From contig JAZDLR010000022.1 in assembly GCA_043801745.1 (NCBI GenBank), positions 65,960 through 129,959 on the forward strand: a DNA stretch of 64,000 bases, given 5' to 3'. The translations under genes were made by a program, and so were the position numbers. The notes under the pieces were generated by a model. It made no database searches. It saw nothing but the letters and a program-made list of their open reading frames with translations, and was not told where the DNA came from. This document shows, in pieces, positions 1 to 64,000 of the stretch. The stretch is from Candidatus Komeilibacteria bacterium (GTDB taxonomy: Bacteria > Patescibacteriota > Patescibacteriia > UBA1558 > 2-01-FULL-52-15). Numbering within the stretch: position 1 is the stretch's first letter; each line of letters starts with the position of its first letter.

Positions 1-777
1 CAGCAGCCAGAATTGTGGCCAAAACCATAAGAGTAAAAGATACAGGTTTCCCAGCACTGGCCACAGGGGTCCACTCTGTGCCTGCCCATAAGCACAAACC
101 TCACCAATTATCAGTATTACGTCAGTTAAAGCAAACAGCCACAAAAGTACTGTCATCTGTCTTAGCCGGGAATTAAAGGCTAGATAGAGACCAAGAAAAA
201 ATGTCAGCGCCTGCCAAAAGCCGTAATAACTGACGTTGCCGAAAGTACTGGAAGCCCGTGAACCGCCGGCAGTATCAATTAATAGAGGGTGATGTAAATA
301 TTGACTAACAGCTACCAACGCTGTCAGTGAAGAAACAAAAAATATTATTTGAAACACCTTCTGCCATTCAGTCAGATTGCGGAACAGTCGAGAAACTACT
401 AAAGCAAATATTATGTAGGTGGCCCAGGTAAATAGACCATCCATGCGTAAATAGTTGCCCCAGAAACTGGACAAAAGAGTATTGTTCAAAACTGCCGACA
501 GACAATAAACTAAAAATAAGGCCAACAAAACCAACTTAGAACTATTAAACCGTGGCCGGTAGGAACGATTAAGACTAAATAAACTAACGTAAATCAGGCA
601 TAATAAAGTCGTAATAATGCGGAAGATGATATTACGCAGGAATGAAAAGGAAAAAAGAAAATCAGTCGAGAAAGTCAGAAAAAGCAAAAAACACCCGGCG
701 GTTAACCATTGAGCGGAAAAAACTAAAACTTTTTCCCAGGTCAATGTCTGAAACCAGGCAACCAAATAATTACGCAT
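1..777 (-). CDS. O-antigen ligase-like polytopic membrane protein, N-terminal ~259 codons only (C-terminal part beyond window edge); paralog of 793..3294
   Basis: Absent from ORF track because it is open at the window edge. Minus-strand ATG at 775-777; translation MRNYLVAWFQTLTWEKVLVFSAQWL... is multi-TM. Motifs FWGNYLRMDGLFTWATY and GGSRASSTFGNVSYYG parallel FWGNYERMDGLLNAYH and GGDRVSSTLGNAAYVG of the neighbouring 833-aa protein. Confidence 0.55.
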   Translation of the reverse strand, partial: MRNYLVAWFQTLTWEKVLVFSAQWLTAGCFLLFLTFSTDFLFSFSFLRNIIFRIITTLLCLIYVSLFSLNRSYRPRFNSSKLVLLALFLVYCLSAVLNNTLLSSFWGNYLRMDGLFTWATYIIFALVVSRLFRNLTEWQKVFQIIFFVSSLTALVAVSQYLHHPLLIDTAGGSRASSTFGNVSYYGFWQALTFFLGLYLAFNSRLRQMTVLLWLFALTDVILIIGEVCAYGQAQSGPLWPVLGNLYLLLLWFWPQFWLL

Positions 778-792
778 GAGAGATAACTTTTA

Positions 793-3294
793 TTACTGAA
801 CGGCCTTACCAGCTTTTAACTCGTCAACTAAAGCTGAATATTGCGGATCTAAAGTCGCTGCCTGTTGGGCGTATTCCAGAGCCTTTGCCTCATTGTTAAG
901 CGCGTAATAGACGCCCGACAATTCGCCATACAGACCAGCCTCTGACTGATACTTACTAACCCCATCCAACAGCACGGCAATAGCCGCATCATTATAACCA
1001 CCAGCTCTTAGCACTCGGCTAAAAGTCACGTAGTTATCCACCGAAAAATTTACCGGCAAGTCACGTATGACCTTGATTTCTTGCACTGCTTCAGCATCCT
1101 TCTTAGCAGTTATATAAGCTGCCAGCAGGTTTAAATGAGCATCGGGCACTTTGGGTGACAACTCGACGCCTTTTTTAAAAGCCTCGATCGCCTGATCATA
1201 CAGTTTCAGCACAATATAGACACGGCCCAGAGAATAATAAAACGGTGTGCGGGTGGGACTAAGACTAATGCCCTTTTCAATAATTTTCAGATTTTTTTGC
1301 GCGTAGCTAGAATCGATATTGGCAGCCGTCAAATATAAATTCGTTAAAAAGGCGTAATGACGAGCATCATCGGGCTCCAGGGCGATACTTTTTTCCAGCT
1401 GTGCCGCTGCCTGATCAATAATATTGCGGCGAATTTCCAACGGCGCCGTGGCAGACATGGCCACATCATTGGCAAACTCGGAAAAAGATTGCCTCAATTC
1501 TAAGGTACCGAGAAATACGGAATTATCAATAACTTTAATCGTATCCGCTACTCCCTGGTTAAAATCCTGAACGGTCTGCGCCGCCCGCAATTTATTATAA
1601 TTTTTAACGTATTGTTGGTTTTTCTGCAGCTGGGGAATGTTCAGCAAACTGACAGCGGCCAAAACTAAAATTATTATAACGACACCAATAAAGGTCCGAG
1701 CGCCGGAACGCAGATTCTGAATAAACCAGACGCGACTGCCCTGACGATGATCCTCAGCAATCAAAATAACAGCGGCCAAAGTGAGGATCAAAAGAATATA
1801 AGTATTAATACTGTCAAAAACAAAAGCATTCTGAATACCATAAGCGACAAACAAGCCGGTAAAAACCAGAAAGGCCGCCGGTTGCCCGGACTTACGGTAA
1901 TGGCGCCACAAAATCCACAAGGCATAGATAAATATCGCCAAGTAGAGAGCTAAGCCAATGACTCCACCCTGAACCAAATATTCCACGTAGATATTGTGCG
2001 CGCGGTCGTACCAGACGCGGGAATTGGCATGATGGTAAATAGCCGCCGGAAAATATTGATTAAACACCACGTAAAACCGTTCAGCGCCCCAGCCAAAAAT
2101 GGGTTTTTCCGCCGCGCCTTTCAAGCCTGTCTGCCAAGTCAGCAACCGAGCTTCTGACGACGTATCAGTCAAAGAAATACCTACGACGCGGCTTAATGTC
2201 TCGTTATTTTGCACCCAAGCGCTTTGCCGGTTAAAAAATACCAAACCTATAGACAACACTATTACTACCAAAATTATTCCGCCGCTGATCCGCAAAAAAT
2301 TGGGTACTGACTTCATAAATAAAGCCATAACAGCCATCAGGATCAGTCCGGCGACCAAACCAATCAAAGCGCCGCGGGTTTGGGTATTAAAAAGCGCTAT
2401 AGCGTTAAGCAAAATAATACTAAGATAATAGCCGTAAGCTCCATAGTGACGGAATTTTTTAGTCCAGACATTTAGATTCAAAAATAGCTGCGGCAGAATA
2501 AAAGCCCAGAAGATGGCCGCATTGGTAAAAATTAAGGTCAGCGTCCCGGCGTTACCTCGGCCGCGGGCCATTGCTTCAAAAATAACCACCATGACATCCA
2601 ATAAATACCAAGCAATCAACTCCCAACGTAAGCGTTGACCGGCAGGTTGTGCGGGTACTGGGATTTTCCACAGGCCAAATAATTTGAAACTATCGGTCGC
2701 GTGACGATAACGGGCCAGCAAGAAGAAACCAAAAAAGATGTTAAACAGTGTATAGGTGCCGACATAGGCGGCATTACCCAAAGTTGATGACACGCGGTCT
2801 CCGCCCGAGGACTCAATAAATAAATTTAAATTAGAATGTTGGCCCAGAGCGATAAAACTAACTATAAAGGAAACAAAAAAAGTGACGTGAAACAACTGAA
2901 TCCAATTATCTTTGTGGCGATAGAAACCAACTAAAATGATCAAAAATGCCAATAAATGGTAGGCATTAAGCAAACCATCCATACGTTCATAATTGCCCCA
3001 GAAGCCGATCCAAAAATCAAAGTTAAGAATGCTGGCCAGAGTCAACCAGACAAAAAAAACCGCCATCAGGCCAATGATCTTACTCTTACCAACAGAATAT
3101 TTCTTCCAGTCAGTCAGCAATAAAATAAGATATAGGCCAAACAAAATTTCTACAATAATACGAAAGGCAAAATTGCGCGGAGTGATAAAAGGAAAATAAA
3201 AAGAGCTATTGAGATACAGCGGCAGAAAGAAAATTGCTAAAACGCCAACGTGTATTACGCGGCCAATAATAGGCTCCAATCTTTTGATAAACAT
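793..3294 (-). CDS. O-antigen ligase (Wzy_C/RfaL-like) family membrane protein with C-terminal TPR repeats
   Basis: 833 aa; about 12 predicted TM helices in the N-terminal 550 aa; C-terminal soluble region with TPR-like repeats (AEAFKKGVELSPKVPDAHLNLLAAYITAKKDAEAV, ALEYAQQAATLDPQYSALV). ATG start at 3292-3294. Confidence 0.65.
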   Translation of the reverse strand: MFIKRLEPIIGRVIHVGVLAIFFLPLYLNSSFYFPFITPRNFAFRIIVEILFGLYLILLLTDWKKYSVGKSKIIGLMAVFFVWLTLASILNFDFWIGFWGNYERMDGLLNAYHLLAFLIILVGFYRHKDNWIQLFHVTFFVSFIVSFIALGQHSNLNLFIESSGGDRVSSTLGNAAYVGTYTLFNIFFGFFLLARYRHATDSFKLFGLWKIPVPAQPAGQRLRWELIAWYLLDVMVVIFEAMARGRGNAGTLTLIFTNAAIFWAFILPQLFLNLNVWTKKFRHYGAYGYYLSIILLNAIALFNTQTRGALIGLVAGLILMAVMALFMKSVPNFLRISGGIILVVIVLSIGLVFFNRQSAWVQNNETLSRVVGISLTDTSSEARLLTWQTGLKGAAEKPIFGWGAERFYVVFNQYFPAAIYHHANSRVWYDRAHNIYVEYLVQGGVIGLALYLAIFIYALWILWRHYRKSGQPAAFLVFTGLFVAYGIQNAFVFDSINTYILLILTLAAVILIAEDHRQGSRVWFIQNLRSGARTFIGVVIIILVLAAVSLLNIPQLQKNQQYVKNYNKLRAAQTVQDFNQGVADTIKVIDNSVFLGTLELRQSFSEFANDVAMSATAPLEIRRNIIDQAAAQLEKSIALEPDDARHYAFLTNLYLTAANIDSSYAQKNLKIIEKGISLSPTRTPFYYSLGRVYIVLKLYDQAIEAFKKGVELSPKVPDAHLNLLAAYITAKKDAEAVQEIKVIRDLPVNFSVDNYVTFSRVLRAGGYNDAAIAVLLDGVSKYQSEAGLYGELSGVYYALNNEAKALEYAQQAATLDPQYSALVDELKAGKAVQ

Positions 3295-3305
3295 AGATAA
3301 ATAAA

Positions 3306-4064
3306 TTATAAGTTTTCTAACGCCCGCTTACTGACTTCATCATTGGGGTCAAGACGCAACGCCTGCTCATAATACTTGCGGGCTTCGGCAATATTACCGA
3401 CAGATCTATAATAATCGCCGGCTATACGCTGCAACTGCGGACTATCCGGTATCACAGTGGTCGCCTGAGTTAATAAAGCCTGAACTTTGGCCGGGTCTTT
3501 AAAACCATCATGATATAAATCATACATCTCCGTAAAATAGACGTAGAGATTGCCCTTCTCCGCCGTGGCCATAGCCTTCTGATAAAACTCTTCGGCCTTG
3601 GGATAATTCTTCAAATAATACGTGTACAAGTGGCCCAAATTACCATTTAAAATATAACTATTGGGTTCCAACTTATAAGTATAGAGATAAATTTGCTCGG
3701 CTCCGGTATAATCTCCGGCCATCTGTTTGATCAGACCCATTTTTAGTAGCGCGTCAAAAGCTATAAGATTATTCTGATTGGCTAAGAAAAACTTGGTGCT
3801 GGTAGCAAAAGCCGAAGCGTATTTATCTTGAACATCCTGAGGTAAACTTTTATCTTTAATCTCAAAAGTCGTCATCTGTGTTACTTGTTGCCCAGCCTGA
3901 TTTTTCTGTGCTGCAGGTAAGTAAAACCAAAAATAGTAACCAACTCCTAAAGCTATAATCAAAGCTAAAAGAGCACCAAACCAAATCCATTTATATTGAC
4001 TAATCCAAGTAATAATTAGCTTCATAATAGGCATATTGTATATGCTGACGGCATTTTCTGTCAA
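3306..4064 (-). CDS. TPR repeat protein with N-terminal membrane anchor
   Basis: 252 aa; TM helix WIWFGALLALIIALGVGYYFWFYL; TPR-like repeats (AEEFYQKAMATAEKGNLYVY, AEARKYYEQALRLDPNDEVSKRALENL). Immediately upstream of the ligase-like gene, probably same operon. Confidence 0.6.
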   Translation of the reverse strand: MTENAVSIYNMPIMKLIITWISQYKWIWFGALLALIIALGVGYYFWFYLPAAQKNQAGQQVTQMTTFEIKDKSLPQDVQDKYASAFATSTKFFLANQNNLIAFDALLKMGLIKQMAGDYTGAEQIYLYTYKLEPNSYILNGNLGHLYTYYLKNYPKAEEFYQKAMATAEKGNLYVYFTEMYDLYHDGFKDPAKVQALLTQATTVIPDSPQLQRIAGDYYRSVGNIAEARKYYEQALRLDPNDEVSKRALENL

Positions 4065-4079
4065 TCCGCGTCAAGCCTG

Positions 4080-5801
4080 TCACTTAATATTTATTTTCCT
4101 GACTGCAAAACGCCGGATCCCATCCGGGGTCGCGATTTCCTTTGTATCAATTACCAGATCAACGCTGCCGTCTGGAATATTTAAATCAATTTTAGCAATT
4201 TGCTGCGGGTCAAATAAGGTATTCTGACCCTCAATAAGGTAGATGGTTTGAAAACCCATTGAATGCCAATATTCTATATTACCACCACTCTCCTGCAAAA
4301 AATTCATTGCCGGAATCACTGGCCAGCCCTCATACACAAGGCGTCGGTGCAAATACCACAAAGATGCCAGCTGATCTAAACGTTGGTCATAGACTAATAA
4401 AATCGGTGCTGGCTGCCCCTGGCCGGCTAATGCTTTGCGACGCAGAACTTCCAGCCAGGTATACCGAGTAGGAAAGGTCAGACTGGGCTTTTTTCCGCTC
4501 AATTCCTCATTTAAATAGCTGTCCAGCTGGTTATAACCCCACTGGGCGCTATTAACCCGCAATGACGAGCTGAAAACCGAAGAAGTGACAATAGGCTGAT
4601 TGAACCAAAAAGAATTAATACTCCCAAAGGCCGAAATTAGCATTACCAGCGTCAAAGACAGCCAAAGCCACTTCTTAGTGAGCCAGGGCTCTAAAACTAG
4701 GGCCAGGGCCAAAACCAGCCAGGGTATCAGTATGGCAGTAAAGCGTTCTGTGCCGCCTATAAAGGCCAACGTAACAATTTGCCAGATCAGGGCCAAAACA
4801 ACATAGAGTCCCAAAGTCTCGGCTTTTTTCCGCCACCATATTTCCCTGGCCATAATAGCGATCAGGAGCAAACTGGCCGCTACCATAACTATAGCCAAAA
4901 TTGCACTCTCTCCAGTAAATAGGTTGGCGTTCAAAAGACTTAATTTATCAGCTACTGTTCCCAGATCCTTACCTTTGTGAGTTGACCAGGCATCAGGCTG
5001 CTGACCCAAAAGAAAAGAAAACTGAAAGTCAAAATGTCCGAACTTAATAAGCAGGGCTAAATTATAAATTATGACTGGCGAAAAAAGCGCCAAGGCAACC
5101 AGACCGGCCCTAATCAATTGAAGCCATCTAAATTTAAATTGTCCCACCAGTAACTGATGACTGATAATAATAGGCGCCATGATAAACCCGGTAAATTTAG
5201 TTAACCACAGAAAACCCCAAGCCAATCCCCAACTCTTCAAGCCCAACCCATTTTGTGTCCAGCGCAGATAATAGTAAGTAGTCAACAGGAAAAAGAAAAT
5301 CACCGGCGACTCCTGCAAACCAATACGGGAAATCCAGACGTGATAAGCAGAAACAGCCAAAAGCAAGGAAGCTATAATTGCCACCTGCCTATTTTTTAAA
5401 CTGCCTATCAAATAGACAACTAGCACCGAGCCAATTCCTGCCAAGAATGCCGGCAAACGAATAACCCACGTAGAAACGCCACCCAATTTCAAGCAAATAT
5501 AATTAATCAAAAAAATTAGGGGCGGATGATCATGGAATGACAACCAGCTCCACCAGGGACGGGCATCCAGCCATTGGATCGGACTGGTCTGGGTCAAACC
5601 AACGTCATAATCCAAATAACCTAAACCACGAAAAGCGTAAAACACTTCATCAGTAATAACGTCAGCTGCTCCCAGCTGCCACAAACGTAAAACAGCAGCC
5701 AGAAATATTATCCAGGTCAAGGGATGTTTAACAATACGCTTCAAAGTCGACATAAGCATATTATAGCAACCAAACCCTGTGATTGAATACCTCACCCCCA
5801 C
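4080..5801 (-). CDS. GT-C fold membrane glycosyltransferase, ArnT/PMT (GT39/GT83)-like
   Basis: 573 aa polytopic membrane protein. N-terminus LWQLGAADVITDEVFYAFRGLGYLDYD resembles ArnT/PMT loop-1 region. ORF-track start is a GTG (5799-5801); the real start is more likely an ATG around 5756-5762 (MLMSTLKRIV). Confidence 0.7.
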   Translation of the reverse strand: MGVRYSITGFGCYNMLMSTLKRIVKHPLTWIIFLAAVLRLWQLGAADVITDEVFYAFRGLGYLDYDVGLTQTSPIQWLDARPWWSWLSFHDHPPLIFLINYICLKLGGVSTWVIRLPAFLAGIGSVLVVYLIGSLKNRQVAIIASLLLAVSAYHVWISRIGLQESPVIFFFLLTTYYYLRWTQNGLGLKSWGLAWGFLWLTKFTGFIMAPIIISHQLLVGQFKFRWLQLIRAGLVALALFSPVIIYNLALLIKFGHFDFQFSFLLGQQPDAWSTHKGKDLGTVADKLSLLNANLFTGESAILAIVMVAASLLLIAIMAREIWWRKKAETLGLYVVLALIWQIVTLAFIGGTERFTAILIPWLVLALALVLEPWLTKKWLWLSLTLVMLISAFGSINSFWFNQPIVTSSVFSSSLRVNSAQWGYNQLDSYLNEELSGKKPSLTFPTRYTWLEVLRRKALAGQGQPAPILLVYDQRLDQLASLWYLHRRLVYEGWPVIPAMNFLQESGGNIEYWHSMGFQTIYLIEGQNTLFDPQQIAKIDLNIPDGSVDLVIDTKEIATPDGIRRFAVRKINIK

Positions 5802-5940
5802 CCGACTCGCTGCGCTTCGCAGGCGGGCGGGCCAACCCTCTCCCCCTCGGCCTCGATCGGGGCGGGCTTAGAAAAGGAGAGAGAGGATGCACACATAGAA
5901 TACGTTCCTCTCCTTTACAAGGAGAGGACAGGTGAGGTAT
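5788..5940. repeat. MITE-like palindromic repeat element, copy A (~153 bp)
   Basis: Terminal inverted repeats ATACCTCACC...GGTGAGGTAT. Internal perfect hairpins TCCTCTCCTTtacaaGGAGAGGA and CTCTCC..ttagaaaaGGAGAG. A second copy in inverted orientation lies at 29744-29848. Confidence 0.5.
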
Positions 5941-6017
5941 TTAATAATAAACGACCAAAAAGTCCTCCCCCTGAACCAGAGGGAGGACTTTGTCAAATAT
6001 AGGAATCGTTATTAAAT

Positions 6018-7949
6018 TTAAATCTTCACATACCCCAGGATGCGAACCGCCGCCCAATCAGCTGGGGTGGACGGAGTGGTTTTGAAGATAGACTTAAACT
6101 TAGTAATACCACTGGCTTCTTTAGCTAAATCGCGCGTAAAACGAATGCGGTACATAATCGTATTCCAAGCCACATCTTCGGTCGCGTTCTGGAAATTCGG
6201 GTTATGGCCAAAGATACGGACAAAAGTCTTCAGTGCTGCCGGCACTTTGCTCTGTTCCAACTTAAGATTCCTATTTACCGGCTTAGCGCCATCAGCCAAC
6301 CGGGCAACGTCATCCCATTTAATATCAGAAAACTTGGTAGTTTCCAAATAATCCCGCAGTACCGCGCGGCGCTCGCCGGATCCCAGATCCTTAGTAGCAT
6401 CCGAGATGCCATAAGTCACAAAATTGGCAGCATCCGTTGCTTCAGTCGCCGACAAAATGACTCCAAATTGCTTGCCGTCTGACTTAACTAATTTTTCGTT
6501 CTTAGCTACTTCAGTCGGATTGGCAGTCTCGCCCATAACTTGTAGTAGGGTGACCGGATCAGACGGATCATAATAAAGATTTGTTTTCACTGATGTCGGA
6601 TTCGGAATAAATGAATCTGGCGCCCCGATAGGAGTTGTTACCGGCGGTATAACTGGAGGTATTGGAGTGGTTGGTGGTATTACTGGTGGCGTAGAAGATC
6701 CGGAAGAACCAGAACTGCTGCCACCATTACCGGCGCTGCCGGTGGCTGTAGTCATATGGAAGGTTAGGGCTCCTTGGGCATCAGTAGCAGCTGTCCGGTC
6801 AGTATAGTTTAGTGATTGCGTACCATAACCATCCTTGATCACACGGGCATAAGTTGCTGTATTAGCTAAAGGTATGGCGCAATAATAAACTCCCGTGCTC
6901 TCACTGCAAACAGTGGCCAGACTATCACCGGCTTCTACCGTGGCACTTTCTAACGGAGTCGTACCAGTAGCGCCGTCATAAGCAGTAACTTTTAAGGCAT
7001 ATTGTAATGAGGTTACTGTGTCACTTACTTGACTGGAGTCACTAGCAGTCCTGGTAGTACCGGTTACTAAAGAATAATTCGTGGTCACATAACCGTCCAG
7101 AGCAATTTCCGCCACCAGTGTACCGTTACTATTAGCCAGAACAGTCGGACAATACCACGTTGTCGAATTAAGTGTACAAGTAGTCAATCCGGTACTATCC
7201 CCAACTTTCACTGAAGTGACTGAAGCTCTTTTTTCTGTAGCCAAGGCCTCTGTCTTAATACTGGTAAGCTTATAAGCATACTGCACAGATGTAACGGTAC
7301 CGGTATTTTGTGCTGCAGTGGCGTCAGTACGTGTACCACCACCAGTGGCAAAAGCGTAATCAGTCTTAGTTACATAACCATCCAGAGTCACTGATACTGT
7401 TGGTGCGGCATCGCTATTCGCCGCAACCACCGCACAATACCACGCTCCGCTGGACAAGACACAAGTATTTTGCCCTGTACCGTCGCCAACTTTCACTTCA
7501 GTAGCTGTAGCTGTAATGTCCGTTCCTATGGTTTCCGTAGAAATAGCCGTAACTTTATAAGCGTACTGAACTCCGGTGATTGTAATGGTATTAAGCGAGC
7601 CCGATCTCCAGCCACCAGCAACAGCAGTAACAGTCTTAGTCACGTAGCCATCTTTAATTACTTTATAATCCATCTGTTCTTCATCAACATCACAATTAGA
7701 ACCACCAGCCGGGGTAGTCGCGGCCAAAGTACCACCAGCAGCAGTTGTAGCCAGAGCTGTATAATCTCCACCAGCGCACTTAATCTGGATTTGTGCTGTT
7801 CCGACAGCAGCAGAAGCTTCGCTAAGCGTACTCGCCACAGCCACATCACCGTTAGCCGCGCGCGCCACATGAGCCGATACTAAAAAACCGACCACTAATA
7901 ACAGGGTCAGCAGACTATATCTACTCACTTGGATGAGAGTTTTTGTCAT
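6018..7949 (-). CDS. secreted surface protein with four tandem ~95-aa Thr/Gly-rich repeat domains, Pro-rich linker and C-terminal globular domain
   Basis: 643 aa. Signal peptide MTKTLIQVSRYSLLTLLLVVGFLVSAHVARA. Repeat unit DGYVTKT...VQYAYKVTA...VKVGD.TG..TC.L.S..WYC seen four times, each with two Cys. Linker PPVIPPTTPIPPVIPPVTTP. No recognisable catalytic motif. Confidence 0.55.
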   Translation of the reverse strand: MTKTLIQVSRYSLLTLLLVVGFLVSAHVARAANGDVAVASTLSEASAAVGTAQIQIKCAGGDYTALATTAAGGTLAATTPAGGSNCDVDEEQMDYKVIKDGYVTKTVTAVAGGWRSGSLNTITITGVQYAYKVTAISTETIGTDITATATEVKVGDGTGQNTCVLSSGAWYCAVVAANSDAAPTVSVTLDGYVTKTDYAFATGGGTRTDATAAQNTGTVTSVQYAYKLTSIKTEALATEKRASVTSVKVGDSTGLTTCTLNSTTWYCPTVLANSNGTLVAEIALDGYVTTNYSLVTGTTRTASDSSQVSDTVTSLQYALKVTAYDGATGTTPLESATVEAGDSLATVCSESTGVYYCAIPLANTATYARVIKDGYGTQSLNYTDRTAATDAQGALTFHMTTATGSAGNGGSSSGSSGSSTPPVIPPTTPIPPVIPPVTTPIGAPDSFIPNPTSVKTNLYYDPSDPVTLLQVMGETANPTEVAKNEKLVKSDGKQFGVILSATEATDAANFVTYGISDATKDLGSGERRAVLRDYLETTKFSDIKWDDVARLADGAKPVNRNLKLEQSKVPAALKTFVRIFGHNPNFQNATEDVAWNTIMYRIRFTRDLAKEASGITKFKSIFKTTPSTPADWAAVRILGYVKI

Positions 7950-7983
7950 ATTTATAATTTAAGCTGAAATTATATTAAATTTG

Positions 7984-8005
7984 TTGACTATTTATAAATA
8001 GTCAA
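7984..8005. promoter_or_regulatory. perfect 22-bp palindrome TTGACTATTTA|TAAATAGTCAA, candidate operator in the leader of 6018..7949
   Basis: Read directly from the sequence. It lies 9-30 nt downstream of the predicted minus-strand transcription start (the extended -10 at 8023-8031). Confidence 0.4.
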
Positions 8006-8022
8006 AGTTTTCAGCTTGTTGA

Positions 8023-8031
8023 ATTATACCA
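8023..8031 (-). promoter_or_regulatory. extended -10 element (TGGTATAAT on minus strand) of promoter for 6018..7949
   Basis: Minus-strand sequence TGGTATAAT is an exact TGnTATAAT match; it sits ~75 nt upstream of the ATG at 7949. Confidence 0.35.
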
Positions 8032-8102
8032 TATTTCAAAGCCCTAAACTAAGGCTGTGGATAACTCGCCCACTGTTACTACATGACAATCAAACAGAAA
8101 AA

Positions 8103-8136
8103 TCCCCCTTAGCCGAAGCTTTGGGGGATTTTTCCT
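8103..8136 (-). terminator. intrinsic terminator downstream of 8184..11927
   Basis: Minus-strand RNA AAAUCCCCC-AAAGCUUCGGCUAA-GGGGGAUUU followed by UUUUCUGUUUG. Confidence 0.55.
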
Positions 8137-8183
8137 ACCCTATTCTAATCTTTACAGACTAGTTTAGGACTACTACTTCATGC

Positions 8184-11100
8184 TTAGTCGCCAACGACTT
8201 GAGCAGTTGAAGAAGTGGTGTCTAAACCTGGGACACGGAAGCCATTGTACCAACCAACGTTGTTAGTAGCAGTGGTTGTGCTGTACAGATCAAAGTTCAG
8301 ATCTGACCAGATAAAGTCACCCAAATCCGTAGTAGTGTAGACGCCCTGGGCATGCTTCTGCGAAGTAGCCGCGTAAGCATGGTCGCCAGCCATTACAACT
8401 GAAATGCTTTCATTGTCAGCTGTACCATCATGACCAGAACTGACCGTACCACGTAGAGTGAAGTAGCGGGTAGTTCCAGCTCCGATGACAATGTGTTCTC
8501 CGACAGTAGGATCACTGTCATCATTCACGTCAAAGTAAGAACGCATAGTTATGGTACCAGCACCCGTATTAGTCACTAGAGAGAAGTCAGCACCTTTGCT
8601 AACCAGATCACCCAGTGAACTAGACGAACTTGATTCATACAGGTAGTAACCCGTAGTGCTCAAGTAGACAGTCGTGGTGCTAACACCGAAGGTAAACCGA
8701 TAGAGACCAACTGGACCAGCGCTATCGGCAGCCACAGAGAACTTATACAAGTTAATTGTGTCATTGCCAGTGATAGTTCCGGAACCAGCAAAGTCAATCT
8801 TGGTAACAGTCGGCAAACTCTTGAAGATAGCTACGTCATTAAACGTAGTACCTATACCAGAAACAGTTAACGCCGAGGAACCAGCTGAAGTGCCGTTAGC
8901 GTCAATGTTAGTCAAGCTAACTTTGACACCTTCGCCAGAAGCCGCAGCCGACGGGCTACCAACTCCGGTAAAGGTGGCTTTCACCACATAGGTCTTTTCT
9001 TCGTTAACAGCCTGCTTCATGTTAGTCGGGGTAATAGTAGCATTAGCGCTGCTAAGTGATACTTCGCCCAACTTCGTGGAGCCATCCCACAGCGACAAGC
9101 TGGAGATATCCTCGTAATTACCGGCAATACCACCAGACGGACTGGCTAAGGTAAAGCCTAAGTAATTATAGGTAACACCTTCGTACTTCGGCTGAATCGT
9201 GACACGGCCGATTTCTACCGTACTACCAGCAATATAGTTGGAAGCTTTCGGATCGCTGGCAATAGACACGTTCAAGGTACCGCCAGTGGTAAGCTGCATA
9301 GCCTGACCATTAGCGTTCGTCACAGTCGGAGTGATAGCTTGCGCTTCACTGTCAACAGCAGCGATAGAACCAACAACCGAAGCACTGGTATTGTTCAAGG
9401 CCACCAAGAATGTACCAGAGGTAGCACCCGTACCAATATCGGCTTTCAACGTAACAACCTTGGAGGTTCCCTTAGGAATAATCAAGGCATTATCATTCAA
9501 AGTCAGAGTAGTGGTAGCGTTTGTTGCGGCAGTGCTACAGGTAGCACCACTGCAAGTAGTACTATCAGAATTGATACCAATCTCAGTTGCGCCAGACCAC
9601 AGGGTGAAGCCAGACAGAATGTTCGGATAAGCAGCACCAGTAGTCTTATAGGTCGGGGAAATAGAAGTAACTTCAATATCCGTACCGGAATTAACGGCAC
9701 TTAAGACATATTGAGCCACTGTGAAATCCTGCGAACCAGCTACGACAGTTTGAGCAGCCGGAGTGGTGTCAGTAGTGACAGCCAAGCTGGCGGCCTTAAC
9801 AGTCATAGTTGAAGACTGAACATTGGTAGCTGCCGGTAACACAGAAATAGTATTACCGGTTGTTTCACCTTTATTAACAATGGCACCGGCTTCTACACCG
9901 ACCTTAATGGTGTCACTAGCTGTAAAGTCAGAGCTTAAGTCAGCTTTGACAGTATAGGTACTTTCACCAACCGGAACAGAAATAGTATCAGTCGTAGTAG
10001 CGGTATTCTTCATACCAGCACCAGTGTAGGTAATAGCCGTAAAGTCTTTCGGACCAGCCACAACAGCGCCAGAAGGACCATAGACAGTTACATTAGTAAT
10101 GTCAGTAAAGTCCGCGCTGGCAGAAGTAGTTGTCAGGACGAAATTCCAACCAATGCTGGTAATATTCATCGGTTCACCCTTAGCAACAAACTTGAAGGAA
10201 CCCAAGGCTACTTGAGTCAAACCTTCAGAAATATTGGTTGGGCTGATAGCTAGTGATTCTACGCGCAATGTACCATTACCAACCGTGGTCTGGGCAGCAT
10301 TGAAGTAGGGGCTAGAACTTACTCCGGTAAAGGTTGGCAAGATGTTGGTATTGTAACTATTACCGGAAACCACTAAGTCACCCTGCATGTCAATATCCAT
10401 AGATATATCGCGACCAGAACCGCTGTCAATATCTAAACGTACATCAAAGGTAACGTTTTTACCTTTACCCAAGGTGTAGTTGATATTGCTGAAGGTAACT
10501 TTCTTTGTCGCGACTGTAGCCATAGTAGCTATAGTAGCGTTGGTATTGGCATTAACCAGCTTAAGATTCTTGATATCAGAAGCTGAAGTAGAGCCATTAT
10601 TGGTCAACGTCACGCTCTTGATAGTCAAATCTTCTTGACCACCAGCCGTAACCTTAAAGGAAGATACGATGTAATTGGTCGTACCAACTTCCTTGGTAGC
10701 AGCTGAAGGATTCTGACCACCGGCAACCACAGTAGCAGTACCTATAAGGATCGTGCCATTGAGATTCTGATAGTTACCACTAATTGGTAATGAACCAGTT
10801 AAGGTAGCGCCACCTTTTAAGGTAACTGACTGAAGAGCCAATACTGGCACTTCACCGGCGTAACTGGCTAAGCCAGAAGCAGAAGACGTATTGGCTGCCA
10901 TATTACCGGCAATAATAACACCTAAGGTGCTATTAGCCGGAATGGTCCAATCATCATTGAAAGTAGCAGTATGCTCTGAACCCAGAGACTTACTGTAATC
11001 ATTCAAAGGCTGACTATCAGAGGCTCGGAGTAAATCCAAGTCAGTGAAAGCGCCATCAGAAGCTATGCCAAGCCGTTTCACTACCGCTTGATCAACTGTC

Positions 11101-11927
11101 ACGTCAACACTGCTGTTGTTAGTGAAGTTAACCTTGGTAAAAGGATAACGGGCAGCAGAACCAAGCACCATACCAGTAGCAGGTGTATCGCTAGCCAAAG
11201 ACACGGTGACAGAGCCACCGATCTGAGGCACGTTAGAAGAGGCATTGATAGAACTCAAAGCACTCTCCTGACCGGTAATAGAACTACCGGTAGAGTAACC
11301 AGTCAGACTAGCGACCTTCACAACAAAGGCATAGTCAAAACTGTTAACAGTGAAGGCGTCACCAGAAGCAAACGGACGGATGGTCGTACCATCTACGTAG
11401 TAGATAGTAGAATCACCAGTCTTCTGAATCAGAGAACCAGTGGGGAAAGTGGAACCAAGGTCAGCGCCAACTGTATAGGTGGCAAAGAAATAACCCGGGA
11501 TCACATCATTAACCCGCTTGGCCCAGTCATTACCCCAGAGGGCTTTGGCTGCGTCTTCGGTCTTGATCCAATTCATCACACCGCCAGGACTAACGGCATA
11601 GACTTTGTTGCTATCAACGGTCTTTACCATTTTAGTACCAGGACGATAGGTTACGGCACCGCCAGCGGCATATAAATCCAAATCATTGACGGTTACCTTT
11701 TTGATACCATTGAAATTCTTGTACCAGGTGAAGTAGGTTTTGGCATCAGGAAAAACATACTTCTTGTTGTCCGCGCCGATGTAGTAAACTGCCTCGGAGT
11801 TCGGACCTTTGATCAAGTCACCAGCAGCCAAAGCATGAGCCGTCGGTACCATTACCGGAGCCATGTATAACATGGTAGTGACAAACATCAAAGAGACGAC
11901 GAAGAACTTCTTAACTAAATTAGACAT
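8184..11927 (-). CDS. giant secreted Thr/Ser/Gly-rich surface protein (1247 aa), putative S-layer/adhesin-like
   Basis: Signal peptide MSNLVKKFFVVSLMFVTTMLYMAPVMVPTAHA. Very low-complexity T/S/G/V-rich composition consistent with stacked beta/Ig-like domains. RBS GGAGATAG 7 nt upstream of the ATG. Confidence 0.55.
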   Translation of the reverse strand: MSNLVKKFFVVSLMFVTTMLYMAPVMVPTAHALAAGDLIKGPNSEAVYYIGADNKKYVFPDAKTYFTWYKNFNGIKKVTVNDLDLYAAGGAVTYRPGTKMVKTVDSNKVYAVSPGGVMNWIKTEDAAKALWGNDWAKRVNDVIPGYFFATYTVGADLGSTFPTGSLIQKTGDSTIYYVDGTTIRPFASGDAFTVNSFDYAFVVKVASLTGYSTGSSITGQESALSSINASSNVPQIGGSVTVSLASDTPATGMVLGSAARYPFTKVNFTNNSSVDVTVDQAVVKRLGIASDGAFTDLDLLRASDSQPLNDYSKSLGSEHTATFNDDWTIPANSTLGVIIAGNMAANTSSASGLASYAGEVPVLALQSVTLKGGATLTGSLPISGNYQNLNGTILIGTATVVAGGQNPSAATKEVGTTNYIVSSFKVTAGGQEDLTIKSVTLTNNGSTSASDIKNLKLVNANTNATIATMATVATKKVTFSNINYTLGKGKNVTFDVRLDIDSGSGRDISMDIDMQGDLVVSGNSYNTNILPTFTGVSSSPYFNAAQTTVGNGTLRVESLAISPTNISEGLTQVALGSFKFVAKGEPMNITSIGWNFVLTTTSASADFTDITNVTVYGPSGAVVAGPKDFTAITYTGAGMKNTATTTDTISVPVGESTYTVKADLSSDFTASDTIKVGVEAGAIVNKGETTGNTISVLPAATNVQSSTMTVKAASLAVTTDTTPAAQTVVAGSQDFTVAQYVLSAVNSGTDIEVTSISPTYKTTGAAYPNILSGFTLWSGATEIGINSDSTTCSGATCSTAATNATTTLTLNDNALIIPKGTSKVVTLKADIGTGATSGTFLVALNNTSASVVGSIAAVDSEAQAITPTVTNANGQAMQLTTGGTLNVSIASDPKASNYIAGSTVEIGRVTIQPKYEGVTYNYLGFTLASPSGGIAGNYEDISSLSLWDGSTKLGEVSLSSANATITPTNMKQAVNEEKTYVVKATFTGVGSPSAAASGEGVKVSLTNIDANGTSAGSSALTVSGIGTTFNDVAIFKSLPTVTKIDFAGSGTITGNDTINLYKFSVAADSAGPVGLYRFTFGVSTTTVYLSTTGYYLYESSSSSSLGDLVSKGADFSLVTNTGAGTITMRSYFDVNDDSDPTVGEHIVIGAGTTRYFTLRGTVSSGHDGTADNESISVVMAGDHAYAATSQKHAQGVYTTTDLGDFIWSDLNFDLYSTTTATNNVGWYNGFRVPGLDTTSSTAQVVGD

Positions 11928-12544
11928 TTAGAATCTATCTCCTTACGTTCTATTACCAGCGCTTTCATTATCGTCTTGCTCTTAATCACTTGTGTTAACT
12001 TCCACCCCTCAACCTTTCGGCTGAGTTCGACCTTGCTGGCCGGAAGCCAAGTGGAGCAGAGCGATAACTTATCGAAAGCGGAACAGTATTAGAACGAGTT
12101 ATTAGAGTTGCGTTCAATAGGCCAGAGGCCCACAAACACAACGGCCCGCTCGATCGTAAGATACGAGTGGGTGCAAACGTTCCCTTAATGCGCGCGCAAT
12201 AAGCACACTCTTCGACTCGTCACGCCAAAGGCGAGACTCGCTCAGAGCCACCAACCTGCACGTTTTACAGGCTGATTAGTTAAGGGACCTAGTTCCCAAC
12301 CGTGACAAAGCACCATGTAGGAACTAGAACCTTAACCAACATACTTCTTTAGCCACCCAAAGGTGACCGAGGAGGTATTTGCGCGTTAGTTATGGGAAAA
12401 CGTTTGCTGTCCCGTTTGACGGGGACGGTTTGTTAATAAACGAACATTCGCTATCCTTGATCAGTCAAGCTTTACTCGACGAACCAGAGGTTTAACGACC
12501 AATTTAAATAGGTGTTCAACCAGACCAACCGTACTGTGAAAGAA
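11928..12544 (-). other. 617-bp GC-rich ORF-free region upstream of the giant surface-protein gene: long structured 5' leader or unclassified ncRNA
   Basis: No ORF of 60 aa or more in any frame; clearly GC-richer than flanks (e.g. ggcccgctcgatcgtaag...gcgcgcgcaataagcacac); many short hairpins such as GTCCCG-ucaaa-CGGGAC. Strand assignment is by context only. Confidence 0.3.
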
Positions 12545-13825
12545 CTACTGACCTCGTGTCTCCGTAGAGGTTGCCCCTTTACTCACTGTCTCTATCTTGA
12601 TACTACCGGTGGTAGCGGCGGCGTTAGCGTCTTTTTCTACCCGTGCATCCTTCTCTTCTTGTTTAGTGCCAATAATATTCACTTGAGCCAAAATACTGGT
12701 AATTGAATCAATCAATGTCTTGCTGGCTTCTAATTTCTTACCAGCCCCATCTTCCTTGCCCTCGGTCAGAAGCTTAGCGGCTGCGGCTAAATCAGTTTCT
12801 GCCTCTTTTACCTGACCAGCTAACTTGATATATTGGGGATACAGAACGCTCTTAGTAGTATCCTCTAAAATCAGCTTGCGGACCGACTGTTCATCAATAC
12901 TAGCCATAACCTTTTTAATGTCATCTAGTTTAGACTGTTGCGAAGCAATTCTATTAGTCATTAGATCGTTAACTTCTGATTGAGCTACTGCATTATTATC
13001 CTGATCCTTCATTTCCAATACTGTATTGTCCGCGTTAGTAGAAACTCCTTCATGCAATTTAATGGCTTCAGTAAAAGCAGTGACCACGTCCTTACCGCGA
13101 ACTTCCTCGCTCTTAATATCTACACCGCTCTGTTTATTGACTTTAACTTGCTTGTAAATCTTCTGATTACTGGCAATCACGCGTCCATCAACTACCACCA
13201 CACCGGCAATAGCTTTGGCTTGCTGTTCCAGGGTCTTGGCAGTACTTTCAGCCCGACGGGATAAATTGCGGGCCAGATTAAGAGTCTTATTAACACGGTT
13301 GGCATCACCACTGGATTTGGCAATTTTCAAACTGCTGTCAGCTGCCACAATATTTTTCTCCATACGTCGCACTAATTCTGCCATAGCCTGATCTTTAACT
13401 TGAGGGTCAATATTTTCTTTGGAAGAAATCACTGCCAGCTCCCGTAAACGGTTATCCGCGTGCTTCATGGAAATTTCCGCTTCAGACACCGGGTCATTAG
13501 CAAAAGTTAATTCGGCTTTTTCTAGAGAAATCTTAATAGTATAGAGTAAATCTCCCGGAACAGCCGCCTGAGCCATAAAACCAGTAGAAGAAATCGTCAG
13601 AACCATGACAGCAAAAACTACCAACTTGACCGTAGACGGTACGAAGCGGCGGGTAATGCGTAAAGAAACTAATTCGGCCTGCTGACCCAAGGACAGATTT
13701 TCAGCTTGGCGTTGTTTCTGAATTAAAGAAATCTCTGACAACAAAGCAGCTTTATCCACACGTAACCAATCCTTATCAGGAATTAGGTCGGACTGCTGTT
13801 TAATTTTGTTGATTTGATGGATCAT
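12545..13825 (-). CDS. putative anti-sigma factor (single-TM, DUF5667-like extracytoplasmic coiled-coil domain)
   Basis: 426 aa. ~65-aa cytoplasmic N-terminus, TM VKLVVFAVMVLTISSTGFMAQAA, then PGDLLYTIKISLEKAE and long coiled-coil. Overlaps upstream ECF sigma gene by 26 nt, suggesting translational coupling. Confidence 0.45.
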   Translation of the reverse strand: MIHQINKIKQQSDLIPDKDWLRVDKAALLSEISLIQKQRQAENLSLGQQAELVSLRITRRFVPSTVKLVVFAVMVLTISSTGFMAQAAVPGDLLYTIKISLEKAELTFANDPVSEAEISMKHADNRLRELAVISSKENIDPQVKDQAMAELVRRMEKNIVAADSSLKIAKSSGDANRVNKTLNLARNLSRRAESTAKTLEQQAKAIAGVVVVDGRVIASNQKIYKQVKVNKQSGVDIKSEEVRGKDVVTAFTEAIKLHEGVSTNADNTVLEMKDQDNNAVAQSEVNDLMTNRIASQQSKLDDIKKVMASIDEQSVRKLILEDTTKSVLYPQYIKLAGQVKEAETDLAAAAKLLTEGKEDGAGKKLEASKTLIDSITSILAQVNIIGTKQEEKDARVEKDANAAATTGSIKIETVSKGATSTETRGQ

Positions 13826-14363
13826 GGGGAATCTCTTGATATAAATCTTTCAATTTGGTCAAAGCCCGGTGCAGAGTAACACGCACATTATTTTTATCCT
13901 TACCCAGAACCGTACTTATCTCTTCAATGCTCAATCCTTCTAAATGGCGCAGGGTGATAACTTCCTGATATTCATCCTTGAGTAAAGCTATCCTCTGACG
14001 CAAGATATCCAGATCATAGCCGCTGCCAGATTGAGCCGGAACAACAGTGGCTACTGTTTCATCCAAAAGTGTCGGCGTTTGCTCCTTGGCCCGGTAGAAA
14101 TCCACAATCTTGTTGCGGGCTATCTGGTAGAGTAGGGCCCGGAAGTTACGGATTGTCTTCTTATCTATAATGTACTGCCAAGCTCGCAAAAATACATCGT
14201 GGGTAATGTCCTGGGCTATTTCCTTGTCAGAAGTCCGGAATAAAACGTAAGTATAAATCTTAGCGGCATACTGGTCATAGAAAAAGCCGAAAGCATCAGT
14301 ATCACCGGCTAACAGCCGCAAATAGGCAATACGCTCCTTTAAACTTTTACGAACACCTTTCAT
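13800..14363 (-). CDS. ECF-type sigma-70 family RNA polymerase sigma factor
   Basis: 187 aa; region 2 (DAFGFFYDQYAAKIYTYVLFRTSDKEIAQDITHDVFLRAW) and region 4 HTH (LSIEEISTVLGKDKNNVRVTLHRALTKLK). Confidence 0.8.
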   Translation of the reverse strand: MKGVRKSLKERIAYLRLLAGDTDAFGFFYDQYAAKIYTYVLFRTSDKEIAQDITHDVFLRAWQYIIDKKTIRNFRALLYQIARNKIVDFYRAKEQTPTLLDETVATVVPAQSGSGYDLDILRQRIALLKDEYQEVITLRHLEGLSIEEISTVLGKDKNNVRVTLHRALTKLKDLYQEIPHDPSNQQN

Positions 14364-14495
14364 TTAAGTAGTCGAAAAAATAGCTAAATAATTACACTAG
14401 CGGCTGCGAAATAGACACAATACACAAAAAAGCCCCTTAAAAGGCCCAAGACAAACAATGTACTCTGACGCCTTCATCATCAGATTGAAAAAATC

Positions 14496-14524
14496 ATAAC
14501 AAAATCACCTTTTTTTGTAAACTT
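14496..14524 (-). promoter_or_regulatory. sigma70-like promoter of the sigma/anti-sigma operon (-35 TTTACA, 17-nt spacer, -10 TATGAT on minus strand)
   Basis: Minus-strand reads agTTTACAaaaaaaggtgattttgtTATGATt about 130 nt upstream of the ATG at 14363. Confidence 0.4.
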
Positions 14525-14535
14525 GACAGGTTAAC

Positions 14536-14559
14536 AGGAATTAGGCGTTAGGAATTAGG
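14536..14559. promoter_or_regulatory. TTAGG-rich upstream motif AGGAATTAGGCGTTAGGAATTAGG (copy 1 of a dispersed family)
   Basis: Lies just upstream (-40 to -70) of the minus-strand promoter above. Related copies at 14687-14716 (inverted), 18338-18363, 28751-28778, 19338-19373. Confidence 0.35.
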
Positions 14560-14686
14560 TTCTTAGCAAGAGGGCCCAAAAAAATATCAATAGCATCAAC
14601 AAATGACATGTAGTTAAACAGTGGAAGATATCAATAACTTTGAAACAAATCATCCACGCATGCCCTACCAGCCTAAGAAGCTAATG

Positions 14687-14716
14687 CCTACAACCTAATT
14701 CCTAACGCCTACAACC
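14687..14716. promoter_or_regulatory. inverted copy of the TTAGG-rich motif (CCTACAACCTAATTCCTAACGCCTACAACC)
   Basis: Reverse complement GGTTGTAGGCGTTAGGAATTAGGTTGTAGG matches copy 1. The two copies bracket a ~130-bp divergent promoter region between the sigma operon and the HTH gene. Confidence 0.35.
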
Positions 14717-14791
14717 TGGTTAAGTGTAGAATAGTGTATACTTTGTTAGTTAGAAGTTGTAAGATTATAGTTGTAAGTATATTTTCTGCTG

Positions 14792-14850
14792 ACAACCTAC
14801 CGACTATCTCGGCCACAGGCCGATCGCCCTGCTGGGCGAAACCTACAACT
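14792..14850. repeat. direct repeat R1 (~55 bp) containing two short hairpins (CGGCC-acag-GCCG and CGCCC-tgct-GGGCG)
   Basis: ACAACCTACCGACTATCTCGGCCACAGGCCGATCGCCCTGCTGGGCGAAACCTACAACT. Near-identical to R2 at 15216-15270. Confidence 0.5.
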
Positions 14851-14853
14851 AAT

Positions 14854-15189
14854 ATGGACATCCGTGTATCAATATCAGAAGCAGCCAGATTATTCGGGGT
14901 TTCCACTAAAACGATCAGGCAGGCCATATATAATGGCGAAATCCGCTATATTATTGTTAATGGCCGATATAAGCTAAATTTTGACAGCTTAGTACACTGG
15001 AGCCAGCTTAGTACACGCCGTAAAAATTTGCTGTCCCGAGCTGGATTAGGTCAGTATGTGGATAAGTGGAAGATATCCAACATTAAATATAGTCCTGGCG
15101 CTCCCAAACCGGAAGCCTCTGAAATTAAAAAAAAGCGGCCAGAGCCGCCAACCAAGTATATCCCCATTAAACCAGGGGATCAGTTGTAA
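14854..15189 (+). CDS. small HTH (excisionase/MerR-like, HTH_17-type) DNA-binding protein
   Basis: ORF-track frame 14734..15189, but the first ATG is at 14854 (MDIRVSISEAARLFGVSTKTIRQAIYNGEIRYIIVNGRYKLNFDSLVHW). Basic Lys/Pro-rich tail. Confidence 0.55.
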   Translation: MDIRVSISEAARLFGVSTKTIRQAIYNGEIRYIIVNGRYKLNFDSLVHWSQLSTRRKNLLSRAGLGQYVDKWKISNIKYSPGAPKPEASEIKKKRPEPPTKYIPIKPGDQL

Positions 15190-15215
15190 GTTGTCAATTG
15201 AAGGACATCTTTTCT

Positions 15216-15270
15216 TACCTACAACTATCTCGGCCACAGGCCGATCGCCCCAGTGGGCGAAACTTTCAAC
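15216..15270. repeat. direct repeat R2, partner of R1
   Basis: TACCTACAACTATCTCGGCCACAGGCCGATCGCCCCAGTGGGCGAAACTTTCAACT. Abuts the stop codon of 15271..16356. Confidence 0.5.
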
Positions 15271-16356
15271 TTAAAACTGCACAGTTATTTCCTGCTGCTT
15301 AGAAGCGCGGATTACGGTTAATTTTGTACTATCGCCAGCTTTATAACCCAGCAATAGTTTACCCAGGCTATTATTGTTTGTCAGGCTAATAGCTGTACCG
15401 CCAACAGCAGTAATGATGTCTCCCGGCTTAATACCGGCTTTAGAAGCAGGGGAATTGACGACAACTGCCGCCTTGGCAGGATTATAAACCAGAACTCCTT
15501 CATCCTCCTTATGTCCGGGTAAACGATACAGATCTAAATAATACAATCCGACAGAGACATAGGAACTTTTAGCTAAAAACTTATCCACAGCTGCATTCAA
15601 ATAATAGGCCGGCAACATCTTACCGTTCTGACCCAAACCAACCACTGAACCAGATAAACCAAAGAAAAACATCGGGTCACTGCTGACATACTCAGTTAAA
15701 GTCGTCTGATCAACCAGGCTAGGGCCATGAACCTGACTGGCTTTGCTAGTTGAATCAATCGCATTGACCTGACGAACTATTGTGCGGTCAAATAAATAAC
15801 CGGCCACCAGATGGGCCTGTTCAAAAACTAAGGTTGAGCCTTGATATAATTCATCATCACGGGCAAAGCGGATAGGAGATAAATTACTAGCATCAATTTT
15901 AATAAATCGCACTCCGGCTACAGAATCAATAGATTGTTCGCTGGGCCGATAAACTTTATTATTTACGACAATGTCAATCTGAGCCGGTAAAACTGCACCG
16001 GCCGGGAATATTAACCAGCCGTCAGAAGTAGCTATCAGAGCAGTACCAATATATTCCTTGTCGCTATATAGCTGATTAATTGCTTGTCCGGATTGTTCCA
16101 CATGAGTATAAACGGCGGCCAAATGCTGATCTAATTGATTAGCCACAACTGTTAAAGGCTCGTCAAACTTGATCTTAATGTTGGTAGTATCGTTACCAGA
16201 ACCAGTAATGATCGTATCCGCGGGATAAATAGCTCGCATTAAACTGAACCCGGCCGCACCCGTAACTAAACCGACTAAAGCACTAACAATAGTAACACTG
16301 ACCAGAGACGGTGGCCTCTCGGCTGTAGGACGAATAAAATGCTGAAAATTAGCCAT
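15271..16356 (-). CDS. PDZ-domain trypsin-fold (HtrA/S1C-like) membrane-anchored protein; catalytic His/Ser motifs not recognisable
   Basis: 361 aa. N-terminal TM; GTALIATSDGWLIF resembles the start of the trypsin fold, but TNNHV and GNSGG equivalents are missing (FFFGLSGSVVGL). C-terminal PDZ (GIKPGDIITAVGGTAISL...KLTVIR). Confidence 0.45.
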   Translation of the reverse strand: MANFQHFIRPTAERPPSLVSVTIVSALVGLVTGAAGFSLMRAIYPADTIITGSGNDTTNIKIKFDEPLTVVANQLDQHLAAVYTHVEQSGQAINQLYSDKEYIGTALIATSDGWLIFPAGAVLPAQIDIVVNNKVYRPSEQSIDSVAGVRFIKIDASNLSPIRFARDDELYQGSTLVFEQAHLVAGYLFDRTIVRQVNAIDSTSKASQVHGPSLVDQTTLTEYVSSDPMFFFGLSGSVVGLGQNGKMLPAYYLNAAVDKFLAKSSYVSVGLYYLDLYRLPGHKEDEGVLVYNPAKAAVVVNSPASKAGIKPGDIITAVGGTAISLTNNNSLGKLLLGYKAGDSTKLTVIRASKQQEITVQF

Positions 16357-16357
16357 A

Positions 16358-17113
16358 TTATAAGCGCGTTAGAACCAAAACCATAGCAGCGACCAGAATT
16401 AAAATCAAGGTTCGTAAAAAGAGTTTCCGCCGGCTGGACAAATCCTGACCCATGATTGTCAGGAAAGTAACAAAGAAAAACCACAACGTTAACAACACCG
16501 ACTGCATATAATAACTGATCGGCAGAAGATTAATGGCCACGAAAAGCTCTACCGTAGTACCGGTTACTGCGGTCAAAATTAGCCACAAAGAACCCTTTTT
16601 CTGGCCATGGGCCTTAACTAACTGCCAACACGCCAAAAAGGTAAATAAACCGTTAATCACCAGAGCCAGCCAAAAAGGAAAGTTCAAATTAACCAAAGAA
16701 AAATATAACAGATTACTAATTTGCCAAAAACTTACCAACTGAATAAACTGATTAACCTCCAGATACTGCTGAGCGGAAAAAATTTTGCTACTGCTGTAAT
16801 ATTGAGCCAGAGAAAATAATAACCACCACCACAGAAAAACCACGAGTATGGCATACAACCAGGCAATTGCCGGCGTTTCCGCATCAGCGAACTGAAGAAA
16901 CTGCGGATAGGCAAAGACCACTAATAAACTATAAGAAACCCAGAGCCAGCCATCAGTGCGCCACGCTTTACGGCTAAACCAATGAAACAGCCAAACCGCC
17001 AGAATAAACTCGGCCGCCATAATATAAAACAACCAATGCCACCAACTAACAGTGGCAAAAAAACCCAAAAAAACCCACACCAGCGAACTATAATAGACTA
17101 GGCGTCGAGCCAT
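16358..17113 (-). CDS. polytopic membrane protein, hypothetical
   Basis: 251 aa, 7-8 hydrophobic helices, Trp-rich. Confidence 0.45.
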   Translation of the reverse strand: MARRLVYYSSLVWVFLGFFATVSWWHWLFYIMAAEFILAVWLFHWFSRKAWRTDGWLWVSYSLLVVFAYPQFLQFADAETPAIAWLYAILVVFLWWWLLFSLAQYYSSSKIFSAQQYLEVNQFIQLVSFWQISNLLYFSLVNLNFPFWLALVINGLFTFLACWQLVKAHGQKKGSLWLILTAVTGTTVELFVAINLLPISYYMQSVLLTLWFFFVTFLTIMGQDLSSRRKLFLRTLILILVAAMVLVLTRL

Positions 17114-17116
17114 AGT

Positions 17117-17542
17117 TTAGGAACTCGGCAATTTAGCCAACAAAGATTGAATCGACTCCGCCGACCAAGTCTGGTTCTTAGCAAAAGTCTGTAATTTAGT
17201 CTTAATTAAGGCAATTTGCGGCGGATTCTGTTTGGCCCAAAGATCAAAAGCAGTGAATAAGGTTAAGTGATCGTATTTGACCTGATCATTAACAATTAAT
17301 GACTGCAAATGCGTCACGGCTGTATTTAAGGCCGCTGGCAAAGAATCGGAGGGCGCAGCTGCCACCTGACTCAAAACTTCGGCCACTTGTTGCCGATACT
17401 GCTCGACAGACAATTTCTGACTAACTTGAGTTGACCCTTGGCCAGCTGGCGGTATCGCATGCCAGCGCAAATACCAAGTAATGGCAGCGCCGATCACAAC
17501 TAAAACAGCAATAAATAAAATGATGCGAAAACGATGAAACAT
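17117..17542 (-). CDS. membrane-anchored hypothetical protein
   Basis: 141 aa; single N-terminal TM IILFIAVLVVIGAAITWYL. Confidence 0.4.
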   Translation of the reverse strand: MFHRFRIILFIAVLVVIGAAITWYLRWHAIPPAGQGSTQVSQKLSVEQYRQQVAEVLSQVAAAPSDSLPAALNTAVTHLQSLIVNDQVKYDHLTLFTAFDLWAKQNPPQIALIKTKLQTFAKNQTWSAESIQSLLAKLPSS

Positions 17543-17545
17543 AGA

Positions 17546-17980
17546 TTATTTTTTAGACGGTTGATACATCCAACCAATCAGTATACCAAATACAACATTA
17601 GCGACCAGCCAGGTAATCATCCAGGAAATAGTTAACTCCAACGGCAAAGCTAAAGCTGATAGGCACAGAAAGAAAGTCGGCAGAGTACCAATCATCCAAA
17701 TCCAGAAACCGTATTGAACACCCTTATGAAGGCCTTTTCCGGGAATACCGTTGTAAAACAGGGTGTAACCCAAGACAAACAACAATGATTCCACGAAATA
17801 ACTGCCTAACTTCCAGCCGGCTGACGGTTCAAACCAAATGCTGGCATCCAGCGACTGATATAGCGGACTTAAATAATAGGTCATTACGATCGAAGCAACA
17901 TACAAAATGACCGTAAAGGCCACAGCAATTTCCAAAACTTTCAATTGTTCCGATAATTTCACAAAGTCACCTCCTTTCAC
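17546..17980 (-). CDS. small polytopic membrane protein, hypothetical
   Basis: 144 aa, four hydrophobic helices. Confidence 0.45.
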   Translation of the reverse strand: MKGGDFVKLSEQLKVLEIAVAFTVILYVASIVMTYYLSPLYQSLDASIWFEPSAGWKLGSYFVESLLFVLGYTLFYNGIPGKGLHKGVQYGFWIWMIGTLPTFFLCLSALALPLELTISWMITWLVANVVFGILIGWMYQPSKK

Positions 17981-18004
17981 TGAATGAAATTATACCACAA
18001 ATCG

Positions 18005-18328
18005 TCAAGCTAGTGGTAATGCTTCGGCCGACATTTCCTGCCAAATGCCCGACGCCTCATTCAAAAGAAAAACCTCTAAATGAGAAGTTGTTTCATTGGG
18101 GTCAAAAACATAGGAAACTTGGGTTTCGCCGCCGGACCGGTGAGTATAATTGGTTTTTTTGGTCAAAACTTTCGGCTGCTGAACAAAACAAACTTTTAAT
18201 TGACCAGCGGGGGAAGTAAATTCTAAACAGTGAGCCACGCCAGGATCCAGCTGCTCTTCGTACTCATCAGTAACAGCATACTGGCCGCGGATTAATTGTT
18301 TTACTTGTTCCCAGCGTTCTGGCGTCAT
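18005..18328 (-). CDS. hypothetical protein
   Basis: 107 aa ORF. TTAGG motif directly abuts the start codon, so the start is uncertain. Confidence 0.35.
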   Translation of the reverse strand: MTPERWEQVKQLIRGQYAVTDEYEEQLDPGVAHCLEFTSPAGQLKVCFVQQPKVLTKKTNYTHRSGGETQVSYVFDPNETTSHLEVFLLNEASGIWQEMSAEALPLA

Positions 18329-18337
18329 AAAATAATA

Positions 18338-18363
18338 GGTTGTAGAAATGAGGCGTTAGGTAG
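18338..18363. promoter_or_regulatory. TTAGG-rich motif copy (GGTTGTAGAAATGAGGCGTTAGGTAG)
   Basis: Shares GTTGTAG and AGGCGTTAGG core with other copies. Confidence 0.3.
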
Positions 18364-18371
18364 TAGCCGGA

Positions 18372-19100
18372 TTAATTTCCACCAAACGTGCGTTTGCGGT
18401 TGGCGAAATCTTCCAAGGCCAGACGTAAATCAGCCGGAGAAAAATCCGGCCAAAACTTGTCGCTAAAATACAATTCACTATAAATGCCCTGCCAGGGCAT
18501 AAAGCCGGATAATCTCCTCTCCCCTGCCGTGCGAATAATTAAATCCAGATCCGGTAATTGATGGTATAAATGCTGAGATAAATCTTCGGCCGAAATATTA
18601 GTTTTGCCCTCTTTAATTAATTGATTGACAGCGTCAACCAATTCTTTGCGGCCGCCATAATTCAAACAAATATTGATCACTCCCCTACTATTACCGGCCG
18701 TCAGTTGTTCAGCTTGCTCAATGGCTTGAACTAATTCCGTACTTAATTCAGTGCGTGAGCCGCTGATCAACAACTTAATATTCTTTTTATTCAAACCTTC
18801 AGCTTCTTGATTTAAATAACGCACAAAAAAATCCATTAAATAGGACACTTCTTCGGCTGCGCGGTGCCAATTTTCCGTAGAAAAACCCCAAGCGGACAAA
18901 ACCTTGACTCCGGCGTCAAAAGCAGCCTCGGCCACAGGCTGGAAGGCCTTAAAACCCGCCTCGTGGCCTTTTAGCGCGGGCAGACCCTTAGCTTTGGCCC
19001 AGCGGCGGTTGCCGTCAGGTATAATGCCGATATGAAGAGGAATTTGTGTAGTTTCAGCCATAAAGTTAGCTATACAAAGCTTATCATAGCAATTAATCAC
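18372..19100 (-). CDS. uppS: undecaprenyl diphosphate synthase (cis-isoprenyl transferase)
   Basis: HIGIIPDGNRRWA motif plus WGFSTENW and the RTAGERRLSGF region, all diagnostic. Confidence 0.9.
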   Translation of the reverse strand: MINCYDKLCIANFMAETTQIPLHIGIIPDGNRRWAKAKGLPALKGHEAGFKAFQPVAEAAFDAGVKVLSAWGFSTENWHRAAEEVSYLMDFFVRYLNQEAEGLNKKNIKLLISGSRTELSTELVQAIEQAEQLTAGNSRGVINICLNYGGRKELVDAVNQLIKEGKTNISAEDLSQHLYHQLPDLDLIIRTAGERRLSGFMPWQGIYSELYFSDKFWPDFSPADLRLALEDFANRKRTFGGN

Positions 19101-19255
19101 GTGGTTATCAATTATTTTGGGGCTGGGGACTTGGGGCTTGGAGCTTGGGATCTAGTACAAAAAACCCTTGCGGGCGAAAATGGTGACCCCACCCAACTTC
19201 GTCCACCAGGGGCGGACTTCGTTGGGCGCAGCCGGGAATCTCACTAATTATTTTC

Positions 19256-19330
19256 TGGTACCGCTACGGAGAATCGGACTCCGATTTTAGCGTTGAGAAC
19301 GCCACGTCCTGACCATTAGACGATAGCGGC
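19256..19330 (-). tRNA. tRNA-Glu (anticodon CUC), CCA encoded
   Basis: Minus strand: GCCGCTATCGTCTAATGGTCAGGACGTGGCGTTCTCAACGCTAAAATCGGAGTCCGATTCTCCGTAGCGGTACCA. Cloverleaf: acceptor 7 bp (G1-U71), D-stem GTCT/GGAC, anticodon stem TGGCG/CGCTA with loop TT-CTC-AA, 4-nt variable loop, T-stem CGGAG/CTCCG. T-loop is TCCGATT (C at position 55, unusual). Confidence 0.55.
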
Positions 19331-19537
19331 ATATCTGCCTACCTAATAAGCTACAACCTACCATCCTACAAGCTAACTCGTTTGACATTACCTTATTTTG
19401 CTGTTGTTATCAAGGTTAGCTAAATCCAAATAAGTTCGTTTTTCTATTAGTGAGCCAAGTCCGAAAGGGCTGTCTTTTTTTCTTCCATAAACCAACGTAA
19501 ACCCCCAGATTTTTTGGTCTGGGGGCTAGCGCAATAC

Positions 19538-20011
19538 TTACGCTCTCCTTTCCTTACAGCCGACACTCCACATCATTACTATTGGCTTTGGCCAGGAATC
19601 AACTACCGGACGCAGACGGTAAGGTAGCCGATTCTGCTTCATGATGCTATTTACGCTTTCGTAACGGGTTTTGTAATCCACTATAAGTGGTGAATTACCG
19701 CCGTTCTTCAACTGCTGCAGAAAATTCACGGCTCCGGAAGTTAAACCGCTAGCCGAAAAGATGGCGCGCCAGTCATCTTCCGATAAACAGTGGGTTAATT
19801 TGCATGAATGCGGACCTCCCCGTTTCTTATCAAGCTCAACGGCCGGTAGCTGTGTGCACAAAGAAATCAGGAGCTTGCCGCGGCTCGTGTATCTATGGGT
19901 GGCAATTAGTTCGTGAGTTGGTTGCAGAATACCCGCGTCTATCAACTTTTGCGTTGCGTCTGCAGCAACGCTAGTTACGATAGACTCTACCACTGTCTTG
20001 GGGTTTGACAT
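19538..20011 (-). CDS. hypothetical protein
   Basis: 157 aa; strong SD AAGGAGG 6 nt upstream of the ATG and its own promoter; no recognisable motifs. Confidence 0.5.
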   Translation of the reverse strand: MSNPKTVVESIVTSVAADATQKLIDAGILQPTHELIATHRYTSRGKLLISLCTQLPAVELDKKRGGPHSCKLTHCLSEDDWRAIFSASGLTSGAVNFLQQLKNGGNSPLIVDYKTRYESVNSIMKQNRLPYRLRPVVDSWPKPIVMMWSVGCKERRA

Positions 20012-20056
20012 TTCCCGCCTCCTTTTGACAATAGCCCCTTGAATGTACGATCGCCA

Positions 20057-20088
20057 TATCTTTACAATACCCGCATGTTAAAGTCAAC
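20057..20088 (-). promoter_or_regulatory. promoter for 19538..20011 (-35 TTGACT, 17-nt spacer, -10 TAAAGAT, minus strand)
   Basis: Minus strand: gagTTGACTttaacatgcgggtattgTAAAGATatgg. Confidence 0.4.
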
Positions 20089-20111
20089 TCTTTTCGGTAG
20101 AACTTTGTGAG

Positions 20112-20152
20112 TATAAAAAAACTCCCGCCCTAGGCGAACCTATTGCGGGAGT
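20112..20152 (-). terminator. intrinsic terminator (minus strand)
   Basis: Minus-strand RNA CACUCCCGC-AAUAGGUUCGCCUAGG-GCGGGAG followed by UUUUUUUAU. Confidence 0.55.
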
Positions 20153-20473
20153 GTTAGTCGTGAGGATATCCACATCCTTTCCTTGGCGGGATGTCTGCCA
20201 GCAAATCCCCTTCACCTCGGGTAGTTGGGCTCTGGACCAGATCTTGATCTAATCCTGGGTAACGAGTCACCCCTGACTCGTAAGCACCTCGTGATGCTTA
20301 GATTAGACCCTTCCCCTTGTCCGCCCCAGCATGCCGGTCTGGCGAGCTACCACTGTCCGGACGTGTCCCGGACCTCACGACAAAATTGTTTCATGAACGA
20401 ATACAGATGATAGGTTAGCAAATCAGTAAATTACTGTAAATATTGACAAATCTTTGATAATATTCCGTTACAT

Positions 20474-22180
20474 TTATTTCAAAATCCAAAACTTCACATC
20501 CCCATTATCACGCACTAAGTTAAAATCTTGGGGATGTTGCTGAATAAATTGCAGCTCAAAAGACGGATATTTGGTAACTAAGTAGTCAACTTTCGCGGCC
20601 TCTAATGACGCACGCCATTTTTCATAAGGAATAGCAGCTGCTGAAACAAAAATAACTGTATTGGATAAATTTATATTCCACAAAGGAAAAAGTATCTGCA
20701 AACGGCCATCATAGGCAACCACACTCCCCGGCTGCTGAATTGCCTCCAAACCCACAAATTCCGGAAAACGGTCAGTAATCTGTGTTGGCTGCCACATATT
20801 ACTAGTGATCAAACAACTATTAATTATTAACAATAGAGTCCAAGTGATTACTAACCAGCGCCACTGACCATGGAGACAATTAATAATCCCAGTCAAGGCC
20901 AGGCTGCCGGCAGCCGTGACAAAAATACTATAACGTAACCACCAGTTGGCCGGCATAATAAGAAAACCCAGAACCAAAACAATAATCAAGCTATAAAATT
21001 TCCACTGCCTTTGCTTCCAACCCCAGACCAAAAAAAATATTAACGCTGGTAGTAACACGCCGAGCCACAACCAGCCAAAGCCTCCGGGATTCATCTGATA
21101 ACTATAATCTCCATTAACAGTGGAAAAATTGATCCACAGCTGTTCCCAATAATTATGACCCTTAAGTACGGCTGCCTGCGAATTACCCAGAAGCTGATCT
21201 AGCGAGATCAATCCCGGACCCACCGGATACAGTGGCGTGCCATGAGCCCACCAGTTACGGATGTAGAAGAAGCTACCAAAGCTTAAGATCATTAACACGT
21301 ACCAAGGCCACTTATAGGGCCACGGCCGGCCCATTACTAATTTCCATATTGTTGCCAAGATGACCAAGGGAATCATCGTGGCTTTGCTGCCGATTAGAAT
21401 GCCGGCCGTGATGGACCAAAGCCACCAGGACTCATCATATTTTTTTATGGACCAATACAACAGTAATAGAAACACAGCCGATAGCGCTAAATCAATATAA
21501 TTAGTACGGAGTTGTAATAAATTCACAGGAACCAGCGCGTAAGTCAGTCCGGCAAGAAAAGCTAAACCTTGGGAAATTTTAAACTCCCGAGCTAAGGCGT
21601 AAACTGTCAAAGCTCCGAGCAACCAAAAAAGTAGGTTCGTTGTCTGCAGTAATGACTGATTATGCCAAAAAGCTAAATGCCAGGCTTGCCAGGCTTCAAT
21701 CGCTTTGGGATAAACATTTATCCAGGGAATCAACGTAATAAAATACTCAATTTTTCCTTGCTGCAATAAGTAAGCAGCCCAAGGCAAATGGTAATTCAAG
21801 CTGTCAAAAGAAATATCCCGGGAATTAAAGGATAGAGCAATAACTAATAAGCCTAGCAAAAAAACTAAGCCGACAACGATATATTCCGCTGCCTGACGGC
21901 CAATAAGCACTTTCCAGGCTGATCTGATAGTCCGGCGGCTAAACCAGCCAACAATAAATATAACAATAATTTGCCACAGCCAAATTGAGGCAGTTGAAAA
22001 TAAACCGAGCCAACCCAAAAGAAACACGCCGGCAATTGTCTGCGCCACAACTAACAATAAAGCGGCCAGAAGGCTATCCAGACTGGTCCAGCGACGCTGT
22101 TGCCAATAACTAAACCAAACATAGCCAGCGGCTAAGTGAAAAACCAGGTAAACCAGCCCTGAGACTAACGCTTGAGCCAT
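20474..22180 (-). CDS. polytopic membrane protein, possible GT-C fold glycosyltransferase
   Basis: 568 aa, about 14 hydrophobic helices, Trp-rich loops (YIRNWWAHGTPLYP). Family not resolved from sequence alone. Confidence 0.45.
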   Translation of the reverse strand: MAQALVSGLVYLVFHLAAGYVWFSYWQQRRWTSLDSLLAALLLVVAQTIAGVFLLGWLGLFSTASIWLWQIIVIFIVGWFSRRTIRSAWKVLIGRQAAEYIVVGLVFLLGLLVIALSFNSRDISFDSLNYHLPWAAYLLQQGKIEYFITLIPWINVYPKAIEAWQAWHLAFWHNQSLLQTTNLLFWLLGALTVYALAREFKISQGLAFLAGLTYALVPVNLLQLRTNYIDLALSAVFLLLLYWSIKKYDESWWLWSITAGILIGSKATMIPLVILATIWKLVMGRPWPYKWPWYVLMILSFGSFFYIRNWWAHGTPLYPVGPGLISLDQLLGNSQAAVLKGHNYWEQLWINFSTVNGDYSYQMNPGGFGWLWLGVLLPALIFFLVWGWKQRQWKFYSLIIVLVLGFLIMPANWWLRYSIFVTAAGSLALTGIINCLHGQWRWLVITWTLLLIINSCLITSNMWQPTQITDRFPEFVGLEAIQQPGSVVAYDGRLQILFPLWNINLSNTVIFVSAAAIPYEKWRASLEAAKVDYLVTKYPSFELQFIQQHPQDFNLVRDNGDVKFWILK

Positions 22181-23460
22181 GAAGGCGATTGTCTGACTAA
22201 TAATTCTTCCGCCCGACTCTGATCTGCCATCAAACCACGGACAATACGTTCGGTGCGCGTTCCTTGCGAACCTTTAACCAATAATAAGGTCCCGGCCAAG
22301 TTCTTTTTTTGTAAATATTCCAGAGCAGCTATTGAAGTCGGAACAGTTACGATTCTATCAGCCGGTAATCCGGCTTCTGCAGCGCCTTGGCGGATAACTT
22401 CGGCGTGCTCCCCTACTGCCACCAGAAAGCCAACATTTATTTCTCCTGCCACCCGGCCAATTTCCTGATGCGCGCTGACAGTATAATCACCCAGCTCCAG
22501 CATCTCACCCAAAACCGCGCCGGTAGTGGCGTTCATTTCTTTGGCTAACCGCTGTAAAGTCGTCAGAGCTGCTTTGGTTGATTGCGGCGAAGCATTGTAA
22601 GTATCATCAATCAGCAGTAAACCATTCAAACCTCCAATCAAGCGTCCACGTCCGGCCGGCGGCTGAAAGTGCCGTAAAGCTTGTGCTACTTCCACTAAAT
22701 TCATTCCCTGATGTAAACCAACAGCGGCAGCAGCCAGAGCCGCTGATACACTGGCTTTAGTAATAGATAGCGGCAGAAAAGCCGGCACAGTATTTCCCTG
22801 ATAGTTAATTTTGAAAGCAATACCCCAGCCATTGTTTTGGTTACTCAAGGTATCATCGCTGGCACGCACATCAGCCTGTTCATTAAAACCGTAAGTCAAT
22901 AACTTACTGTGTACTTTGCCGGTCAGCGTAGCAATTAATGGGTCATCGATATTTAGCACCGCCAAACCGTCGGCCGGCAAGTTACGGAAAATATCGCTTT
23001 TTTCTTTCACCACAGCATCAATAGTTTTAAAAAATTCCAAGTGCGACGGTCCGATTGTTGTCAGCACGCCAACATTGAGCGGCGCCAGGCCAGTCAACTG
23101 CTGAATATTTCCCTGACGGTCAGCGCCCATTTCCAGGATTAGCAGCTCCGGATAATCCGGCTGCTTCTTCAGCAAAGACAACGACTTGGTCAGAATACCC
23201 CACCAAGCTCCCAAGTCGCGTCCGGGCTCTTCCACGCCAATTACCGTAAAAGGCAAACCCAGCTCATTATTAAAACTTTTGGCTGATGCGCGTAAGCGGT
23301 AGCGCTGCCGTAAAACCGTGGCAATAGCTTCCTTAGTTGACGTTTTACCCACGCTGCCGGTAATACCAATAATAAAGGGCTTCTGGACCCTAATAATCCT
23401 GCGCGTGAACCAAAACAGTACTTTAATCAGGAGATTTCTCATATGGTTATTATACACCAC
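22165..23460 (-). CDS. murF: UDP-N-acetylmuramoyl-tripeptide--D-alanyl-D-alanine ligase
   Basis: Mur ligase P-loop IIGITGSVGKTSTKE. MurF-type DDTYNASP motif. Confidence 0.8.
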   Translation of the reverse strand: MVYNNHMRNLLIKVLFWFTRRIIRVQKPFIIGITGSVGKTSTKEAIATVLRQRYRLRASAKSFNNELGLPFTVIGVEEPGRDLGAWWGILTKSLSLLKKQPDYPELLILEMGADRQGNIQQLTGLAPLNVGVLTTIGPSHLEFFKTIDAVVKEKSDIFRNLPADGLAVLNIDDPLIATLTGKVHSKLLTYGFNEQADVRASDDTLSNQNNGWGIAFKINYQGNTVPAFLPLSITKASVSAALAAAAVGLHQGMNLVEVAQALRHFQPPAGRGRLIGGLNGLLLIDDTYNASPQSTKAALTTLQRLAKEMNATTGAVLGEMLELGDYTVSAHQEIGRVAGEINVGFLVAVGEHAEVIRQGAAEAGLPADRIVTVPTSIAALEYLQKKNLAGTLLLVKGSQGTRTERIVRGLMADQSRAEELLVRQSPSWLKR

Positions 23461-25193
23461 TACCGTTCCGGCGGTATCTGATAATAATTCAGCAAAAATT
23501 TGGCAATTTCTCCGAATAGCGGCGTGGCGCTACTTTCCGCCCAAGCGGCGCCGGAAGGATTAGTCAATTTCGTTACCATGGTAAAGCGCGGGCTGCTGAC
23601 CGGTCCAAAACCGACGAAAGTCTGAATCGTCTTATCGCTGTATTTACCGTTCTCCACTACTTGAGCTGTTCCGGTCTTACCGGCTATGTAGTAGCCGGGA
23701 ACACCCGCTTTCTTACCAAAACCATTTTCCACTACGCTGACCATCATGGCTGTGACTTTGCTGGCGGTATCGGAGGTAATCACCTGACGCAAAACTTTGG
23801 GTTGACGGTTTTCCACCATCCCCTTGTCATTTTTTACTTCCTCAACAATATAGGGCTGCATCAGCTGACCGCGATTAGCAATAGCATTAACGGCATTGAC
23901 TAATTGCAGACCAGTGACGGTAATTCCCTGTCCGTAGGACGCCGTGGCTTTATGAATCTGACCCTGCTTGGACAAAGAACTGATGTCGCCGCTGACTTCC
24001 TGATCCAGTTCCAAATTATATTTCTGGCCAAAACCGTAATTGCTCAAATAATTCTTAAAAACATTATTAGGAACATTTTCGGTGGCAAAAATCATACCCG
24101 TATTAAGCGACTGCTCTAATACTTGCGTCATAGTCACGACACCGTGCGCCTTACGGTCAGAATTATGAATCTCAAATCCGGCCAGTTTGACTACGCCCTT
24201 GTCTTCATAGGTGGTAGCCGGCGTTACTTTGCCGCTATCAATCGCCACTGACATAGCCAACACTTTGAAAACCGAACCCGGCTCATAAGCATCAAAAACC
24301 ACATTATTATTAAACCGGCCGATGTCCTGCACCTCGTTGTAAACATTAGGATCAAAGCTAGGACTATTGCACAAAGCCAGAATGCGCCCGGTAGTTGTTT
24401 CTTCAATAATAACAGTTCCATCCGATGCACCCAGGTCTTTCACGGCTCGATCCAAGGCTTTGCAGGCCTGATATTGAATTGTGCGGTCAATGGTTAAAAT
24501 CAAATCAGCGCCATTAACCGCCTTATCTCCTCCACTCTGGCCGCCAATAGCGATTCCCGCCGGAGATTTAAACCAACTGCCGATCCAATCTACGCCGGCC
24601 AATTGTTTGTCCCAATAACTTTCTAAACCGTACTTACCCACCTTATCATCATTAAGATAACCGTAAAAACCTAAAAGCTGAGCGCCAATTTCTTTGTCAG
24701 GATAATAACGCCAAATTTCCTCGCGGCTAAGAATACCCGGAAGCTGCAGCGCTTCAATTTGTTTCTTCTGCTCAACCGGAACCTTGTGTTTAATCAATTC
24801 ATACTGATCGTCGGTTTTTTCCAAGCGCGGCAGTAAATCTTCTTTTTTCAGATCAAGAATCGTGGCCAGAGCCTCGGCGCTATTATCGGGACGGGTCACC
24901 TTGGAAGGAGCGGCAAATATTTCGTAGAAAATTTTGTTGGCGGCCAAAGGATATAAATCGCTGCCGCCAACATTAGTATGATCGCGGGCAAAAATTTGAC
25001 CTCTGGTGGCGGACACGGTTGATATGGTCTGCTGCTGACGCAGTCCCTGATCCGCGTACTGCTCGTGGCGGATGACCTGCAACCAGAATAGGCGCGCGAT
25101 AATGGCTAAGAAAAAAAGCAAAATAACGACACTAAGTATCGTTATTCGTTTATTGATACGACCGGAATCTCCCCAGTCCAGACTCCGCATCAT
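23460..25193 (-). CDS. ftsI: penicillin-binding protein transpeptidase (FtsI/PBP2-like)
   Basis: N-terminal TM; SxxK (GSVFKV), SxN (HNSDR region) and KTGTA motifs. Sits in the dcw cluster. Confidence 0.8.
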   Translation of the reverse strand: MMRSLDWGDSGRINKRITILSVVILLFFLAIIARLFWLQVIRHEQYADQGLRQQQTISTVSATRGQIFARDHTNVGGSDLYPLAANKIFYEIFAAPSKVTRPDNSAEALATILDLKKEDLLPRLEKTDDQYELIKHKVPVEQKKQIEALQLPGILSREEIWRYYPDKEIGAQLLGFYGYLNDDKVGKYGLESYWDKQLAGVDWIGSWFKSPAGIAIGGQSGGDKAVNGADLILTIDRTIQYQACKALDRAVKDLGASDGTVIIEETTTGRILALCNSPSFDPNVYNEVQDIGRFNNNVVFDAYEPGSVFKVLAMSVAIDSGKVTPATTYEDKGVVKLAGFEIHNSDRKAHGVVTMTQVLEQSLNTGMIFATENVPNNVFKNYLSNYGFGQKYNLELDQEVSGDISSLSKQGQIHKATASYGQGITVTGLQLVNAVNAIANRGQLMQPYIVEEVKNDKGMVENRQPKVLRQVITSDTASKVTAMMVSVVENGFGKKAGVPGYYIAGKTGTAQVVENGKYSDKTIQTFVGFGPVSSPRFTMVTKLTNPSGAAWAESSATPLFGEIAKFLLNYYQIPPER

Positions 25194-25198
25194 CAGAG

Positions 25199-25504
25199 TT
25201 AGTGGTTAAAGGCCACAGAGCCGCGTGGCTGGAGATAAATTACTTTCTCACTGCGGACCAGGCTTAAAGCGATACTGACCTGATTCAACCGTTCAATTGA
25301 GCGCAATTCCGCTACCGATAACTGTAACTGCTCATTCTCCAGACTCAACTGTTTGGCCTGATTCAGCTGATTGGCGGTGTCATTAGTTTGCGCCGCCGCC
25401 ACATTGGCAAAAATTAAACGCAATAAAAACGTAGCCACCACCAGCGCTACGAGAGCAACGTTGATTCTGACCAAAGGGATTGTTGTTTTTGTTTTTGTTA
25501 TCAT
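25199..25504 (-). CDS. ftsL: FtsL-like cell division protein
   Basis: 101 aa, one TM plus a leucine-rich coiled coil; lies between rsmH and ftsI as expected for ftsL. Confidence 0.5.
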   Translation of the reverse strand: MITKTKTTIPLVRINVALVALVVATFLLRLIFANVAAAQTNDTANQLNQAKQLSLENEQLQLSVAELRSIERLNQVSIALSLVRSEKVIYLQPRGSVAFNH

Positions 25505-25535
25505 TTTTTTATCGCCCTGTGGGCGAGACCTTTTT

Positions 25536-26549
25536 TTAAATTTTTTCCACCGCGCGCAGCACTGCGCTGCGGCTGCGGTGATTATTGCTAATTTCCTCCG
25601 GACCGGGCCGGATAGCTTTCTTGGTTAAAATTTTTAAAGATGCCTTATGGCTGCAAGTACAGATCGGCTGACTGGCCGGACAGATACAATCCCGGGCCTG
25701 CGAACGGAACCAGTGCTTCACGATCCGGTCTTCGGCTGAATGAAAAGCAATAATCACTAAGCGAGCACCGCTGGGCAATAACTCAATAATCCGCGGCAAA
25801 GCTTGTTGGATATTGTCCAACTCCTGATTAATGGCAATGCGCAAGGCTTGAAAAGTCTTAGTGGCCGGATGAATCTTGGTAATCCTAGGTGGCAAGACTT
25901 TCGTAATAGCCTCAACTATCTGGGGTACTAACAGCCTATTATCAAACTGCCTACTGACCTGTTTCAAAGAACGCGCAATTTTGCGCCACTGCCGTTCATC
26001 ACCGTAATCCCGGATAATCTGTCCCAACTCGTCTTCCGGAACTCTGGCGATTAACTGAGCGGCGGTCTGTCCTGTTTCCGGATCAAAGCGCATATCCAAC
26101 GGGCCCTGATCCGTAAAGGAAAAACCCCGACCAGCGGTATCTAATTGATCCGATGAAACACCAAGGTCAAGTAGAAAACCGCTAATTGGAGTAATTGAGC
26201 TGACAGCATCGAATTTTTTTGTTATTTGTTTGTAATTTTCACGGCGCACTATCGCTCGTGCGCCAAACCGGCGTAACCGACTCGTGGCCGCGGCAATGGC
26301 TCGAGGGTCAAGATCTAATCCCAGTACTCGTCCGTGGGGTCCGTTTTTTTTTAAAATTGCTTCCGCGTGTCCTCCGCCTCCGACTGTGCCATCAATGTAA
26401 TTCTTATTGGGTCCAACCTGTAAATACTGCAGCACCTCTGCAACCATTACTGACTCATGACTGTAGGCAGACATTAGACACCTAAACTTCCTAAATTCTC
26501 GGCAATCTCCGTGCTGTCTCTCTCGGTTTCTGTCTGATACTTGCGCCAC
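25536..26549 (-). CDS. rsmH: 16S rRNA (cytosine1402-N4)-methyltransferase
   Basis: HESVMV, DGTVGGGGHAEAIL and other MraW-family motifs. Confidence 0.9.
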   Translation of the reverse strand: MAQVSDRNRERQHGDCREFRKFRCLMSAYSHESVMVAEVLQYLQVGPNKNYIDGTVGGGGHAEAILKKNGPHGRVLGLDLDPRAIAAATSRLRRFGARAIVRRENYKQITKKFDAVSSITPISGFLLDLGVSSDQLDTAGRGFSFTDQGPLDMRFDPETGQTAAQLIARVPEDELGQIIRDYGDERQWRKIARSLKQVSRQFDNRLLVPQIVEAITKVLPPRITKIHPATKTFQALRIAINQELDNIQQALPRIIELLPSGARLVIIAFHSAEDRIVKHWFRSQARDCICPASQPICTCSHKASLKILTKKAIRPGPEEISNNHRSRSAVLRAVEKI

Positions 26550-26905
26550 TTCACCTGATCCCAGATTTCTAAACGGTTCATCAGTCCGGCAACGACAACG
26601 GATTTTTTTAATCCGGCAAAACTTTTTAAATACTCCGGCAGAGTTATGCGCCCCTGACTGTCAAATTCCACCTCCATGGCGCCAGAAAGCATCAAACGGG
26701 CAAAAGCTCTGGACTTAGCTTGTCCAATAGGCAGATCAGAAATCTTGCCTGACAGTTTCAACCATTCAGCCTGAGGGTAAATAAATAAACAATTATCCAG
26801 TCCTCTAGTAACAACTGCACCTTTGCCTAACTTGGCGCGGAATTTGGCTGGTACTAGCAAACGGTTCTTATCGTCCAAATTATATTGATATTCGCCGATA
26901 AACAT
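26474..26905 (-). CDS. mraZ: transcriptional regulator MraZ
   Basis: MFIGEYQYNLDDKNRLLVPAKFR plus a second DxxxR repeat half. Confidence 0.85.
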   Translation of the reverse strand: MFIGEYQYNLDDKNRLLVPAKFRAKLGKGAVVTRGLDNCLFIYPQAEWLKLSGKISDLPIGQAKSRAFARLMLSGAMEVEFDSQGRITLPEYLKSFAGLKKSVVVAGLMNRLEIWDQVKWRKYQTETERDSTEIAENLGSLGV

Positions 26906-26910
26906 TGGAA

Positions 26911-26975
26911 TTAGAAGTAAGAAGTAAGAAGTAAGGAGTAAGGAGTAAGGAGTAAGGAGGAAGAAGTAAGGGAAG
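26911..26975. repeat. tandem heptamer repeat G(A/G)AGTAA x ~9
   Basis: gaagtaa gaagtaa gaagtaa ggagtaa ggagtaa ggagtaa ggaggaa gaagtaa gggaag, directly upstream of mraZ. Confidence 0.7.
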
Positions 26976-27120
26976 ATAATAGTTATACACAGAGGTACCT
27001 AGTTATCCCCACTTTCTCCCACTACACTCCATTATATACCACTTGGGCTAAAATTTCAACCACTGATATCCACTTATTTACGACATATTGATGAAATTTT
27101 GGCAAACTGCCAAATATAAA

Positions 27121-27177
27121 ACCGCACCCCCAGCAACTAGGTCATAGTTGCATGCGAGGGTGCGGGTAAACCAGCGA
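27121..27177 (-). terminator. intrinsic terminator (minus strand) ending the GC-rich island transcript
   Basis: Minus-strand RNA CCGCACCC-ucgcaugcaacuaugaccuaguugcug-GGGGUGCGG followed by UUUUAUAUUU. Confidence 0.5.
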
Positions 27178-27181
27178 CCAT

Positions 27182-27688
27182 TTAGATCCCAATACAGTGA
27201 GACAAGGCCGCCCGTGCCGCCTGAACTTCACCCTCCGGCTTTCCCTGGGTCAGGATATTCATGATCTTTATGACCTCATCGCCAGTCAGGACATGTTCCC
27301 TGGCACCAACGGCTACCATCAGGGTATGGTCAAGGTCCTCCCGTAATCCCGAGAAGGACAGGAGTCCCTTCTCTGTCCTGATAGCGCCGCCGTACTCATC
27401 AAACCTCGGCCGCCGACTCTGCCAGCTGGAAACATGGTCCGGATGAGTGAGCAGCCGAGCCGATTTTTCGGTTGAATAGAACAGGTATTTGGGCAGCTTG
27501 TCTTCCCAGACGTCCCCAATGCCGTAAACCAGTTCCAACAAACCACTTTCGTGATTCCGGAGACTGAAGAAGCCCCCATGAGAATCACGATCGTGAAGGT
27601 GCCGGACCTTGGGAAAGATCTCCTCCAGGGCTGCGACGAGCCGCACGTGAAGCGGAGAGCTATGGATAGTAGGGTGGACCCATGACAA
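27182..27688 (-). CDS. hypothetical protein (GC-rich island gene 3)
   Basis: 168 aa; GC-rich codon usage; strong SD GAGGAGG 5 nt upstream; no confident family assignment. Confidence 0.5.
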   Translation of the reverse strand: MSWVHPTIHSSPLHVRLVAALEEIFPKVRHLHDRDSHGGFFSLRNHESGLLELVYGIGDVWEDKLPKYLFYSTEKSARLLTHPDHVSSWQSRRPRFDEYGGAIRTEKGLLSFSGLREDLDHTLMVAVGAREHVLTGDEVIKIMNILTQGKPEGEVQAARAALSHCIGI

Positions 27689-27740
27689 CCTCCTCAGTTA
27701 GAGACAGCAGTGTCCAGAAACTAAATCAATGAAGCCAAGC

Positions 27741-28169
27741 TTAGATGACAACCTGACTATCCTGCTCCTCCACCGCAGCCACCCAGTAGATTAGGTGGCC
27801 GGAGCCGGAACGATGTGTGATGGTCACCTGGCCCGGCGCAAACCTGATGTGTGGATTGTCGGACCGCGGGTCGTAGCCGCTGTCTTCCAGCAAATCGGTC
27901 CACAGATCCCAAACTCCACTGGAATCTGAGACGATCAGACCAGCACGCTTCCTGTCTGCTCCATAGTGAACCTGAACTGGATCACCGGTCGAATCCGACG
28001 CAAGCTGCTGACCGGGCAAAACCTTCGGCCTATAGTGGGAAGATTCGTGCGCGGTCACAAAAGTGAAGCGCCGACCCACAAGTAGTGTGCGTAACAAGGC
28101 GGCCACCCGTTCAATATTCCTGACAGTGAGCATGCCGCCCCAATTCAAATCCATCATCTTCTCTGACAT
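27741..28169 (-). CDS. hypothetical protein (GC-rich island gene 2)
   Basis: 142 aa; SD GGAAGGAG upstream; no confident family assignment. Confidence 0.5.
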   Translation of the reverse strand: MSEKMMDLNWGGMLTVRNIERVAALLRTLLVGRRFTFVTAHESSHYRPKVLPGQQLASDSTGDPVQVHYGADRKRAGLIVSDSSGVWDLWTDLLEDSGYDPRSDNPHIRFAPGQVTITHRSGSGHLIYWVAAVEEQDSQVVI

Positions 28170-28200
28170 TATCCTACTCCTTCCACTCGTAGCGGGAATA

Positions 28201-28662
28201 TCATGCTAACAACGAAATGTCAGAACTTCTGACCAGTATTGCCCGAGAATCTTCTTCCCAGCGGCTCGCCATGGCCATCATTGCTGACCATTCAACCTGA
28301 TGCTGGTTGCGGTCGTGGAAAACAGCCATATCTTCAAACGAGCCGTGCTCCATCTCAACAATGATCACCCGATAACCCCGGGCTTGGGCTTCCTGAAAAT
28401 AATGCTCATACTCCCAGAGCTGTGATGCGGTATTATCCACGATCACGGACTGACCACTTGCCAAGGCGCCTGAGAAGGTGGCATGACAAGCCGCGTGAGC
28501 CTGGGACAGTTGGGCCGGATCAAAGCAATATCTGCCAGCCTGCCAGAAGTAATCATCGGCGCTGGCAATAACTGCCTGAAATTTCCTGGCCAGCCAGCTG
28601 GCTACATGCGACTTTCCGGAACCCGGCAAGCCGCGCATGATGATGCAGACCGGTTCCATCAA
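28201..28662 (-). CDS. small P-loop NTPase, AAA_33/predicted-kinase-like (GC-rich island gene 1)
   Basis: 153 aa. Walker A GLPGSGKS at residues 11-18; Walker-B-like VIVDNT. SD AAAGGAG upstream. Confidence 0.6.
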   Translation of the reverse strand: MMEPVCIIMRGLPGSGKSHVASWLARKFQAVIASADDYFWQAGRYCFDPAQLSQAHAACHATFSGALASGQSVIVDNTASQLWEYEHYFQEAQARGYRVIIVEMEHGSFEDMAVFHDRNQHQVEWSAMMAMASRWEEDSRAILVRSSDISLLA

Positions 28663-28750
28663 TCAGCTCCTTTGTGAAAGTACGGTTCGAAAAAATCGGA
28701 ATATAACAGAATAACATAGTTTGATAACTATGTCAATAATTTTCATTAGA

Positions 28751-28778
28751 TTGTAGGATTTAGGCGTTAGGACTTAGG
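28751..28778. promoter_or_regulatory. TTAGG-rich motif copy (TTGTAGGATTTAGGCGTTAGGACTTAGG)
   Basis: Located upstream of a minus-strand -35 TTGACA / -10 TATTCT-like promoter for the island operon. Confidence 0.3.
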
Positions 28779-28867
28779 CTGAAAAAATAGCCCATTCATA
28801 ATAATTATTAAGTATTTAGGCATAACCAGCACATAGCCGCGTAGCCAAATTCTTGGTATAATTTACT

Positions 28868-29147
28868 CAATAACAAATGTTCACCCACGAACTAAATAGG
28901 GGTAAATAAAGAAAGAAGCTAATTTTAGCGTCTTTTAACGTCTCTATTTGACAAGTCTGTGGATAAGTGCAAGGCTGAAAGTCCTTTCAAACTAAAAGAC
29001 CACCTATACCGACGAGAGATATTTTCAAAATTGGTGGACCGCACGGGCTATGATCCCGTAATGAAGAGTTAGAAGCTCTTCGTGATGCCAATTTCACTAG
29101 CGGCCCACGCAATCTCTCGCCGATACAGGCGGTTTTTTATTACTCAA
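28868..29147 (+). ncRNA. candidate small RNA (weak call)
   Basis: Extended -10 TGGTATAAT at 28852-28860 (+); downstream hairpin CGCC-gatacag-GCGG followed by TTTTTTAT at 29122-29147. No ORF of 60 aa or more in the 1.2-kb intergenic stretch 28663-29850. Confidence 0.2.
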
Positions 29148-29743
29148 AAAAGCCACTAAAGGCAACCGCCCCGCCGATAACTAGTAAACTAGTCGCGGCA
29201 GTGTTCAAGCACCCAACGACCTTTCGGTCGGCGGGGAAGCTACCTTTAATGGCTTTAACAGCTATCTATTCGGTTGCCTTACCTCGGCTTGAAACGAGGT
29301 TAAATATCTATGAACAAATATATTTTATTGCTGAATCATTATAGCACACTTTTAAGAAAACAACAACTAACAATGACTAAAAAATCGTCCATCTTTCTAA
29401 TCTCCAGACCGATTAGCTAAAAATTGGTGGATACTAAATCATATCCTGACGATAATTATGGCATATAGCTATAATAAACGCACCTACATCTATAAGATCT
29501 CTCAATATTATTTTTCTGACCAATAAACTAACAAAAACAAAATACCAATATAACTAATGGATGCAAGAATTAAGGCTACAATTGGACTGGCTTTAAACCC
29601 TTCGATTATGCCATATACTAAGAGCGGTCCAATGACGAACATCCATAATAACGTCAATAGACCTTTTATTGTACTCATCATATATACAGACTATCAAACA
29701 TATTACCTGCAGTTAAGGGATAATAACCTTTAGATACCTCACC

Positions 29744-29848
29744 TGTCCTCTCCTTGTAAAGGAGAGGAACGCTACTAAAGAGGCTAATCGCTATGGCCAT
29801 CCATACATCCTCCCTCTCCTTTTCTAAGGAGAGGGTTGGGGTGAGGTT
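29744..29848. repeat. MITE-like palindromic repeat element, copy B (inverted relative to copy A; ~105 bp)
   Basis: ATACCTCACCTGTCCTCTCCTTGTAAAGGAGAGGAACG ... CCCTCTCCTTTTCTAAGGAGAGGGTTGGGGTGAGGTT. Shares both hairpins and the terminal inverted repeats with copy A; lacks A's ~65-bp GC-rich internal insertion. Confidence 0.5.
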
Positions 29849-29850
29849 GT

Positions 29851-30249
29851 TTAACTAGAGTTTTTACTTTTCCCTATCCTCGGCTTTGAGCTATACTCTG
29901 CTTTAATAAATACTTTTCTAGCTTTCTTTAAGCTTTTATTTATAGCGGCAACCGTAACAACGCCGTGATGGGCAAATACCGGCACACCCCAAGCCCAACC
30001 CAGAGAATTAACAACTGACACAGCCAGACGCTGTGAGGCTAGGCTCATGGGCGATTGTACTAAACCGATGGCTGACAAATGAATAGGTTTCACCTTGTTC
30101 CGTTTCAAAACTTTATCAATCAAGGGCAATAGAGCCTGATCTAACTTGGACGCCGCCACGCGAAGACAATGAAGTTTATTCCCACGTAACAAATAAACCG
30201 ACAAATAATTATCGCTTGTCGGCTCAATGACTAATACAACCGCGGACAT
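29851..30249 (-). CDS. tsaB: TsaB/YeaZ-like tRNA t6A37 biosynthesis protein, short form
   Basis: 132 aa. Pattern VVLVIEPTSDNYLSVYLL...LLPLIDKVL...LSAIGLVQSPMSLASQRLAVSVVNSLGWAWGVPVF matches the inactive Kae1-paralog N-domain (GPGSFTGLRIG equivalent present but degenerate). Confidence 0.55.
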   Translation of the reverse strand: MSAVVLVIEPTSDNYLSVYLLRGNKLHCLRVAASKLDQALLPLIDKVLKRNKVKPIHLSAIGLVQSPMSLASQRLAVSVVNSLGWAWGVPVFAHHGVVTVAAINKSLKKARKVFIKAEYSSKPRIGKSKNSS

Positions 30250-30828
30250 TTATTTGTTCAACTTATTGACCACAATAATAGGATTCAGATTCAACACCTG
30301 ATAGACAAACTTATCAGTCATGCTGCGGCGGTAGACGTATTCCTGTTTGCTAAAAATCGTGAAACGCAGATTGTCCTGAAATTCACCGGCGATTTTATTA
30401 ATAGCCCGCTGTACCACGGCCTTATCAACTGAACCGACCAAGAAAATATCGGTCGGCACATCAGTACCGTTAAAAATACCGGTTAAAATCAACAGCTGGA
30501 CGCCTTTAATCGTGGCCAGAGAAGAAGCCAGATTCTTCTCCATTAACATCAAAGACTTATAAATCAACGACTTGAATTCAGGCAATAATGTGAAGTCACG
30601 ATTTAATACCCAAGTTTTCTTACCATCGACCAAAGTCCTCTCAATAAAACCCATGGTCTCCAAAGAAGCCAGTTCAGTGACAATTTTTTTGCTGGTGCTA
30701 CGAAAACGGCGGGCCAACACTTCCGGTGCCACCGGTCCAGGGTTTTCCTGGACAAAATACTGTATTAGGCCAGCTCGCAAAGCAGAACCAAAAAGTAATT
30801 TCAACATAGAATGAAAATATTGTACCAT
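30250..30828 (-). CDS. hypothetical protein, possible winged-helix N-terminal domain
   Basis: 192 aa; no recognised motifs. Abuts tsaB (stop/start adjacent). Confidence 0.4.
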   Translation of the reverse strand: MVQYFHSMLKLLFGSALRAGLIQYFVQENPGPVAPEVLARRFRSTSKKIVTELASLETMGFIERTLVDGKKTWVLNRDFTLLPEFKSLIYKSLMLMEKNLASSLATIKGVQLLILTGIFNGTDVPTDIFLVGSVDKAVVQRAINKIAGEFQDNLRFTIFSKQEYVYRRSMTDKFVYQVLNLNPIIVVNKLNK

Positions 30829-30893
30829 TTTCTGGCTGTTATAGCCAGTATTTACTAGGCGAAAATCGTTAAAAATGATAAAATAGGCATAAT

Positions 30894-32990
30894 ATGATAG
30901 TCCCTATTTCTCTAGCAAAATTGTTTATCCACGATACTGGCTCCAGCCGCAGCCATACTGATATCACGCTGGCTCACAGCGATCCGCATTGGCAACGGCG
31001 TTTGGTGGTAATTGTTGATTTTCCCCGTTTGCCGCGTTTCGATCAGAGTTATCTCCTGGAGGCCATTACCAAAGAATGCGCTGACTGGTTTCAGAAAACG
31101 ATCCAACTAGAATCCGAGCAATCTTTAGAAAAAATTCTGGAACAGCTTAATTATTTGCTGCCCAACATTATTCCCAAGAAAAATTCCCGCTGGTTGGAAC
31201 AACTTAACATTTTAATTGCCATTATTGACGGCCGGGAAACGCATTTTGCTCATCTGGGACAAATGGCAGCCTGGATTCTTCATGATAATGCCTTTACCCT
31301 AGTTTCTCCATCCAGCAAAGTTATCAATCCCCTGAAGCTGTTCTCCAGCTGTACCAGCGGCGATCTGGATGAAGATGAAACATTAATTTTTACCACTTCT
31401 TCCCTAACTGACTATGTTTCCGAAGTCAAAATCCGACAAATTATTAGTTCCGGTACTACAGCGGAAGCGGTAGAAAAATTTGAATTGCTCTTGGAGCAGG
31501 TCCCCCGCTTTGTCAGTTTTGCGGCCGTGATACTAAAGGGTCAGGAAGAAGAAGCTTTACCGCAGCCGCCAAAAATCGTTAAGTCGCCACGAACAGCCGT
31601 ATCGGCAACAACCGGCCTAGGACGTATTCCCGGCCGCACCACTAATCGTCCCCGACCGGCCAAGTCTGATCAACCATCAATTTCCACCAACATACTTCAG
31701 GGTATGGGCTGGGCTTTAAAATTCTTCTTTGTGCACGCCTGGTTATACTTAAAATTATTAGGACGTTTTTTCGTGGGGCTGTTCCAGACCGTGGTACAGA
31801 CCGGCAAATTTATCATTCATCCCGATATCCGGACGGAAGCCAGTCACCGTCAGTGGAACCGTCTGGAATCATCAGTCGATAAATTACATCACAGCTTCCG
31901 CTCTAAACATTGGACGCACCGCTGGTTAATTGTCGCTTGTCTAATTCTAGTCTTAATCATTCTTAACGTCATTATTTACCGCGGCCAGGATTTGCAGCTA
32001 AATAAACAGTACCGGGTTTATAGCGAGACCTTAGCGCAATTAGGCAGCATGCAGTCGGATGTGGACGCCAGTCGGGTATATAATGATGACAAAAAAGCCG
32101 AGAGCATCTTGGCCAGTATGCTGGGCCGGATTAATCAGCTGACACCACAAGATAGTAATCAAAAAAAACAACTAAACGATTTACGGGAAAGAATCGACCG
32201 CCAACTCAATGAAGTGCGGCATATTAATTCGCTGGACACTCCTCTGCTCTACCGCGACCTCACAAGTCTGAACCAAGAATTCCATCATTTAGCCGTTATC
32301 AACAATATTGGCTATGTCTCCGGGGCTCAAGGCATATACCGCTTAGATGAAACACCCAAACAAATTGTCGCCCAAACTCTAAACTCCGGTTATTTGTTTA
32401 ACACCAGTAATAATACTTTAGTTTTGCTCAATGACCGGCAGCTGGCAACTATCAGCGGTTCCAACGCTAACCCGGCACAAATTACCTGGAATGCCGGCCT
32501 GCAGACCATTGATCAGGCACTGCTTTATGGCGACAATCTTTATATTGTTGATAAAACCAGTGGAACGATTTATAAACACAGCGGCGATGCCTCCGGTACA
32601 AAATACGGTAACGGCACAGTTTGGCTCAAAGATCAGCCACTAATTAATGCCACACAGAGTATCGCCATTGACGGTAACATCTGGCTCATTGATAGCCAGG
32701 GGGCAATAGTGAAACTATTCAAAGGCCAAAGGCAACAATTTGACTACCAGCGTCCCCTGCCGGCTTTTGGCAACGGTAGCCAGATTATGACAACAAAAAA
32801 TTCCGACTGGCTCTATATTCTGGATCCGGCTAATAAACGCGTAGCGATTATGGACAAGAAGGGCTCGATCAAGGATCAGTTCACCTCACCAAAATTTGAT
32901 AATCTGAAAAGTTTCGCCGTTGATGCCGCGGAAAAAATTATTTACCTGCTAAACGGCGATAAAATCTATCAGCTGGCGATAAAAAAATAA
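30894..32990 (+). CDS. membrane protein with cytoplasmic N-terminal domain, single TM and C-terminal beta-propeller-like repeat domain
   Basis: 698 aa. TM WLIVACLILVLIILNVIIY around residue 340. C-terminal repeated blades (LYIVDKTSGTIYKH, IWLIDSQGAIVKLFKG, LYILDPANKRVAIMDKKG, IIYLLNGDKIYQL). One of few plus-strand genes. Confidence 0.45.
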   Translation: MIVPISLAKLFIHDTGSSRSHTDITLAHSDPHWQRRLVVIVDFPRLPRFDQSYLLEAITKECADWFQKTIQLESEQSLEKILEQLNYLLPNIIPKKNSRWLEQLNILIAIIDGRETHFAHLGQMAAWILHDNAFTLVSPSSKVINPLKLFSSCTSGDLDEDETLIFTTSSLTDYVSEVKIRQIISSGTTAEAVEKFELLLEQVPRFVSFAAVILKGQEEEALPQPPKIVKSPRTAVSATTGLGRIPGRTTNRPRPAKSDQPSISTNILQGMGWALKFFFVHAWLYLKLLGRFFVGLFQTVVQTGKFIIHPDIRTEASHRQWNRLESSVDKLHHSFRSKHWTHRWLIVACLILVLIILNVIIYRGQDLQLNKQYRVYSETLAQLGSMQSDVDASRVYNDDKKAESILASMLGRINQLTPQDSNQKKQLNDLRERIDRQLNEVRHINSLDTPLLYRDLTSLNQEFHHLAVINNIGYVSGAQGIYRLDETPKQIVAQTLNSGYLFNTSNNTLVLLNDRQLATISGSNANPAQITWNAGLQTIDQALLYGDNLYIVDKTSGTIYKHSGDASGTKYGNGTVWLKDQPLINATQSIAIDGNIWLIDSQGAIVKLFKGQRQQFDYQRPLPAFGNGSQIMTTKNSDWLYILDPANKRVAIMDKKGSIKDQFTSPKFDNLKSFAVDAAEKIIYLLNGDKIYQLAIKK

Positions 32991-32996
32991 CTGACA

Positions 32997-33030
32997 AAAA
33001 AGCGTCCATGAAGACGTTTTTTATTTTTCA
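32997..33030 (+). terminator. intrinsic terminator after 30894..32990
   Basis: AAAAAGCGTC-catgaa-GACGTTTTTTATTTTT. Confidence 0.55.
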
Positions 33031-33428
33031 GCTAAACCATACTGTCTCGGCTATATTTGTAAAATTATTGCCTTTGGCACGACAGTTTGATGTTAGTAGG
33101 ATAATGTTTGAATAATAAAGCTTTTTGTCATATTTTGGGATATCTATTATGCCCTCGCCGGGCGGGCCCTACTTTTGTAACCAAAAGTAGGCAAAAGTTT
33201 TGGCCCGCTTCGCCAAAGCGTTAGCGAGGCGAGGGTCGCGTAAGTCGCGTGAGTCTTTTTGACTTTATTTTTTCTTGCCTTGGCTATTAGTACGCGACCC
33301 CAAACCCCCTAAAGACAGAACTAGTCGGCGCCAATTAAGCAGAAGCGCTCTTACCGTTAATGTATTAACTTAGGTTGATGCCATAGGCAGTCAGAACAGA
33401 AACTCCCAGAGTTAAAGCTGAATAATGC

Positions 33429-34016
33429 CTATTTTAACCAAATTCCAATTACGCAGAGGATAATTATTTGCCAAATAATCCCCGGGATTACTCCTATGCG
33501 TATTTTCCAGTGATGAGTTAAATACTGATGAAAACTAAAATGAAGCTTATTTATTGCTGCGGCCAGCTGAGGCAGCGCTAACACTGTTATAAACTCAGAC
33601 GAACGGCGCTTCTGAGCTTCAGCCAGCATAGTCAGGCCGGCAATAAAATCCGGCAATACCGCACCGCCAATACCGACCCAATAAACAAATGGTATGGGTC
33701 GGCCCAGTAAATCTGGTCGAACTAAAGATAAATAGAGAATAAAAGCCGATAAATCCAACAATAAAATCAGCGCTAATCTACCCATATGCCCGTGATACCA
33801 ATCATAAACTTCCTCGTCACCGTGCGGAATAAAATCTAAAATAAAATGCGAAACAAAGCCCCCGACAAAAGCCACCAGCGGGCTATTGGTCTGGCTGGCG
33901 ATCAAGGTTCCGACAGCGGCATGAACAGTTAAATACATAAAGTGACCTAAGTTTATCACACGACCCAGATTATCCTCAAATGACAGAGCCCCTTGTCCAA
34001 CGGACAAGGGGCCCAA
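33429..34016 (-). CDS. membrane-bound metal-dependent hydrolase, YdjM/DUF457 family
   Basis: 195 aa. Motifs HAAVGTLIA and FVSHFILDFIPHGDEE are typical of DUF457. Confidence 0.55.
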   Translation of the reverse strand: MGPLSVGQGALSFEDNLGRVINLGHFMYLTVHAAVGTLIASQTNSPLVAFVGGFVSHFILDFIPHGDEEVYDWYHGHMGRLALILLLDLSAFILYLSLVRPDLLGRPIPFVYWVGIGGAVLPDFIAGLTMLAEAQKRRSSEFITVLALPQLAAAINKLHFSFHQYLTHHWKIRIGVIPGIIWQIIILCVIGIWLK

Positions 34017-34030
34017 AACAACGGAAGTGA

Positions 34031-34390
34031 TCAGTCAGCGACAGTAGCCGAATCGGAAACAGAGCCGTGCATCAAAATATCCTGAAGATGTTGACTGCGC
34101 AACCGTACCAAGCCGCGACCCAGATAATTCCGCACCTGGGTAACAGTCAGATCCAGCTCCGAAGCCACCAGCTGGATTGCCTGCTCTTCGGAACGCGACT
34201 TGCCGCGCCAGAAGTAAACCATGGCAACAGCCGCGGCCTGTCGGTTACTCAAAGTGTTAAAGGCCACCCTGAGGTTCTCAGCGCGCAATACTCGCTGCGG
34301 ATCATGCCGCGGTACCAAATCCGTTTGCAGCACTTCCCAACCACGCTGATCCAAAACCAATCCTCCTTGATTGATGAACACTGCCACCAA
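34031..34390 (-). CDS. sigma-70 region-4 (HTH) domain protein; possibly a truncated sigma-factor remnant
   Basis: 119 aa. LSNRQAAAVAMVYFWRGKSRSEEQAIQLVASELDLTVTQVRNYLGRGLVRLR is a canonical sigma region 4.2, but there is no region 2. TTG start, no SD, and GC-rich relative to neighbours. Confidence 0.4.
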   Translation of the reverse strand: MVAVFINQGGLVLDQRGWEVLQTDLVPRHDPQRVLRAENLRVAFNTLSNRQAAAVAMVYFWRGKSRSEEQAIQLVASELDLTVTQVRNYLGRGLVRLRSQHLQDILMHGSVSDSATVAD

Positions 34391-34545
34391 CCCGGTGGCG
34401 GGGTAGAACGATAATCAGGGTTTATATCAATAACTATATTATCTGTCAACCCGCCGGCATATTTCACTTAAATCTAGTATTAAGTCTGCAAATGAAAACA
34501 AAAACCCCCGGACAACAATCCAGGGGATTTCTGCAAAATTCTAAT

Positions 34546-34953
34546 TTATTTCAGCGTAACTTTAGCACCAGCAGTTTCCAAGGTTTTCTTCATAGCCTCA
34601 GCATCAGCCTTGGCTACACCTTCCTTGATAACTTTCGGAGCACCATCGACAATGTCTTTGGCTTCCTTCAGACCAAGCTGGGTGACTTCACGGACAGCCT
34701 TGATGACACCGATTTTGTTATCACCGGTAGCGGTTAACTCCACAGTGAAAGAGGTTTTTTCCTCGGCAGCTTCAGCCACAGCTCCGGCACCGGCGTTTGA
34801 CGCAGACATCATTACTGGGGCAGCAGCGGAAACTCCAAACTTATCTTCTAGAACTTTCACTAATTCAGAAAGGTCTAGAACCGACATTTTTTCAATCTCG
34901 CTGACAATAGATTGAAACTTGGCCGGAACTTCAATGACTTTTTCTTCAGACAT
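34546..34953 (-). CDS. rplL: 50S ribosomal protein L7/L12
   Basis: [41 protein letters not shown] ... [32 protein letters not shown]. Confidence 0.95.
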
Positions 34954-35014
34954 AATATTGTTAATTATTTAATGAATAATCCGCCCAAAGGGCGGTCGCC
35001 CTGTGGGCGAAAAA

Positions 35015-35536
35015 TTAAGCGGTTTTTCTGTCTTTGACCGAATTAAGAACATTAACCAACCCCCGCAAATTTCCGGCCAGAACATTGACGAAACCGGATA
35101 CCGGAGCCTGAATGGTACGGACCGTAGCGGCCAGTAGTTCTAGTCTGCTAGGCAAAGCCGCCAAGGCCAATACTTTATCTTTGGAAATAAAGTTGCCTTC
35201 CAGCATTCCGCCCAGAATTACTAACTTCTCATTGGCTTTGGAAGCAGCGCGCACCAAACGGGCCGGAGCAACCGCGTCAGTATCAGAATAAGCCACTGCT
35301 ACATTACCCTTAGCTTCCAGAGTCGCGTCAATTTTAGCTTCAGCCAAGGCTTTCTGTAACAGAGTTTTCTTAATACCCTGATAACCAGCTTGCTCACTAC
35401 GCAATTTTTTACGCAAATCCTGGCTTTCCTTCACAGTCAAACCCTGATCGGAAGTAAACACTACTCCCTGACTGGAAGCTAATTTACTCTGAACTAGGTC
35501 TAACTCCTCTTTTTTTCGGGCTTTACTTTTTGGCAT
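35015..35536 (-). CDS. rplJ: 50S ribosomal protein L10
   Basis: 173 aa, L10 family; immediately upstream of rplL. Confidence 0.95.
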   Translation of the reverse strand: MPKSKARKKEELDLVQSKLASSQGVVFTSDQGLTVKESQDLRKKLRSEQAGYQGIKKTLLQKALAEAKIDATLEAKGNVAVAYSDTDAVAPARLVRAASKANEKLVILGGMLEGNFISKDKVLALAALPSRLELLAATVRTIQAPVSGFVNVLAGNLRGLVNVLNSVKDRKTA

Positions 35537-35854
35537 AATTTTGAATAGCTCATCCCCCTTCGCTAAAGCTTTGGGGGATTATTTCGCTAAAGCGAAATAA
35601 AATAATCTGTGAGTAACCACAGACATTAAGGTTTCCAGTCATAACTGGATGCGGCCTCGGTAGGAAATTAAGTCCTTCGACTCCTGCGTCTGACGCAGTC
35701 GCTCAGGACACCCACTGTCTGTGGCATTTGATTTGTGATCAGAGTGTATCAAAGTGATGACTTTTAGTCAACTGCCGCAGTTTCAAGTTGAAAGTTGGAA
35801 GTTGTCAGCAAGACGCTTTAAACATTCAACTTTCAACTGAAAACTATTAGCTAA

Positions 35855-35952
35855 CCCCGTTAGAGAAAGCCTAATTCAATAAAATTCCTCATTAAGAACA
35901 TGAGACTGGTAAAAAACCACATTTATTAAAACAATTTACATCTCTAACGGGG
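35855..35952. promoter_or_regulatory. 12-bp inverted repeat pair CCCCGTTAGAGA ...(74 nt)... TCTCTAACGGGG, 42 bp upstream of the ncRNA promoter -35
   Basis: Read directly from the sequence. The same IR pair with a different 52-nt interior recurs at 47515-47590. Confidence 0.35.
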
Positions 35953-35993
35953 CTAATATTAGCCAAATATACAGAATATTTGCATTTCAAGTC

Positions 35994-36023
35994 TTGACAA
36001 AAATTTAAGTATATGCTAGAGTG
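35994..36023 (+). promoter_or_regulatory. strong sigma70-type promoter: -35 TTGACA (35994-35999), 18-nt spacer, extended -10 TGcTAGAGT (36015-36023)
   Basis: gtcTTGACAaaaatttaagtatatgcTAGAGTg with an AT-rich upstream tract. Drives rightward transcription into the ORF-free GC-rich region. Confidence 0.6.
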
Positions 36024-36029
36024 CCCACA

Positions 36030-37251
36030 TTGCTTCTGGCACCCTGCTGGAAAGCAACTAGGCGCCTCAAGCGGCATCGCGTCCGCGAAGAGGATTTGAA
36101 CAAGTCTGGAGGGACCAAAAAACATGATCCATTCGACCTGCTACGCCTACATTTACGGCAACATCATCGCCTGAACCGGCCCCGGCCGGCGGGCCCAGGA
36201 GTACTGAACAGACGGACAAGCGACCTTCCAAAATGAGGATAACCCTCGGAGTCGCGATCCACTGACCCGGTTCCTGGCCCACACATCCACGCGAGCCGGT
36301 ACTGCGTTTGAAGCGGTAGCCGTTCGCTCTCCCCTGAGGGAGATTCCGGAAACCTAAACATACGCCGGAAAGGATAACCAGCAATGATGCAATGACCGCG
36401 CGTAGAGGTGCGCTCCCGAGATGCTCGCTGGTACTTAGAGAAGTACCCAACCCCAGCGACATCGAACTTTTCACGGACGCTCCACACGGGAGGAGCATCC
36501 AAACGGCGGGAGGGTCACCGCCGAAAACAAAGACTCTTGCCACAGCAGTCACTGCCAAAGCGGCAACTGACTGTGGGCATCACCATCCTGAATACCGGCC
36601 ACGAGGCCAGTACCGGAGGACGAGTGATCGGCATTATCCGCGCGTAGAGGAGCGCACCCGTTTCGATAGCCCCGGGAAAGAATTTAGTAACACCAACCCA
36701 ACCCGGCAGCTATCATGCTCCATACGGGAGGAGCAACCAGTAAACGGCGGAACGGTCACCGCCAAAAAAACGACCGCGTACATTCAAAAGCAGGTGGCGC
36801 CGCTTGCGGCCGGGCAGTTCCTGCTCGACTAGCAGGCGCACACGCGCCCCTTTTCTGTAAAAAAGACACACTGGTCGTGTCCGTCAGCCCACCGTTCCCC
36901 GCAATTGCCGGGAACATTGAACAACCATTTCGGGCCCGGACAACGCCAGTGTAACGTACGGCCGTGCCCACGGGTATTCCAAGCCCATTGTGCCGGCCGG
37001 CAAATCGCGCTGACTCTCTCGGGATACCGAGCAGCCGACCACAGGACCCCGGACTCACACCGCATTGAAAGGCTTCGGCTAAGGCGGGCTAGTGACTCTG
37101 GGCACATCCACAGGTCAAAGGCGCGATAGAACGACCCGGGATATGCAAGGGAGTAGAGAGGGTTCCGAACCAAATGGAACCACTCCCCCAAATATACCCG
37201 GCCAGTGCCCCAATCAATACATCGATTGGGGCACTATTTTTTTCGCCACAT
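36030..37251 (+). ncRNA. large (~1.2 kb) GC-rich structured ncRNA candidate of unknown class
   Basis: Bounded by the promoter above and a canonical intrinsic terminator at 37207-37251. Much more GC-rich than flanking sequence in an AT-rich genome. Every reading frame is broken into short overlapping ORFs (70-160 aa, all six frames), the typical signature of non-coding GC-rich sequence. Contains two homologous ~135-nt modules (36398-36532 and 36640-36772) and many hairpins. Confidence 0.5.
37207..37251 (+). terminator. intrinsic terminator of the candidate ncRNA
   Basis: GCCCCAATC-aatacatc-GATTGGGGC followed by ACTATTTTTTT; 8-bp perfect stem plus T7 run. Confidence 0.7.
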
Positions 37252-37470
37252 ATAAAAACCTACCGAGCACAGCTCGGTTGAGATCAAATGATGCGAACCC
37301 GCCGAAGCCCCGAGCTCGGTGAGGGGCAAATGGCGGGTAACTACCTTAAATTTAATCAGGTCTAATCCGACGGAAATAAACAAAAGCCAACCCGCCGACT
37401 CGGCCTCCGTAGCCGCTTCGGCGAAGGGGGCAGCGTCTGCGCGTAGGCGGTTATTTCCTACAAACTATTA

Positions 37471-38526
37471 CTAATTCAAATACAACTCTCTATTTTTCTT
37501 ATGTTCTTCCAGCGTCCTAGCATAGTGCACTCCGCCGTCTTTATCAGTCAGAAAATAATAATACGGATTGGCCGTAGGATATAAAGCCGCTTGTATACTG
37601 GCAAGACCCGGATTGGAAATCGGCCCAGGAGGCAAACCTTTATATTTATAAGTATTATAAGGTGAATCAATTTTCAAATCAGCTAGTGACGGCCGCGTCG
37701 TGCCTTTACCGGTAATATAATTTACCGTGGCATCAGACTGCAAACCAATCCCAGCCTTAATACGTTTCCAGAAAATATCAGCAATCATTTTCTTGTCGGC
37801 GTGCAAGGGCACTTCTTTCTCAATAATTGAAGCCATAATAATTACTTCATATAAGGTATGACCCGACTGCCTAATATCACTAATCATTGGACCAGAAATT
37901 TTAGCTTCAAAATTCTGCAGTTGCTTCTGAACAATACTCGCCATTTTAGTTGACTGAGTAATCTGATAAGTATCAGGGAACAAGAATCCCTCTAATGAAT
38001 TCCCATCAGGTATGGCCTGAGTCAGAGGAAAATCGTCGCGGTAGGCTACGTTGGAAAGAGTCAAATCTACATAATCCTTGGCAGCAAAACCGCGCGTAGC
38101 CAGATAGGCAGCGTTTTCTTTCCGGTTCCAGCCTTCGATAAACGTTAAATTGTCTTTTTGACCAGAAGCTCCTCGCATCAGCTCCTTTACCAGGACGTGA
38201 ATACTCATACCAGTATTTAAACTGTATCTGGCGGCAATCAGCTTATCTTCCGCCCCAATCAGCCAGACGTAACTTTCAAAAATAAATTTGCTACCAATCA
38301 AGCCATTCCGGTGCAAATTATCGCTGATAGTATTGACTCCCTGACCGGATTCAACGTTAAAAATAATCTCCCGGCCCGGCAGCTGCGTTGGCCGAAATAA
38401 TTCAATCGTCACCCAAGCCGCGACTATTAACACAGCCGCAATCAGACACAGAAAAAATGCTTTAATTATTGGCCCCACCATAATAAAATAATGCCTAAAA
38501 TAATTGTGTAAATGGAAAAAACCCAC
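37471..38526 (-). CDS. mltG: endolytic murein transglycosylase (YceG/MltG family)
   Basis: 351 aa; N-terminal TM plus YceG-like domain (pattern GLQSDATVNYITGKGTT..L...DSPYNTYKYKGLPPGPISNPG). Confidence 0.8.
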   Translation of the reverse strand: MGFFHLHNYFRHYFIMVGPIIKAFFLCLIAAVLIVAAWVTIELFRPTQLPGREIIFNVESGQGVNTISDNLHRNGLIGSKFIFESYVWLIGAEDKLIAARYSLNTGMSIHVLVKELMRGASGQKDNLTFIEGWNRKENAAYLATRGFAAKDYVDLTLSNVAYRDDFPLTQAIPDGNSLEGFLFPDTYQITQSTKMASIVQKQLQNFEAKISGPMISDIRQSGHTLYEVIIMASIIEKEVPLHADKKMIADIFWKRIKAGIGLQSDATVNYITGKGTTRPSLADLKIDSPYNTYKYKGLPPGPISNPGLASIQAALYPTANPYYYFLTDKDGGVHYARTLEEHKKNRELYLN

Positions 38527-39221
38527 AAGCGATCACGTTTGATGATCAACTCTAAAGCCATCAATGATAGATACCCGACAATCATGGTAACAATAAATCC
38601 CACCCAATAGATCGGCTGAATCTGCAGCTGACGGACTTCAAATAAAAAGGCTGCGGCAATAGCCGGAATAGCAGCCAGGAAAGTAAAGCGGAAAGCCTCT
38701 TCCTTCTTAATACCCAAAACCAAACCCCAGCCCAGCATCGAGCCACTGCGCGATAACCCGGGCAAGACAGCTAAACCTTGAGCCAAACCCAGGATAACAG
38801 ACTTACCCCAGGTTATAGGACCAGCTTTAGCCCGGACAAATTTATGCAGGCCAACAAAAATACCCGTGACAATAAAAAAAATGGCCGTGATTCTTATTGT
38901 TTGCCAGCGTTCAATATAAGGATTAAGCAGCCAAGCTACAGCGACAGTAAAAATCGTAGCCACAATAATCCGACCGATCAACTTACGCTCAGCTACTTCA
39001 CTGGGCCGGCCCAGGGCTCTAATCAGACGCCAGATATCATCCCGGAAATAAACAATAATAACAATCAAGCTGCCTAGGTGCAAAAATACATCAAAAGCTA
39101 GATTGGCCGGCACTCCCAGCCACTGATGGGCAATAACCAAATGGCCATCGCTGGAAATTGGCAGCCACTCGGTAATTCCCTGCACCAAACCGAGTAAAAC
39201 ATACTGAAAAAAAGCTGACAT
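38466..39221 (-). CDS. uppP: undecaprenyl-diphosphatase
   Basis: LLGLVQGITEWLPISSDGHL and the GLSRSGSM region, both diagnostic BacA/UppP motifs. Confidence 0.9.
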   Translation of the reverse strand: MSAFFQYVLLGLVQGITEWLPISSDGHLVIAHQWLGVPANLAFDVFLHLGSLIVIIVYFRDDIWRLIRALGRPSEVAERKLIGRIIVATIFTVAVAWLLNPYIERWQTIRITAIFFIVTGIFVGLHKFVRAKAGPITWGKSVILGLAQGLAVLPGLSRSGSMLGWGLVLGIKKEEAFRFTFLAAIPAIAAAFLFEVRQLQIQPIYWVGFIVTMIVGYLSLMALELIIKRDRLWVFSIYTIILGIILLWWGQ

Positions 39222-39272
39222 GATATATATGGTATAATTAAACGGCTTAAATATTATACTCCAACCTAATTT

Positions 39273-39704
39273 ATGCGTCTATTACTTATTCCTTTCGGCG
39301 TCATGGTAATTGTCCAGATCGGAAAATTAGTGTTTGAACTGCTGCGCGGCAATTTTAGCTGGGAACATCTGAATGAATACGGCGGCATGCCTTCGGCTCA
39401 TTCAGCTTTGGCCGCTTCTTTAGTAACACTCCTCTACTTGGATCAGGGCATGGGCGATGCGGCTCTGGCAGTAGCTTTTGTGCTATTCATTGTTATTATC
39501 CGCGATGCCAGCGGCTTCCGCCGCCAACTGGGCGTGCACGCGCAAATGATAAACCGCCTAATCAAAGAACTGCCCGAGGCTGAAGAATATAAATATCCGG
39601 TTTTGAACGAACGGCTCGGCCACACACCAGCTCAGGTCATTGTCGGCACAGTGGCCGGAATTATCCTGACCTATCTGGTTATCTATTTATTGCCCTACTT
39701 CTGA
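39273..39704 (+). CDS. divergent PAP2 (DUF212) family membrane protein
   Basis: GGMPSAHSALAASLV is characteristic of DUF212 (acid phosphatase / vanadium haloperoxidase-related). Confidence 0.65.
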   Translation: MRLLLIPFGVMVIVQIGKLVFELLRGNFSWEHLNEYGGMPSAHSALAASLVTLLYLDQGMGDAALAVAFVLFIVIIRDASGFRRQLGVHAQMINRLIKELPEAEEYKYPVLNERLGHTPAQVIVGTVAGIILTYLVIYLLPYF

Positions 39705-40567
39705 CACTGGGGACAATAATGCGTTCCCCGGCCAACTAGGCGCGTCTTAATGATGCGTCCTTTTTTGCAACGCTGACATAATTGTCCCTGACGGCCATAA
39801 ACCTTAAGTAGTTTACTGAAATTACCCGGCAGTCCCTGGGCTTGAACGTAATTATTAAAACTGGTACCGCCGTGTTTTATTGACTGCCGCAGGACGCGGC
39901 GGATATTGACCAATAACTGCAGACGCTGCTGGGGTGAAATAGTCCGAATCGTCCGTTGCGGCCGGATTTTAGTTAGGAAGCAGGCCTCATCAGCGTAAAT
40001 ATTTCCCAAGCCGGCAATTACTGACTGATCCAGCAAAAACTTTTTTATTTTCCAAGCCGACTTGTGCTGCAATAAATCCAACCAGATTTCTTTGGTCAAC
40101 GAACGCTCCAAAGGTTCAGGACCGTAATCCGAAATAATGGCCGACAAATCCTGCGGCCGGATCAGACGCCAATAACCAAAGCGCCTGACATCATTATAAA
40201 ATAATTTAGAACCATTGCTAAAAGATACAATAATGTGAGTGAATTTGTTCGGCACAGTCACGACATTATCAATCGGATGCCCACCGACAACTAACTTCCC
40301 GCCGGCCGGCCGATAAACTAATTGGCCGGTCATTTTCAAATGAATCAATAAAATGGACTGATTGGAAAGATGCGCTATCAATAATTTACCGCGGCGTTCC
40401 AGCCGCGTAATTGAGTGTCCAACTAATAAAGACGCCAGACCTTTAGGCTTGGCGATTTTAGGGGCCAGCACTTGCACCTGCTTGATGCGCTTATGGCGGA
40501 TGATTTGCAGACCGCGGCGGATAGTCTCTACTTCGGGTAATTCAGGCATAAGGCGGAAAATAATCAA
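39695..40567 (-). CDS. mutM: formamidopyrimidine-DNA glycosylase
   Basis: N-terminal MPELPEVETIRRGL (catalytic Pro2/Glu3). C-terminal zinc finger CQRCKKGRIIKTRLVGRGTHYCPQCQ. Confidence 0.85.
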   Translation of the reverse strand: MIIFRLMPELPEVETIRRGLQIIRHKRIKQVQVLAPKIAKPKGLASLLVGHSITRLERRGKLLIAHLSNQSILLIHLKMTGQLVYRPAGGKLVVGGHPIDNVVTVPNKFTHIIVSFSNGSKLFYNDVRRFGYWRLIRPQDLSAIISDYGPEPLERSLTKEIWLDLLQHKSAWKIKKFLLDQSVIAGLGNIYADEACFLTKIRPQRTIRTISPQQRLQLLVNIRRVLRQSIKHGGTSFNNYVQAQGLPGNFSKLLKVYGRQGQLCQRCKKGRIIKTRLVGRGTHYCPQCQK

Positions 40568-40654
40568 TATTCAAGTATCAATAATCAAACAAGTCTGAAT
40601 ATTTAATATTTATAATTAAATATTGTTTGAAACTTGATTATTGATGATTGAATA

Positions 40655-42241
40655 TTATATCAAAGACGTTCCCGTCATCTCCGGAGGTTTTTTCAAACCT
40701 AAAATTTTTATGATCGTCAGGCCAACATCGGATAAAACACCAGAGGAAATCATACTGGAAAGATCGGTGCCCGTTACTCCTCCGGCCACATTTTTGCCTT
40801 CCCACTGACGTCCGACAAAAATACAAGGCACCGGAGTGTTGCTGTGCTCCTTATCAATTTCACCGGTCTGTAGATTAAATAAGGCTTCAGCATTGCCGTG
40901 ATCAGCCGTGATAATAATGGCGCCGTCATAAGACAACACCACATCAACAATCTTGCCGATACAGTCATCGGCAATTTCGCAGGCCTCAATAGTTGCCTGC
41001 AGATTTCCCGTATGCGCCACCATGTCCGGGTTGGCAAAATTCGCTACAATAAAATCATATTTAACTTCGCGGATCTCCTGAATCACGCGGTTGGTAATTT
41101 CCCGTGTACTCATGGCCGGTTTCTGGTCATAGGAGGCAACCTTCAAAGAAGGGATTAGAACGTGATCCTCATCCGGATACATTTTCTCCTGGCCGCCGTT
41201 GAAAAAATAAGTCACGTGGGCATATTTTTCTGTTTCGGCAATATGCAGCTGCTTCAAGCCGGCATCGCTGATGACTTTGGCCACTGGCGTTTGCACTTTC
41301 TCCGGAGCAAAAGCGATCTGCAGCGGCAAATCTTTTTCATATTCCGTCATACTGACGTAGAAGAGATTACGCATATACTCGCGGGGAAATTTATCAAAAC
41401 CCGGCAAAATTAAAGCTTTGGTGATTTCCCGCATCCGGTCGGCCCGGAAGTTGAAACAGATTATGGCATCGCCGTCCTGAATTTTGGCCAGAGGCTGCTT
41501 AGCCTCGTTAGTAATAACTGTTGGCTCCAACTGTTCATCGTAAATTTGCTTGGAATAAGAAGCTTCAATCGCTTGCACCGCATCAGTGGCGTAATTTTTA
41601 GCTTCGCCATTAACCAGAGCTTTATAAGCCTCGACTATGCGCTCCCAGTGATTATCACGGTCCATAGCGTAAAACCGACCGACCAGAGTCGCGATTTGAC
41701 CCACACCGATCTGTTTGATCTTATCCTTCAGCTTGGCCATAAAATTACTGCCGCTGTTATAAGGAGTATCACGGCCATCCAGAAAAGCGTGAATATAAAC
41801 CTGGTCAATCTTCTGCTCGGCCGCTAATTCCAACAAGGCGTACAAATGCTCATTGAAACTATGAACTCCACCGGAACTGACTAAGCCCAGCAAATGCAAT
41901 TTAGATTTATTCTTTTTGACGTGTTCACAGGCTGCCAGAAAGGCCGGATTGGCAAAAAAAGATTTATCAAAAATTGCCCTAGTGATACGCGGTAGGCTTT
42001 GATATAAAATCCGTCCCGAGCCAATGCTCAAATGCCCGACTTCCGAATTACCCATTTCGCCCCAGGCTAATCCCACAGACTCACCGCCAGCTTGTAATGA
42101 CATCGTCGGATACTTATTCATATAAGCGTCCAAGTTCGGTGTCTTGGCTAAAGATATGGCATTGGCACGCGACGGCGGAGCAATACCCCAGCCGTCTAAA
42201 ATAATGAGCACTAATGGTTTGGGTCGTGGAGTTGATTCCAT
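40655..42241 (-). CDS. gpmI: 2,3-bisphosphoglycerate-independent phosphoglycerate mutase
   Basis: LVLIILDGWGIAP and GNSEVGHLSIGSGR plus alkaline-phosphatase-superfamily metal ligands. Confidence 0.9.
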   Translation of the reverse strand: MESTPRPKPLVLIILDGWGIAPPSRANAISLAKTPNLDAYMNKYPTMSLQAGGESVGLAWGEMGNSEVGHLSIGSGRILYQSLPRITRAIFDKSFFANPAFLAACEHVKKNKSKLHLLGLVSSGGVHSFNEHLYALLELAAEQKIDQVYIHAFLDGRDTPYNSGSNFMAKLKDKIKQIGVGQIATLVGRFYAMDRDNHWERIVEAYKALVNGEAKNYATDAVQAIEASYSKQIYDEQLEPTVITNEAKQPLAKIQDGDAIICFNFRADRMREITKALILPGFDKFPREYMRNLFYVSMTEYEKDLPLQIAFAPEKVQTPVAKVISDAGLKQLHIAETEKYAHVTYFFNGGQEKMYPDEDHVLIPSLKVASYDQKPAMSTREITNRVIQEIREVKYDFIVANFANPDMVAHTGNLQATIEACEIADDCIGKIVDVVLSYDGAIIITADHGNAEALFNLQTGEIDKEHSNTPVPCIFVGRQWEGKNVAGGVTGTDLSSMISSGVLSDVGLTIIKILGLKKPPEMTGTSLI

Positions 42242-42242
42242 A

Positions 42243-43817
42243 CTAATGAATAATTAAGCTTTTACCAGTCATATCATGAGGCTGCTCTAACTTCAATAGA
42301 TCTAAAACTGTCGGGGCAATATCGCCCAAAATACCGTTAGCCCGCAACTTCAGACGGCTTCCGGCTTTCACAATAATAAACGGCACCGGATTGGTAGAAT
42401 GCTCGGTTTCCGGCTCGCCGGTCTTGGGATCAATCACGCCTTCGGCGTTGCCATGGTCAGCAGTAATAAGACAAATGCCTTTTTTATCCAGCACTGCTTT
42501 GGTAATTTTACCCAGGGCATCATCAGTATATTCGCAAGCTTTGACCGTGGCCCAGAATTTACCTGTATGAGCAATCATATCAGCATTGGCGATATTCATG
42601 ACAATAAAATCAAACTCTCTATTGCGAATGGCGGAAAGCACCCGCGCAGATGTTTGGGCTAGACTCATCTGCGGTTGATCTTCGTAATGCTTCACATCCG
42701 GCGACATTATCATCTCCCTGACCTCGCCATTAACCGGATGATCATAACCGCCATTAAAAAAATAGGTCACATGGGCAAACTTCTCGCTTTCCGCCACAAC
42801 CAATTGGCGGTAGCCTGATAAGGCCATGGGCAAAGTATCCACGATCTCGCGGCCAGGATAAGCCGTCATCAGCTTGGGCATATCTGGTCCAAAATCCGTC
42901 ATAGCCACTAAAAATAAATTCCTAGGTTTATTCTTGGGCTTAAAAGAACCCTTATTGGCCCGCAGAAAATCGTCCTGGGCAAAGGGTTTACATAATTGAC
43001 GGGCGCGGTCAGAACGCAAATTAAAAAATACTACGGCGTCATTATTTTTTATCAGCCCTTTTGGTTGATTATCGGCAGCGACAATAACCGTGGGTTTAAT
43101 AAATTCATCACTCTCACCGCGGGCATAGGCGTGTAGCACTGCGTCTTCGGGTGTCGGCTCTTTCAATCCTCGGCCCAAGACCATAGTGTTATAGGCCATT
43201 TCTGTCCGCGACCATTCTTTCTTACGGTCCATGCCATAGAATCGACCCATGACCGTGGCCACAGTGGCGTAATTACTAAAGATGCCGTGAAAAGATTTAA
43301 ATAATTTTTGCGCGTAATAGGGCGGCGCGTCACGGCCGTCAGTAAATAAATGCAAGAAAATATTACGTACTTTCTTGCGGTTAAATAAAGTAATTAAAGA
43401 AATTAAATGATCCGGATCCGAATGAGCGCTCTGATTACCGGTAATCATACCGACTAAATGCACATCAGAATGATATTTCTGCGTCTGAGCCACTGCTCCC
43501 ATAAAGGCCGGGTTACGGAAAAAAGTGCCATTATTTATGCTCTTAGAAATCACCACCGCATCTTGCTCAACAATACGCCCGGCGCCGATATTCATGTGGC
43601 CAGCTTCAGAATTGCCTTCTTGCCCGGGCGGCAATCCGACATACTTAGAAGAAGCCCGCAAAGCCGTGTGTGAATATTTTTTTACCAGCTGATTATAATA
43701 AGGCAATTTTGCCGTAGTAATGGCATTACCTTTAATGGCCGGACCAATGCCCCAGCCATCCATGATGATCAAAACACACAACTGTTTATCCCTGCTGACC
43801 ATAAAGTTCTTTCTCAA
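42243..43817 (-). CDS. gpmI: 2,3-bisphosphoglycerate-independent phosphoglycerate mutase, divergent tandem paralog
   Basis: CVLIIMDGWGIGP and GNSEAGHMNIGAGR. Same family as the neighbour but clearly diverged. Confidence 0.85.
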   Translation of the reverse strand: MRKNFMVSRDKQLCVLIIMDGWGIGPAIKGNAITTAKLPYYNQLVKKYSHTALRASSKYVGLPPGQEGNSEAGHMNIGAGRIVEQDAVVISKSINNGTFFRNPAFMGAVAQTQKYHSDVHLVGMITGNQSAHSDPDHLISLITLFNRKKVRNIFLHLFTDGRDAPPYYAQKLFKSFHGIFSNYATVATVMGRFYGMDRKKEWSRTEMAYNTMVLGRGLKEPTPEDAVLHAYARGESDEFIKPTVIVAADNQPKGLIKNNDAVVFFNLRSDRARQLCKPFAQDDFLRANKGSFKPKNKPRNLFLVAMTDFGPDMPKLMTAYPGREIVDTLPMALSGYRQLVVAESEKFAHVTYFFNGGYDHPVNGEVREMIMSPDVKHYEDQPQMSLAQTSARVLSAIRNREFDFIVMNIANADMIAHTGKFWATVKACEYTDDALGKITKAVLDKKGICLITADHGNAEGVIDPKTGEPETEHSTNPVPFIIVKAGSRLKLRANGILGDIAPTVLDLLKLEQPHDMTGKSLIIH

Positions 43818-45063
43818 TTGCTAACAGCCGGTTATATTTAGCCGAACGTTCACCGCGGGCTACAGAACCAGTTTTGATAAATTCTGACGCCACAGCCACC
43901 GACAAATCGGCAATAAAACTGTCAATCGTTTCACCACTGCGGTGAGAAATAGCCGTCTGATAACCATGCCGTTTGGCTAGTTTAATGCAGTCCAGAGTTT
44001 CACTTAAACTGCCGATCTGATTCGGCTTGATTAAAATAGCGTTGGCCACGCCCAGATCAATACCTTTTTGTAAACGCGTAACGTTGGTCGTAAAAATATC
44101 ATCACCAATAAGTTGCAGCTGTGGAAATTCCTTTTTCACCTGTTTGGTCAGTACTTGCCAGGCTGTCCAGTCCTCCTCTGCCAACGGATCCTCCACTGCC
44201 AGCATAGGATAAGTCCGCAATAAATTCATAAGGTAATCCAACCATTCATCATGGGTATATTCGCTGTTCTCCAGCTGCAAATTATAAGTTGATTTAGCCG
44301 AGTTAAAGAAAACCGACGCCCCGGCATCCATACCCAGATAACAATCCCGGCCTAACTGATAACCTGCTTCGGATGCGGCCTGGCGCAGATAATCAAACGC
44401 CTGCTGATGGCTGTCAAAGTTGGGAGAGTAGCCGCCTTCATTACCCACATCGGTATCACGGCCGGCCTGCTTCAGGATGCTGCCCAGCTTCATAAATATT
44501 TCATCAGCGCAGCGCAAACGGTCACTGAAGCTAACCTGCTGAACCGGTATTATCCAGAACTCCTGGATATTCAAATTCGTATCAGCGTGCAAACCGCCAT
44601 TAATAACATTTACCAGCGGCAGCGGCAAAGTAAATTTCTTATTGCCGTAAAGATCGCCCAGATATTGATACAAGGGAACGGCTAATGATTTGCTAGCAGC
44701 CCGGGCACAAGCCAAGGAAACTCCTAAAATGGCATTAGCTCCTAATCGCGATTTATTCGGCGTATTATCCAGCTCACGCATCAAGTCATCAATCTGACGC
44801 TGCTCGGTCACTCGGATGCCAACTAAAGCGCGGTTAATCTCCGTGTCCACATTTTGACAGGCCTTCAGCACGCCCTTACCGCCGTAACGATGAGGGTCGT
44901 TGTCGCGCAGTTCCAGAGCTTCAGCCGAACCAGTAGAAGCCCCTGAGGGCACGGAGGCTTTGGCCCCCAAACCGCCCTGGAGCTCTACAGTGACTTCAAT
45001 AGTAGGATTACCGCGTGAGTCCAGTATTTCGCTGGCACTGACGCGCTTAATAGTGTCCGGCAT
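43786..45063 (-). CDS. eno: enolase
   Basis: SRGNPTIEV and SHRSGETIDSFIADLSVA motifs. Confidence 0.95.
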   Translation of the reverse strand: MPDTIKRVSASEILDSRGNPTIEVTVELQGGLGAKASVPSGASTGSAEALELRDNDPHRYGGKGVLKACQNVDTEINRALVGIRVTEQRQIDDLMRELDNTPNKSRLGANAILGVSLACARAASKSLAVPLYQYLGDLYGNKKFTLPLPLVNVINGGLHADTNLNIQEFWIIPVQQVSFSDRLRCADEIFMKLGSILKQAGRDTDVGNEGGYSPNFDSHQQAFDYLRQAASEAGYQLGRDCYLGMDAGASVFFNSAKSTYNLQLENSEYTHDEWLDYLMNLLRTYPMLAVEDPLAEEDWTAWQVLTKQVKKEFPQLQLIGDDIFTTNVTRLQKGIDLGVANAILIKPNQIGSLSETLDCIKLAKRHGYQTAISHRSGETIDSFIADLSVAVASEFIKTGSVARGERSAKYNRLLAIEKELYGQQG

Positions 45064-45072
45064 CCGTTATTA

Positions 45073-45882
45073 TTATTTGATCTCGTAATTTAAGCTAACC
45101 TGCACATAGACTTCGTTGGTACCCGGTTCAATCGTGGGAGCAGGAACTGCCACGCCGCCACCCATACCAGTGGCTTTGTCCATGGCATACATCGGCTGGT
45201 TAGTATAAGGCTGAGTGTTTTCGTAATAGCTCATCAAACGGCCCAATTTGAACCCCGCATTATCGGCAATAGCTTTAGCGTTATCTTTCGCTTGCTTGAG
45301 AGCAATTTTCCTGGCATCGGCTAAAAAATTCTGGGGATTATCCACGGTAAATTGCAGATTACCAACCTGGTTTAAACCATTATCACCGGCTAACTGAATA
45401 ATTGCCTGGGCCTTAGAGGTGTCTCGCAACGTCACGTCAATATTTTGACTAACTGTGAATCCGCGTGGCACTTGCCGGCCATCAACATAATCATAAGTCG
45501 GGTTAACACTAAAATTGGAGGTCTTAATATCCTTGGCGTCAACCTTTTCTTTCTTAACCGCGGCAATAAAAGTATTCATCTTATCGGTGTTATCCTTTTG
45601 CGCTTCGGCTACCGTGTTCTTGGTCACAGTATAACCAAAGGAAACTTTGGCCACATCAGGCACGGCCTGCACTTTCCCTTCACCTGTCACGCTAATCGTG
45701 GGCTGGTAATCCGGCGATTTACCCACGTAATTTAATTCGCGTAGCTTAACAATTCCGCCCATGAGCAGAAAGAAAGAGGCTGTGATAATCAGCAGCGCCT
45801 TTTGCCAATGAGACATATGACAACAATTTTCCATAATTTTTTTGTTAATAGTAATTAAAAGTTGTAAATTGTCCCGCCACAT
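45073..45882 (-). CDS. SIMPL (DUF541) domain periplasmic protein
   Basis: ISVTGEGKVQAVPDVAKVSFGYT matches the SIMPL signature. Real start probably the internal Met (MSHWQKALLII) giving a signal anchor. Confidence 0.65.
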   Translation of the reverse strand: MWRDNLQLLITINKKIMENCCHMSHWQKALLIITASFFLLMGGIVKLRELNYVGKSPDYQPTISVTGEGKVQAVPDVAKVSFGYTVTKNTVAEAQKDNTDKMNTFIAAVKKEKVDAKDIKTSNFSVNPTYDYVDGRQVPRGFTVSQNIDVTLRDTSKAQAIIQLAGDNGLNQVGNLQFTVDNPQNFLADARKIALKQAKDNAKAIADNAGFKLGRLMSYYENTQPYTNQPMYAMDKATGMGGGVAVPAPTIEPGTNEVYVQVSLNYEIK

Positions 45883-45955
45883 CTATTCATTCTAATGAAG
45901 GCGGGATCCCGCCAAAGGCGGTGAAAAGTTGTAAGTTGTAAGTTATTTAACCTTC

Positions 45956-47116
45956 CTATTTCATTAAAGCCTTCAGAGCTGGCCAGTCGGACTTTTCCAA
46001 CAAACTTAGCATGGCTCCGCCGCCGGTGGAAACAAAGTGCAAAGTATCTTCCAGACGCGATTGTAATACGGCCTTAACCGTCTCTCCTCCACCGACATAA
46101 GCTTGAGCCTGCGACTGTGACAAAATCTGGATCAGATCGCGTGTGCTGGCACCATAGCGCCGGTCTTCGAAATAGCCCAAGGGTCCGTTCCAGATCACTG
46201 TCTTGGCCTGACGGATTACTTTAGCAAACAGCTCTACCGTATCAGGTCCAATATCATAAATGATCTCATTACTGTGAACCTGTGCCACCGCGGTTAAACG
46301 GCTCTTATCAGCCAGTGATGTAGCTACACGTACATCAACCGGAAGTTTTAATTTATTGCTGTAAATGTACTGATGTAATAACTTAACATCCTTATCCACC
46401 AAAGATTTACCAACTTCAAAATCCCGCGCTTGCAAAACATTATTAGCCAAAGCGCCGCCTAATAAAATGTAATCAACTTTGGACAGTAAAATCTTCAATA
46501 AACCCAATTTGGAACTTATCTTGGCTCCGCCCAAGACTGCCACCACCGGCCGCTTACTGCGGGACAAAACCTTATACAGAACCTTGACTTCATATTCCAA
46601 CAAAAATCCGGCATAGCTGGGTAAATATTTGGTCACGCCAACAGTTGAAGCGTGCGTGCGCTGAATAACGCCAAAGGCATCGTTGACATAGATATCTGCC
46701 AGCTTGGCTAAAATCTTGGCAAATTTCGGATCATTCTTCTCCTCACCCGGATACCAGCGGATATTTTCCAGAGCTACTATCTGTCCCTCTTCCAACTTCT
46801 TACTTCTAACTTCTAACTTCCCCGGTTTTTCAGGCCATAATTCAATCTTCCGGCCCACCATTTGGCTGAATTTACAGACAATGGGCTTCAGGCTGGTTGC
46901 CGCTACCTTCTTGCCGTTTGGACGGCCAAAATGTGACACAATAATAACTTTGGCTCCGTGCTCGGCTAAATGCTCTACTGTATGAATAGAGGCCCGTAGT
47001 TTCCATAAATCCGAGGCCTCCAGATGGCCTTGCTGCACCGGAGCATTAAGATCCAGCCGGATCAATACCCGCTTACCGCGTACTGCTTTTAAATCTTGTA
47101 AAGTCCGTAATTTCAT
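45956..47116 (-). CDS. pgk: phosphoglycerate kinase
   Basis: Full-length Pgk; RLDLNAPV, FGVIQRTHASTVGV and GGGAML.. region. Confidence 0.95.
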   Translation of the reverse strand: MKLRTLQDLKAVRGKRVLIRLDLNAPVQQGHLEASDLWKLRASIHTVEHLAEHGAKVIIVSHFGRPNGKKVAATSLKPIVCKFSQMVGRKIELWPEKPGKLEVRSKKLEEGQIVALENIRWYPGEEKNDPKFAKILAKLADIYVNDAFGVIQRTHASTVGVTKYLPSYAGFLLEYEVKVLYKVLSRSKRPVVAVLGGAKISSKLGLLKILLSKVDYILLGGALANNVLQARDFEVGKSLVDKDVKLLHQYIYSNKLKLPVDVRVATSLADKSRLTAVAQVHSNEIIYDIGPDTVELFAKVIRQAKTVIWNGPLGYFEDRRYGASTRDLIQILSQSQAQAYVGGGETVKAVLQSRLEDTLHFVSTGGGAMLSLLEKSDWPALKALMK

Positions 47117-47595
47117 AAATTTGCTAAATCAACATAAGTAACTGCCGGATCAGATAAAATATCACACAACGGCTGATAAGACGATTCGCCAATCAGATAA
47201 TCAAAAAGCCAGGAATCAGGATACAAAATAACACCTTTGGCCGCGTAAGCCGCGACCTGTTCAGCTGTCGGCTGGCTGCGGAAACTAATGACTAATTTCA
47301 GCTTATCAGCCTGGGATAATTGAGCCTGGCGCAGACCAGGACTGGCCTTACCGGTATGACAGCGTAAATTATCGCCCAACTCGGCTTGGGCTGAGGGTTT
47401 CAGGCTGGCCGGGAAAAAATAGGTAGTTAAGCCCGAAGCAATTAAAATCAATAGAAAAAATGTAAATACTTGCTGCCGTAAAAGCGAAAGAAAAAACCGC
47501 TTCACCCCGTTAGAGATGCCTTGCGGGTGATTTTGTAAAGATTTTTTTGGGGTAGAATAAATATAACCGCCTTTGACCTCTCTAACGGGGTTCAT
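47113..47595 (-). CDS. hypothetical membrane-anchored protein (start uncertain)
   Basis: 160 aa ORF. Its first ~25 codons are made from an IR repeat element (47515-47590), so translation probably begins later. TM VFTFFLLILIASGLTTYFF. Confidence 0.35.
   Translation of the reverse strand: MNPVREVKGGYIYSTPKKSLQNHPQGISNGVKRFFLSLLRQQVFTFFLLILIASGLTTYFFPASLKPSAQAELGDNLRCHTGKASPGLRQAQLSQADKLKLVISFRSQPTAEQVAAYAAKGVILYPDSWLFDYLIGESSYQPLCDILSDPAVTYVDLANL
47515..47590. promoter_or_regulatory. second copy of the CCCCGTTAGAGA ... TCTCTAACGGGG inverted-repeat pair (52-nt interior)
   Basis: 47515-47526 and 47579-47590. Interior sequence is unrelated to the copy at 35855-35952. Confidence 0.35.
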
Positions 47596-47659
47596 ATGTG
47601 GTTATTATAACAGAAAAAATCAGATACGACTACTTATAATTCCAACCTCCGATTTAGAG

Positions 47660-47890
47660 ACTGGAACAACAATATCTCCTTCTTCCGGCACCGGACATTC
47701 CTCGTGAGATGGATCACAAGGATCTCCTCCAGGAGGCGGTGTTTAGACTATAGTATGTTTCTTCACTCTCTGATTCGTATGATCGTAGACGTATTCAGTA
47801 TGGTCAAGTGAGCCATCCTGCTGGCCACGGGTTCGATTAATGATGGTACCGGGTCAATGGAAATTATTGGTAGCTCTAAAGGTGCGAGCT
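47660..47890 (-). pseudogene. degenerate, scrambled remnant of an Rhs C-terminal cassette (handle plus linker fragments)
   Basis: 47675-47840 aligns to the cassette handle (encodes ...DHTEYVYDHTNQRVKKHTIV*TPPPGGDPCDPSHEECP with in-frame stop and decayed 5' part). 47845-47890 matches the cassette-1 linker (compare 54270-54320). Order is reversed relative to intact cassettes. Confidence 0.5.
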
Positions 47891-48108
47891 TATATAATAT
47901 CAGCATTCTCTACTAAATCCTTCGGTAATTTTTTACTAGCACCAATAATCTCCAACCCAACTAAAATGCCGCAATCATCAAAATCTAAATTGATCATGCC
48001 ATCAATTTCTTTTGGATCACATGGATAAGTTTTTGATACTTTACCACCCGGATCCTGAAAATATATGTACGCCGCATCGACGCTCTTGTCATAACTTACT
48101 TTTATCAT
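47890..48108 (-). CDS. DUF2283 family small protein (possible immunity/antitoxin-like partner of cassette 3)
   Basis: 72 aa. MIKVSYDKSVDAAYIYFQDP...GMINLDFDDCGILVGLEI fits the DUF2283 pattern (KIxYDxEADALYIxL). Confidence 0.55.
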   Translation of the reverse strand: MIKVSYDKSVDAAYIYFQDPGGKVSKTYPCDPKEIDGMINLDFDDCGILVGLEIIGASKKLPKDLVENADII

Positions 48109-48111
48109 AAA

Positions 48112-49818
48112 TTATTTTGTTAAACTATTAATATATTTACTGGTTACATCGGTAATAACAGTTATAACGTTGCCAGTTGCTTTTTCTTGACCTATAAATA
48201 TTTTGGTCGTAGCATCATAATAACCAAGCTTTACAATGCCTTCGTGAATATACTCAAAGGGTTTAATGTTGTTTAACACATTAATTACTTTACTCTCATT
48301 ACCGATTCCAATCTTCTGAGCAATTCTAGCTACAGAATGGGTCGAAAAGTTATAATCACTCGACCTCAAATTCTGCGCCACCTGGTTCATCTTTTGACCA
48401 AGCGCCGAACCGTATTGTTGGGTATAATCGATTACATTTTTTGCATCTGCGGCTGCTGACCCACAAAATCCCAAACAACCAGTACCGGCACCTCCTAAGA
48501 ATTCAATACTCAGGTATGTTAATCCGGCAGCAGCTCCATAAGCCACTGCTCCACTCGCAACCCCAACCACTACACCAGTAGCTACCGGGTGATCCATGGC
48601 ATTCTTCCAAACACCACTAGTATCATACATCTGCTGTGCAGCTTGACCCAACTCAACCTGAAAGTCATTGAAAGATTGTCTGCCAGTAAATATTTCCTTC
48701 CACCAGTGACCATCAGGATCAACAATAATAACCGGATTATTGCGAGAGTAGGCGTAACTATTTAGAGCTTGGGGATCTGAAAGAAGTTGCTTTAGTTTAG
48801 ATCCCGTTTTCTCCTGAACTCTTTGGTCACTAGCAATTTGAAGCATGAAAGGGTCTATGCTCGCGAACCTTCCAATGGAATTGTCATAATACCTGGCTCC
48901 GAAGTACTGTAGATTAGTCTCATTATCCAACTCCTTCCCCGTAAACTTATAGTTATTGCCTATATCAGTAGTGACATTTGTGAAAGCTTCACTGCCATAA
49001 GGGTAATAATCACTTACTTCGGTTATTGTGCCGGAGCTGTCAGTTATCAAAGAACTAGAACCTAAATGATCTCCCAGAACATAGAAAATACCAATAGGTG
49101 ATCCAGAGAGATTATCCGTGGCCAGCTTTATATTACCAAGAAAGTAGTGATTCTTGGAAGAGCCATTAAACTGCGTCTCATAGTACTTATCTATGTAGTA
49201 AGTAGCTGCATCTTGTGCAGCAGGCATTGATTCAGGTTCAATGGGGGCTTGAATCCTATCGGGTGTAGATGTCGCAGTTTCTGGGGTACTGGTTGCTATT
49301 GGCTCAATAACTACAGGTAATGGTTCAATTATGGGATCAGTAATGACAGGATCGGTAGAAGTGGCAACAGAAGGAGCAAGGAGTAAGGAGTCAGCCGCCT
49401 TGTCGAGTACGACAAGTCGCGGCAAGGAAGTAAGGGAATTGTCCACGGTTTGAATGGTAACATCGGAGCTTAGAGAATCTACTGTCTCGTCCACCCCTAC
49501 TCCATTCTCCATACTATTTACTCCTAACTGATCATCAAGACTACCATCTACTGGAGTAAGCAACTTCGGCTCTGGCTTAGTAACAACCGGCTCTAACGGC
49601 ACTACAATACTCTGCTGTTCCGGAACCGGACATTCCTCGTGAGAAGGGTCACAAGGATCGCCTCCAGGAGGAGCTTCATAGATTATGGTGTGTTTCTTGA
49701 CTCTTTGATTCGTATGATCATAGACATATTCGGTGTGATCGGCTGATCCGTCCAGAGTACTTCCAGTCATGCGATCTCGCCAGTCGTAGTTTAGAGTATC
49801 GGAATTGATAAACCTCAC
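48112..49818 (-). CDS. orphan Rhs C-terminal cassette 3 (handle, linker, Rhs-core C-terminal ~170 aa, DPDG, toxin tip 3)
   Basis: Starts inside the conserved handle (MRFINSDTLNYDWRDRMTGSTLDGSADHTEYVYDHTNQRVKKHTIIYEAPPGGDPCDPSHEECPVPEQQ). Core end YFGARYYDNSIGRFASIDP...NPVIIVDPDGHW, followed by a ~200-aa tip unrelated to the other tips. Confidence 0.75.
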   Translation of the reverse strand: MRFINSDTLNYDWRDRMTGSTLDGSADHTEYVYDHTNQRVKKHTIIYEAPPGGDPCDPSHEECPVPEQQSIVVPLEPVVTKPEPKLLTPVDGSLDDQLGVNSMENGVGVDETVDSLSSDVTIQTVDNSLTSLPRLVVLDKAADSLLLAPSVATSTDPVITDPIIEPLPVVIEPIATSTPETATSTPDRIQAPIEPESMPAAQDAATYYIDKYYETQFNGSSKNHYFLGNIKLATDNLSGSPIGIFYVLGDHLGSSSLITDSSGTITEVSDYYPYGSEAFTNVTTDIGNNYKFTGKELDNETNLQYFGARYYDNSIGRFASIDPFMLQIASDQRVQEKTGSKLKQLLSDPQALNSYAYSRNNPVIIVDPDGHWWKEIFTGRQSFNDFQVELGQAAQQMYDTSGVWKNAMDHPVATGVVVGVASGAVAYGAAAGLTYLSIEFLGGAGTGCLGFCGSAAADAKNVIDYTQQYGSALGQKMNQVAQNLRSSDYNFSTHSVARIAQKIGIGNESKVINVLNNIKPFEYIHEGIVKLGYYDATTKIFIGQEKATGNVITVITDVTSKYINSLTK

Positions 49819-49889
49819 ATTACCGTTATTATCGTAGGATAAGGTGTCGGAACCGGCTGTGCGGGCTTGGTGGGGGTTATGTCAAAGAG

Positions 49890-50579
49890 CTAGTGTTTCC
49901 TTAACTTCACAAAGAACCAGATTGCTATACCTAGAATAACAAGATTAACGGTCAGTTGACCCGTTACAAATCCCAGAGAATAATCATTATTACTAGTCTG
50001 TATTTGATAAATCAGTTTCGTGAATTGCAAAATAGTGCTGGGCAAAATAGCTACAGCTACGACAATGCAAATGAATCGCCAAAATTTAGTTCCAAAGGAT
50101 TTTCTTCTATTTCTTAATCCCTTTTGTAAATTTGAGATCGCTATATCCTTTAAATCAAAAGTACTTGTACCTGATAGGAATCCCCTGAGATCAATCTTTT
50201 GAGAAAGGGCATCAATAAATCGATCTTTTGTTTCAAAATACTTATTTAGGTCTACGTCTCGACTAATTAAATCCTGTAGCTTCTTCCTTCTAACGCTAAA
50301 CTCATTTTCTCCTAAAGGAGAGCTAAGTAATAGAATATCCGCCAGTATACTTGAATCCCCCCTAAGAAACCTAACCGCCTCATCTCTACTCTTTGCGACT
50401 GCAAAAGTTTGATTATTATTTTCAATAAAATCTTCTTGGATACGAATCGTGACATCTCTAAATTCGTTTGGCCACCCAGACAATATTTGCCAGAAGGTTT
50501 TTTTATCAATATTCGGTTCTTTATCCAAAATATCAATAATTATCTTGAGACATTCCGCTTTTGCATTATCAAAGGTCAT
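49890..50579 (-). CDS. putative immunity protein for tip 2 (C-terminal membrane anchor)
   Basis: 229 aa. C-terminal 70 aa (FGTKFWRFICIVVAVAILPSTILQFTKLIYQIQTSNNDYSLGFVTGQLTVNLVILGIAIWFFVKLRKH) homologous to the C-terminus of 52384..52995. Position immediately downstream of cassette 2. Confidence 0.55.
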   Translation of the reverse strand: MTFDNAKAECLKIIIDILDKEPNIDKKTFWQILSGWPNEFRDVTIRIQEDFIENNNQTFAVAKSRDEAVRFLRGDSSILADILLLSSPLGENEFSVRRKKLQDLISRDVDLNKYFETKDRFIDALSQKIDLRGFLSGTSTFDLKDIAISNLQKGLRNRRKSFGTKFWRFICIVVAVAILPSTILQFTKLIYQIQTSNNDYSLGFVTGQLTVNLVILGIAIWFFVKLRKH

Positions 50580-50581
50580 AT

Positions 50582-52264
50582 CTATTTACCTTTAAGCTTA
50601 TTAAACAAATCACTTAATGTAAAATGATGGAGATTCACTGGTATATTTTTGCCAAGAATATTCATGCTAAAATCTGCATCGACATGGAATGTTTTGGCGC
50701 CACCATCAGTAAACGCATGGCGGTCAAGACTAATTACTCGCTGTTTAGCTAAATTGCCCGGCTTCTCAAGATCACGCAAGATCAAACCGCCACCGCCACC
50801 CTTATAGGGATCTGCCGCCAGCTGATACCTTTCTCCTGTAAACTTTAAACCTTGACTGTCAAGTTGGGTAGTAATCTTACTAGATTTCGATACTCCTTCA
50901 GCGATAAGGAAAGTGTCAAACGCAGCACCGCCTACCGCCTGTCCCTGGGTGTAGTCGTCAGCCGCAAGAAATTCTTTAGCTTGCATAGCGAGACCGGTGC
51001 GTATCTCTCCAATAGTCTGGTTCGGATTCTGAGCGATATCGTGCGATAATTGGCTACCCTGCTTATAACCTTCTGCCACTAAATTACCTATTGACTTTGC
51101 CGTATCAATAGGATGAGTAATGGCGACACCAGTCTGATATGCTCTAACTGCGGCTCCGACTAATAATCCCTTGCCAAAATCCACGTCTGTATTCCCATCC
51201 GGATCCACCAATACTATCGGGTTTCCTCTACTATAAAGATAGCTATGTAATCTCTGCGGATCAGACAGAACTTTGGTCAGTTTATTTACATTGAGATTGT
51301 AAGGATCAATACTGGTAAAATAACCAGCGGTTTGATTATAATACCTGGCGCCAAAATAGGAAAGGTTGGTTTCGGTATCTAGTTCTTTACCGGTATACTT
51401 ATGATTATCACCAATGTTGGTCGTGGTATTGCTATAGGATATCGTTCCATACGGATAATAATCAGTTGTATCAATAATCTGACCACTGGTGTCAGTAGTT
51501 ATAGAGCTCGATCCCAAATGATCCGAGAGATCATAATAAATACCTGTATTAGAGCCATTTAGGACATCTGTGGCAAGTTTAATATTACCCAGGAAGTAGA
51601 AATTACGAGCAGCTCCGCTATATTCTTTTTCATAATACTTATCAATATAATAGGTGGCACTATCTTCGCTGGCAGGAATAGAGTTTAATTCAATAGGAAT
51701 CTGTAGTCTATCCGGAGTTGAGGTGGCTTCAGTATCATCTAATGGAGGTAATACTATATCGTCAGTACTAGTAGCAATAATCTCGGGCGTTGAGGTGGCT
51801 AGCGGATCGGGCAAGATAATAATATCTGGGGTAGTAGTAGCTAACGGCTCAACTAACGGTGTTACTGGGTCAATAGTAATTAGTGGAACTTCAATACGCT
51901 GCTCGTCAGAAGGCAAATCTGATGCCTCGTCCCCATCTGATACTGCTTCGGTTTTAATACTTTGCGCCACAACCTCTCCAACCCCTAACTCCTTACTTCC
52001 AACTTCTAACTCCTGATTTATCCCATCATCAAGACTACCGTCGATTGGAATCGGTAGCTTGGGATCAGGCGTTTCAACAATCGGCTCAACCGGTACAACA
52101 ATACTCTGCTGCTCTGGCACCGGACATTCTTCGTGAGACGGATCACAAGGGTCACCTCCCGGAGGCGGTGTATAGACAATCGTGTGTTTCTTAACTCTCT
52201 GATTCGTATGATCATAGACGTATTCGGTATGATCGGCCGAGCCGTCCAGAGTACTGCCAGTCAT
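50582..52264 (-). CDS. orphan Rhs C-terminal cassette 2
   Basis: Begins MTGSTLDGSADHTEYVYDHTNQRVKKHTIVYTPPPGGDPCDPSHEECPVPEQQ. Core end NPIVLVDPDGNT. Tip (HPIDTAKSIGNLVAEGYKQG...NPNQTIGEIRTGL...) is homologous to tip 1. Confidence 0.75.
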   Translation of the reverse strand: MTGSTLDGSADHTEYVYDHTNQRVKKHTIVYTPPPGGDPCDPSHEECPVPEQQSIVVPVEPIVETPDPKLPIPIDGSLDDGINQELEVGSKELGVGEVVAQSIKTEAVSDGDEASDLPSDEQRIEVPLITIDPVTPLVEPLATTTPDIIILPDPLATSTPEIIATSTDDIVLPPLDDTEATSTPDRLQIPIELNSIPASEDSATYYIDKYYEKEYSGAARNFYFLGNIKLATDVLNGSNTGIYYDLSDHLGSSSITTDTSGQIIDTTDYYPYGTISYSNTTTNIGDNHKYTGKELDTETNLSYFGARYYNQTAGYFTSIDPYNLNVNKLTKVLSDPQRLHSYLYSRGNPIVLVDPDGNTDVDFGKGLLVGAAVRAYQTGVAITHPIDTAKSIGNLVAEGYKQGSQLSHDIAQNPNQTIGEIRTGLAMQAKEFLAADDYTQGQAVGGAAFDTFLIAEGVSKSSKITTQLDSQGLKFTGERYQLAADPYKGGGGGLILRDLEKPGNLAKQRVISLDRHAFTDGGAKTFHVDADFSMNILGKNIPVNLHHFTLSDLFNKLKGK

Positions 52265-52383
52265 CAGGTCGCGCCAGTCGTAATTTAAGGTATCGGAATT
52301 GATAAACCGAACGTTACCGTTATTATCATAAGATAAGGTGTCAGAACCGGCTGTGCGGGCTTGGTGGGGGTTATGTCAAAAAA

Positions 52384-52995
52384 CTAGTGTTTCTTTAATT
52401 TCACAAAGAACCAGATTGCTAATCCAATAATAACCAGATTAACGGAAAGTTGACCCGTTGCAAATCCGAGGGAATAATCATTATCGCTTTTCTGAATTAA
52501 ATATGTCAGTTTAAATAATTGCAAAATTGTACTAGGCAATATAGCTACAACTACAACAACACAAATAAATCGCCAAAATTTAATTCCAAAAGATTTCCCT
52601 TTCGATTTTAACAAATGGTCCGTGTTATTTGCTAATTCAGGATCCTCAAGAGCTTGTTTAAGTAACGTTTTGAACTCATCGTATGAGTCAAATAATTGAT
52701 CAAAAAAATTAGATCCATTGATTATCCTGATGATTTTTTTTCTAAGTTTAAGATATTGACTCCTGTCAAGCTGGTCGGATTCATCCAATATAAAATATTC
52801 AGCTAAAATTTCCGGGGTTTTTCCCAATAGATTGATATCCTGAAGCTCGACTTGATTGATCAATTCGGTCAAATCTGCTTTTACTGAATTATCAATATCC
52901 AATCTAAATAAATCCTCAAATAAATTTGCAGAATTAATATCTCTTGATTTAATTACAGAAAGAAGCCATTCTTTAAATTTTTTCACATCACTCAT
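52384..52995 (-). CDS. putative immunity protein for tip 1 (C-terminal membrane anchor)
   Basis: 203 aa; C-terminal FGIKFWRFICVVVVVAILPSTILQLFKLTYLIQKSDNDYSLGFATGQLSVNLVIIGLAIWFFVKLKKH. Confidence 0.55.
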   Translation of the reverse strand: MSDVKKFKEWLLSVIKSRDINSANLFEDLFRLDIDNSVKADLTELINQVELQDINLLGKTPEILAEYFILDESDQLDRSQYLKLRKKIIRIINGSNFFDQLFDSYDEFKTLLKQALEDPELANNTDHLLKSKGKSFGIKFWRFICVVVVVAILPSTILQLFKLTYLIQKSDNDYSLGFATGQLSVNLVIIGLAIWFFVKLKKH

Positions 52996-52996
52996 A

Positions 52997-54739
52997 TTAT
53001 TTTTTTAACAATTTATCAATCACTCCCCAAGGAAAGTGGTTAACAATTTTGTTGCCATTTAATAATAGGTCAAGATGAGGCAAAGGCAGCTGAATACTTC
53101 CAACGGGAACATTATGGACATCAGCTCCTAAAACTCTAGTCTTATAATAATTACCTTTTACCTCAAAATCTCTGAGCGATACCCCTGCTCCCTTTGCCCC
53201 TTTAAATAAATCTCCACTCACTCCAAATCTTTCACCCTTTAAACCGACGGAGGCTCCTTGCTTATAAGCCTGAATGTCTCCCGATTTTTCGATTCCTTTT
53301 GCCATTAGGGCTGCATTACCGACAACATTTCCAACAGCCAACCCTTTCTCATAATCCGATTTATCCATGAATTCGTTATAATTCATGTTTAAGCCCGCCC
53401 TTATCTCTCCGAATGTCTGGCTGGGATTCGCAGCTATGTCACGTCCAAGAGAAACAGCACCCTCAACTCCGGCTTTAAGAGTATTACCGACGGATTTTGC
53501 TGTATTAATTGGATGCACTATTGATTCAACCGTTCCAACTCCAAAATTAACTACAGCCTGTCCGACACCTATTGAATATCCACCTAGGTATTCCACAGGG
53601 GTATTTCCATCCGGATCCACCAATACTACTGGATTCCCCCTGCTATAAAGATAACTATGTAATCTCTGGGGATCAGACAGAACCTTGGTCAGTTTATCCA
53701 CATTGAGATTGTAAGAATCAATACTGGTAAAATAACCAGCGGTTTGATTATAATACCTGGCGCCGAAATAGGAAAGGTTAGTCTCACCATCGAGCTCTTT
53801 ACCGGTATATTTATGATTATCACCAATGTTGGTCGTGGTATTGCTATAGGATATCGTCCCATACGGATAATAATCAGTTGTACCAGTAATCTGGCCACTA
53901 GTGTCAGTGGTTAGAGAACTCGATCCTAGGTGATCCGAGAGATCATAATAAATACCTGTATTAGAGCCATTTAGTACGTCCGTGGCTAGTTTAATATTCC
54001 CCAAGAAGTAAAAGTTTCGAGAAGCTCCGTTATATTCCTTTTCATAGTACTTATCTATGTAGTAAGTAGCCGTATCCTGCACGGCTGGCATTGAATTCAG
54101 CTCAATAGGAGTTTGAATTCTGTCTGTCGTAGATGTGGCTTCCGTATCATCTAATGGAGGTAATACTATATCATCAGTACTGGTAGCTATATCCTCTATT
54201 GGGGATTCTATTATTTCTGGGGTAGTCGTAGTAATGGTATCTGGAGTGGAACTAGCCACAGGCTCAATCAATGATGGTACTGGGTCAATGAAAATTGTAG
54301 GTAGCTCTAAAGGCGCAGGATCCTCAATAGTACCTACCTCATCTCCGGACTCATCTACAGCATCCGCCACCTGAACAGTCTGTGCTTCAACACTTTCTCC
54401 TTGCTCCATACTTCCTACTCCTGACTGATCATCAAGACTACCATCTACCGGAGTAAGTAACTTCGGTTCTGGCTTAGTAACAACCGGCTCTAACGGCACT
54501 ATAATAGTCTGCTGTTCAGGTACTGGACACTCTTCATGAGATGGGTCACAAGGGTCACCTCCCGGAGGCGGTGTATAGACAATCGTGTGTTTCTTAACTC
54601 TCTGATTCGTATGATCATAGACATATTCTGTGTGATCGGCCGAGCCGTCCAGAGTACTGCCAGTCATCCGGTCGCGCCAGTCGTAATTTAGAGTATCGGA
54701 ATTGATAAACCTTACGTTACCGTTATTATCATATGACAA
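52997..54739 (-). CDS. orphan Rhs C-terminal cassette 1
   Basis: Begins MSYDNNGNVRFINSDTLNYDWRDRMTGSTLDGSADHTEYVYDHTNQRVKKHTIVYTPPPGGDPCDPSHEECPVPEQQ. Core end NPVVLVDPDGNT. Tip HPINTAKSVGNTLKAGVEGAVSLGRDIAANPSQTFGEIRAGL... Confidence 0.75.
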   Translation of the reverse strand: MSYDNNGNVRFINSDTLNYDWRDRMTGSTLDGSADHTEYVYDHTNQRVKKHTIVYTPPPGGDPCDPSHEECPVPEQQTIIVPLEPVVTKPEPKLLTPVDGSLDDQSGVGSMEQGESVEAQTVQVADAVDESGDEVGTIEDPAPLELPTIFIDPVPSLIEPVASSTPDTITTTTPEIIESPIEDIATSTDDIVLPPLDDTEATSTTDRIQTPIELNSMPAVQDTATYYIDKYYEKEYNGASRNFYFLGNIKLATDVLNGSNTGIYYDLSDHLGSSSLTTDTSGQITGTTDYYPYGTISYSNTTTNIGDNHKYTGKELDGETNLSYFGARYYNQTAGYFTSIDSYNLNVDKLTKVLSDPQRLHSYLYSRGNPVVLVDPDGNTPVEYLGGYSIGVGQAVVNFGVGTVESIVHPINTAKSVGNTLKAGVEGAVSLGRDIAANPSQTFGEIRAGLNMNYNEFMDKSDYEKGLAVGNVVGNAALMAKGIEKSGDIQAYKQGASVGLKGERFGVSGDLFKGAKGAGVSLRDFEVKGNYYKTRVLGADVHNVPVGSIQLPLPHLDLLLNGNKIVNHFPWGVIDKLLKK

Positions 54740-54784
54740 GGTGTCAGAACCGGCTGTGCGGGCTTGGTGGGGGTTATGTCAAAG

Positions 54785-54884
54785 AACTAGCGTTTCCTTA
54801 ACTTCACAAAGAACCAAATTGCTAATCCAATGATCACAACATTGACTGTAAATTCGCCAATTATTAATCCCGGTACTGAATCGG
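54785..54884 (-). pseudogene. remnant of the TM-anchored immunity gene C-terminus
   Basis: Minus strand encodes ...GLIIGEFTVNVVIIGLAIWFFVKLRK*, matching the last ~25 aa of the 203/229-aa immunity proteins, followed by the handle sequence. No upstream ORF body. Confidence 0.4.
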
Positions 54885-55184
54885 TCAATTTTGATAGACC
54901 AAAACTCCATAATCTCTATCAGATTTCATACTATCAATAATCTGGTTGACAACAAAACTATCATTTTCTTCAAACTCAACCTCTGATTCAACATGGGTCA
55001 GAACCTCAGTTTGAGTAACATATAAATCCTCCAGTTCTTCTTCGCTCAGAGTCTCAGTTACAATAACATTATATGTAAGTGTTTTATCCTTATAGGTAAA
55101 ATAAATTTTTAGAATCTTCAAACTTAATCTAGAAGATGTAAAGACATATTCAATGGCGCCTTTCAGTCTAGTGATTGGGTTCAT
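54885..55184 (-). CDS. putative cognate immunity protein of the main Rhs toxin tip
   Basis: 99 aa, acidic (EEELEDLYVTQTEVLTHVESEVEFEEND); starts 5 nt after the Rhs stop. Assignment is by position only. Confidence 0.45.
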   Translation of the reverse strand: MNPITRLKGAIEYVFTSSRLSLKILKIYFTYKDKTLTYNVIVTETLSEEELEDLYVTQTEVLTHVESEVEFEENDSFVVNQIIDSMKSDRDYGVLVYQN

Positions 55185-55189
55185 ATTAA

Positions 55190-58100
55190 TTACTTAAGAA
55201 GTTTAAATGGCTTAGATGGCACAAGGTGCGTCCCTGTTTTACTGAAATGAATAGTACCTCTGGTTGTATCGAATAATTTTCCCGTTTTATCGTCGATGTA
55301 CTTACCAATAGTTTCACCGAAATCAATCGTTTCTTTCCATAGCTTTCCCTGATTAAATATTTTTTGACCCTTACCGGCGAATTCATTAATTAGTTTTTGT
55401 GGGTTAGTGTGGGTCACAATACTTTTGCCAACCTCATATGATTCCCCAAGTGCATGCTTAGCTTGCTTTGTAGCATCTATCGTCAGATTCAGTCCCTTAG
55501 TAGCCCCCTTAGCTAGGTCGTCAGCGTGTTTAGCTACAAACCCCGCCCCCTCTTTACTTCCTTTCCCATATCCACCTCCAGGTAGTGCTAATCCTAGGGC
55601 TACGCCACCAACAGACAACGCCTTGTCTGAATTTGATGAATTGGGATTGGCTAATGTGTTAGCAGTATCGTAATAATCATACATTGTTAATCCAACCTCG
55701 ACAACTCCCCAGGCAATTAGAATTAATGGGATAATTTTTCCATCGGGATCTACGTATCGGATAGGATTATTGACCGAATAAGCATAAGAGTTGAGATTCT
55801 GGGGATTCTGGAGATGAATCGCTAACGGTCTACCTGCGCTTTCCTTAAATTGCGCCTCATTACCCAACTCAAATAAGATCGTATCAATACTATTAAATCG
55901 TCCTATTTCCTGATTATAGTAACGTGCTCCAAAGTAAGATAGGTTAGTCTCACCATCGAGCTCTTTACCGGTATATTTATGATTATCACCAATGTTGATC
56001 GTGGTATTACTATAGGATATGGTTCCGTAGGGATAATAATCAGTTGTATCAATAATCTGGCCACTAGTGTCAGTAGTTAAAGAGCTTGATCCTAAATGAT
56101 CCGAGAGATCATAATAAATCCCAGTATTAGGGTCATTTAGGACATCTGTGGCTAATTTAATATTGCCCAGAAAGTAGAAATTACGAGCAGCTCCGCTATA
56201 TTCTTTTTCATAGTACTTATCTATATAGTAGGTAGCACTATCCTCGCTAGCCGGAATAGAGTTTAATTCAATAGGAATCTGGAGTCTATCTGAAGTAGAG
56301 GTAGCTTCGGTATCATCAATAGGTGGCAATACAATATCATCAGTACTGGTAGCGATAATCTCGGGCGTTGAGGTGGCCAGGGGCTCGGGTAAGATAATAA
56401 TATCTGGGGTCGTAGTAGCTAACGGCTCAAATTCGGGTAAGACAGGATCGGTAGTAACTAGTAGCACATCAAGCCGCTGATCATCAACAGTAATATTTGC
56501 GTCTGATTCAGCTGAACCGTCTTCAACCTTTATACTTTGCGCAGCAACCTCCCCACCCAAGGTATCTATATTAGGATCTATTAACTCTACATCAGGCACT
56601 TTAGGATTATTCACTTCCTCCTCTGATGTTGGTTCTAAAGGTACTACGATACTCTGTTGTTCGGGTAAGGGACATTCTTCGTGAGACGGATCACAGGGGT
56701 CGCCTCCTGGAGGAGCTTCGTAGATAATAGTGTGTTTCTTGACTCTTTGATTCGTGTGATCATAGACATATTCCGTGTGATCAGCTGATCCGTCCAGAGT
56801 ACTGCCAGTCATACGGTCGCGCCAGTCGTAGTTTAAAGTATCGGAATTGATAAACCTCACATTACCGTTATTATCATAGGATAAGGTTTTATCTCCGGCT
56901 GTGCGGGCTTGGTGGGGGTTGTTTAAAGTATAAGTGTAGTCCCCGACTCCGGTCTGCGATAAGATATTGCCAATGCTGTCATAAGTGAAACTACGGGTGT
57001 AATTAGTATTACTGGCGGAATTAGTAACAGTTACTGAAAGCAAACGATTCAAATCGTCATAACTATAACTGACATTTTTCGCCAACTGCGTGGCCGAAGT
57101 ATCGATCAAAGTTAAAATATTTCCATTCGGATCATAGATGTAAGCAATATCCTGTAAAACTCGGGAGCCCTTCACACTATGAATACGGGTCAGACGATAA
57201 TTCTGGCTCGCGTCATAAGTATAATCAGTAACAATTCCATTGCCGCGCTCCAAGTGCGCCACCTGACCCATCGGAGAATAAGTAACATTCTGCGCTAAAA
57301 CAGTGGTCTGACTATTTTTAACTTTATTCACCTGACTAACCTGTCCAGCCGAATTGTAAAGATAATCAACGCGCTCGCCTTCAGGATAAGTAATTGATGT
57401 CACGTTGCCGTTCCAGTCGTAGGTATAAGTTAAGACATAACTATTGCCGTCAATCATTCGGGTAACTGTCAGCGGCTTGCCCTGCGGATCATAAGTATAG
57501 ACCGTAGTTAAACCGTCACTGCCAACCACGCGGGTCAATCGACCCAGCTGTCCACTACCCTGATCATAAGTCAGCGTATACTCTGTTCCTGTCTGAGCAG
57601 TGAAGTTCTCGGTTAATAGCCGGTTCAGAGCGTCATAAGTATAATTCGTGGTCTGATACTTCGGATCTCGTTTGTTTAGAACGTTGCCGTTCTTATCATA
57701 AGTATAGGTCCAGTGCATCGGATTACTGACGCTGGCTTTATGCACCATATCCTGTTGCGTCAGATTATCCAAAGCGTCATAAGTAAAGTTACGGATGTTT
57801 CCTTGGCTGTCAGTAATTTTCCTCAGCTTATTGGTTAAAGTATATTCATAATTAGTCGTGTAGATCGAACTGCTGTTAAACTCCTCCACTTTCACCAAAT
57901 TGCCAAACGCATCGTTGGTCAATTTCTTGATCTTGCCCCGCGGATCAGTAATCGTAGTGGTCAAACCATCATAAGCATAACTAGTAGTGCCAGTTAAGAT
58001 GACTTCGGATAATTTACGGTTTAGACTGTCATAAGTGGTGACTTTCGCGTTCGTGAAGCTGGGACTGGAATTATAGGCATTTGAAGATGTAAACACTGGC

Positions 58101-61100
58101 AAGGATTCGCGGTTGACGCGGTCCTGACTGTCATAAGCGGTATAGGAAGTAACATATTGCCCGCTGACATCAGAACGCGAACTTTGGATCACCCGGCCTA
58201 AACCGTCATAGTATTCGCGGGAAGTAACATAATGACCCGTGCTAAAATAATCTTTAACTTCTTTATAGTTCGGAAAATTGGCGTCCTGATAAATTATCTC
58301 CTGTTTTGTAATCAAATTAGCCGCGTTAGCCGGATCAGACACCTCTTTCTTGATCAACCGGCTAAAAGCATCATAAGTATTTTTCTCCTGATAACCATTA
58401 GGATCACGGGAATATAATAATTGTCCGCTTACTGGGTCGTATTCAGTGACAGTCACGCGGCCCAAAGCATCAGTGGTCGTGGACACGAATAAATGCAGGG
58501 GTTCATAAGCTAAAGTTACCGCGGTATTTTCTTTCGGATCTTTCTTAGTCAACGGCAAGCCAAAACTGTCGTAAGTGGTTTCAATGTCAACGGTATTGAC
58601 TTTCAAATCTTCTTTCGTGACATTAGCGCGGTCGATCTGTCCTAAAGCTAACTGGTCGTAATACAGATCCTGATCTTTGGTCTCACCAATACCGGAAACT
58701 ACTTTTGTTTTAGGTGCACCAACAATATACTTTTGACTGTTAGTAGCATAAGCGTAAGTAGTAGTTTTCTCATCGCCAGTCAGCTGATCAATAATATCAC
58801 CACTACCGGTATTAGCAGTAACCTGACCAAGATTTTGTTCTTCCGTGACATTACCCAGAGCGTCATATTCGTAAGTTGTGGCCTGTGATTTGGCTGCTGT
58901 TCCGAAAATAGTTTGCGTGCCGCGCTCAACGAAAGAAAAAATTCTGTTGTCTGGCAAATTCACCGCATTAACCTTACTAACATTTTGCTGTAATAATTGT
59001 CCGCTAGCATTACGAATCTCCTGTCTGAACGGCTGACCTATTTTGGCATAGCTATCCTGATATTCTCCCATAGCCGACCCGTCCAATCCTCCACCCTGAT
59101 GATAATAAGTCGTTATCAGGCTGTCGCTTTCAGCTTTGGTAACCTTACCAAAACCCACAAACCTATTCTGTTTAATATTACTACCGACATAGTAACTACC
59201 GTCCTCATAGCTATAATTTACTGTTTGCTGGTTACCCAATCCATCGTTATAGTCAATTTCCGACACAACCGGCACATTAACGATTGACCGCGGATTCAAA
59301 AGTTGCTGATTCTCATCTTTCAATTGAGCCGAGGCAGCATAGTCAGCGCTAACAATGGTCTGATCCAGCCGTTTAATACTTCGCAGCTTTTGCCAATCAG
59401 CCGGTTGATTAAGAGTACGAACCGAATTTTCCTGCTCTTCATAAACATACTCAGTTTTATAGGAGGTATTATAGCTTGGCATCAGGCTACCGGTAGCATC
59501 AAATAAACGGAATCTGGAATTATAATCTAAACGTTTATTATCTCCCGTGTATTCACCAAAAATAAACGGTATTTGGTAACTGGTATCAATATTCCATTGC
59601 CCATTTCCGCTGTTAATATAAACATTTTTTATGTCTGAATTATTTTGCCAATAATCATGGTAGGACTCAACAAAGTCCGCCAAACCATCAGCGTTTATAT
59701 CCAAAATTTTGAATCTAAAACCATAATCATTCAATACTTGTGTAGTGGTATAATAGGAAAAATCCAGCGGAATGATCCAGGAAGTATCCAAATCCCAACC
59801 ACTCTTACCATTATTAATATAAACAGCCTTCTGATGGGTATTAATCGCCTGATCATACTGTGAATACATTAAATCTGGTAAACCATCACCATTAACATCG
59901 GCCACTCTATATTCGCTCTGACGGTCACTAATTTCATTACTGGAAGCGTGATAAGTAGCAAAATATACAGGTACGGTCCAATTAGTATCAAGGTTCCAAC
60001 CATTAATCCCGTTATTCAAATAGACATGCTGAATATGAGTAGCGGCATTATCATCACGGTATGATTCCACAAAATCAGCCAAGCCATCACCATTAATATC
60101 GGTAAAAATAAACTCCGGTGTATAAACCATCTGTTCACTACCACTAGAAGCATAATTGGCAAAATTTAAAGGTACAATCCAGCCAGTTGCCAATGTCCAG
60201 CCGTTAATACCATTATTCAAATAAACCTGTTGTACTGGAACATTTTCCACGGAATATGACACGACAAAATCTTCCCGCGAATCACCATTAACGTCACCAA
60301 CAACAAATCTGCTTTGATAATTCCAAATCGGCCAGCTACAAGTATCATAACGAAAGGCAAAATCAAATGGTAACTGCCAATCAGAAGTTGTTGCCCAGCC
60401 ATTAACGCCATTATTTATGTATGTTTTCTGATAAATATTTTCCGGACAATCTTGATTACTATGCAACAAGTCGGTCAATGAATCGCCATTAACATCCAAG
60501 GGCAAAAAGGCAAAAGTACCGCGTTGTGAAACATTTGAAACGTCTATAGACTCAAACCTAAAAGGCAGCTGATAATTACCATCAGTGATCCACTCTTTAG
60601 ACGAAGTACCATAATCAAAATCCGTAGCCGGCAGATATTCCCAGCCACTACCATTATTGCCCGCTTCTTTGACACGGCTAATCATTGTCTGGCCTGCTTC
60701 ACCAGCTATAGTCTCTAAATCATATTTCTTCTTAGCCACACCGTTTACCAAAACTTGAATAGTATTAATGGCATATTTGGTAGTCACAGAAAAACCCGCC
60801 TCCTGACTATTGGATATATCCGGTCGTGTACTAATGGGACCAGAATAAATCGGATCAAATATAATTCTATACGGCCCGTCAACGGTGCCATTACCAGTAT
60901 AATATATCGCTTTCGGATAAATAGCGCCGGAATCTTTCCAATACTCGTAGCGCAAAAAATTATCATTGGTGTCACGGATTTCGGCTAAATACCAGCGGTA
61001 AATTTTGCCGGCATCAGCCTGGTCGTTTTGACGGCTGGCACTATCGGAACCAAAAGTATATACAGTACCGGTCTTATCTGTAACTTTCCAAGTCTTGTCA

Positions 61101-61798
61101 GTAAGCCACTCAATTTTATAAAACTGACTTTCCACTTCAACTCCATAAGTACCGTAGCCATCTTGGTCAACAGATAGCGGCAGCAAATTGCCGCCACCCG
61201 GTAAACTTAAAACAAAATCAAAATTGGTATAACGTTTTTCCGTTCCTTGCCGACCCGAACGCTCAATAAAAGGGCTATCTAAGTCCCAACCCAAACCATA
61301 AAACGAATCCTTATTATTACGCTGACTATTATAGGTCAAGGCCAAAGAAGGCTGTAAGCCATTACGGCCCTTAGGAATGTCTAGAGAGTAGTTATAACTA
61401 AAAGCGCCAGTGGATTCAACAACTTGCGCTTGATCATTTTTCCCGATTGCGAATTTATTTGGGTTCTTGGCGGCAAAAAAATCATTACCAGCATTTGGCA
61501 CTTCACTGCCGTCACCACTCGCCTGCTCACTGGTTTCCGGAACAATCGGCGGTAAAGAGCTTTCAATAGTCTGCTTCTGGTCCTGACTAATGTTACTGTC
61601 AGACGCGTCAGTCGCTGTGTCAGCTAACAAAAAAGCACTCTTATTTTCTGGAGTGCCGGCATTAGTGACATTTACTTTACTGGCTGCCAAAACTGGCATC
61701 AATGGCATGCCAACCGTAGTGACGATTAAAAATATAATAACTATTCTGCCAAGCCCGAGATTAGCTCTCAACATATATTTATCATGATTTATAAACAA
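55190..61798 (-). CDS. Rhs/YD-repeat polymorphic toxin (2202 aa) with N-terminal FG-GAP-like repeats and C-terminal variable toxin domain
   Basis: Signal peptide (likely true start Met at 61772-61774: MLRANLGLGRIVIIFLIVTTVGMPLMPVLAA; ORF-track start is TTG). FG-GAP-like DINGDGLADFV, DVNGDGLPDL, DINADGLADFV. Many YD repeats (YTYDALGNV, YDAFSRL, YYDGLGRV, YTAYDSQDRV, YAYDGLTTTITDPRGK). Rhs core ...YFGARYYNQEIGRFNSIDT...NPIRYVDPDGK, then a ~190-aa tip. Confidence 0.9.
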   Translation of the reverse strand: MFINHDKYMLRANLGLGRIVIIFLIVTTVGMPLMPVLAASKVNVTNAGTPENKSAFLLADTATDASDSNISQDQKQTIESSLPPIVPETSEQASGDGSEVPNAGNDFFAAKNPNKFAIGKNDQAQVVESTGAFSYNYSLDIPKGRNGLQPSLALTYNSQRNNKDSFYGLGWDLDSPFIERSGRQGTEKRYTNFDFVLSLPGGGNLLPLSVDQDGYGTYGVEVESQFYKIEWLTDKTWKVTDKTGTVYTFGSDSASRQNDQADAGKIYRWYLAEIRDTNDNFLRYEYWKDSGAIYPKAIYYTGNGTVDGPYRIIFDPIYSGPISTRPDISNSQEAGFSVTTKYAINTIQVLVNGVAKKKYDLETIAGEAGQTMISRVKEAGNNGSGWEYLPATDFDYGTSSKEWITDGNYQLPFRFESIDVSNVSQRGTFAFLPLDVNGDSLTDLLHSNQDCPENIYQKTYINNGVNGWATTSDWQLPFDFAFRYDTCSWPIWNYQSRFVVGDVNGDSREDFVVSYSVENVPVQQVYLNNGINGWTLATGWIVPLNFANYASSGSEQMVYTPEFIFTDINGDGLADFVESYRDDNAATHIQHVYLNNGINGWNLDTNWTVPVYFATYHASSNEISDRQSEYRVADVNGDGLPDLMYSQYDQAINTHQKAVYINNGKSGWDLDTSWIIPLDFSYYTTTQVLNDYGFRFKILDINADGLADFVESYHDYWQNNSDIKNVYINSGNGQWNIDTSYQIPFIFGEYTGDNKRLDYNSRFRLFDATGSLMPSYNTSYKTEYVYEEQENSVRTLNQPADWQKLRSIKRLDQTIVSADYAASAQLKDENQQLLNPRSIVNVPVVSEIDYNDGLGNQQTVNYSYEDGSYYVGSNIKQNRFVGFGKVTKAESDSLITTYYHQGGGLDGSAMGEYQDSYAKIGQPFRQEIRNASGQLLQQNVSKVNAVNLPDNRIFSFVERGTQTIFGTAAKSQATTYEYDALGNVTEEQNLGQVTANTGSGDIIDQLTGDEKTTTYAYATNSQKYIVGAPKTKVVSGIGETKDQDLYYDQLALGQIDRANVTKEDLKVNTVDIETTYDSFGLPLTKKDPKENTAVTLAYEPLHLFVSTTTDALGRVTVTEYDPVSGQLLYSRDPNGYQEKNTYDAFSRLIKKEVSDPANAANLITKQEIIYQDANFPNYKEVKDYFSTGHYVTSREYYDGLGRVIQSSRSDVSGQYVTSYTAYDSQDRVNRESLPVFTSSNAYNSSPSFTNAKVTTYDSLNRKLSEVILTGTTSYAYDGLTTTITDPRGKIKKLTNDAFGNLVKVEEFNSSSIYTTNYEYTLTNKLRKITDSQGNIRNFTYDALDNLTQQDMVHKASVSNPMHWTYTYDKNGNVLNKRDPKYQTTNYTYDALNRLLTENFTAQTGTEYTLTYDQGSGQLGRLTRVVGSDGLTTVYTYDPQGKPLTVTRMIDGNSYVLTYTYDWNGNVTSITYPEGERVDYLYNSAGQVSQVNKVKNSQTTVLAQNVTYSPMGQVAHLERGNGIVTDYTYDASQNYRLTRIHSVKGSRVLQDIAYIYDPNGNILTLIDTSATQLAKNVSYSYDDLNRLLSVTVTNSASNTNYTRSFTYDSIGNILSQTGVGDYTYTLNNPHQARTAGDKTLSYDNNGNVRFINSDTLNYDWRDRMTGSTLDGSADHTEYVYDHTNQRVKKHTIIYEAPPGGDPCDPSHEECPLPEQQSIVVPLEPTSEEEVNNPKVPDVELIDPNIDTLGGEVAAQSIKVEDGSAESDANITVDDQRLDVLLVTTDPVLPEFEPLATTTPDIIILPEPLATSTPEIIATSTDDIVLPPIDDTEATSTSDRLQIPIELNSIPASEDSATYYIDKYYEKEYSGAARNFYFLGNIKLATDVLNDPNTGIYYDLSDHLGSSSLTTDTSGQIIDTTDYYPYGTISYSNTTINIGDNHKYTGKELDGETNLSYFGARYYNQEIGRFNSIDTILFELGNEAQFKESAGRPLAIHLQNPQNLNSYAYSVNNPIRYVDPDGKIIPLILIAWGVVEVGLTMYDYYDTANTLANPNSSNSDKALSVGGVALGLALPGGGYGKGSKEGAGFVAKHADDLAKGATKGLNLTIDATKQAKHALGESYEVGKSIVTHTNPQKLINEFAGKGQKIFNQGKLWKETIDFGETIGKYIDDKTGKLFDTTRGTIHFSKTGTHLVPSKPFKLLK

Positions 61799-62082
61799 AA
61801 TTAGTGTCGGCTATGAAAACCGACGGCTGTTTTATTTTGGCTAACTTTATGTTTGTTTGACCGTTGAAGGTAAAACTTAGGGTGAAAAGCGACGGCTGTT
61901 ATTTCAATGGACGGCCTTTATTAACTTGATTTTAGCAAACTGTAGCGCCATGTCAAACCTATTTGAAGTCCTTTGCTTCTAACAGGGTCAATCCCGTCAA
62001 ATGACCGCAACGGTGCGAATGATATGGTCAATAATAGACAATTGAAGTTGTTATTTTTTAAATAGACATATATCCTATATAT

Positions 62083-63357
62083 ATGCTCCCCACTTCTGTT
62101 GCTGATAATAATCCGAATATGACGGCAAAAAAATTCCGTGATTTGTGGTTAGTGTTCCGGGCTTTAACCTTTATCAATTCTTTTTTCGTCGGCATTACCG
62201 GTCCGCTGGAAGTAATATTTTTTCTGGCCATTGGGTTTAATCCAGCCCAAATTGGCGTTCTAATGGCTGCTCAGGCTATTGGCGTTTTAGTTAGCGATAT
62301 TCCCACAGGGGCTTTTGCCGATCGCTATGGCCGTAAAAAATCTCTGCTTATTTCCTTTGGCTTATTGACTTTAATTTTTTGTCTCTGGACCGCGACCAGC
62401 AGCTACTCAATTTTTTTACTTTTATCGTTCTTCTGGGGAGTCGGATTCGCCTTTCAGAGCGGGACCAAAGTTTCGCTGCTAATGGATCACTTGCCCCTGA
62501 ATGATGATAAACAAAGAACCCGTGTGTTCTCCCGTTTGGCTATATATGGCAATGTTGGTTTATTAGTCGGCGGTGTTGCTGCCACGTTATTGGTGGCTTT
62601 TTCCTTGCGGTCAATTTGGGCCGCAGCCGCCATGTTGCACGTATGTCTGTTCTTAATCACTTTATTCGGAATCCGGAATGATATCAGACAACCCGCGAAT
62701 GAACAGCCTGCCAAAATTCCAATCATCTTTTCTGATGCTTTGAAGGGCGTCCGGTCTTATTTTACTGTCATGCCCTTCCCCCTTCTGCTACTACTGGAAA
62801 CAGTCACTGCCATTATTTTGTCGGGGTATGGAATCATTATTCCAATTTTTTTGCGCCTTAATTGGCATATTCAGGATGCGGATTTTGGTTTACTTGGCAG
62901 TTTAGCTGCCGCCATGGGTATTATCGGAGCACTAATCGGTGAACGGCTAAACCGGCGTTGGGGTTTCCTAGCCACCGCCAGTCTATTTGCTATCATTCTG
63001 GTGTTACTTTTTACGGGCTTGGCGTCAGCATCGCTAATTATTGTGGCCCTGACTTGCTACGCTCTGATAGAGCTATTACTGTTTGGCTGGGATCCCATTC
63101 AACAATCGCTGATTAATCACTTTCTGCCTGACGACACCAGAACCCTTATGCTTTCCGTCAGCTCCTCAACAAGTCTAATCGTAGGTTCCCTGGCTCAAAT
63201 TGCTATCGGAGCATTACTGATAATAATTCAGCCACAACCATTAATTATCGCGTTAGGGGTATTGTTCTTACTCTGGCCATTAGTTATCAGTTTACTAATG
63301 GGCTACAAGAAGATCCCATCACTAACTGAAAATAAAGAACCGCCCGGCAACCACTAA
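62083..63357 (+). CDS. MFS transporter
   Basis: About 12 TM helices; MFS motif GAFADRYGRKK between TM2 and TM3. Confidence 0.8.
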   Translation: MLPTSVADNNPNMTAKKFRDLWLVFRALTFINSFFVGITGPLEVIFFLAIGFNPAQIGVLMAAQAIGVLVSDIPTGAFADRYGRKKSLLISFGLLTLIFCLWTATSSYSIFLLLSFFWGVGFAFQSGTKVSLLMDHLPLNDDKQRTRVFSRLAIYGNVGLLVGGVAATLLVAFSLRSIWAAAAMLHVCLFLITLFGIRNDIRQPANEQPAKIPIIFSDALKGVRSYFTVMPFPLLLLLETVTAIILSGYGIIIPIFLRLNWHIQDADFGLLGSLAAAMGIIGALIGERLNRRWGFLATASLFAIILVLLFTGLASASLIIVALTCYALIELLLFGWDPIQQSLINHFLPDDTRTLMLSVSSSTSLIVGSLAQIAIGALLIIIQPQPLIIALGVLFLLWPLVISLLMGYKKIPSLTENKEPPGNH

Positions 63358-63409
63358 GGTCACCGGGCTCCTAGTAACGTTTCTCCAGCGTCAGCCTAAG
63401 CTAATCTCA

Positions 63410-63862
63410 TCAATCCTCGCCCTCCCAGCCGTATTCGTAAAACTTGACGCCACTTAAAACCTTGGTAATAGCATCGCGCGTAAAAGGAATTGTATTTGAC
63501 GGGAGAGACTCTAAGGAAAAAAATTTTACTTCAGAACATTTATCAGGTTCATTATTTTTAATTTCTCCGCTCCACTTCCTGCAAATAGCGTAAAATTGAA
63601 TTAGCTCTGATTTCGTCCTATTAACATAGCTGTGGCACACTGTGCTAATTTCCAGATCCTCCGGCAAAATTTTTACCCCAGTTTCTTCATTAGCTTCCCG
63701 TATCATCGCCTGAGTTACTGTTTCCATGCCGTCAAGATGACCGGCCACTAAACCGTAAAATCCATCTGAACTAATACCCTTTCTCAGCAACAATAGTATT
63801 TCTTTATCCTTCAAAAAAAGAATATGAACTGATATTGGAGCTTGGAAGTGGTCTGCTGTCAC
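63410..63862 (-). CDS. NUDIX hydrolase
   Basis: Nudix box GHLDGMETVTQAMIREANEETGV (G(x5)E(x7)REUxEExGU). Confidence 0.8.
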   Translation of the reverse strand: MTADHFQAPISVHILFLKDKEILLLLRKGISSDGFYGLVAGHLDGMETVTQAMIREANEETGVKILPEDLEISTVCHSYVNRTKSELIQFYAICRKWSGEIKNNEPDKCSEVKFFSLESLPSNTIPFTRDAITKVLSGVKFYEYGWEGED

Positions 63863-64000
63863 AGAATAATTAAACTTAACTAAAAAAATTTAATAGCTCC
63901 CCAGACAACGCCAACAATTACCAAACAAACGAGCATTACTCTCGCCCACTGAGCGTCAGCTTCAAGTAACCAAAATATATTTTTCATGATTTATACAACT

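Follow-up and report, generated by a model that had tools for sequence, protein, structure and literature searches.

The window analysed here is a 64,000-nt stretch of a Komeilibacteria contig, and its positions 27182-28662 on the minus strand are occupied by a block of three same-strand ORFs of 153 (or 152), 142, and 168 aa. According to the ORF list, the first gene, encoding a P-loop kinase, lies at 28201-28662, the middle gene at 27741-28169, and the third gene at 27182-27688. The mraZ-rsmH-ftsL-ftsI genes are located directly downstream of the block, as expected from the original prediction, which had placed it next to the dcw cluster. On the other side, the 1.2-kb stretch that had been described as gene-free contains tRNA-Arg(TCT) at 29032..29106 on the minus strand (ARAGORN; Rfam tRNA model, 49.7 bits), a candidate structured RNA at approximately 29145-29260, and a membrane-like ORF of 57 aa. 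The tRNA lies about 370 nt upstream of the block, outside the operon.

The GC content of the block is 0.545 versus 0.444 ± 0.031 for all 1481-nt windows of the 64-kb stretch (z = 3.3), and a window-wide GC scan revealed equally high values elsewhere only in a non-coding region at approximately 35.8-37.7 kb. The individual genes of the block have a GC of 0.54-0.56 and a GC3 of 0.59-0.64, whereas both mean values for the genes of the window are 0.45. Thus, the block is indeed richer in GC than its surroundings and an outlier in the windowed GC profile that had been suggested as a check.

A sigma-70-type promoter was found at 28708..28736 on the minus strand (TTGACA-17-TATTCT with TG; 10/12 plus TG in the promoter scan). 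It contains a 7-bp inverted repeat, ACATAGT-N6-ACTATGT, across the spacer from -35 to -10, which is a putative operator. Next comes a conserved 5' leader (28663..28707, minus strand; TATATTCC..ATTTTTT..GT.CT.TCACA), ending in the Shine-Dalgarno (SD) sequence AAAGGAG (28673-28667). Related loci, designated L007, L008, L120, L001, L002, and the outgroup L118, were available for comparison. The alignment indicates that the promoter and the leader core are invariant in five genomes, including L118, where the conserved promoter directly drives the third gene. In L001 and L118, the palindrome, as read off the alignment, is ACATAAT...ATTATGT; this is a compensatory change that keeps the symmetry. In blastn comparisons, positions 28737-28671 of the window are 76% identical to positions 7548-7614 of L007, and the level of identity of the promoter-leader segment between L120 and L007 is 95.8%.

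The block ends with an intrinsic terminator at 27112..27165 on the minus strand, which consists of a hairpin (27122-27165) followed by UUUUAUAUUU as the U-tract. Its predicted fold has an energy of -34 kcal/mol (z = -3.5), so the claim that the block has a terminator of its own holds. The terminator is 85% identical to that of L002 across 59 nt (blastn), and a GC-rich hairpin with a T-run is found at this position in all relatives. The same-strand genes of the block are tightly spaced and associated with SD sites. The block is therefore a real, self-contained, and compositionally deviant transcription unit with its own promoter and terminator.

Strong SD sites had been assigned to all three genes, and for the first two of them the assignment is correct: the kinase SD AAAGGAG is separated by 7 nt from ATG 28659, and the middle-gene SD GGAAGGAG (28184-28177) has the same 7-nt spacing to ATG 28169. 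The third gene is different. Its GAGGAGG (27695-27689) directly adjoins the in-frame TTG 27688, leaving no spacer, and lies 5 nt from ATG 27683. This ATG is shifted by one base relative to the third ORF and opens a mini frame of 7 codons (MGPPYYP*) ending at TAG 27660; the SD and the mini frame together occupy 27660..27695 on the minus strand. The orthologues start with AAGGAG-N7-ATG GGT in L007 and GAGGAG-N6-ATG GGT in L120. Since the orthologue begins at the corresponding ATG GGT in the relatives, a 1-nt indel is probably present at the 5' end of the third gene in the window; as assembled, the SD-linked start of this gene is frameshifted. With the frame repaired, the protein would begin with MGPPTIHSSPL, comparable to MGLIEL in the relatives, whereas a genuine frameshift would turn the gene into a pseudogene or make it depend on reinitiation. 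The use of SD sites is rare in the window, where the mean anti-SD duplex energy at the first starts of the genes (-3.2 kcal/mol) is not better than the background (-3.6 kcal/mol). In this respect the block does stand out as had been stated, but not uniquely, because three other genes carry SD sites (8184-11927, 19538-20011, and 17546-17980, the latter via GTG 17962).

The first gene encodes a stand-alone PNK-type P-loop kinase of 152 aa (28201..28659, minus strand), with ATG 28659 as the start; the NCBI protein P0001 also has 152 aa, while the ORF list places the start one codon earlier, at TTG 28662 (153 aa). The original prediction had assigned the protein to the small AAA_33/polynucleotide-kinase-type kinases by its Walker A motif GLPGSGKS, and this assignment is well supported. 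The motif occupies residues 11-18 and is invariant in six family members. The protein matches Pfam AAA_33 with 52.6 bits (cut-off 27; 8e-14), phrog_2071 with 1e-23, and phrog_505, annotated as polynucleotide kinase, with 1e-10, and its PDB profile search matches include PNKP, PSTK, Pnkp1, and T4 PNK. With residues 1-149 of T4 Pnk (the kinase domain; the T4 sequence used was 100% identical to record X03007.1), hhalign gives a probability of 97% and an E-value of 8e-11 over 131 columns.

In T4 Pnk, Asp35 is the general base, Arg126 is the lid arginine, and Arg38 contacts the substrate phosphate. Like the kinase domain of T4 Pnkp, the window protein combines a kinase P-loop fold with the Walker A Lys and Ser, a general-base Asp (D36, corresponding to Asp35 in the hhalign alignment), and an equivalent of Arg126 (R118). 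Unlike in T4 Pnkp, the equivalent of Arg38 is a Phe (Phe39), which is invariant across the kinase family. The kinase resembles PSTK (PDB 3adb and 3a4l, E-value about 9e-6, positions 3-137) and KTI12 (Pfam, 23 bits versus a cut-off of 22), which are tRNA-directed P-loop proteins; however, it is much shorter, lacks a C-terminal tRNA-binding domain, and is not found in a selenocysteine or Elongator context. By family membership, the protein is a PNK-type P-loop kinase, and 5'-OH polynucleotide kinase activity is predicted for it from its sequence.

Homologues of the kinase with approximately 35-42% identity were found in 596 phage records and in more than 536 viral contigs. These stand-alone viral proteins have a median size of 138 aa. 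Of 80 viral loci, 21 encode an Rnl1-like ligase within 6 kb and 32 a calcineurin-type phosphoesterase. Thus, the nearest relatives of the kinase outside the clade are phage genes adjoining RNA ligase 1 and phosphoesterases; examples are the "ATPase" genes that neighbour RNA ligase 1 in phages such as Pseudomonas phage K5 and Acidovorax phage ACP17. The window kinase agrees with the phage homologues in its size of about 140-150 aa and in its stand-alone architecture. Phage ATP-grasp RNA ligases reportedly act together with kinases and phosphoesterases of this type (PMC7824862).

Unlike T4 Pnkp and the phage cassettes, the window kinase has neither a fused or neighbouring 3'-phosphatase or phosphoesterase nor an RNA ligase, and its gene lies on a patescibacterial chromosome, where it is predicted to be co-transcribed with an unrelated family. 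A phmmer search with K5 and ACP17 queries found no phage-type Rnl1, phosphoesterase, or HD proteins among the ORFs of the 64-kb window, L007, L008, and L118, so these loci give no evidence of a complete repair pathway. In an NJ tree with 75 viral homologues, the five Komeilibacteria kinases are monophyletic. The L007 kinase has an Asn where the catalytic Asp is expected, and therefore some lineages may no longer need the kinase or may be losing it. A separate phage import of the L007 kinase was considered and rejected because the NJ tree groups it with the other four; it is better seen as a divergent allele that may be in decay. The phage-like kinase alone may be of foreign origin, apparently through a single acquisition far back in the clade.

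The middle gene (27741..28169, minus strand) encodes an ORFan of 142 aa and occupies a slot that varies among the relatives. A homology search in 5.8 billion proteins retrieved only the protein itself, and no match was found in Pfam, PHROG, PADLOC, or NCBIfam. The AF2 model, built from the single sequence, has a pLDDT of 36 and is unusable. The slot between the kinase and the third gene is empty in L120, contains a lipoprotein gene in L007, L008, and L001/2, and contains the ORFan in the window. Neither a tblastn search with the middle protein against all related loci nor one with the lipoprotein of the relatives against the window gave any match; at the sequence level, the two occupants of the slot are unrelated. 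The middle gene is the only gene of the block that is unique to the window and may be of foreign origin, and its GC1/GC2/GC3 pattern is the same as that of its two neighbours.

The third gene (27182..27688, minus strand) encodes a protein of 168 aa, as counted from the ORF, with the motifs SSWQSR, YGGAIR, and SFSGL-E-DE. Its family comprises 1,512 cluster representatives at E ≤ 1e-3 (clusters at 50% identity), and the named members belong to Patescibacteria; many polar residues are invariant. None of the 66 members tested has a Pfam or NCBIfam match. Elsewhere, the gene mostly occurs alone amid housekeeping genes and its GC follows that of the genome; it is linked to the kinase in this clade. 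Outside the clade, no kinase gene was found beside a gene of this family in 16 metagenome loci and in L003, L005, and L119. Both the viral-contig scan and the BFVD fold search for the third gene in viruses were negative. A tie to translation or t6A modification (tsaB, tsaD, tyrS, rpsB, and prfA occur as neighbours) is not claimed, since these neighbours, by a rough estimate made by eye, are not clearly above expectation in gene-poor CPR genomes.

The AF2 model of the third protein has a pLDDT of 76 and a pTM of 0.72, and its predicted alpha-beta-beta-alpha-beta-beta-alpha arrangement is like that of GlcG, HbpS, EfgA, and Ybr137w (DUF336) and of GAF and roadblock domains. The best Foldseek matches in the PDB are Ybr137w and ORFY/DUF336, followed by GAF and roadblock folds; the top entries, 4clc and 2a2l, have a probability of 0.95-0.99, with E-values of 0.017-0.08 and TM scores of 0.44-0.48. 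The predicted fold thus weakly resembles GlcG/GAF. The spacing of the GG...SG-x5-D motif, compared by eye, is also similar to that in DUF336, whereas DUF336 has nothing equivalent to the invariant SSWQSR and EK..RL motifs. Membership in DUF336 (PF03928) was rejected: 0 of 66 members match it at E ≤ 10 in the Pfam scan, hhalign gives a probability of 0.6% against a five-sequence DUF336 profile (GlcG and four PDB sequences), and the PDB profile search does not support it.

The kinase and the third gene are located at the same tsaB-mraZ site, behind the same promoter, in L007, L008, and L120. The Logan pair L001 and L002 has the same gene order on short contigs that do not extend to tsaB or mraZ. 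In the outgroup L118, this promoter is followed at the site by the third gene only. Synteny between the window and its relatives in blastn comparisons stops at the end of tsaB (29873) and restarts just beyond the terminator (27073-27105), with an island of promoter homology within this gap. L008 and L120 have 95-96% nucleotide identity, yet they differ by a 760-nt lipoprotein gene. Between L120 and L007, the identity is 85-86% in the flanks and 96% in the promoter, whereas the kinases share just about 44-46% of their amino acids; the kinase and the third protein are far more divergent between strains than the flanks. The tsaB-mraZ locus is evolutionarily unstable. The GC3 of the cassette is raised in every related genome, as in the window. 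In our interpretation, the cassette of all six genomes has long had its elevated GC and its SD sites, which would not be scars of a recent transfer.

Taken together, these data lead us, with slightly better than even confidence, to consider the block a single promoter-to-terminator operon in a hypervariable tsaB-mraZ interval of a Komeilibacteria clade, with the following history and mechanism. The oldest occupant would be the 3' gene, which belongs to a widespread Patescibacteria family, together with the conserved promoter and its palindromic operator. A phage-type PNK-like gene would have entered once, behind the promoter and ahead of the third gene, in an ancestor shared by the subclade to which the window belongs; that the kinase was gained and not lost depends on the single outgroup L118. 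The slot between the two genes would later have been filled, emptied, or swapped. The kinase would transfer the gamma-phosphate of ATP onto the 5'-OH ends of RNA, as is thought for T4 Pnk and the phage homologues, and its substrates may be tRNA or other RNA cleaved by metal-independent ribonucleases. Ends phosphorylated in this way could then be ligated or enter 5'-monophosphate-dependent decay. The third protein is predicted to be a small alpha/beta sandwich; many of its polar residues are invariant, and it could be a ligand-binding or regulatory partner. A dimeric repressor probably controls transcription by binding the operator, which overlaps the -35 and -10 elements, and a winged-helix-like protein of 192 aa encoded nearby at 30250-30828 would be a candidate for this role.

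The trio had originally been interpreted as a horizontally acquired unit, with a speculative function in defence or nucleic-acid modification; in an extended form of this view, the unit might lie beside a tRNA integration site. The deviant GC and GC3, SD sites in an SD-poor genome, the block's own promoter and terminator, the ORFan in the middle, and the abundance of the kinase family among phages agree with such an island, and the block shares with tRNA-adjacent and defence islands its variable content at a fixed interval and its tRNA neighbour. However, homologues in the same context were found for two of the three genes: the kinase and the third gene share their site in three related genomes and their order in the Logan pair, so that the core of the cassette is position-conserved in the clade, and it is the middle gene that is confined to the window. 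The third gene is the sole occupant downstream of the shared promoter in the outgroup, and its widespread family has Patescibacteria as named members and housekeeping genes as neighbours elsewhere. In addition, no integrase or transposase ORF was found near the block (window ORFs, Pfam), no att-type direct repeats flank it, and the tRNA-Arg is absent from the related loci. Integration at this tRNA was rejected: the sole repeat, 12 nt of the tRNA 3' end at 29027-29038 and 29420-29431, lies on the wrong side, upstream of the tRNA instead of beyond the other end of the block, and chance alone predicts about 0.4 repeats of this kind in a 3.6-kb stretch. A defence module is likewise not supported, since the block proteins match no defence system in PADLOC-DB 2.0; the kinase has a domain-level match to CARF_PDDEXK_AAA (3.9e-14), and the other two proteins have no match. 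Joint acquisition of the trio is largely refuted, and we consider this origin improbable.

Equally improbable is a toxin-antitoxin-like or conflict module, in which a zeta- or AvrRxo1-type kinase would phosphorylate an essential metabolite, the third or the middle protein would neutralise it, and the turnover of alleles would reflect an arms race. Pfam Zeta_toxin does match the kinase with 33.8 bits (cut-off 22.3), although the best stretch covers residues 3-30 only, mainly the P-loop; the match in L120 extends over residues 6-118, and the PDB profile search finds AvrRxo1-ORF1 with an E-value of 0.008. The divergence of the kinase and the third protein beyond that of the flanks and the strain-dependent occupation of the middle slot would also suit a conflict. 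Nevertheless, the whole-domain matches to T4 Pnk, PNKP, PSTK, and KTI12 are stronger, and the phage homologues are found in RNA-ligase cassettes and not in toxin-antitoxin pairs. The family of the proposed antitoxin, the third protein, occurs alone in more than 1,000 lineages and in L118, and the alleles do not co-vary: between L007 and L008, the third proteins are 79% and the kinases 44% identical. A kinase-first gene order is also atypical of epsilon/zeta pairs. A small metabolic or sensing pair, composed of an AAA_33 small-molecule kinase and a GlcG/GAF-like third protein that binds its ligand, seems unlikely too, if a little less so. AAA_33 kinases include small-molecule kinases, and the gluconate, APS, and nucleoside kinases of this clan were seen as weak matches; the best fold matches of the third protein are the ligand-binding DUF336 and GAF, and its family is rich in invariant polar residues. 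On the other hand, no metabolic neighbours were seen in any context inspected, the closest solved and profile relatives of the kinase act on polynucleotides or tRNA, and DUF336 membership has no support in sequence.

The single operon with a stepwise history thus remains our preferred explanation. A bolder proposal, which we regard as unlikely, is that the kinase and the SSWQSR/YGGAIR protein form an undescribed RNA-end-processing or damage-response module of Patescibacteria, in which a phage repair kinase was captured into a native operon and a recombination hotspot keeps divergent alleles and swappable middle genes; variation of this kind between strains is expected when genes take part in conflicts of these episymbionts with phages, hosts, or competitors. 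The practical impact is moderate because the biochemical function is inferred. If our explanation is correct, a cassette that deviates in composition and carries SD sites in a CPR genome otherwise poor in them can be old and stable in position, yet fast-diversifying, and need not stem from a recent transfer, which would call for caution when islands are identified in MAGs. It would also mean that reduced genomes have strain-level cassette polymorphism at a fixed site beside the dcw cluster. Finally, the locus would provide the first genomic handle on a Patescibacteria family of about 1,500 clusters that lacks a Pfam or NCBIfam model and that, in one clade, would be wired to a PNK-like enzyme.

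The three-gene block (27182-28662) lies on the minus strand between a tsaB-like gene (29851-30249) and the mraZ-rsmH-ftsL-ftsI genes, all on the same strand. In the direction of transcription, the tsaB-like gene is followed by a 57-aa membrane-like ORF, a candidate structured RNA (~29145-29260; MFE z=-5.6), tRNA-Arg(TCT) (29032-29106), a sigma-70-type promoter (28736-28708), the kinase gene (28659-28201), the 142-aa middle ORF (28169-27741), the 168-aa ORF of the third gene (27688-27182), and a strong intrinsic terminator (27165-27112), beyond which lie the mraZ promoter and mraZ. The window belongs to a Candidatus Komeilibacteria MAG, as shown by exact protein matches (locus tags V1846_05025/05030).

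Several non-coding features flank the block. The structured RNA candidate (~115 nt, directly upstream of the tRNA) has a long stem around a three-way junction, a GAAA loop, and a U-run at its end; it has no Rfam match at E<=5 and no counterpart in the related loci. Just past the tsaB stop codon, an 88-nt imperfect palindrome (29747-29834; arms CCTCTCCTT...AAGGAGAGG), with Rfam matches at chance level only, is probably a terminator or repeat element. Near the mraZ start (26907-26971 and ~27000-27075), heptamer tandem repeats GTAAGGA/GTAAGAA (+ strand) immediately precede the gene; the heptamer at this position is different in the relatives L007 (CTCCTAA) and L118 (TTCCTAA). Just upstream of the repeats, five AGTGG boxes lie around the promoter of mraZ and resemble MraZ-binding repeats.

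The same site was compared in related genomes. L007 and L008 were found by an RsmH-based scan of species-representative genomes; L118, L119, and L120 by look-ups of third-family proteins; L001/2 consists of two Logan contigs overlapping end to end. In the outgroup L118 (RsmH 58% and MraZ 73% identical to those of the window), the tsaB-mraZ interval contains only the promoter, the third gene, and the terminator. In L120, the promoter is followed by the kinase and third genes, and in L008, L007, and L001/2 by kinase, lipoprotein, and third genes. The 760-nt lipoprotein gene is the difference between L008 and L120, which are 95-96% identical in nucleotides on either side of it. Between L120 and L007, the flanks are 85-86% and the promoter 96% identical, while the kinases share only ~44-46% of their amino acids. 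The window and L007 are 94% identical in MraZ and 78% in RsmH, compared with 40% in the kinase and 36% in the third protein. A second presence/absence polymorphism of the locus concerns a low-GC gene (0.37-0.43) for a Cys-rich multi-pass membrane protein: three relatives have it ahead of the operon promoter, on the tsaB side (L007 6379-7323; L008 36-596; L001 13-840), and it is missing from L120, L118, and the window.

The original prediction considered the trio a horizontally acquired island, possibly a defence module. Since the kinase and third genes occupy the same interval in relatives (the third gene alone in L118), the cassette has raised third-position GC (GC3) in every related genome, neither an integrase nor flanking repeats were found at the block, and no tRNA was found at the related loci, this genome did not acquire the trio as an island. 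A defence island is not demonstrable. The comparison shows an operon whose position is conserved and whose cassette varies: long established at this site, it diversifies fast, and its middle slot can be swapped. The reading as a fresh island is less well supported, as are a toxin-antitoxin and a metabolic reading.

The core of the promoter and leader does not vary among the five genomes aligned, one of which is L118, whose third gene is driven directly by this promoter. The spacer from -35 to -10 is spanned by an inverted repeat, ACATAGT-N6-ACTATGT. Both arms are altered in L001 and L118 (ACATAAT/ATTATGT) with the palindrome kept, which is taken as evidence for a putative operator, through which a repressor would control the operon.

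The block is indeed GC-richer than its surroundings, as originally noted: 0.545 versus 0.444±0.031 in equal-sized windows (z=3.3). The excess is present at all codon positions and strongest at the third (0.59-0.64 versus 0.45). Elsewhere, the GC of the third-gene family follows that of its own genome. The lasting excess may stem from alleles being exchanged in a pool of higher GC, or from a recombination hotspot with GC-biased gene conversion. Equal GC is reached only in a non-coding region at ~35.8-37.7 kb. There, a stretch of ~1.4 kb at 35800-37400 (minus strand; GC 0.53-0.59) immediately precedes the L10 leader (35589-35742). Its only ORFs, on both strands, overlap one another and look like junk, and part of it is duplicated in tandem at an interval of ~241 nt (e.g., 36389-36527 and 36631-36768). 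No Rfam family matches it even at E<=1; its appearance is that of a large, GC-rich, structured non-coding RNA or element. Another small gene of deviant composition is a 119-aa ORF downstream of rplL (34031-34390; GC 0.547) that weakly matches sigma-70 region 4.

Strong Shine-Dalgarno (SD) sites had been proposed for all three genes. This holds for the kinase (AAAGGAG) and middle gene (GGAAGGAG), each with 7 nt spacing, but not for the third gene, where GAGGAGG directly adjoins the in-frame TTG and has proper spacing only to ATG 27683, a codon in another frame from which translation would stop after seven codons. As the L007 and L120 orthologues start at the equivalent SD-spaced ATG GGT, a single nucleotide has most likely been lost or gained in the window gene, in the G/C runs that closely follow the ATG; a misassembly or a genuine frameshift would each explain it. 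The NCBI protein P0006 begins at an internal TTG (119 aa), cutting the conserved N-terminus; its annotated start is probably wrong, since conservation among homologues extends ~35 residues further upstream. Anti-SD pairing energies at the first starts of 52 long ORFs average -3.2 kcal/mol versus -3.6 at random positions; being no better than random, they indicate an SD-poor genome in which the block stands out. Three other window genes also have good SD sites: 17546-17980 (AAAGGAGGTGA before GTG 17962), 19538-20011 (AAAGGAGG; 157 aa, near tRNA-Glu, without a Pfam match), and 8184-11927 (AAGGAGA).

No homologue of the 142-aa middle ORF was found anywhere, and it is unrelated to the lipoprotein of the relatives. 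Given its good SD site and the same codon-position GC pattern as the block, it is probably a real gene specific to the window.

The predicted small kinase of AAA_33/polynucleotide-kinase type was borne out at the sequence level by matches to Pfam AAA_33 (8e-14), PHROG 2071 'ATPase' (1e-23), and PHROG 505 'polynucleotide kinase' (1e-10). The family profile matches the solved structures of mammalian PNKP, PSTK, Pnkp1, and T4 PNK, and hhalign aligns the T4 Pnk kinase domain over 131 columns with a probability of 97%. Of the T4 Pnk residues, the Lys/Ser of the P-loop, Asp35 (D36 in the window), and Arg126 (R118 in the window) are kept; an invariant Phe stands in place of Arg38. In L007 (7628-8140), Asn replaces the catalytic Asp (ASANHFF); this kinase, 40-46% identical to the other alleles with flanks at ~85% in nucleotides, may be an inactivated or neofunctionalised copy.

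Homologues were found in 596 phage records and >536 IMG/VR contigs; the viral ones are stand-alone, with a median of 138 aa. The closest relatives outside the clade (<=44% identity) are located on viral contigs or on short contigs crowded with small same-strand ORFs, read as phage-like. Of 80 viral loci, 21 encode an Rnl1-type RNA ligase and 32 a calcineurin-type phosphoesterase within 6 kb of the homologue; phages K5 and ACP17 have the ligase gene right next to or close to it. This is the setting of classical heal-and-seal RNA repair in phages (PMC7824862). No ligase or phosphoesterase of that type was found in the window or related loci. We infer a phage origin of the kinase, and the monophyly of the five Komeilibacteria kinases relative to 75 viral sequences favours a single capture.

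The third family is broad: of 1.84 billion cluster representatives, its profile matches 1,512 at E<=1e-3, with 978 of them reaching E<=1e-10; members among the matches listed are mostly 150-170 aa. Named members are annotated as 'hypothetical protein' (one from a Patescibacteria group bacterium), and none of 66 has a Pfam/NCBIfam match. Near-invariant residues include GG, EK..RL, SSWQSR, YGGAIR, and SFSGL-E-DE. Elsewhere, the gene is a single copy among housekeeping genes (gyrA, dnaK/dnaJ/tyrS, tsaD, tuf, secA, rplM-rpsI, rpsB-tsf/rpmE-prfA), never beside the kinase. The AF2 model (pLDDT 76, pTM 0.72) has an alpha-beta-beta-alpha-beta-beta-alpha core; among PDB structures it scores best, though weakly, against Ybr137w and ORFY (DUF336) and next against GAF and roadblock domains. 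Profile-profile comparison with DUF336 was negative. The protein is regarded as a small alpha/beta protein, so far uncharacterised, that probably binds a ligand or has a regulatory role.

The kinase is predicted to phosphorylate 5'-OH RNA, and it may be functionally linked to the third protein. What is new here is the arrangement; its parts are a known kinase type and a widespread, uncharacterised CPR family.

Follow-up and report, generated by a model that had tools for sequence, protein, structure and literature searches.

A candidate large RNA outside known families at the mltG-rplJ junction of a Komeilibacteria subclade

Genomic context and transcription unit

The window, a 64-kb stretch of a Candidatus Komeilibacteria (Patescibacteria) metagenome-assembled genome, contains a GC-rich block of approximately 1.2 kb that is surrounded by mltG, uppP, a DUF212 gene, fpg, rplJ and rplL. 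The rplJ gene lies on the opposite strand, is divergent from the unit and has a promoter of its own, and the L10 leader is a separate neighbouring element outside the 1.2-kb RNA. At its other end, the terminator of the unit faces the 3′ end of mltG. The following signals delimit the unit:

35589-35742, minus strand: ribosomal protein L10 leader, RF00557 (50 bits vs the 44-bit cutoff)
35951..35970, plus strand: palindrome GGCTAATATTAGCC, then AAATAT, exactly 22 nt ahead of CTTGACA
35994..36022, plus strand: sigma-70 promoter, TTGACA (35994-35999), 17-nt spacer, TG-extended TAGAGT (36014-36022)
37204..37243, plus strand: intrinsic terminator, 12-bp stem with 8-nt loop (37204-37235), T7

With a score of 10/12 plus the TG extension, the promoter is the top site within 3.5 kb, and transcription probably starts near 36028-36031. 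The near-consensus promoter and the intrinsic terminator (stem dG -22.4, z -8.4) had both been proposed in an earlier sequence-only reading of this DNA; both hold, with the corrections that the spacer is 17 nt, not 18, and that the terminator stem has 12 pairs, not 8. The same reading had described the interval as more GC-rich than its surroundings, in agreement with our composition analysis: the 36001-37000 bin, with a GC content of 0.578, ranks highest among the 64 one-kb bins of the window (mean 0.443, sd 0.034, second highest 0.532), and the unit as a whole has 58% GC vs a background of 44%.

The palindrome occurs once in the 64-kb window, and its spacing to the promoter is fixed in the five homologous loci described below, making it a candidate regulator site. 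In two other Patescibacteria (L031 and L041), the same palindrome-plus-promoter element is found ahead of a tRNA operon. In L044, the element heads an RNA of approximately 170 nt.

Homologous units of 750-1215 nt are located at the mltG/rplJ junction in at least five other species of the host's subclade (L001, L002, L004, L049 and L051), which bears out the syntenic block that had been suggested as a check. They have in common the promoter, kept in all six lineages including that of the window, the upstream palindrome and the 5′ hairpin, and each closes with a strong terminator of its own. The six unit bodies have a GC content of 0.51-0.585 throughout and, despite most of the sequence not being kept, a strand bias of A>U and C>G in every lineage; C>G is unusual among structured RNAs. 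The nearest relative of the window's version shares 83% identity over the C-terminal 150 aa of MltG and 69% over full-length MltG, and a metagenome scan with MltG recovered few close relatives.

The junction is without the RNA in L030, L053, L027, L022 and L024, where it has other content or nothing; the alternative inserts found in relatives encode a secreted, a ClpP-like or a PRTase-like protein, some junctions having no insert, and those of L030 and L024 bear no relation to the RNA block. These RNA-less relatives likewise have no rplK-rplA at the junction. The suggestion that the unit replaces rplK-rplA upstream of rplJ is thus ruled out by strand, since rplJ is divergent, and by synteny.

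Parts and predicted structure of the RNA

Within the unit, we distinguished the following parts, all on the plus strand:

36030..36057, plus strand: 5′-terminal hairpin P1 (UUGCUUCUGGCA/UGCUGGAAAGCAA), dG -11.1, z -2.2
36108..36174, plus strand: 5′ sORF of 16 codons, MIHSTCYAYIYGNIIA, with GGAGG at 36108-36112, ATG at 36124 and TGA at 36172-36174
36384..36535, plus strand: module beta (copy A), AAUGAUGCAAUGA context, defined by direct repeats, fold z -3.0; hairpins H1 36396-36413, H2 36420-36463, H3 36479-36496, H4 36504-36522
36615..36776, plus strand: module alpha (copy B), GGAGG at 36615-36619, defined by repeat copy, fold and mini-ORF; hairpins H1 36638-36655, H2 36665-36714, H3 36717-36734, H4 36745-36763
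36624..36647, plus strand: alpha mini-ORF MIGIIRA, preceded by the GGAGG at 36615-36619, from GTG at 36624 to TAG at 36645-36647, the stop lying within the H1 loop
36777..37203, plus strand: 3′ body, GC-rich hairpins predicted by MFE, lineage-specific

The three hairpins quoted in the sequence-only reading are all present, each of them twice, approximately 240 nt apart; copies A and B are spaced 242 nt. In beta, the hairpin z-scores are -4.6 (H2), -3.0 (H3) and -2.7 (H4). In alpha, the 11-bp stem of H2 is retained with a sequence unlike that of copy A (z -4.1). The beta context is orthologous to L001-2 and L004-1, and the alpha core, CGAGUGNYCG-N5-6-(U)CCGCGCGUAGAKGAGCGC, is common to L001-1, L049-1 and L004-2. 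For the 3′ body, which has no similarity to the other lineages, 200-nt windows gave z-scores of -5.4 (36800-36999), -3.0 (37000-37199) and +0.8 (36900-37099).

One part that is kept is an 18-20-nt hairpin, CCGCGC-GUAGAKGW-GCGC. The RNAs of the window, L001 and L004 each have two copies, one in each of two orthologous contexts; L049 has a single copy, and L002 and L051 have none. Elsewhere its frequency is at chance level. Diverged lineages carry the 20-nt hairpin without any sequence change, and the copies lie 146-242 nt apart with variable sequence between them. Searching with a covariance model built from the two modules of the window recovered nothing elsewhere beyond the 18-nt hairpin. In viral contigs, the hairpin motif was matched seven times, always singly and in GC-rich phage, and all of these matches are chance-like.

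Downstream of H1, an H-type pseudoknot is present in six of six instances from L001, L004 and L049, with a chance probability of 0.0007-0.012 per instance under search criteria that, like those for the mini-ORFs below, were chosen post hoc from examples, L001 and L049 being non-independent. Two positions of this pseudoknot show three to four pair types among the six instances from three species. The compact pseudoknot is absent after H1 in the window's copy. As to covariation, which had been proposed as a check, covarying pairs appear among the six available units in this pseudoknot of L001, L004 and L049. In P1, 91% of cells are paired across the six lineages, and all changes affect one side of a pair without compensation on the other.

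Mean folding z-scores of the six units are modest, from -0.6 to -2.4, with a value of approximately -2 for the window's unit, and are lower on the sense than on the antisense strand in all six. The fold of the window's RNA rests on thermodynamics and on the two internal paralogues because no copy from a close relative is available, and covariation support for this copy is thin. The earlier proposal of a structured RNA is supported in part, by local hairpins with z-scores of -3 to -4.6, paralogous helices and the pseudoknots of the sister lineages, and this support does not extend to a globally conserved fold. Parts of the unit behave like structured RNA, and the RNA is probably structured.

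Shine-Dalgarno-like motifs and mini-ORFs

The block had been described as free of ribosome-binding sites, a statement that our counts contradict. Shine-Dalgarno (SD)-like pentamers occur 61 times on the RNA strand vs 27.8 times in shuffles and 16 times on the other strand, i.e., a 2.2-fold enrichment on the RNA strand only, and several are accompanied by start codons. SD-led mini-ORFs of 4-9 codons number 12, compared with 1.1 in shuffles and none on the other strand, and the observed count was reached in none of 300 shuffles. Under the same post hoc criteria, six of seven H1 hairpins have an SD and start codon in frame with a stop in the loop, a number that none of 2000 shuffles reached; copy A of the window has no H1-terminated mini-ORF. 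Calling the block purely non-coding is insecure because these dense motifs and mini-ORFs were missed; what stands of that description is that no coding frame was found.

An SD, an ATG and an sORF of 16-24 codons are found at the place equivalent to the 5′ sORF in L004, L002 and L051, whereas L001/L049 have lost them; among lineages, the peptide is not conserved in sequence. We considered whether the unit is an mRNA for one or more very small peptides (this sORF, the heptapeptides), with the GC-rich remainder as a stabilising or regulatory 3′ region of a dual-function gene. The recurrence of the arrangement at approximately +100 in four lineages, with the SD and first codons among the best-conserved bases, is consistent with such a gene, as are the confinement of mini-ORF enrichment to the sense strand and the heptapeptide M(V/I/T)S(Q/R)HPP-stop that is common to L001, L049 and L002, although the SD hairpin of this last mini-ORF accounts for part of its apparent synonymous conservation. 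We nevertheless regard it as unlikely: the sORF peptide is conserved in three to five residues at most and is gone in L001/L049 while the nearby nucleotides stay, the SDs are predicted to be sequestered, apart from seven codons no ORF is conserved in the most constrained segment of L001/L049 (positions 440-785), and the persistence of 1 kb of GC-rich sequence would be left unexplained.

The predicted probability of being unpaired is 0.05-0.07 for the SD pentamers vs 0.14 for the background. Based on these folding predictions, the pentamers may be just G-rich strands of helices, in which case the mini-ORFs would be by-products.

Conservation among lineages

Our comparison of L001 with L049 identified a domain of approximately 350 nt (unit positions 440-785) that is 88-98% identical, whereas third codon positions of ordinary flanking genes have an identity of 0.55-0.63. 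This difference points to purifying selection on the domain. In the RNAalifold consensus of the domain all pairs are retained, a result that the consensus itself biases; in the MFE structure of L001 alone, 10 of 11 substitutions at paired positions break pairs, and substitutions are only weakly depleted from stems (P=0.012). Most of the body is unalignable even between close species: L002 and L051 share 90% identity in RplJ but have RNA bodies that do not align.

This mixture bears on whether the block is non-functional cargo, i.e., GC-rich foreign or decaying DNA in a variable junction that is transcribed from a pre-existing promoter and forms hairpins as a by-product of its GC content. The differing inserts at the mltG-rplJ junction, the unalignable bodies with lengths from 750 to 1215 nt and the modest folding z-scores all agree with this explanation. 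Passive cargo would not be expected, however, to hold a domain at 88-98% identity against approximately 60% at neutral-like sites, to keep its GC content and strand skew in six lineages whose background is AT-biased, or to present a promoter, a 5′ hairpin and a strong terminator in every lineage. The 20-nt hairpin identical across diverged lineages, the covarying pseudoknots and the restriction of motif enrichment to one strand also count against it, as does the lack of a protein homologue for the longest frames. A phage or plasmid origin was rejected, blastn against phage and plasmid collections being negative. We judge the cargo explanation as improbable as that of the small-peptide mRNA.

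Repeats and arrays

The hairpin repeated at a spacing of 146-242 nt, with variable sequence between copies and a body that is hypervariable between close species, could also belong to a precursor that is cut into smaller RNAs of approximately 150-240 nt, one per module, in the style of a polycistronic sRNA or guide-RNA array, the hairpin being a processing or loading signal. CRISPR arrays consist of direct repeats of 24-48 nt at regular spacing, with spacers of 25-70 nt; the block has two hairpin repeats 242 nt apart and TRF finds no array in it, so a CRISPR array was rejected. CPR genomes do host unusual guide-RNA arrays (TIGR), which lends the precursor some plausibility; these are tandem units of approximately 36 nt with dual spacers, or stem-loops, beside a Nop-domain Tas gene (PMC12045711). 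A TIGR array was rejected on the same TRF result in the block, the presence of only two hairpin repeats and the flanking genes, mltG and rplJ. More generally, a precursor seems quite improbable, with only two repeats per RNA in no regular array, no effector gene, whether Nop/Tas, Cas or of another kind, among the neighbours (mltG, uppP, rplJ, rplL), inter-hairpin segments that hold conserved pseudoknot structure rather than spacer-like sequence, and no phage matches. A REP or MITE element was also discarded because no part of the block recurs in the 64-kb window.

Comparison with known RNA families

A cmscan search of the window against Rfam 15 at the gathering threshold returned only tRNAs and the L10 leader. 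With the threshold relaxed to E<=10 for 35700-37600, the unit matched no Rfam 15 family, including GOLLD, ROOL, OLE, HEARO, raiA, RNase P and tmRNA, which had been listed for checking, and the five homologous loci gave no family for their units at E<=1. ARAGORN detected two tRNAs in the 64 kb and no tmRNA. The earlier exclusion of RNase P, tmRNA and group I/II introns agrees with this outcome.

These results make very unlikely a reading of the unit as a universal stable RNA (tmRNA, RNase P RNA, 6S, SRP RNA or an rRNA fragment) that has diverged or expanded so far as to escape covariance models, a reading for which the stable-RNA type of the promoter and a short ORF ending in a hairpin followed by pseudoknots, reminiscent of the mRNA-like part of tmRNA, could be cited. 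The Rfam models of RNase P RNA, 6S, SRP RNA, group I and II introns and rRNA were unmatched in the block at E<=10 and in the homologues. The junctions of L030, L053, L027, L022 and L024 have no unit, and an essential RNA would be present in close relatives such as the first three. In tmRNA, the 5′ and 3′ ends form a tRNA-like domain, and the tag ORF has no SD or start codon. The Komeilibacteria RNA resembles it, in the modules of the sister lineages, in placing the stop codon of a short frame in a hairpin, downstream of which lie H-type pseudoknots whose loops are A-rich; unlike tmRNA, it lacks a tRNA-like domain, provides its mini-ORFs with SDs and start codons, carries several modules per RNA and is not present at the junction in all relatives.

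The closest analogues in general form are OLE, GOLLD and ROOL (RF01071, RF01998 and RF03087), which are likewise 0.6-1.2 kb long, form their own transcription unit, contain no ORF, stand as GC-rich islands in lower-GC genomes and were found by the same logic, as long GC-rich intergenic regions. Their covarying architecture is widely conserved across many genera, whereas the Komeilibacteria unit has no covariance-model match, keeps only its 5′ region, the 18-20-nt hairpin (with approximately 35 nt of context) and lineage-specific domains, is limited to one subclade and abounds in SD-like motifs and mini-ORFs. OLE occurs in Bacillota, adjoining its partner genes oapA, oapB and oapC; the present host is not a member of the Bacillota, and these genes are not among the neighbours.

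As a structured, independently transcribed RNA with a ribosome-binding site and a small ORF, the unit also recalls RNAIII of S. aureus, SgrS and SR1; it differs in being two to five times longer and in having multiple mini-ORFs of 4-9 codons whose peptides are mostly unconserved, and no target complementarity of the dual-function kind was identified for it. The erm and cat leaders and TnaC are leader-peptide or ribosome-arrest attenuators, and recoding signals combine a stop or slippery site, a spacer and a pseudoknot. Similar to these systems, the unit has SD-led ORFs of a few codons ending in Pro-Pro, Arg-Ala or Arg-Arg and strong structure 6-10 nt past the mini-ORF stop; unlike them, it has no slippery site, no extended frame and no downstream gene to control, because its terminator closes the unit opposite the 3′ end of mltG. 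The sponges CsrB and RsmZ expose many ANGGA motifs in hairpin loops and occur in genomes that contain csrA or rsmA. A short purine-rich, SD-like motif over-represented in one non-coding transcript is shared with them, but the motifs of the unit are GGAGG-like and mostly predicted to be paired, and their number and regularity are far lower.

Coding potential of the long frames

The longest ORFs in the block comprise 163 aa (antisense) and 146 aa (sense). Pfam gave no match for nine block ORFs, the 163-aa ORF has no homologue among 5.8 G proteins, and the 146-aa ORF has one low-complexity match only among 1.84 G representative proteins. An ORF called in the L004 unit matches itself alone, and no ORF is kept between the units of relatives. 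The six frames are thus shattered and without a credible ORF, as the sequence-only reading had stated. That recoding, through an alternative genetic code, readthrough or frameshifting, conceals a protein gene is largely refuted and hardly credible: stops 6-10 nt upstream of H-type pseudoknots do reproduce viral readthrough or frameshift geometry and reading TAG as sense opens a 909-nt frame in the window, but no frame is consistently open in the six units under any single stop-codon reassignment, the two modules lie in different frames because their 242-nt spacing is not a multiple of three, six-frame tblastn between units yields nucleotide-level motif matches in all frames with no frame-specific conservation, and indels between L001 and L049 disrupt every long frame.

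A lineage-specific RNA with possible links to translation

We judge the unit to be a genuine, lineage-specific large RNA outside known families. The strong promoter, the clean terminator, the lack of a coding frame and of a family match, the SD-like motifs and the hairpins together indicate a new, fast-evolving RNA that is possibly linked to translation, and the RNA may engage ribosomes. Judging from sequence comparison, we hold with moderate confidence that the unit is an independently transcribed RNA gene of approximately 1.2 kb, specific to one Komeilibacteria subclade, that would act as a translation-linked sensor or sponge. According to this proposal, the RNA would accumulate as a stable molecule rich in hairpins, whose invariant loops would dock a protein or the ribosome. 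Masked SD and start elements and the mini-ORFs could give ribosomes or 30S subunits access, and a ribosome stopped in the H1 loop would abut the next pseudoknot in the sister lineages, or H2-H4 in the window. The RNA would thus work as a sensor or sponge and not as a protein template.

A bolder and rather doubtful extension is that the unit represents a modular class of ribosome-engaging RNA in the CPR, highly expressed from a promoter of stable-RNA type, in which modules capture or report on ribosomes and the body is turned over or exchanged. Each module would consist, in order, of a masked SD, a start codon, a mini-ORF of 6-8 codons, a stop in an invariant hairpin loop and a roadblock formed by a pseudoknot or several hairpins. 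Such a class might read termination or EF-P status through its Pro-Pro-stop and Arg-stop endings, while the remaining body would turn over fast or be swapped between lineages.

Large bacterial RNAs of unassigned function are rare and have repeatedly opened new biology, as with OLE, GOLLD and ROOL. To our knowledge, no such RNA has been reported from the candidate phyla radiation, and our search for literature on large non-coding RNAs of CPR, Patescibacteria or Parcubacteria found no relevant paper. CPR genomes are reduced and have little space for ballast. Here, 1 kb of GC-rich sequence is held beside rplJ-rplL, under a promoter whose upstream element is also seen before a tRNA operon in other Patescibacteria. 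The gene has invariant hairpins alongside elements resembling ribosome-binding sites and heptapeptide ORFs ending in Pro-Pro or Arg. If the RNA does engage ribosomes, it would constitute a new mode of translation sensing or buffering in ultra-small symbionts; if it does not, it would still be a new clade-restricted RNA family in which hyper-conserved and hyper-variable parts are mixed.

Transcription unit and coding potential

The host is a Candidatus Komeilibacteria (Patescibacteria/CPR) MAG, and an NCBI Komeilibacteria protein matches the MltG encoded in the window at 100% identity. The features at the mltG/rplJ junction are as follows.

35015-35536, minus: rplJ, with its own promoter; rplL lies beside it, minus
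35589-35742, minus: L10 leader (Rfam), preceding rplJ
35994-99, plus: -35 element TTGACA of the unit promoter
36014-22, plus: TG-extended -10 element TAGAGT, after a 17-nt spacer
37204-37243, plus: terminator, a 12-bp hairpin followed by T7 (z = -8.4)
37471-38526, minus: mltG, converging on the RNA unit

Both signals of the discrete unit proposed in the sequence-only reading were located on the plus strand, although the spacer is 17 nt instead of 18 nt and the terminator stem 12 bp instead of 8 bp. The unit promoter is the top-scoring promoter-like site within the surrounding 3.5 kb. The claimed GC enrichment was also recovered, since the GC content of 0.578 in 36001-37000 is the highest of the 64 one-kb bins (mean 0.443, sd 0.034, next 0.532); the RNA strand is composed of A.26, C.31, G.27 and U.16. 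The unit had been thought to replace rplK-rplA upstream of rplJ; this does not hold, because rplJ and rplL are minus-strand genes, served by a promoter of their own and the L10 leader, and the RNA is thus divergent from them.

As claimed, no coding ORF was evident. The longest ORFs of the block (163 aa antisense, 146 aa sense) have no Pfam match; the former has no homologue among 5.8 billion proteins, and the latter a single low-complexity match among 1.84 billion representatives. With any one stop codon reassigned, no frame stays open across the homologous units described below, and six-frame comparisons between units gave only nucleotide-level motif matches spread over all frames; a recoded protein gene is thereby largely excluded. 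A match to a known family, named beforehand as a refutation, was not obtained with Rfam 15, either in the block (gathering threshold or E<=10) or in five homologous loci (E<=1). ARAGORN found no tmRNA. These negatives largely exclude a very divergent universal RNA. Searches revealed no phage or plasmid similarity, no tandem array in the block and no second copy within the window, and we found no literature account of such an RNA in CPR bacteria. TIGR arrays are known in CPR (PMC12045711); this candidate was rejected, as there is neither a Tas/Nop neighbour nor a tandem unit.

Several other features of the window were observed. A GC-rich stretch of ~220 nt (37245-37472) separates the RNA terminator from the mltG stop and is missing from the homologous loci. 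It folds into three long hairpins (z of about -3.3 to -3.7, whichever strand is taken), contains internal direct repeats (AACCCGCCGA...) and includes a terminator-like hairpin on the minus strand (37278-37262); possible identities are a 3'UTR element of mltG and a small palindromic insert. In the interval from the rplJ promoter to the RNA promoter, AAGTTGA/CTTTCAA heptads make up an inverted repeat (35776-35850); these words recur at 15261-15280 and around the RNA of a relative, L002 (9100-9200, 10400-10470), and may be a genome-wide intergenic motif. An AT-rich segment of ~75 nt, found in the window only, lies between the arms of a 17-nt inverted repeat (TAGCTAACCCCGTTAGAGA / TCTCTAACGGGGCTA; 35849-35964), directly upstream of the palindrome described below (local folding z -5.25). 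A polymorphic toxin is also encoded in this CPR genome (55190-61798, minus); the protein has 2202 aa, with SpvB, FG-GAP and RHS repeats and, at its C terminus, an Ntox50 toxin domain.

Homologous units in relatives

By tracing MltG homologues to their contigs, together with one genome-collection scan for the promoter context, we identified homologous units at the same junction in the loci L001, L049, L002 (also L003, L037), L051 and L004 (also L005, L052). The comparison set, window included, is six units from about six species, none of the other five being close to the window's own sequence. RplJ identity is 68-97% among carriers and 42-49% against L030, which has no unit. Common to all units are the palindrome GGCTAATATTAGCC-AAATAT, exactly 22 nt ahead of CTTGACA, the promoter, a 5' hairpin (P1) and a strong terminator of their own; the lengths are about 750, 850, 855, 925, 1140 and 1215 nt. 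Two other Patescibacteria (L031, L041) have the same palindrome-plus-promoter ahead of a tRNA operon, and L044 has it ahead of a terminator-ended RNA of ~170 nt beside rpmF; the element accordingly resembles a control region of the stable-RNA type. That tRNA operon (L031 2528-3630, and L041) has an unexplained 430-nt leader, and the L044 RNA (4749-4970) has a long closing stem, 6S-like in look; neither matches Rfam.

In more distant relatives, the junction holds a GC-rich gene for a secreted 235-aa protein with a signal peptide (L030, 6150-6857), a ClpP-like gene (L024, ~490-1060) or a 276-aa PRTase-like gene (L053, 2671-3501), and nothing GC-rich in L022 and L027. An FHA-like 102-aa ORF lies directly downstream of the RNA in L001 (9175-9483), L049 and L025. 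Judged from these loci, the junction varies in content, a hot spot where cargo is lineage-specific, and the RNA appears confined to one subclade.

The RNA could accordingly be neutral GC-rich cargo in a variable junction, and much of its sequence is indeed not kept: the window and L004, and likewise L002 and L051, can be aligned over the first ~125-150 nt only, the remainder being at random-alignment level (0.32-0.55). L002 and L051 are nonetheless close (RplJ 90%, MltG C-terminus 96%); their RNA bodies, ~285 nt apart in length between a kept 5' 150 nt and terminator, suggest replacement by recombination. On the other side, L001 and L049 share 88-98% identity over unit positions 440-785, against 0.55-0.63 at third codon positions of ordinary flanking genes, and no ORF is kept in this domain, where indels shift every long frame; purifying selection on non-coding sequence is therefore clear from the alignment, at least in this lineage. 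All six bodies also keep their GC content (0.51-0.585) and A>U, C>G skew, though not their sequence.

Hairpins, modules and a pseudoknot

P1 is 91% paired over the six lineages, with one-sided changes only. The window contains two paralogous modules of ~145 nt (36389-36535 and 36631-36776), each with four plus-strand hairpins.

H1: CCGCGC-GUAGAGGW-GCGC
H2: long hairpin with an 11-bp stem whose sequence differs between copies (z = -4.6 / -4.1)
H3: GCUCC-AYACGGGA-GGAGC
H4: CGGCGG-8 nt-CCGCC

The three hairpins quoted in the earlier reading correspond to H1, H3 and H4. H1, otherwise rare, occurs twice each in L001 and L004 (identical 20-mer UCCGCGCGUAGAUGAGCGCC) and once in L049. Its upstream context is of two types, each common to several lineages: alpha, CGAGUGNYCG-N5-6-H1 (window copy B, L001-1, L049-1, L004-2), and beta, AAUGAUGNAAUG-H1 (window copy A, L001-2, with L004-1 related). 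By this shared context, the window modules are therefore orthologous to those of other species.

A compact H-type pseudoknot comes after H1 in 6/6 cases in L001, L004 and L049. Its stem S1 is G-N-CCC/GGG-N'-C, and its loop segment N-CCUC is paired, across an A-rich loop, with a GAGG-N' lying 9-12 nt downstream; two positions show 3-4 pair types, with a chance of 0.0007-0.012 per instance (dinucleotide shuffle). This compact form is absent from the window; inspection by eye suggests, for both copies, a possible pairing of the CCCG that directly follows H1 with a CGGG of the H3 loop, the strand order being the same. In the L001 alpha module (unit 256-300; ~10150-10195, minus), the start region GUGUCC is, again by eye only, almost the same as strand S1a of the pseudoknot (GUGCCC), so that S1b (GGGCAC) could have either of them as its partner, a possible translation-dependent switch.

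Sliding-window z is moderately negative and, in each of the six units, lower for the sense than for the antisense strand. When a covariance model was built from the window modules, H1 was all that it recovered in other lineages. Every consensus pair is kept in the L001/L049 domain, in a weak two-species test with a biased consensus; in the L001 MFE structure, stems show only a weak depletion of substitutions (P = 0.012), and predicted pairs are broken by most of them.

Shine-Dalgarno-like motifs and mini-ORFs

Ribosome-binding sites had been reported as lacking; instead, SD-like pentamers are enriched on the RNA strand (61 in the six units, where dinucleotide shuffles give 27.8 and the opposite strand 16; 16 vs 0 in the window alone), and several head mini-ORFs. 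Most are predicted to be base-paired. An SD, a start and a 4-9-codon ORF coincide 12 times, where 1.1 would be expected and the other strand has none (0/300 shuffles reach 12), by criteria chosen after examples had been seen and with L001 and L049 not independent. An SD and start in frame with a loop UAG or UGA precede 6/7 H1 hairpins (0/2000 upstream shuffles reach six). The products ending in the H1 loop are MSDSSARR, MSVPSARR, MSDEIRA, MMKCFRA, MSRIRA and, in the window, the following.

36624-36647, plus: mini-ORF MIGIIRA, ending in the H1 loop

One rival reading is an mRNA for small peptides, or one of dual function. M(V/I/T)S(Q/R)HPP-stop recurs in L001, L049 and L002, and MPRDPP-stop and MDRAPPA-stop are also recurrent; part of the apparent HPP conservation arises because its SD pairs, with covariation, with its own codons 2-3. 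In four lineages, a strong SD precedes an sORF of 16-24 codons at about +100 (window ATG 36124); the peptide of this sORF is not conserved, and the sORF is lost in L001/L049. The unit might also be a precursor of smaller RNAs.

Discussion

A functional RNA gene without a protein product is probably what the unit represents. The fuller statement, a stable and structured RNA with putative recognition sites in its invariant hairpin loops, we favor only by a narrow measure. OLE, GOLLD and ROOL, the 'ornate' ncRNAs, are closest in size class and genomic signature; however, the present RNA falls outside these families on membership tests, is far less globally conserved and occurs in one clade only. 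The arrangement of mini-ORF, hairpin and pseudoknot is reminiscent of viral recoding signals and of the mRNA-like part of tmRNA, but lacks a tRNA-like domain, a downstream frame or a regulated gene.

A link between this RNA and the translation machinery is suggested by its type of promoter, its position beside rplJ-rplL, the enrichment of SD motifs on one strand only, and mini-ORFs whose stop falls in H1, shortly before a pseudoknot or a block of several hairpins. As a tentative mechanism, which we prefer while considering it rather unlikely, ribosomes or 30S subunits would engage the RNA, which would then work as a sensor or sponge.

Follow-up and report, generated by a model that had tools for sequence, protein, structure and literature searches.

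The locus analyzed here is a gene-free unit between rplJ and mltG in a MAG of Candidatus Komeilibacteria, which belongs to the Parcubacteria group of the CPR, bacteria with tiny genomes. We studied it within a 64,000-nucleotide stretch of this genome, referred to below as the window. The best promoter in the region is of the sigma-70 type (TTGACA-17-TAGAGT with an extended -10 TG; 35994..36022, + strand; 10 of 12 positions matching). Upstream of it lies a perfect 14-bp palindrome, GGCTAATATTAGCC (35951..35964), which has no other exact copy in the window and is a possible operator. We infer from the sequence that region 36028..37245 is transcribed from the + strand as a predicted non-coding RNA of about 1.2 kb, with its start placed from the -10 element and its end at a strong intrinsic terminator, a 12-bp stem followed by a U run (37204..37245, +). 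Inside the unit, a weak hairpin resembling a terminator, GGCGC-ACAC-GCGCC with CCUUUUCUGU behind it (36835..36857, +), could also produce a shorter isoform of about 0.83 kb ending near 36857. The GC content of the predicted RNA region is 0.55-0.62, compared with 0.32-0.45 in its flanks; for the RNA unit as a whole it is 58%, against 44% for the window. The folding energy is extreme, with MFE z scores of -7.1 in the RNA core and -6.9 in its 3' part.

Inside this predicted RNA, the initial annotation had pointed out two homologous modules of about 135 nt with differing intervening sequences, and every string it quoted lies within 3 nt of where it was placed. We delimited module 1 at 36395..36530 and module 2 at 36637..36772, both on the + strand. 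They have three blocks in common, with identities of 21/23, 21/23, and 24/27. Pattern searches of both strands of the window with up to 3 mismatches matched GCGCGTAGAGGWGCGCWCCCG at 36398-36418 and 36640-36660 only, GCTCCAYACGGGAGGAGCAWCCA at 36479-36501 and 36717-36739 only, and AAACGGCGGRASGGTCACCGCC at 36501-36522 and 36742-36763 only. Each pattern therefore occurs exactly twice in 64 kb, compared with 0 occurrences in 100 dinucleotide shuffles and an expected number of 0. An independent repeat search of the window returned the same three families, at spacings of 242, 238, and 241 nt. The intervening sequences do differ, as had been claimed: the 45-55 nt that separate blocks 1 and 2 cannot be aligned in sequence between the modules. 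A dispersed repeat, MITE, or REP element was rejected on the count of exactly two copies of the blocks within 64 kb. A CRISPR or TIGR array was likewise rejected: Tandem Repeats Finder reported none in 36000-37300, there are two copies 242 nt apart, and the flanks are without cas or tas genes.

A 146-codon ORF (36392-36832) covers both modules, and five of the seven block differences have A in module 2 and another base in module 1, which superficially resembles DGR adenine mutagenesis. We nonetheless consider it extremely unlikely that the modules are a protein-coding repeat or the template and variable repeats of a DGR. The copies are out of frame with one another (offsets of 242, 241, and 238 nt), the ORF matches nothing in Pfam, and the homologues described below do not conserve it. 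Neither of the other two block differences involves an A, the centre of the module differs by indels and wholesale replacement, changes that DGRs do not make, and no reverse transcriptase is found among the flanking genes (rplJ/rplL and mltG/uppP/fpg). We read the region as non-coding because the repeat spacings are not multiples of 3, translated conservation is lacking, and Pfam has no match among the ORFs of the predicted RNA. In six-frame tblastn against the homologues, nothing rose above nucleotide-level patches in any frame; there were only short matches, scattered over several frames and both strands. Three of the four RNAs do carry in their 5' part, upstream of the modules, a conserved-looking ORF of 16-18 codons with a Shine-Dalgarno-like sequence (36124-36174 in the window), and we count it against the non-coding reading.

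The relationship between the modules extends to structure, beyond the motifs originally quoted. With module 1 as its only input, a covariance model (26 bp, 138 positions) was searched against both strands of the window and seven further loci, 129 kb in total; it retrieved module 2 at full length (54.9 bits, E = 7.6e-13) and nothing else significant. Four hairpins follow one another in the same order, H1-H2-H3-H4 in module 1 and H1-[S1]-H2-H3-H4 in module 2. Block 1 of module 1, CCGCGCGUAGAGGUGCGCUCCCG (36396..36418, +), contains H1 (GCGC 36398-36401 / GCGC 36410-36413, with an 8-nt loop) and a CCCG tail (36415-36418). In block 1 of module 2, CCGCGCGUAGAGGAGCGCACCCG (36638..36660, +), H1 is formed by 36640-36643 / 36652-36655, and the CCCG tail (36657-36660) can pair with CGGG at 36673-36676 to give stem S1.

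H2 is the one stem that differs between the modules. In module 1 (36420..36463, +) it is an 11-bp helix, GAUG(C)UCGCUGG / CCAGCGACAUC, with a mini-hairpin at its apex and CCAACC as a loop segment (z = -5.1 against shuffles; pair probability at least 0.95 in the full-length fold). In module 2 (36665..36714, +) the helix is again 11 bp, GAUAGC(C)CCGGG / CCCGG(CA)GCUAUC, with CCAACCC in the loop (z = -3.6; pair probability 1.0). Infernal bypassed H2 of module 2 through a local end, so its covariation was tallied by hand: in 4 of the 11 pairs both bases changed, and no pair was broken, so the check for compensatory differences suggested in the initial annotation came out in its favour. H3 reads GCUCC-ACACGGGA-GGAGC in module 1 (36479..36496, +) and GCUCC-AUACGGGA-GGAGC in module 2 (36717..36734, +); its CGGGA loop in module 1 appears complementary to the (U)CCCG tail of block 1. 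H4 reads CGGCGG-GAGGGUCA-CCGCCG (36504..36523, +) and (C)GGCGG-AACGGUCA-CCGCC(A) (36745..36764, +), and its terminal C-G pair, a C.A in module 2, is the sole pair lost between the modules. H1, H3, and H4 carry no covariation because they are invariant between the two copies.

Exact look-ups of the window's proteins matched no record, and we located homologous loci by way of MltG relatives. The slot between mltG and rplJ holds a diverged RNA behind the same promoter at the loci designated L004, L005/L006, and L008/L009. Full-length homologues number only four, of which three are very diverged. The three relatives' RNAs are about 0.86-1.15 kb long, GC-rich, and strongly folded. L004 and L005 conserve both promoter hexamers and the initial transcribed bases, GTGCC, at fixed spacing; L008 retains the -35 and -10 and has ATTACT in place of GTGCC. 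The right half of the palindrome, AGCCAAATAT, stands exactly 22 nt 5' of CTTGACA in the window, L004, and L005. All three RNAs end in terminators equivalent to the one at 37204..37245, and the internal hairpin at 36835..36857 aligns with the 3' ends of the shorter L004 and L008 RNAs.

Within these RNAs, an invariant element of 20-21 nt, UCCGCGCGUAGAUGAGCGCC, corresponds to block 1. It is present in two copies in L004 (146 nt apart) and two in L008 (150 nt apart), all four 100% identical, and a motif HMM search did not find it in L005. Over their whole length the RNAs are only about 62% identical, where shuffled sequences give 50%, and MltG is 69% identical. Across six copies from three genomes, 16 of the 19 leading alignment columns of block 1 are invariant. 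Taken together, the motif HMM and the module covariance model placed copies solely within the RNA locus of the window, L004, and L008. As to further copies of the module, which the initial annotation had suggested looking for, the DNA searched contains no other full-length one, and the module 1 model found neither H3/H4 nor a complete module in the relatives; what does recur is the 5' element, twice in each of two homologous RNAs. Which module corresponds to which copy is ambiguous, as the flanks equate module 1 with the relatives' copy B and L-INS-i equates module 2 with it.

On the 3' side of five of the six element copies (both copies, A and B, in L004 and L008, and module 2 of the window), a predicted H-type pseudoknot follows with regular geometry. 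Its stems would cross: the S1 loop would hold the 5' strand of S2, directly next to the 3' strand of S1. In our hand-made alignment of S1 and S2, all pairs are standard, up to three pair types occur per column, and both stems covary. The junction measures 0-2 nt, L1 3-5 nt, and L3 9-12 nt (32 nt in the window), and the probability of S2 arising by chance is 0.009-0.14 per copy. The outer 6 bp of H2 in module 2 are the counterpart of S2 in the relatives. A conserved 5' hairpin was also read by eye in the relatives; RNAalifold gave it weak support on a MAFFT alignment, which misaligns L005. The + strand is consistent with the promoters, the U-tract terminators, and G.U pairs in S2 of copy A of L004, and the G.U pairs of the 5' hairpin, in the sequence as read by eye, fit it likewise.

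Based on these results, we think it probable that the modules are paralogues, two copies of a single folding unit within a highly structured, stand-alone non-coding RNA of about 1.2 kb that belongs to a small clade of Candidatus Komeilibacteria. The proposal of an internally duplicated structural domain is supported by the structural alignment, the compensation in H2, and the two-copy 5' element of the relatives. One could instead suppose a neutral segmental duplication at the DNA level, in a non-functional spacer or decayed gene and with no role for RNA. The content of the mltG-rplJ slot does differ by lineage, with L011 having a gene for 235 aa there and L020 one for 276 aa, and the complete module is found in the window genome only. 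Still, we regard this explanation as very unlikely. Divergence is block-wise, with about 90% identity in the blocks and unalignable sequence between them, and the divergent centre retains an 11-bp helix across four double changes. The promoter and terminators are conserved in four genomes, the folding energy of the region is extreme, and the 20-nt element is 100% conserved though MltG is 69% identical. A decayed gene in particular was rejected, as the 235-aa and 276-aa slot proteins have no similarity to the RNA region.

A second arrangement of the duplicated unit concerns its folding. The arm GGUGCGCUCC (36407..36416, +) is the perfect reverse complement of GGAGCGCACC (36649..36658, +), so the 5' blocks of the two modules may pair over a long range as a candidate 10-bp inter-module helix, exclusive with H1 and S1, and the domains would then be the arms of a clamp, a switch, or an intermolecular dimerization site. 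The arms form a 10-nt inverted repeat with 100% complementarity, and the only two differences within block 1 (U/A at 36409/36651 and U/A at 36414/36656) make pairing between unlike copies perfect and pairing between like copies mismatched. The helix is present in the MFE and centroid folds with a pair probability of about 1.0 in the full-length partition function, and a fold forced to keep both local H1 hairpins is 6 kcal/mol less favourable, so the nearest-neighbour model favours it. Against it, we estimate without formal computation that a GC-rich RNA of 1.2 kb would contain about one perfect 10-bp complement by chance. Since the element is a near-palindrome, its copies are bound to be partly complementary in any case. 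In L004 and L008 the copies could pair over no more than a 4-6-bp GCGC/CGCGCG core, and a local hairpin is predicted there; the helix would moreover exclude S1, which covaries in the relatives. We therefore hold this pairing to be possible rather than probable, and it is a structural variant of the paralogous-module explanation, with no alternative identity for the RNA.

Searches for known families yielded no identity for the locus. At gathering thresholds, Rfam 15 reported only tRNA and the L10 leader over the window and only the L10 leader on the L004, L005, and L008 homologues; relaxed to E <= 10, it gave only miRNA and snoRNA noise of at most 21 bits in 35700-37500, and only terminator-like noise on the L008 and L004 RNA segments. 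OLE, GOLLD, ROOL, HEARO, raiA, RNase P, tmRNA, SRP, 6S, and group I/II introns were rejected as all being below the Rfam 15 thresholds, and ARAGORN found no tmRNA. A CsrA/RsmA sponge was rejected too, with GGA counts of 31, 17, 13, and 24 in the four RNAs against composition-based expectations of 22.5, 16.2, 15.4, and 18.8. A pattern derived from the module, searched in one genome per GTDB species, gave three matches, all of them due to chance and lying in coding sequence or terminators of unrelated phyla, and the H1 motif gave four chance matches in GC-rich coding DNA of viral contigs. The whole RNA had no blastn match among phage records. Metagenome scans returned 0 matches for the 3' blocks of the module and 0 for the promoter signature, in a collection that evidently lacks these samples, as L004's own JGI sample was not recovered either. 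The literature offered nothing relevant on large non-coding RNAs in CPR bacteria or Komeilibacteria.

The initial annotation had likened the modules to multi-domain riboswitches, and we found nothing in favour of that analogy. Glycine riboswitches have a tandem-aptamer architecture, which serial, homologous, pseudoknotted units of about 135 nt would resemble, including the ability of such units to contact each other, and the short ORF with its Shine-Dalgarno-like sequence 5' of the modules would suit a cis-regulatory leader. The Komeilibacteria RNA differs: it has no aptamer match and no expression platform, and its units lie midway along 1.2 kb of RNA. Even at E <= 10, no riboswitch or leader family matched. 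The modules lie about 370-740 nt into the transcript and are followed by the terminators (36835-36857 and 37204-37245) and then by convergent mltG (37471-38526, - strand), so there is no same-strand gene downstream to regulate. We judge tandem aptamers or another cis-regulatory leader to be highly improbable.

Other structured RNAs offer partial likenesses. H1, written GCGC-GUA-GA-K-GA-GCGC, recalls a K-turn or K-loop in its G-C stem, 3-nt bulge-like GUA, and GA...GA placement, and the pattern GCGC-GUA-GA-N-GA-GCGC holds in five of six copies, with GU for the second GA in module 1. This is a resemblance only: with 1 nt between the GA dinucleotides, tandem sheared G.A pairs closed by the loop are sterically implausible. 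No L7Ae/Nop-type gene adjoins the locus, and the K-turn reading suits the sequence and is sterically doubtful. Serial pseudoknots are known from tmRNA (PK1-PK4) and from the duplicated xrRNA and dumbbell elements of flavivirus 3' UTRs, which likewise repeat H-type units by internal duplication and keep topology with covarying stems. The Komeilibacteria RNA differs from them in having no tRNA-like domain, tag ORF, or Rfam match, and the invariant hairpin before each pseudoknot has no counterpart in those elements.

The closest general likeness is to OLE, ROOL, GOLLD, and raiA, which are also stand-alone genes from promoter to terminator, hundreds to more than 1,000 nt long, with many hairpins and pseudoknots, invariant islands in a fast-evolving body, and a narrow phylogenetic range. 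OLE is linked to oap protein genes; the RNA described here has no linked protein genes, no prophage context, and no covariance-model match to these families. It further differs in its CPR host, its internally duplicated module, and its occurrence in four metagenomic lineages so far. Since OLE, ROOL, and GOLLD form RNA-only homo-oligomers (PMC12286853), the complementary palindromic blocks of this RNA are worth testing for self-association. It is best read as a previously undescribed, lineage-specific large non-coding RNA with an internally duplicated structural domain.

In the model we propose, each unit consists of a GC-clamped hairpin, H1, with the near-invariant sequence CCGCGCGUAGAKGWGCGC; a C-rich tail predicted to pair with a G-rich strand close by as a stem of the pseudoknot; the hairpin H2 (S2 in the relatives), kept in structure and free in sequence; and, in the window genome only, the extra hairpins H3 and H4 with conserved 8-nt loops. 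The invariant H1 element would be a site of sequence-specific recognition, either by a protein or through the docking of RNA on RNA. With two such units the RNA would be bivalent and could act as a scaffold or assembly unit; for its function we infer only bivalent recognition or assembly. In the window genome, the 3' halves of H1 are now exact complements, and the units may therefore also zip into the 10-bp helix, clamping or switching the fold. A bolder and, in our view, unlikely reading is that this is a new class of large CPR RNA whose hairpin-plus-pseudoknot units are programmed for self-association or docking, so that it folds or oligomerizes into a defined architecture like ROOL, GOLLD, and OLE or toggles as a switch between two-module and zipped states. 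The two units of the window carry mutually complementary 10-nt faces, and the physiological role of the RNA would have to be important enough for a genome of about 1 Mb to keep a 1.2-kb RNA gene with a near-consensus promoter.

For annotation, the region should be treated as an RNA gene and the ORF calls within it ignored. Pull-downs, probing, and cryo-EM could start from its two-fold build of an invariant 20-nt hairpin and a covarying pseudoknot. CPR/Patescibacteria account for much of bacterial diversity and have minimal genomes, and their non-coding RNA is almost unexplored. A strongly folded RNA of about 1 kb with a near-consensus promoter adjoining the ribosomal L10/L12 operon would join the very few classes of large non-coding RNA outside cultured phyla, and its modular build suggests that large RNAs can grow through domain duplication and remodelling.

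Modules 1 and 2, two look-alike units of ~135 nt (36395–36530 and 36637–36772, + strand), lie within a predicted ncRNA of ~1.2 kb at 36028–37245. The initial annotation had called them homologous, and all of the strings that it quoted were found in the window. When the 64-kb window was searched on both strands with up to three mismatches allowed, the pattern for each of the three conserved blocks matched exactly twice (GCGCGTAGAGGWGCGCWCCCG at 36398 and 36640, GCTCCAYACGGGAGGAGCAWCCA at 36479 and 36717, AAACGGCGGRASGGTCACCGCC at 36501 and 36742), and dinucleotide shuffles, used as the control, gave 0 matches to any of them. A repeat search recovered the three block families again, at offsets of 242, 238, and 241 nt, none divisible by three. 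Identity between the modules is 21/23, 21/23, and 24/27 in the successive blocks, while the 45–55 nt between blocks 1 and 2 could not be aligned. A covariance model with module 1 as its sole sequence, and a structure of four hairpins (H1–H4, 5' to 3') drawn by us, matched module 2 end to end (54.9 bits, E = 7.6e-13) and found no other significant match in 129 kb of window and related loci. Pattern counts and model thus place the homology far above chance.

Compensatory change, for which the initial annotation had suggested a test, was seen in H2 (36420–36463 in module 1 and 36665–36714 in module 2, + strand). This hairpin has 11 bp in each module, of which four pairs changed on both sides and none was broken; its folding z is −5.1 in module 1 and −3.6 in module 2, and both loops keep a CCAACC(C) segment. 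H1, H3, and H4 have the same stems in both modules, except for a terminal H4 pair lost in module 2, and so carry no covariation information. The z of H3 plus H4 is about −3.3 in both.

The window derives from a MAG of Candidatus Komeilibacteria (CPR, Parcubacteria group); the MltG encoded in it matches NCBI MFH0874179.1 at 100% identity. The modules sit in a 1.7-kb gap without genes, between the rplJ–rplL operon (− strand) and mltG (37471–38526, − strand), which is convergent with the RNA. A TG-extended promoter close to the consensus, TTGACA-17-TAGAGT (35994–36022, + strand), precedes the RNA, and a strong terminator (37204–37245, +) ends it. Between them GC is 0.55–0.62 vs 0.32–0.45 in the flanks (58% overall for the unit vs 44% for the window), and the + strand is low in U and high in C and A. 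The only Rfam match nearby is an L10 leader (RF00557, 35589–35742, − strand, 50 bits, above threshold) directly upstream of rplJ, which also scores above threshold in relatives (L004:10624–10768, L008:3131–3293). A perfect 14-bp palindrome, GGCTAATATTAGCC (35951–35964), occurs once in the window, in the interval separating the rplJ promoter from the divergent RNA promoter, and may be an operator common to both; its right half lies exactly 22 nt ahead of the −35 in the window, L004, and L005, and L008 has GCTAAAATTAGC. A weak terminator-like hairpin (36835–36857, +) falls where the shorter L004 and L008 RNAs end, and only L005, in its 3' part, has anything similar to the 385-nt extension beyond it (36860–37245); the window RNA may exist as two isoforms or consist of two domains. 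Between the RNA terminator and mltG, a − strand terminator (37278–37262) probably serves mltG, and 37262–37398 holds short direct repeats (37280–37305/37373–37398 and 37271–37290/37313–37332). Intergenic repeats of the CAACTTTCAACT type, recurring every 7 nt (35785–35838, also 15182–15271 and 45927–45938; 6 observed in the window vs 0.33 expected) have similar runs flanking the RNA locus in L005, L010, and L019.

Scanning genomes, metagenomes, and viral contigs directly with sequence patterns gave chance matches or none, and syntenic loci were reached via relatives of MltG. The RNA was recognized in L004 (MltG 68% identical to that of the window; JGI), L008/L009 (64%; ENA), and L005/L006 (58%; GCA_964517065 and Logan), each with a mltG–rplJ gap of 1.4–1.8 kb. 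The promoter is conserved in all three; the window, L004, and L005 share AGCCAAATAT-22-CTTGACAA-20-GTGCC with fixed spacing, and L008 keeps the −35 and −10 within variant flanks. Each locus has an intrinsic terminator and a 5' hairpin, the latter read by eye, with a weak RNAalifold test. The predicted RNAs (~858, 932, and 1152 nt) are all GC-enriched relative to their own locus, and their bodies are highly diverged (global identity ~62% of the shorter sequence vs 50% in shuffled controls). The mltG–rplJ slot is a variable site: proteins of 235 aa (L011:5150–5857; MltG 52%) and 276 aa (L020:2671–3501; 55%), neither with a Pfam match, replace the RNA in more distant relatives and bear no relation to it, and the slot of L012 (5006–6469) holds unrelated DNA with no RNA-related sequence. 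Between RNA and mltG, the L004/L007 lineage carries an ORF of 102 aa (L004:9175–9483, − strand; L007:2542–2812) that has a promoter and a terminator of its own; its match to an FHA fold (Yop-YscD_cpl, E = 0.0012) is weak and below threshold. In L019, a 60%-identity relative, a ~290-nt promoter (TTGACA...TATGATAAAT)-to-terminator unit adjoins mltG at 6897–7296 (− strand), where the contig ends; its sequence is unrelated to the window RNA.

In both L004 and L008 a 20–21-nt element, UCCGCGCGUAGAUGAGCGCC, occurs twice, as copies A and B (146 and 150 nt apart, respectively). All four copies are 100% identical, with the two MltG proteins only 69% identical; the window copies match at 17/20, and L005 has no copy. 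An H-type pseudoknot of stems S1 and S2 is predicted 1–2 nt past each L004 and L008 element: GUGCCC/GGGCAC and GUCCUC/GAGGAU in L004 A, GUCCC/GGGAC and GCCUC/GAGGC in L008 A, GACCC/GGGUC and AACCUC/GAGGUU in L004 B, and GCCCC/GGGGC and CGACCUC/GAGGUCG in L008 B. Module 2 of the window has CCCG/CGGG and GAUAGC/GCUAUC. Within the S1 loop sits the 5' strand of S2, whose partner follows 9–12 nt downstream (32 nt for the window copy); every pair is standard, junction geometry is regular, up to three pair types occur per stem column, and the chance probability of the S2 complement is 0.009–0.14 per copy. Module 1 keeps the CCCG tail without a local S1 partner; the conserved H3 loop, in module 1 as in module 2, contains a complementary CGGG(A) with which this tail may pair. 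Flanking sequence favors module 1 as the counterpart of copy B, and the L-INS-i alignment pairs module 2 with copy B; by eye, a degenerate third copy may occupy the module 2 position in L008 and L004 (non-significant with nhmmer). Judged from sequence, the plan of an invariant hairpin plus pseudoknot, present twice, is older than the split of the three lineages. Among the loci searched, the complete four-hairpin module is confined to this genome, and the extended H2, CCAACCC, H3, and H4 are derived features common to both of its copies; this combination suggests duplication or gene conversion within the window lineage atop the older two-copy plan.

Block 1 is a near-palindrome in which the window copies differ at just two sites, U/A at 36409/36651 and at 36414/36656, and these differences make GGUGCGCUCC (36407–36416) the exact reverse complement of GGAGCGCACC (36649–36658). 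The modules might therefore join in a 10-bp helix acting as a clamp, switch, or dimerization site. The full-length partition function gives this helix a pair probability of ~1.0 and the local H1 hairpins ~0, and enforcing both hairpins costs 6 kcal/mol. However, the L004 and L008 copies cannot form the helix and are predicted to fold the local hairpin, and we estimate that an RNA of this size and composition would contain about one 10-bp complement by chance. We therefore keep the helix as a rather doubtful alternative, one compatible with paired structural units.

Six-frame comparison with the homologous regions gave short hits only, spread over several frames and both strands, pointing to conservation at the nucleotide level. 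ORFs of the RNA region have no Pfam match, and given the offsets between modules, a coding repeat is not supported. Nor was the riboswitch analogy of the initial annotation supported. Rfam 15 returned no match down to E ≤ 10 for the RNA region of the window or three homologues. ARAGORN found no match in the RNA region; no tandem array was found there, and an array reading is unsupported, as are readings as a sponge (the GGA motif is without excess), a DGR, or a neutral duplication. Against dinucleotide shuffles, the MFE z is −7.1 for the first 840 nt of the window RNA, −6.9 for its 3' part, −7.9 for L008, and −4.0 for L004. Three of four RNAs have, at a similar distance from the 5' end, a Shine–Dalgarno-like GGAG(G) followed by ATG, 16–18 codons, and TGA (window 36108–36174, L008 RNA 93–161, L005 RNA 60–129; L004 has no such ORF). 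The peptides MIHSTCYAYIYGNIIA, MIARNSAQAFYRYRTTRA, and MNVLTHLMISYIESGGRG are unconserved in sequence with an aromatic mid-portion, and SD and AUG are predicted within a hairpin; this could be a leader peptide or coincidence.

The proposal of an internally duplicated structural domain fits block identity, the double changes in H2, and the covariance-model match, and we consider it probable that the large ncRNA is genuine and lineage-specific and that the modules are paralogous structural units within it. The large orphan RNAs OLE, ROOL, GOLLD, and raiA come nearest to it, being alike in size class, in the ornateness of the fold, and in how narrowly they are distributed; the first three self-assemble (PMC12286853). 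Because the RNA did not fall within any of these four when tested, and no large ncRNA of CPR or Komeilibacteria was found in the literature, we rate it as a predicted new class, with four members so far. The absolutely conserved sequence of H1, with its non-covarying stem in an otherwise free-running RNA, tentatively suggests a recognition role: H1 would be bound sequence-specifically by a protein or RNA surface, the adjoining pseudoknot would set its orientation, and two units per RNA would confer bivalency for scaffolding or assembly.
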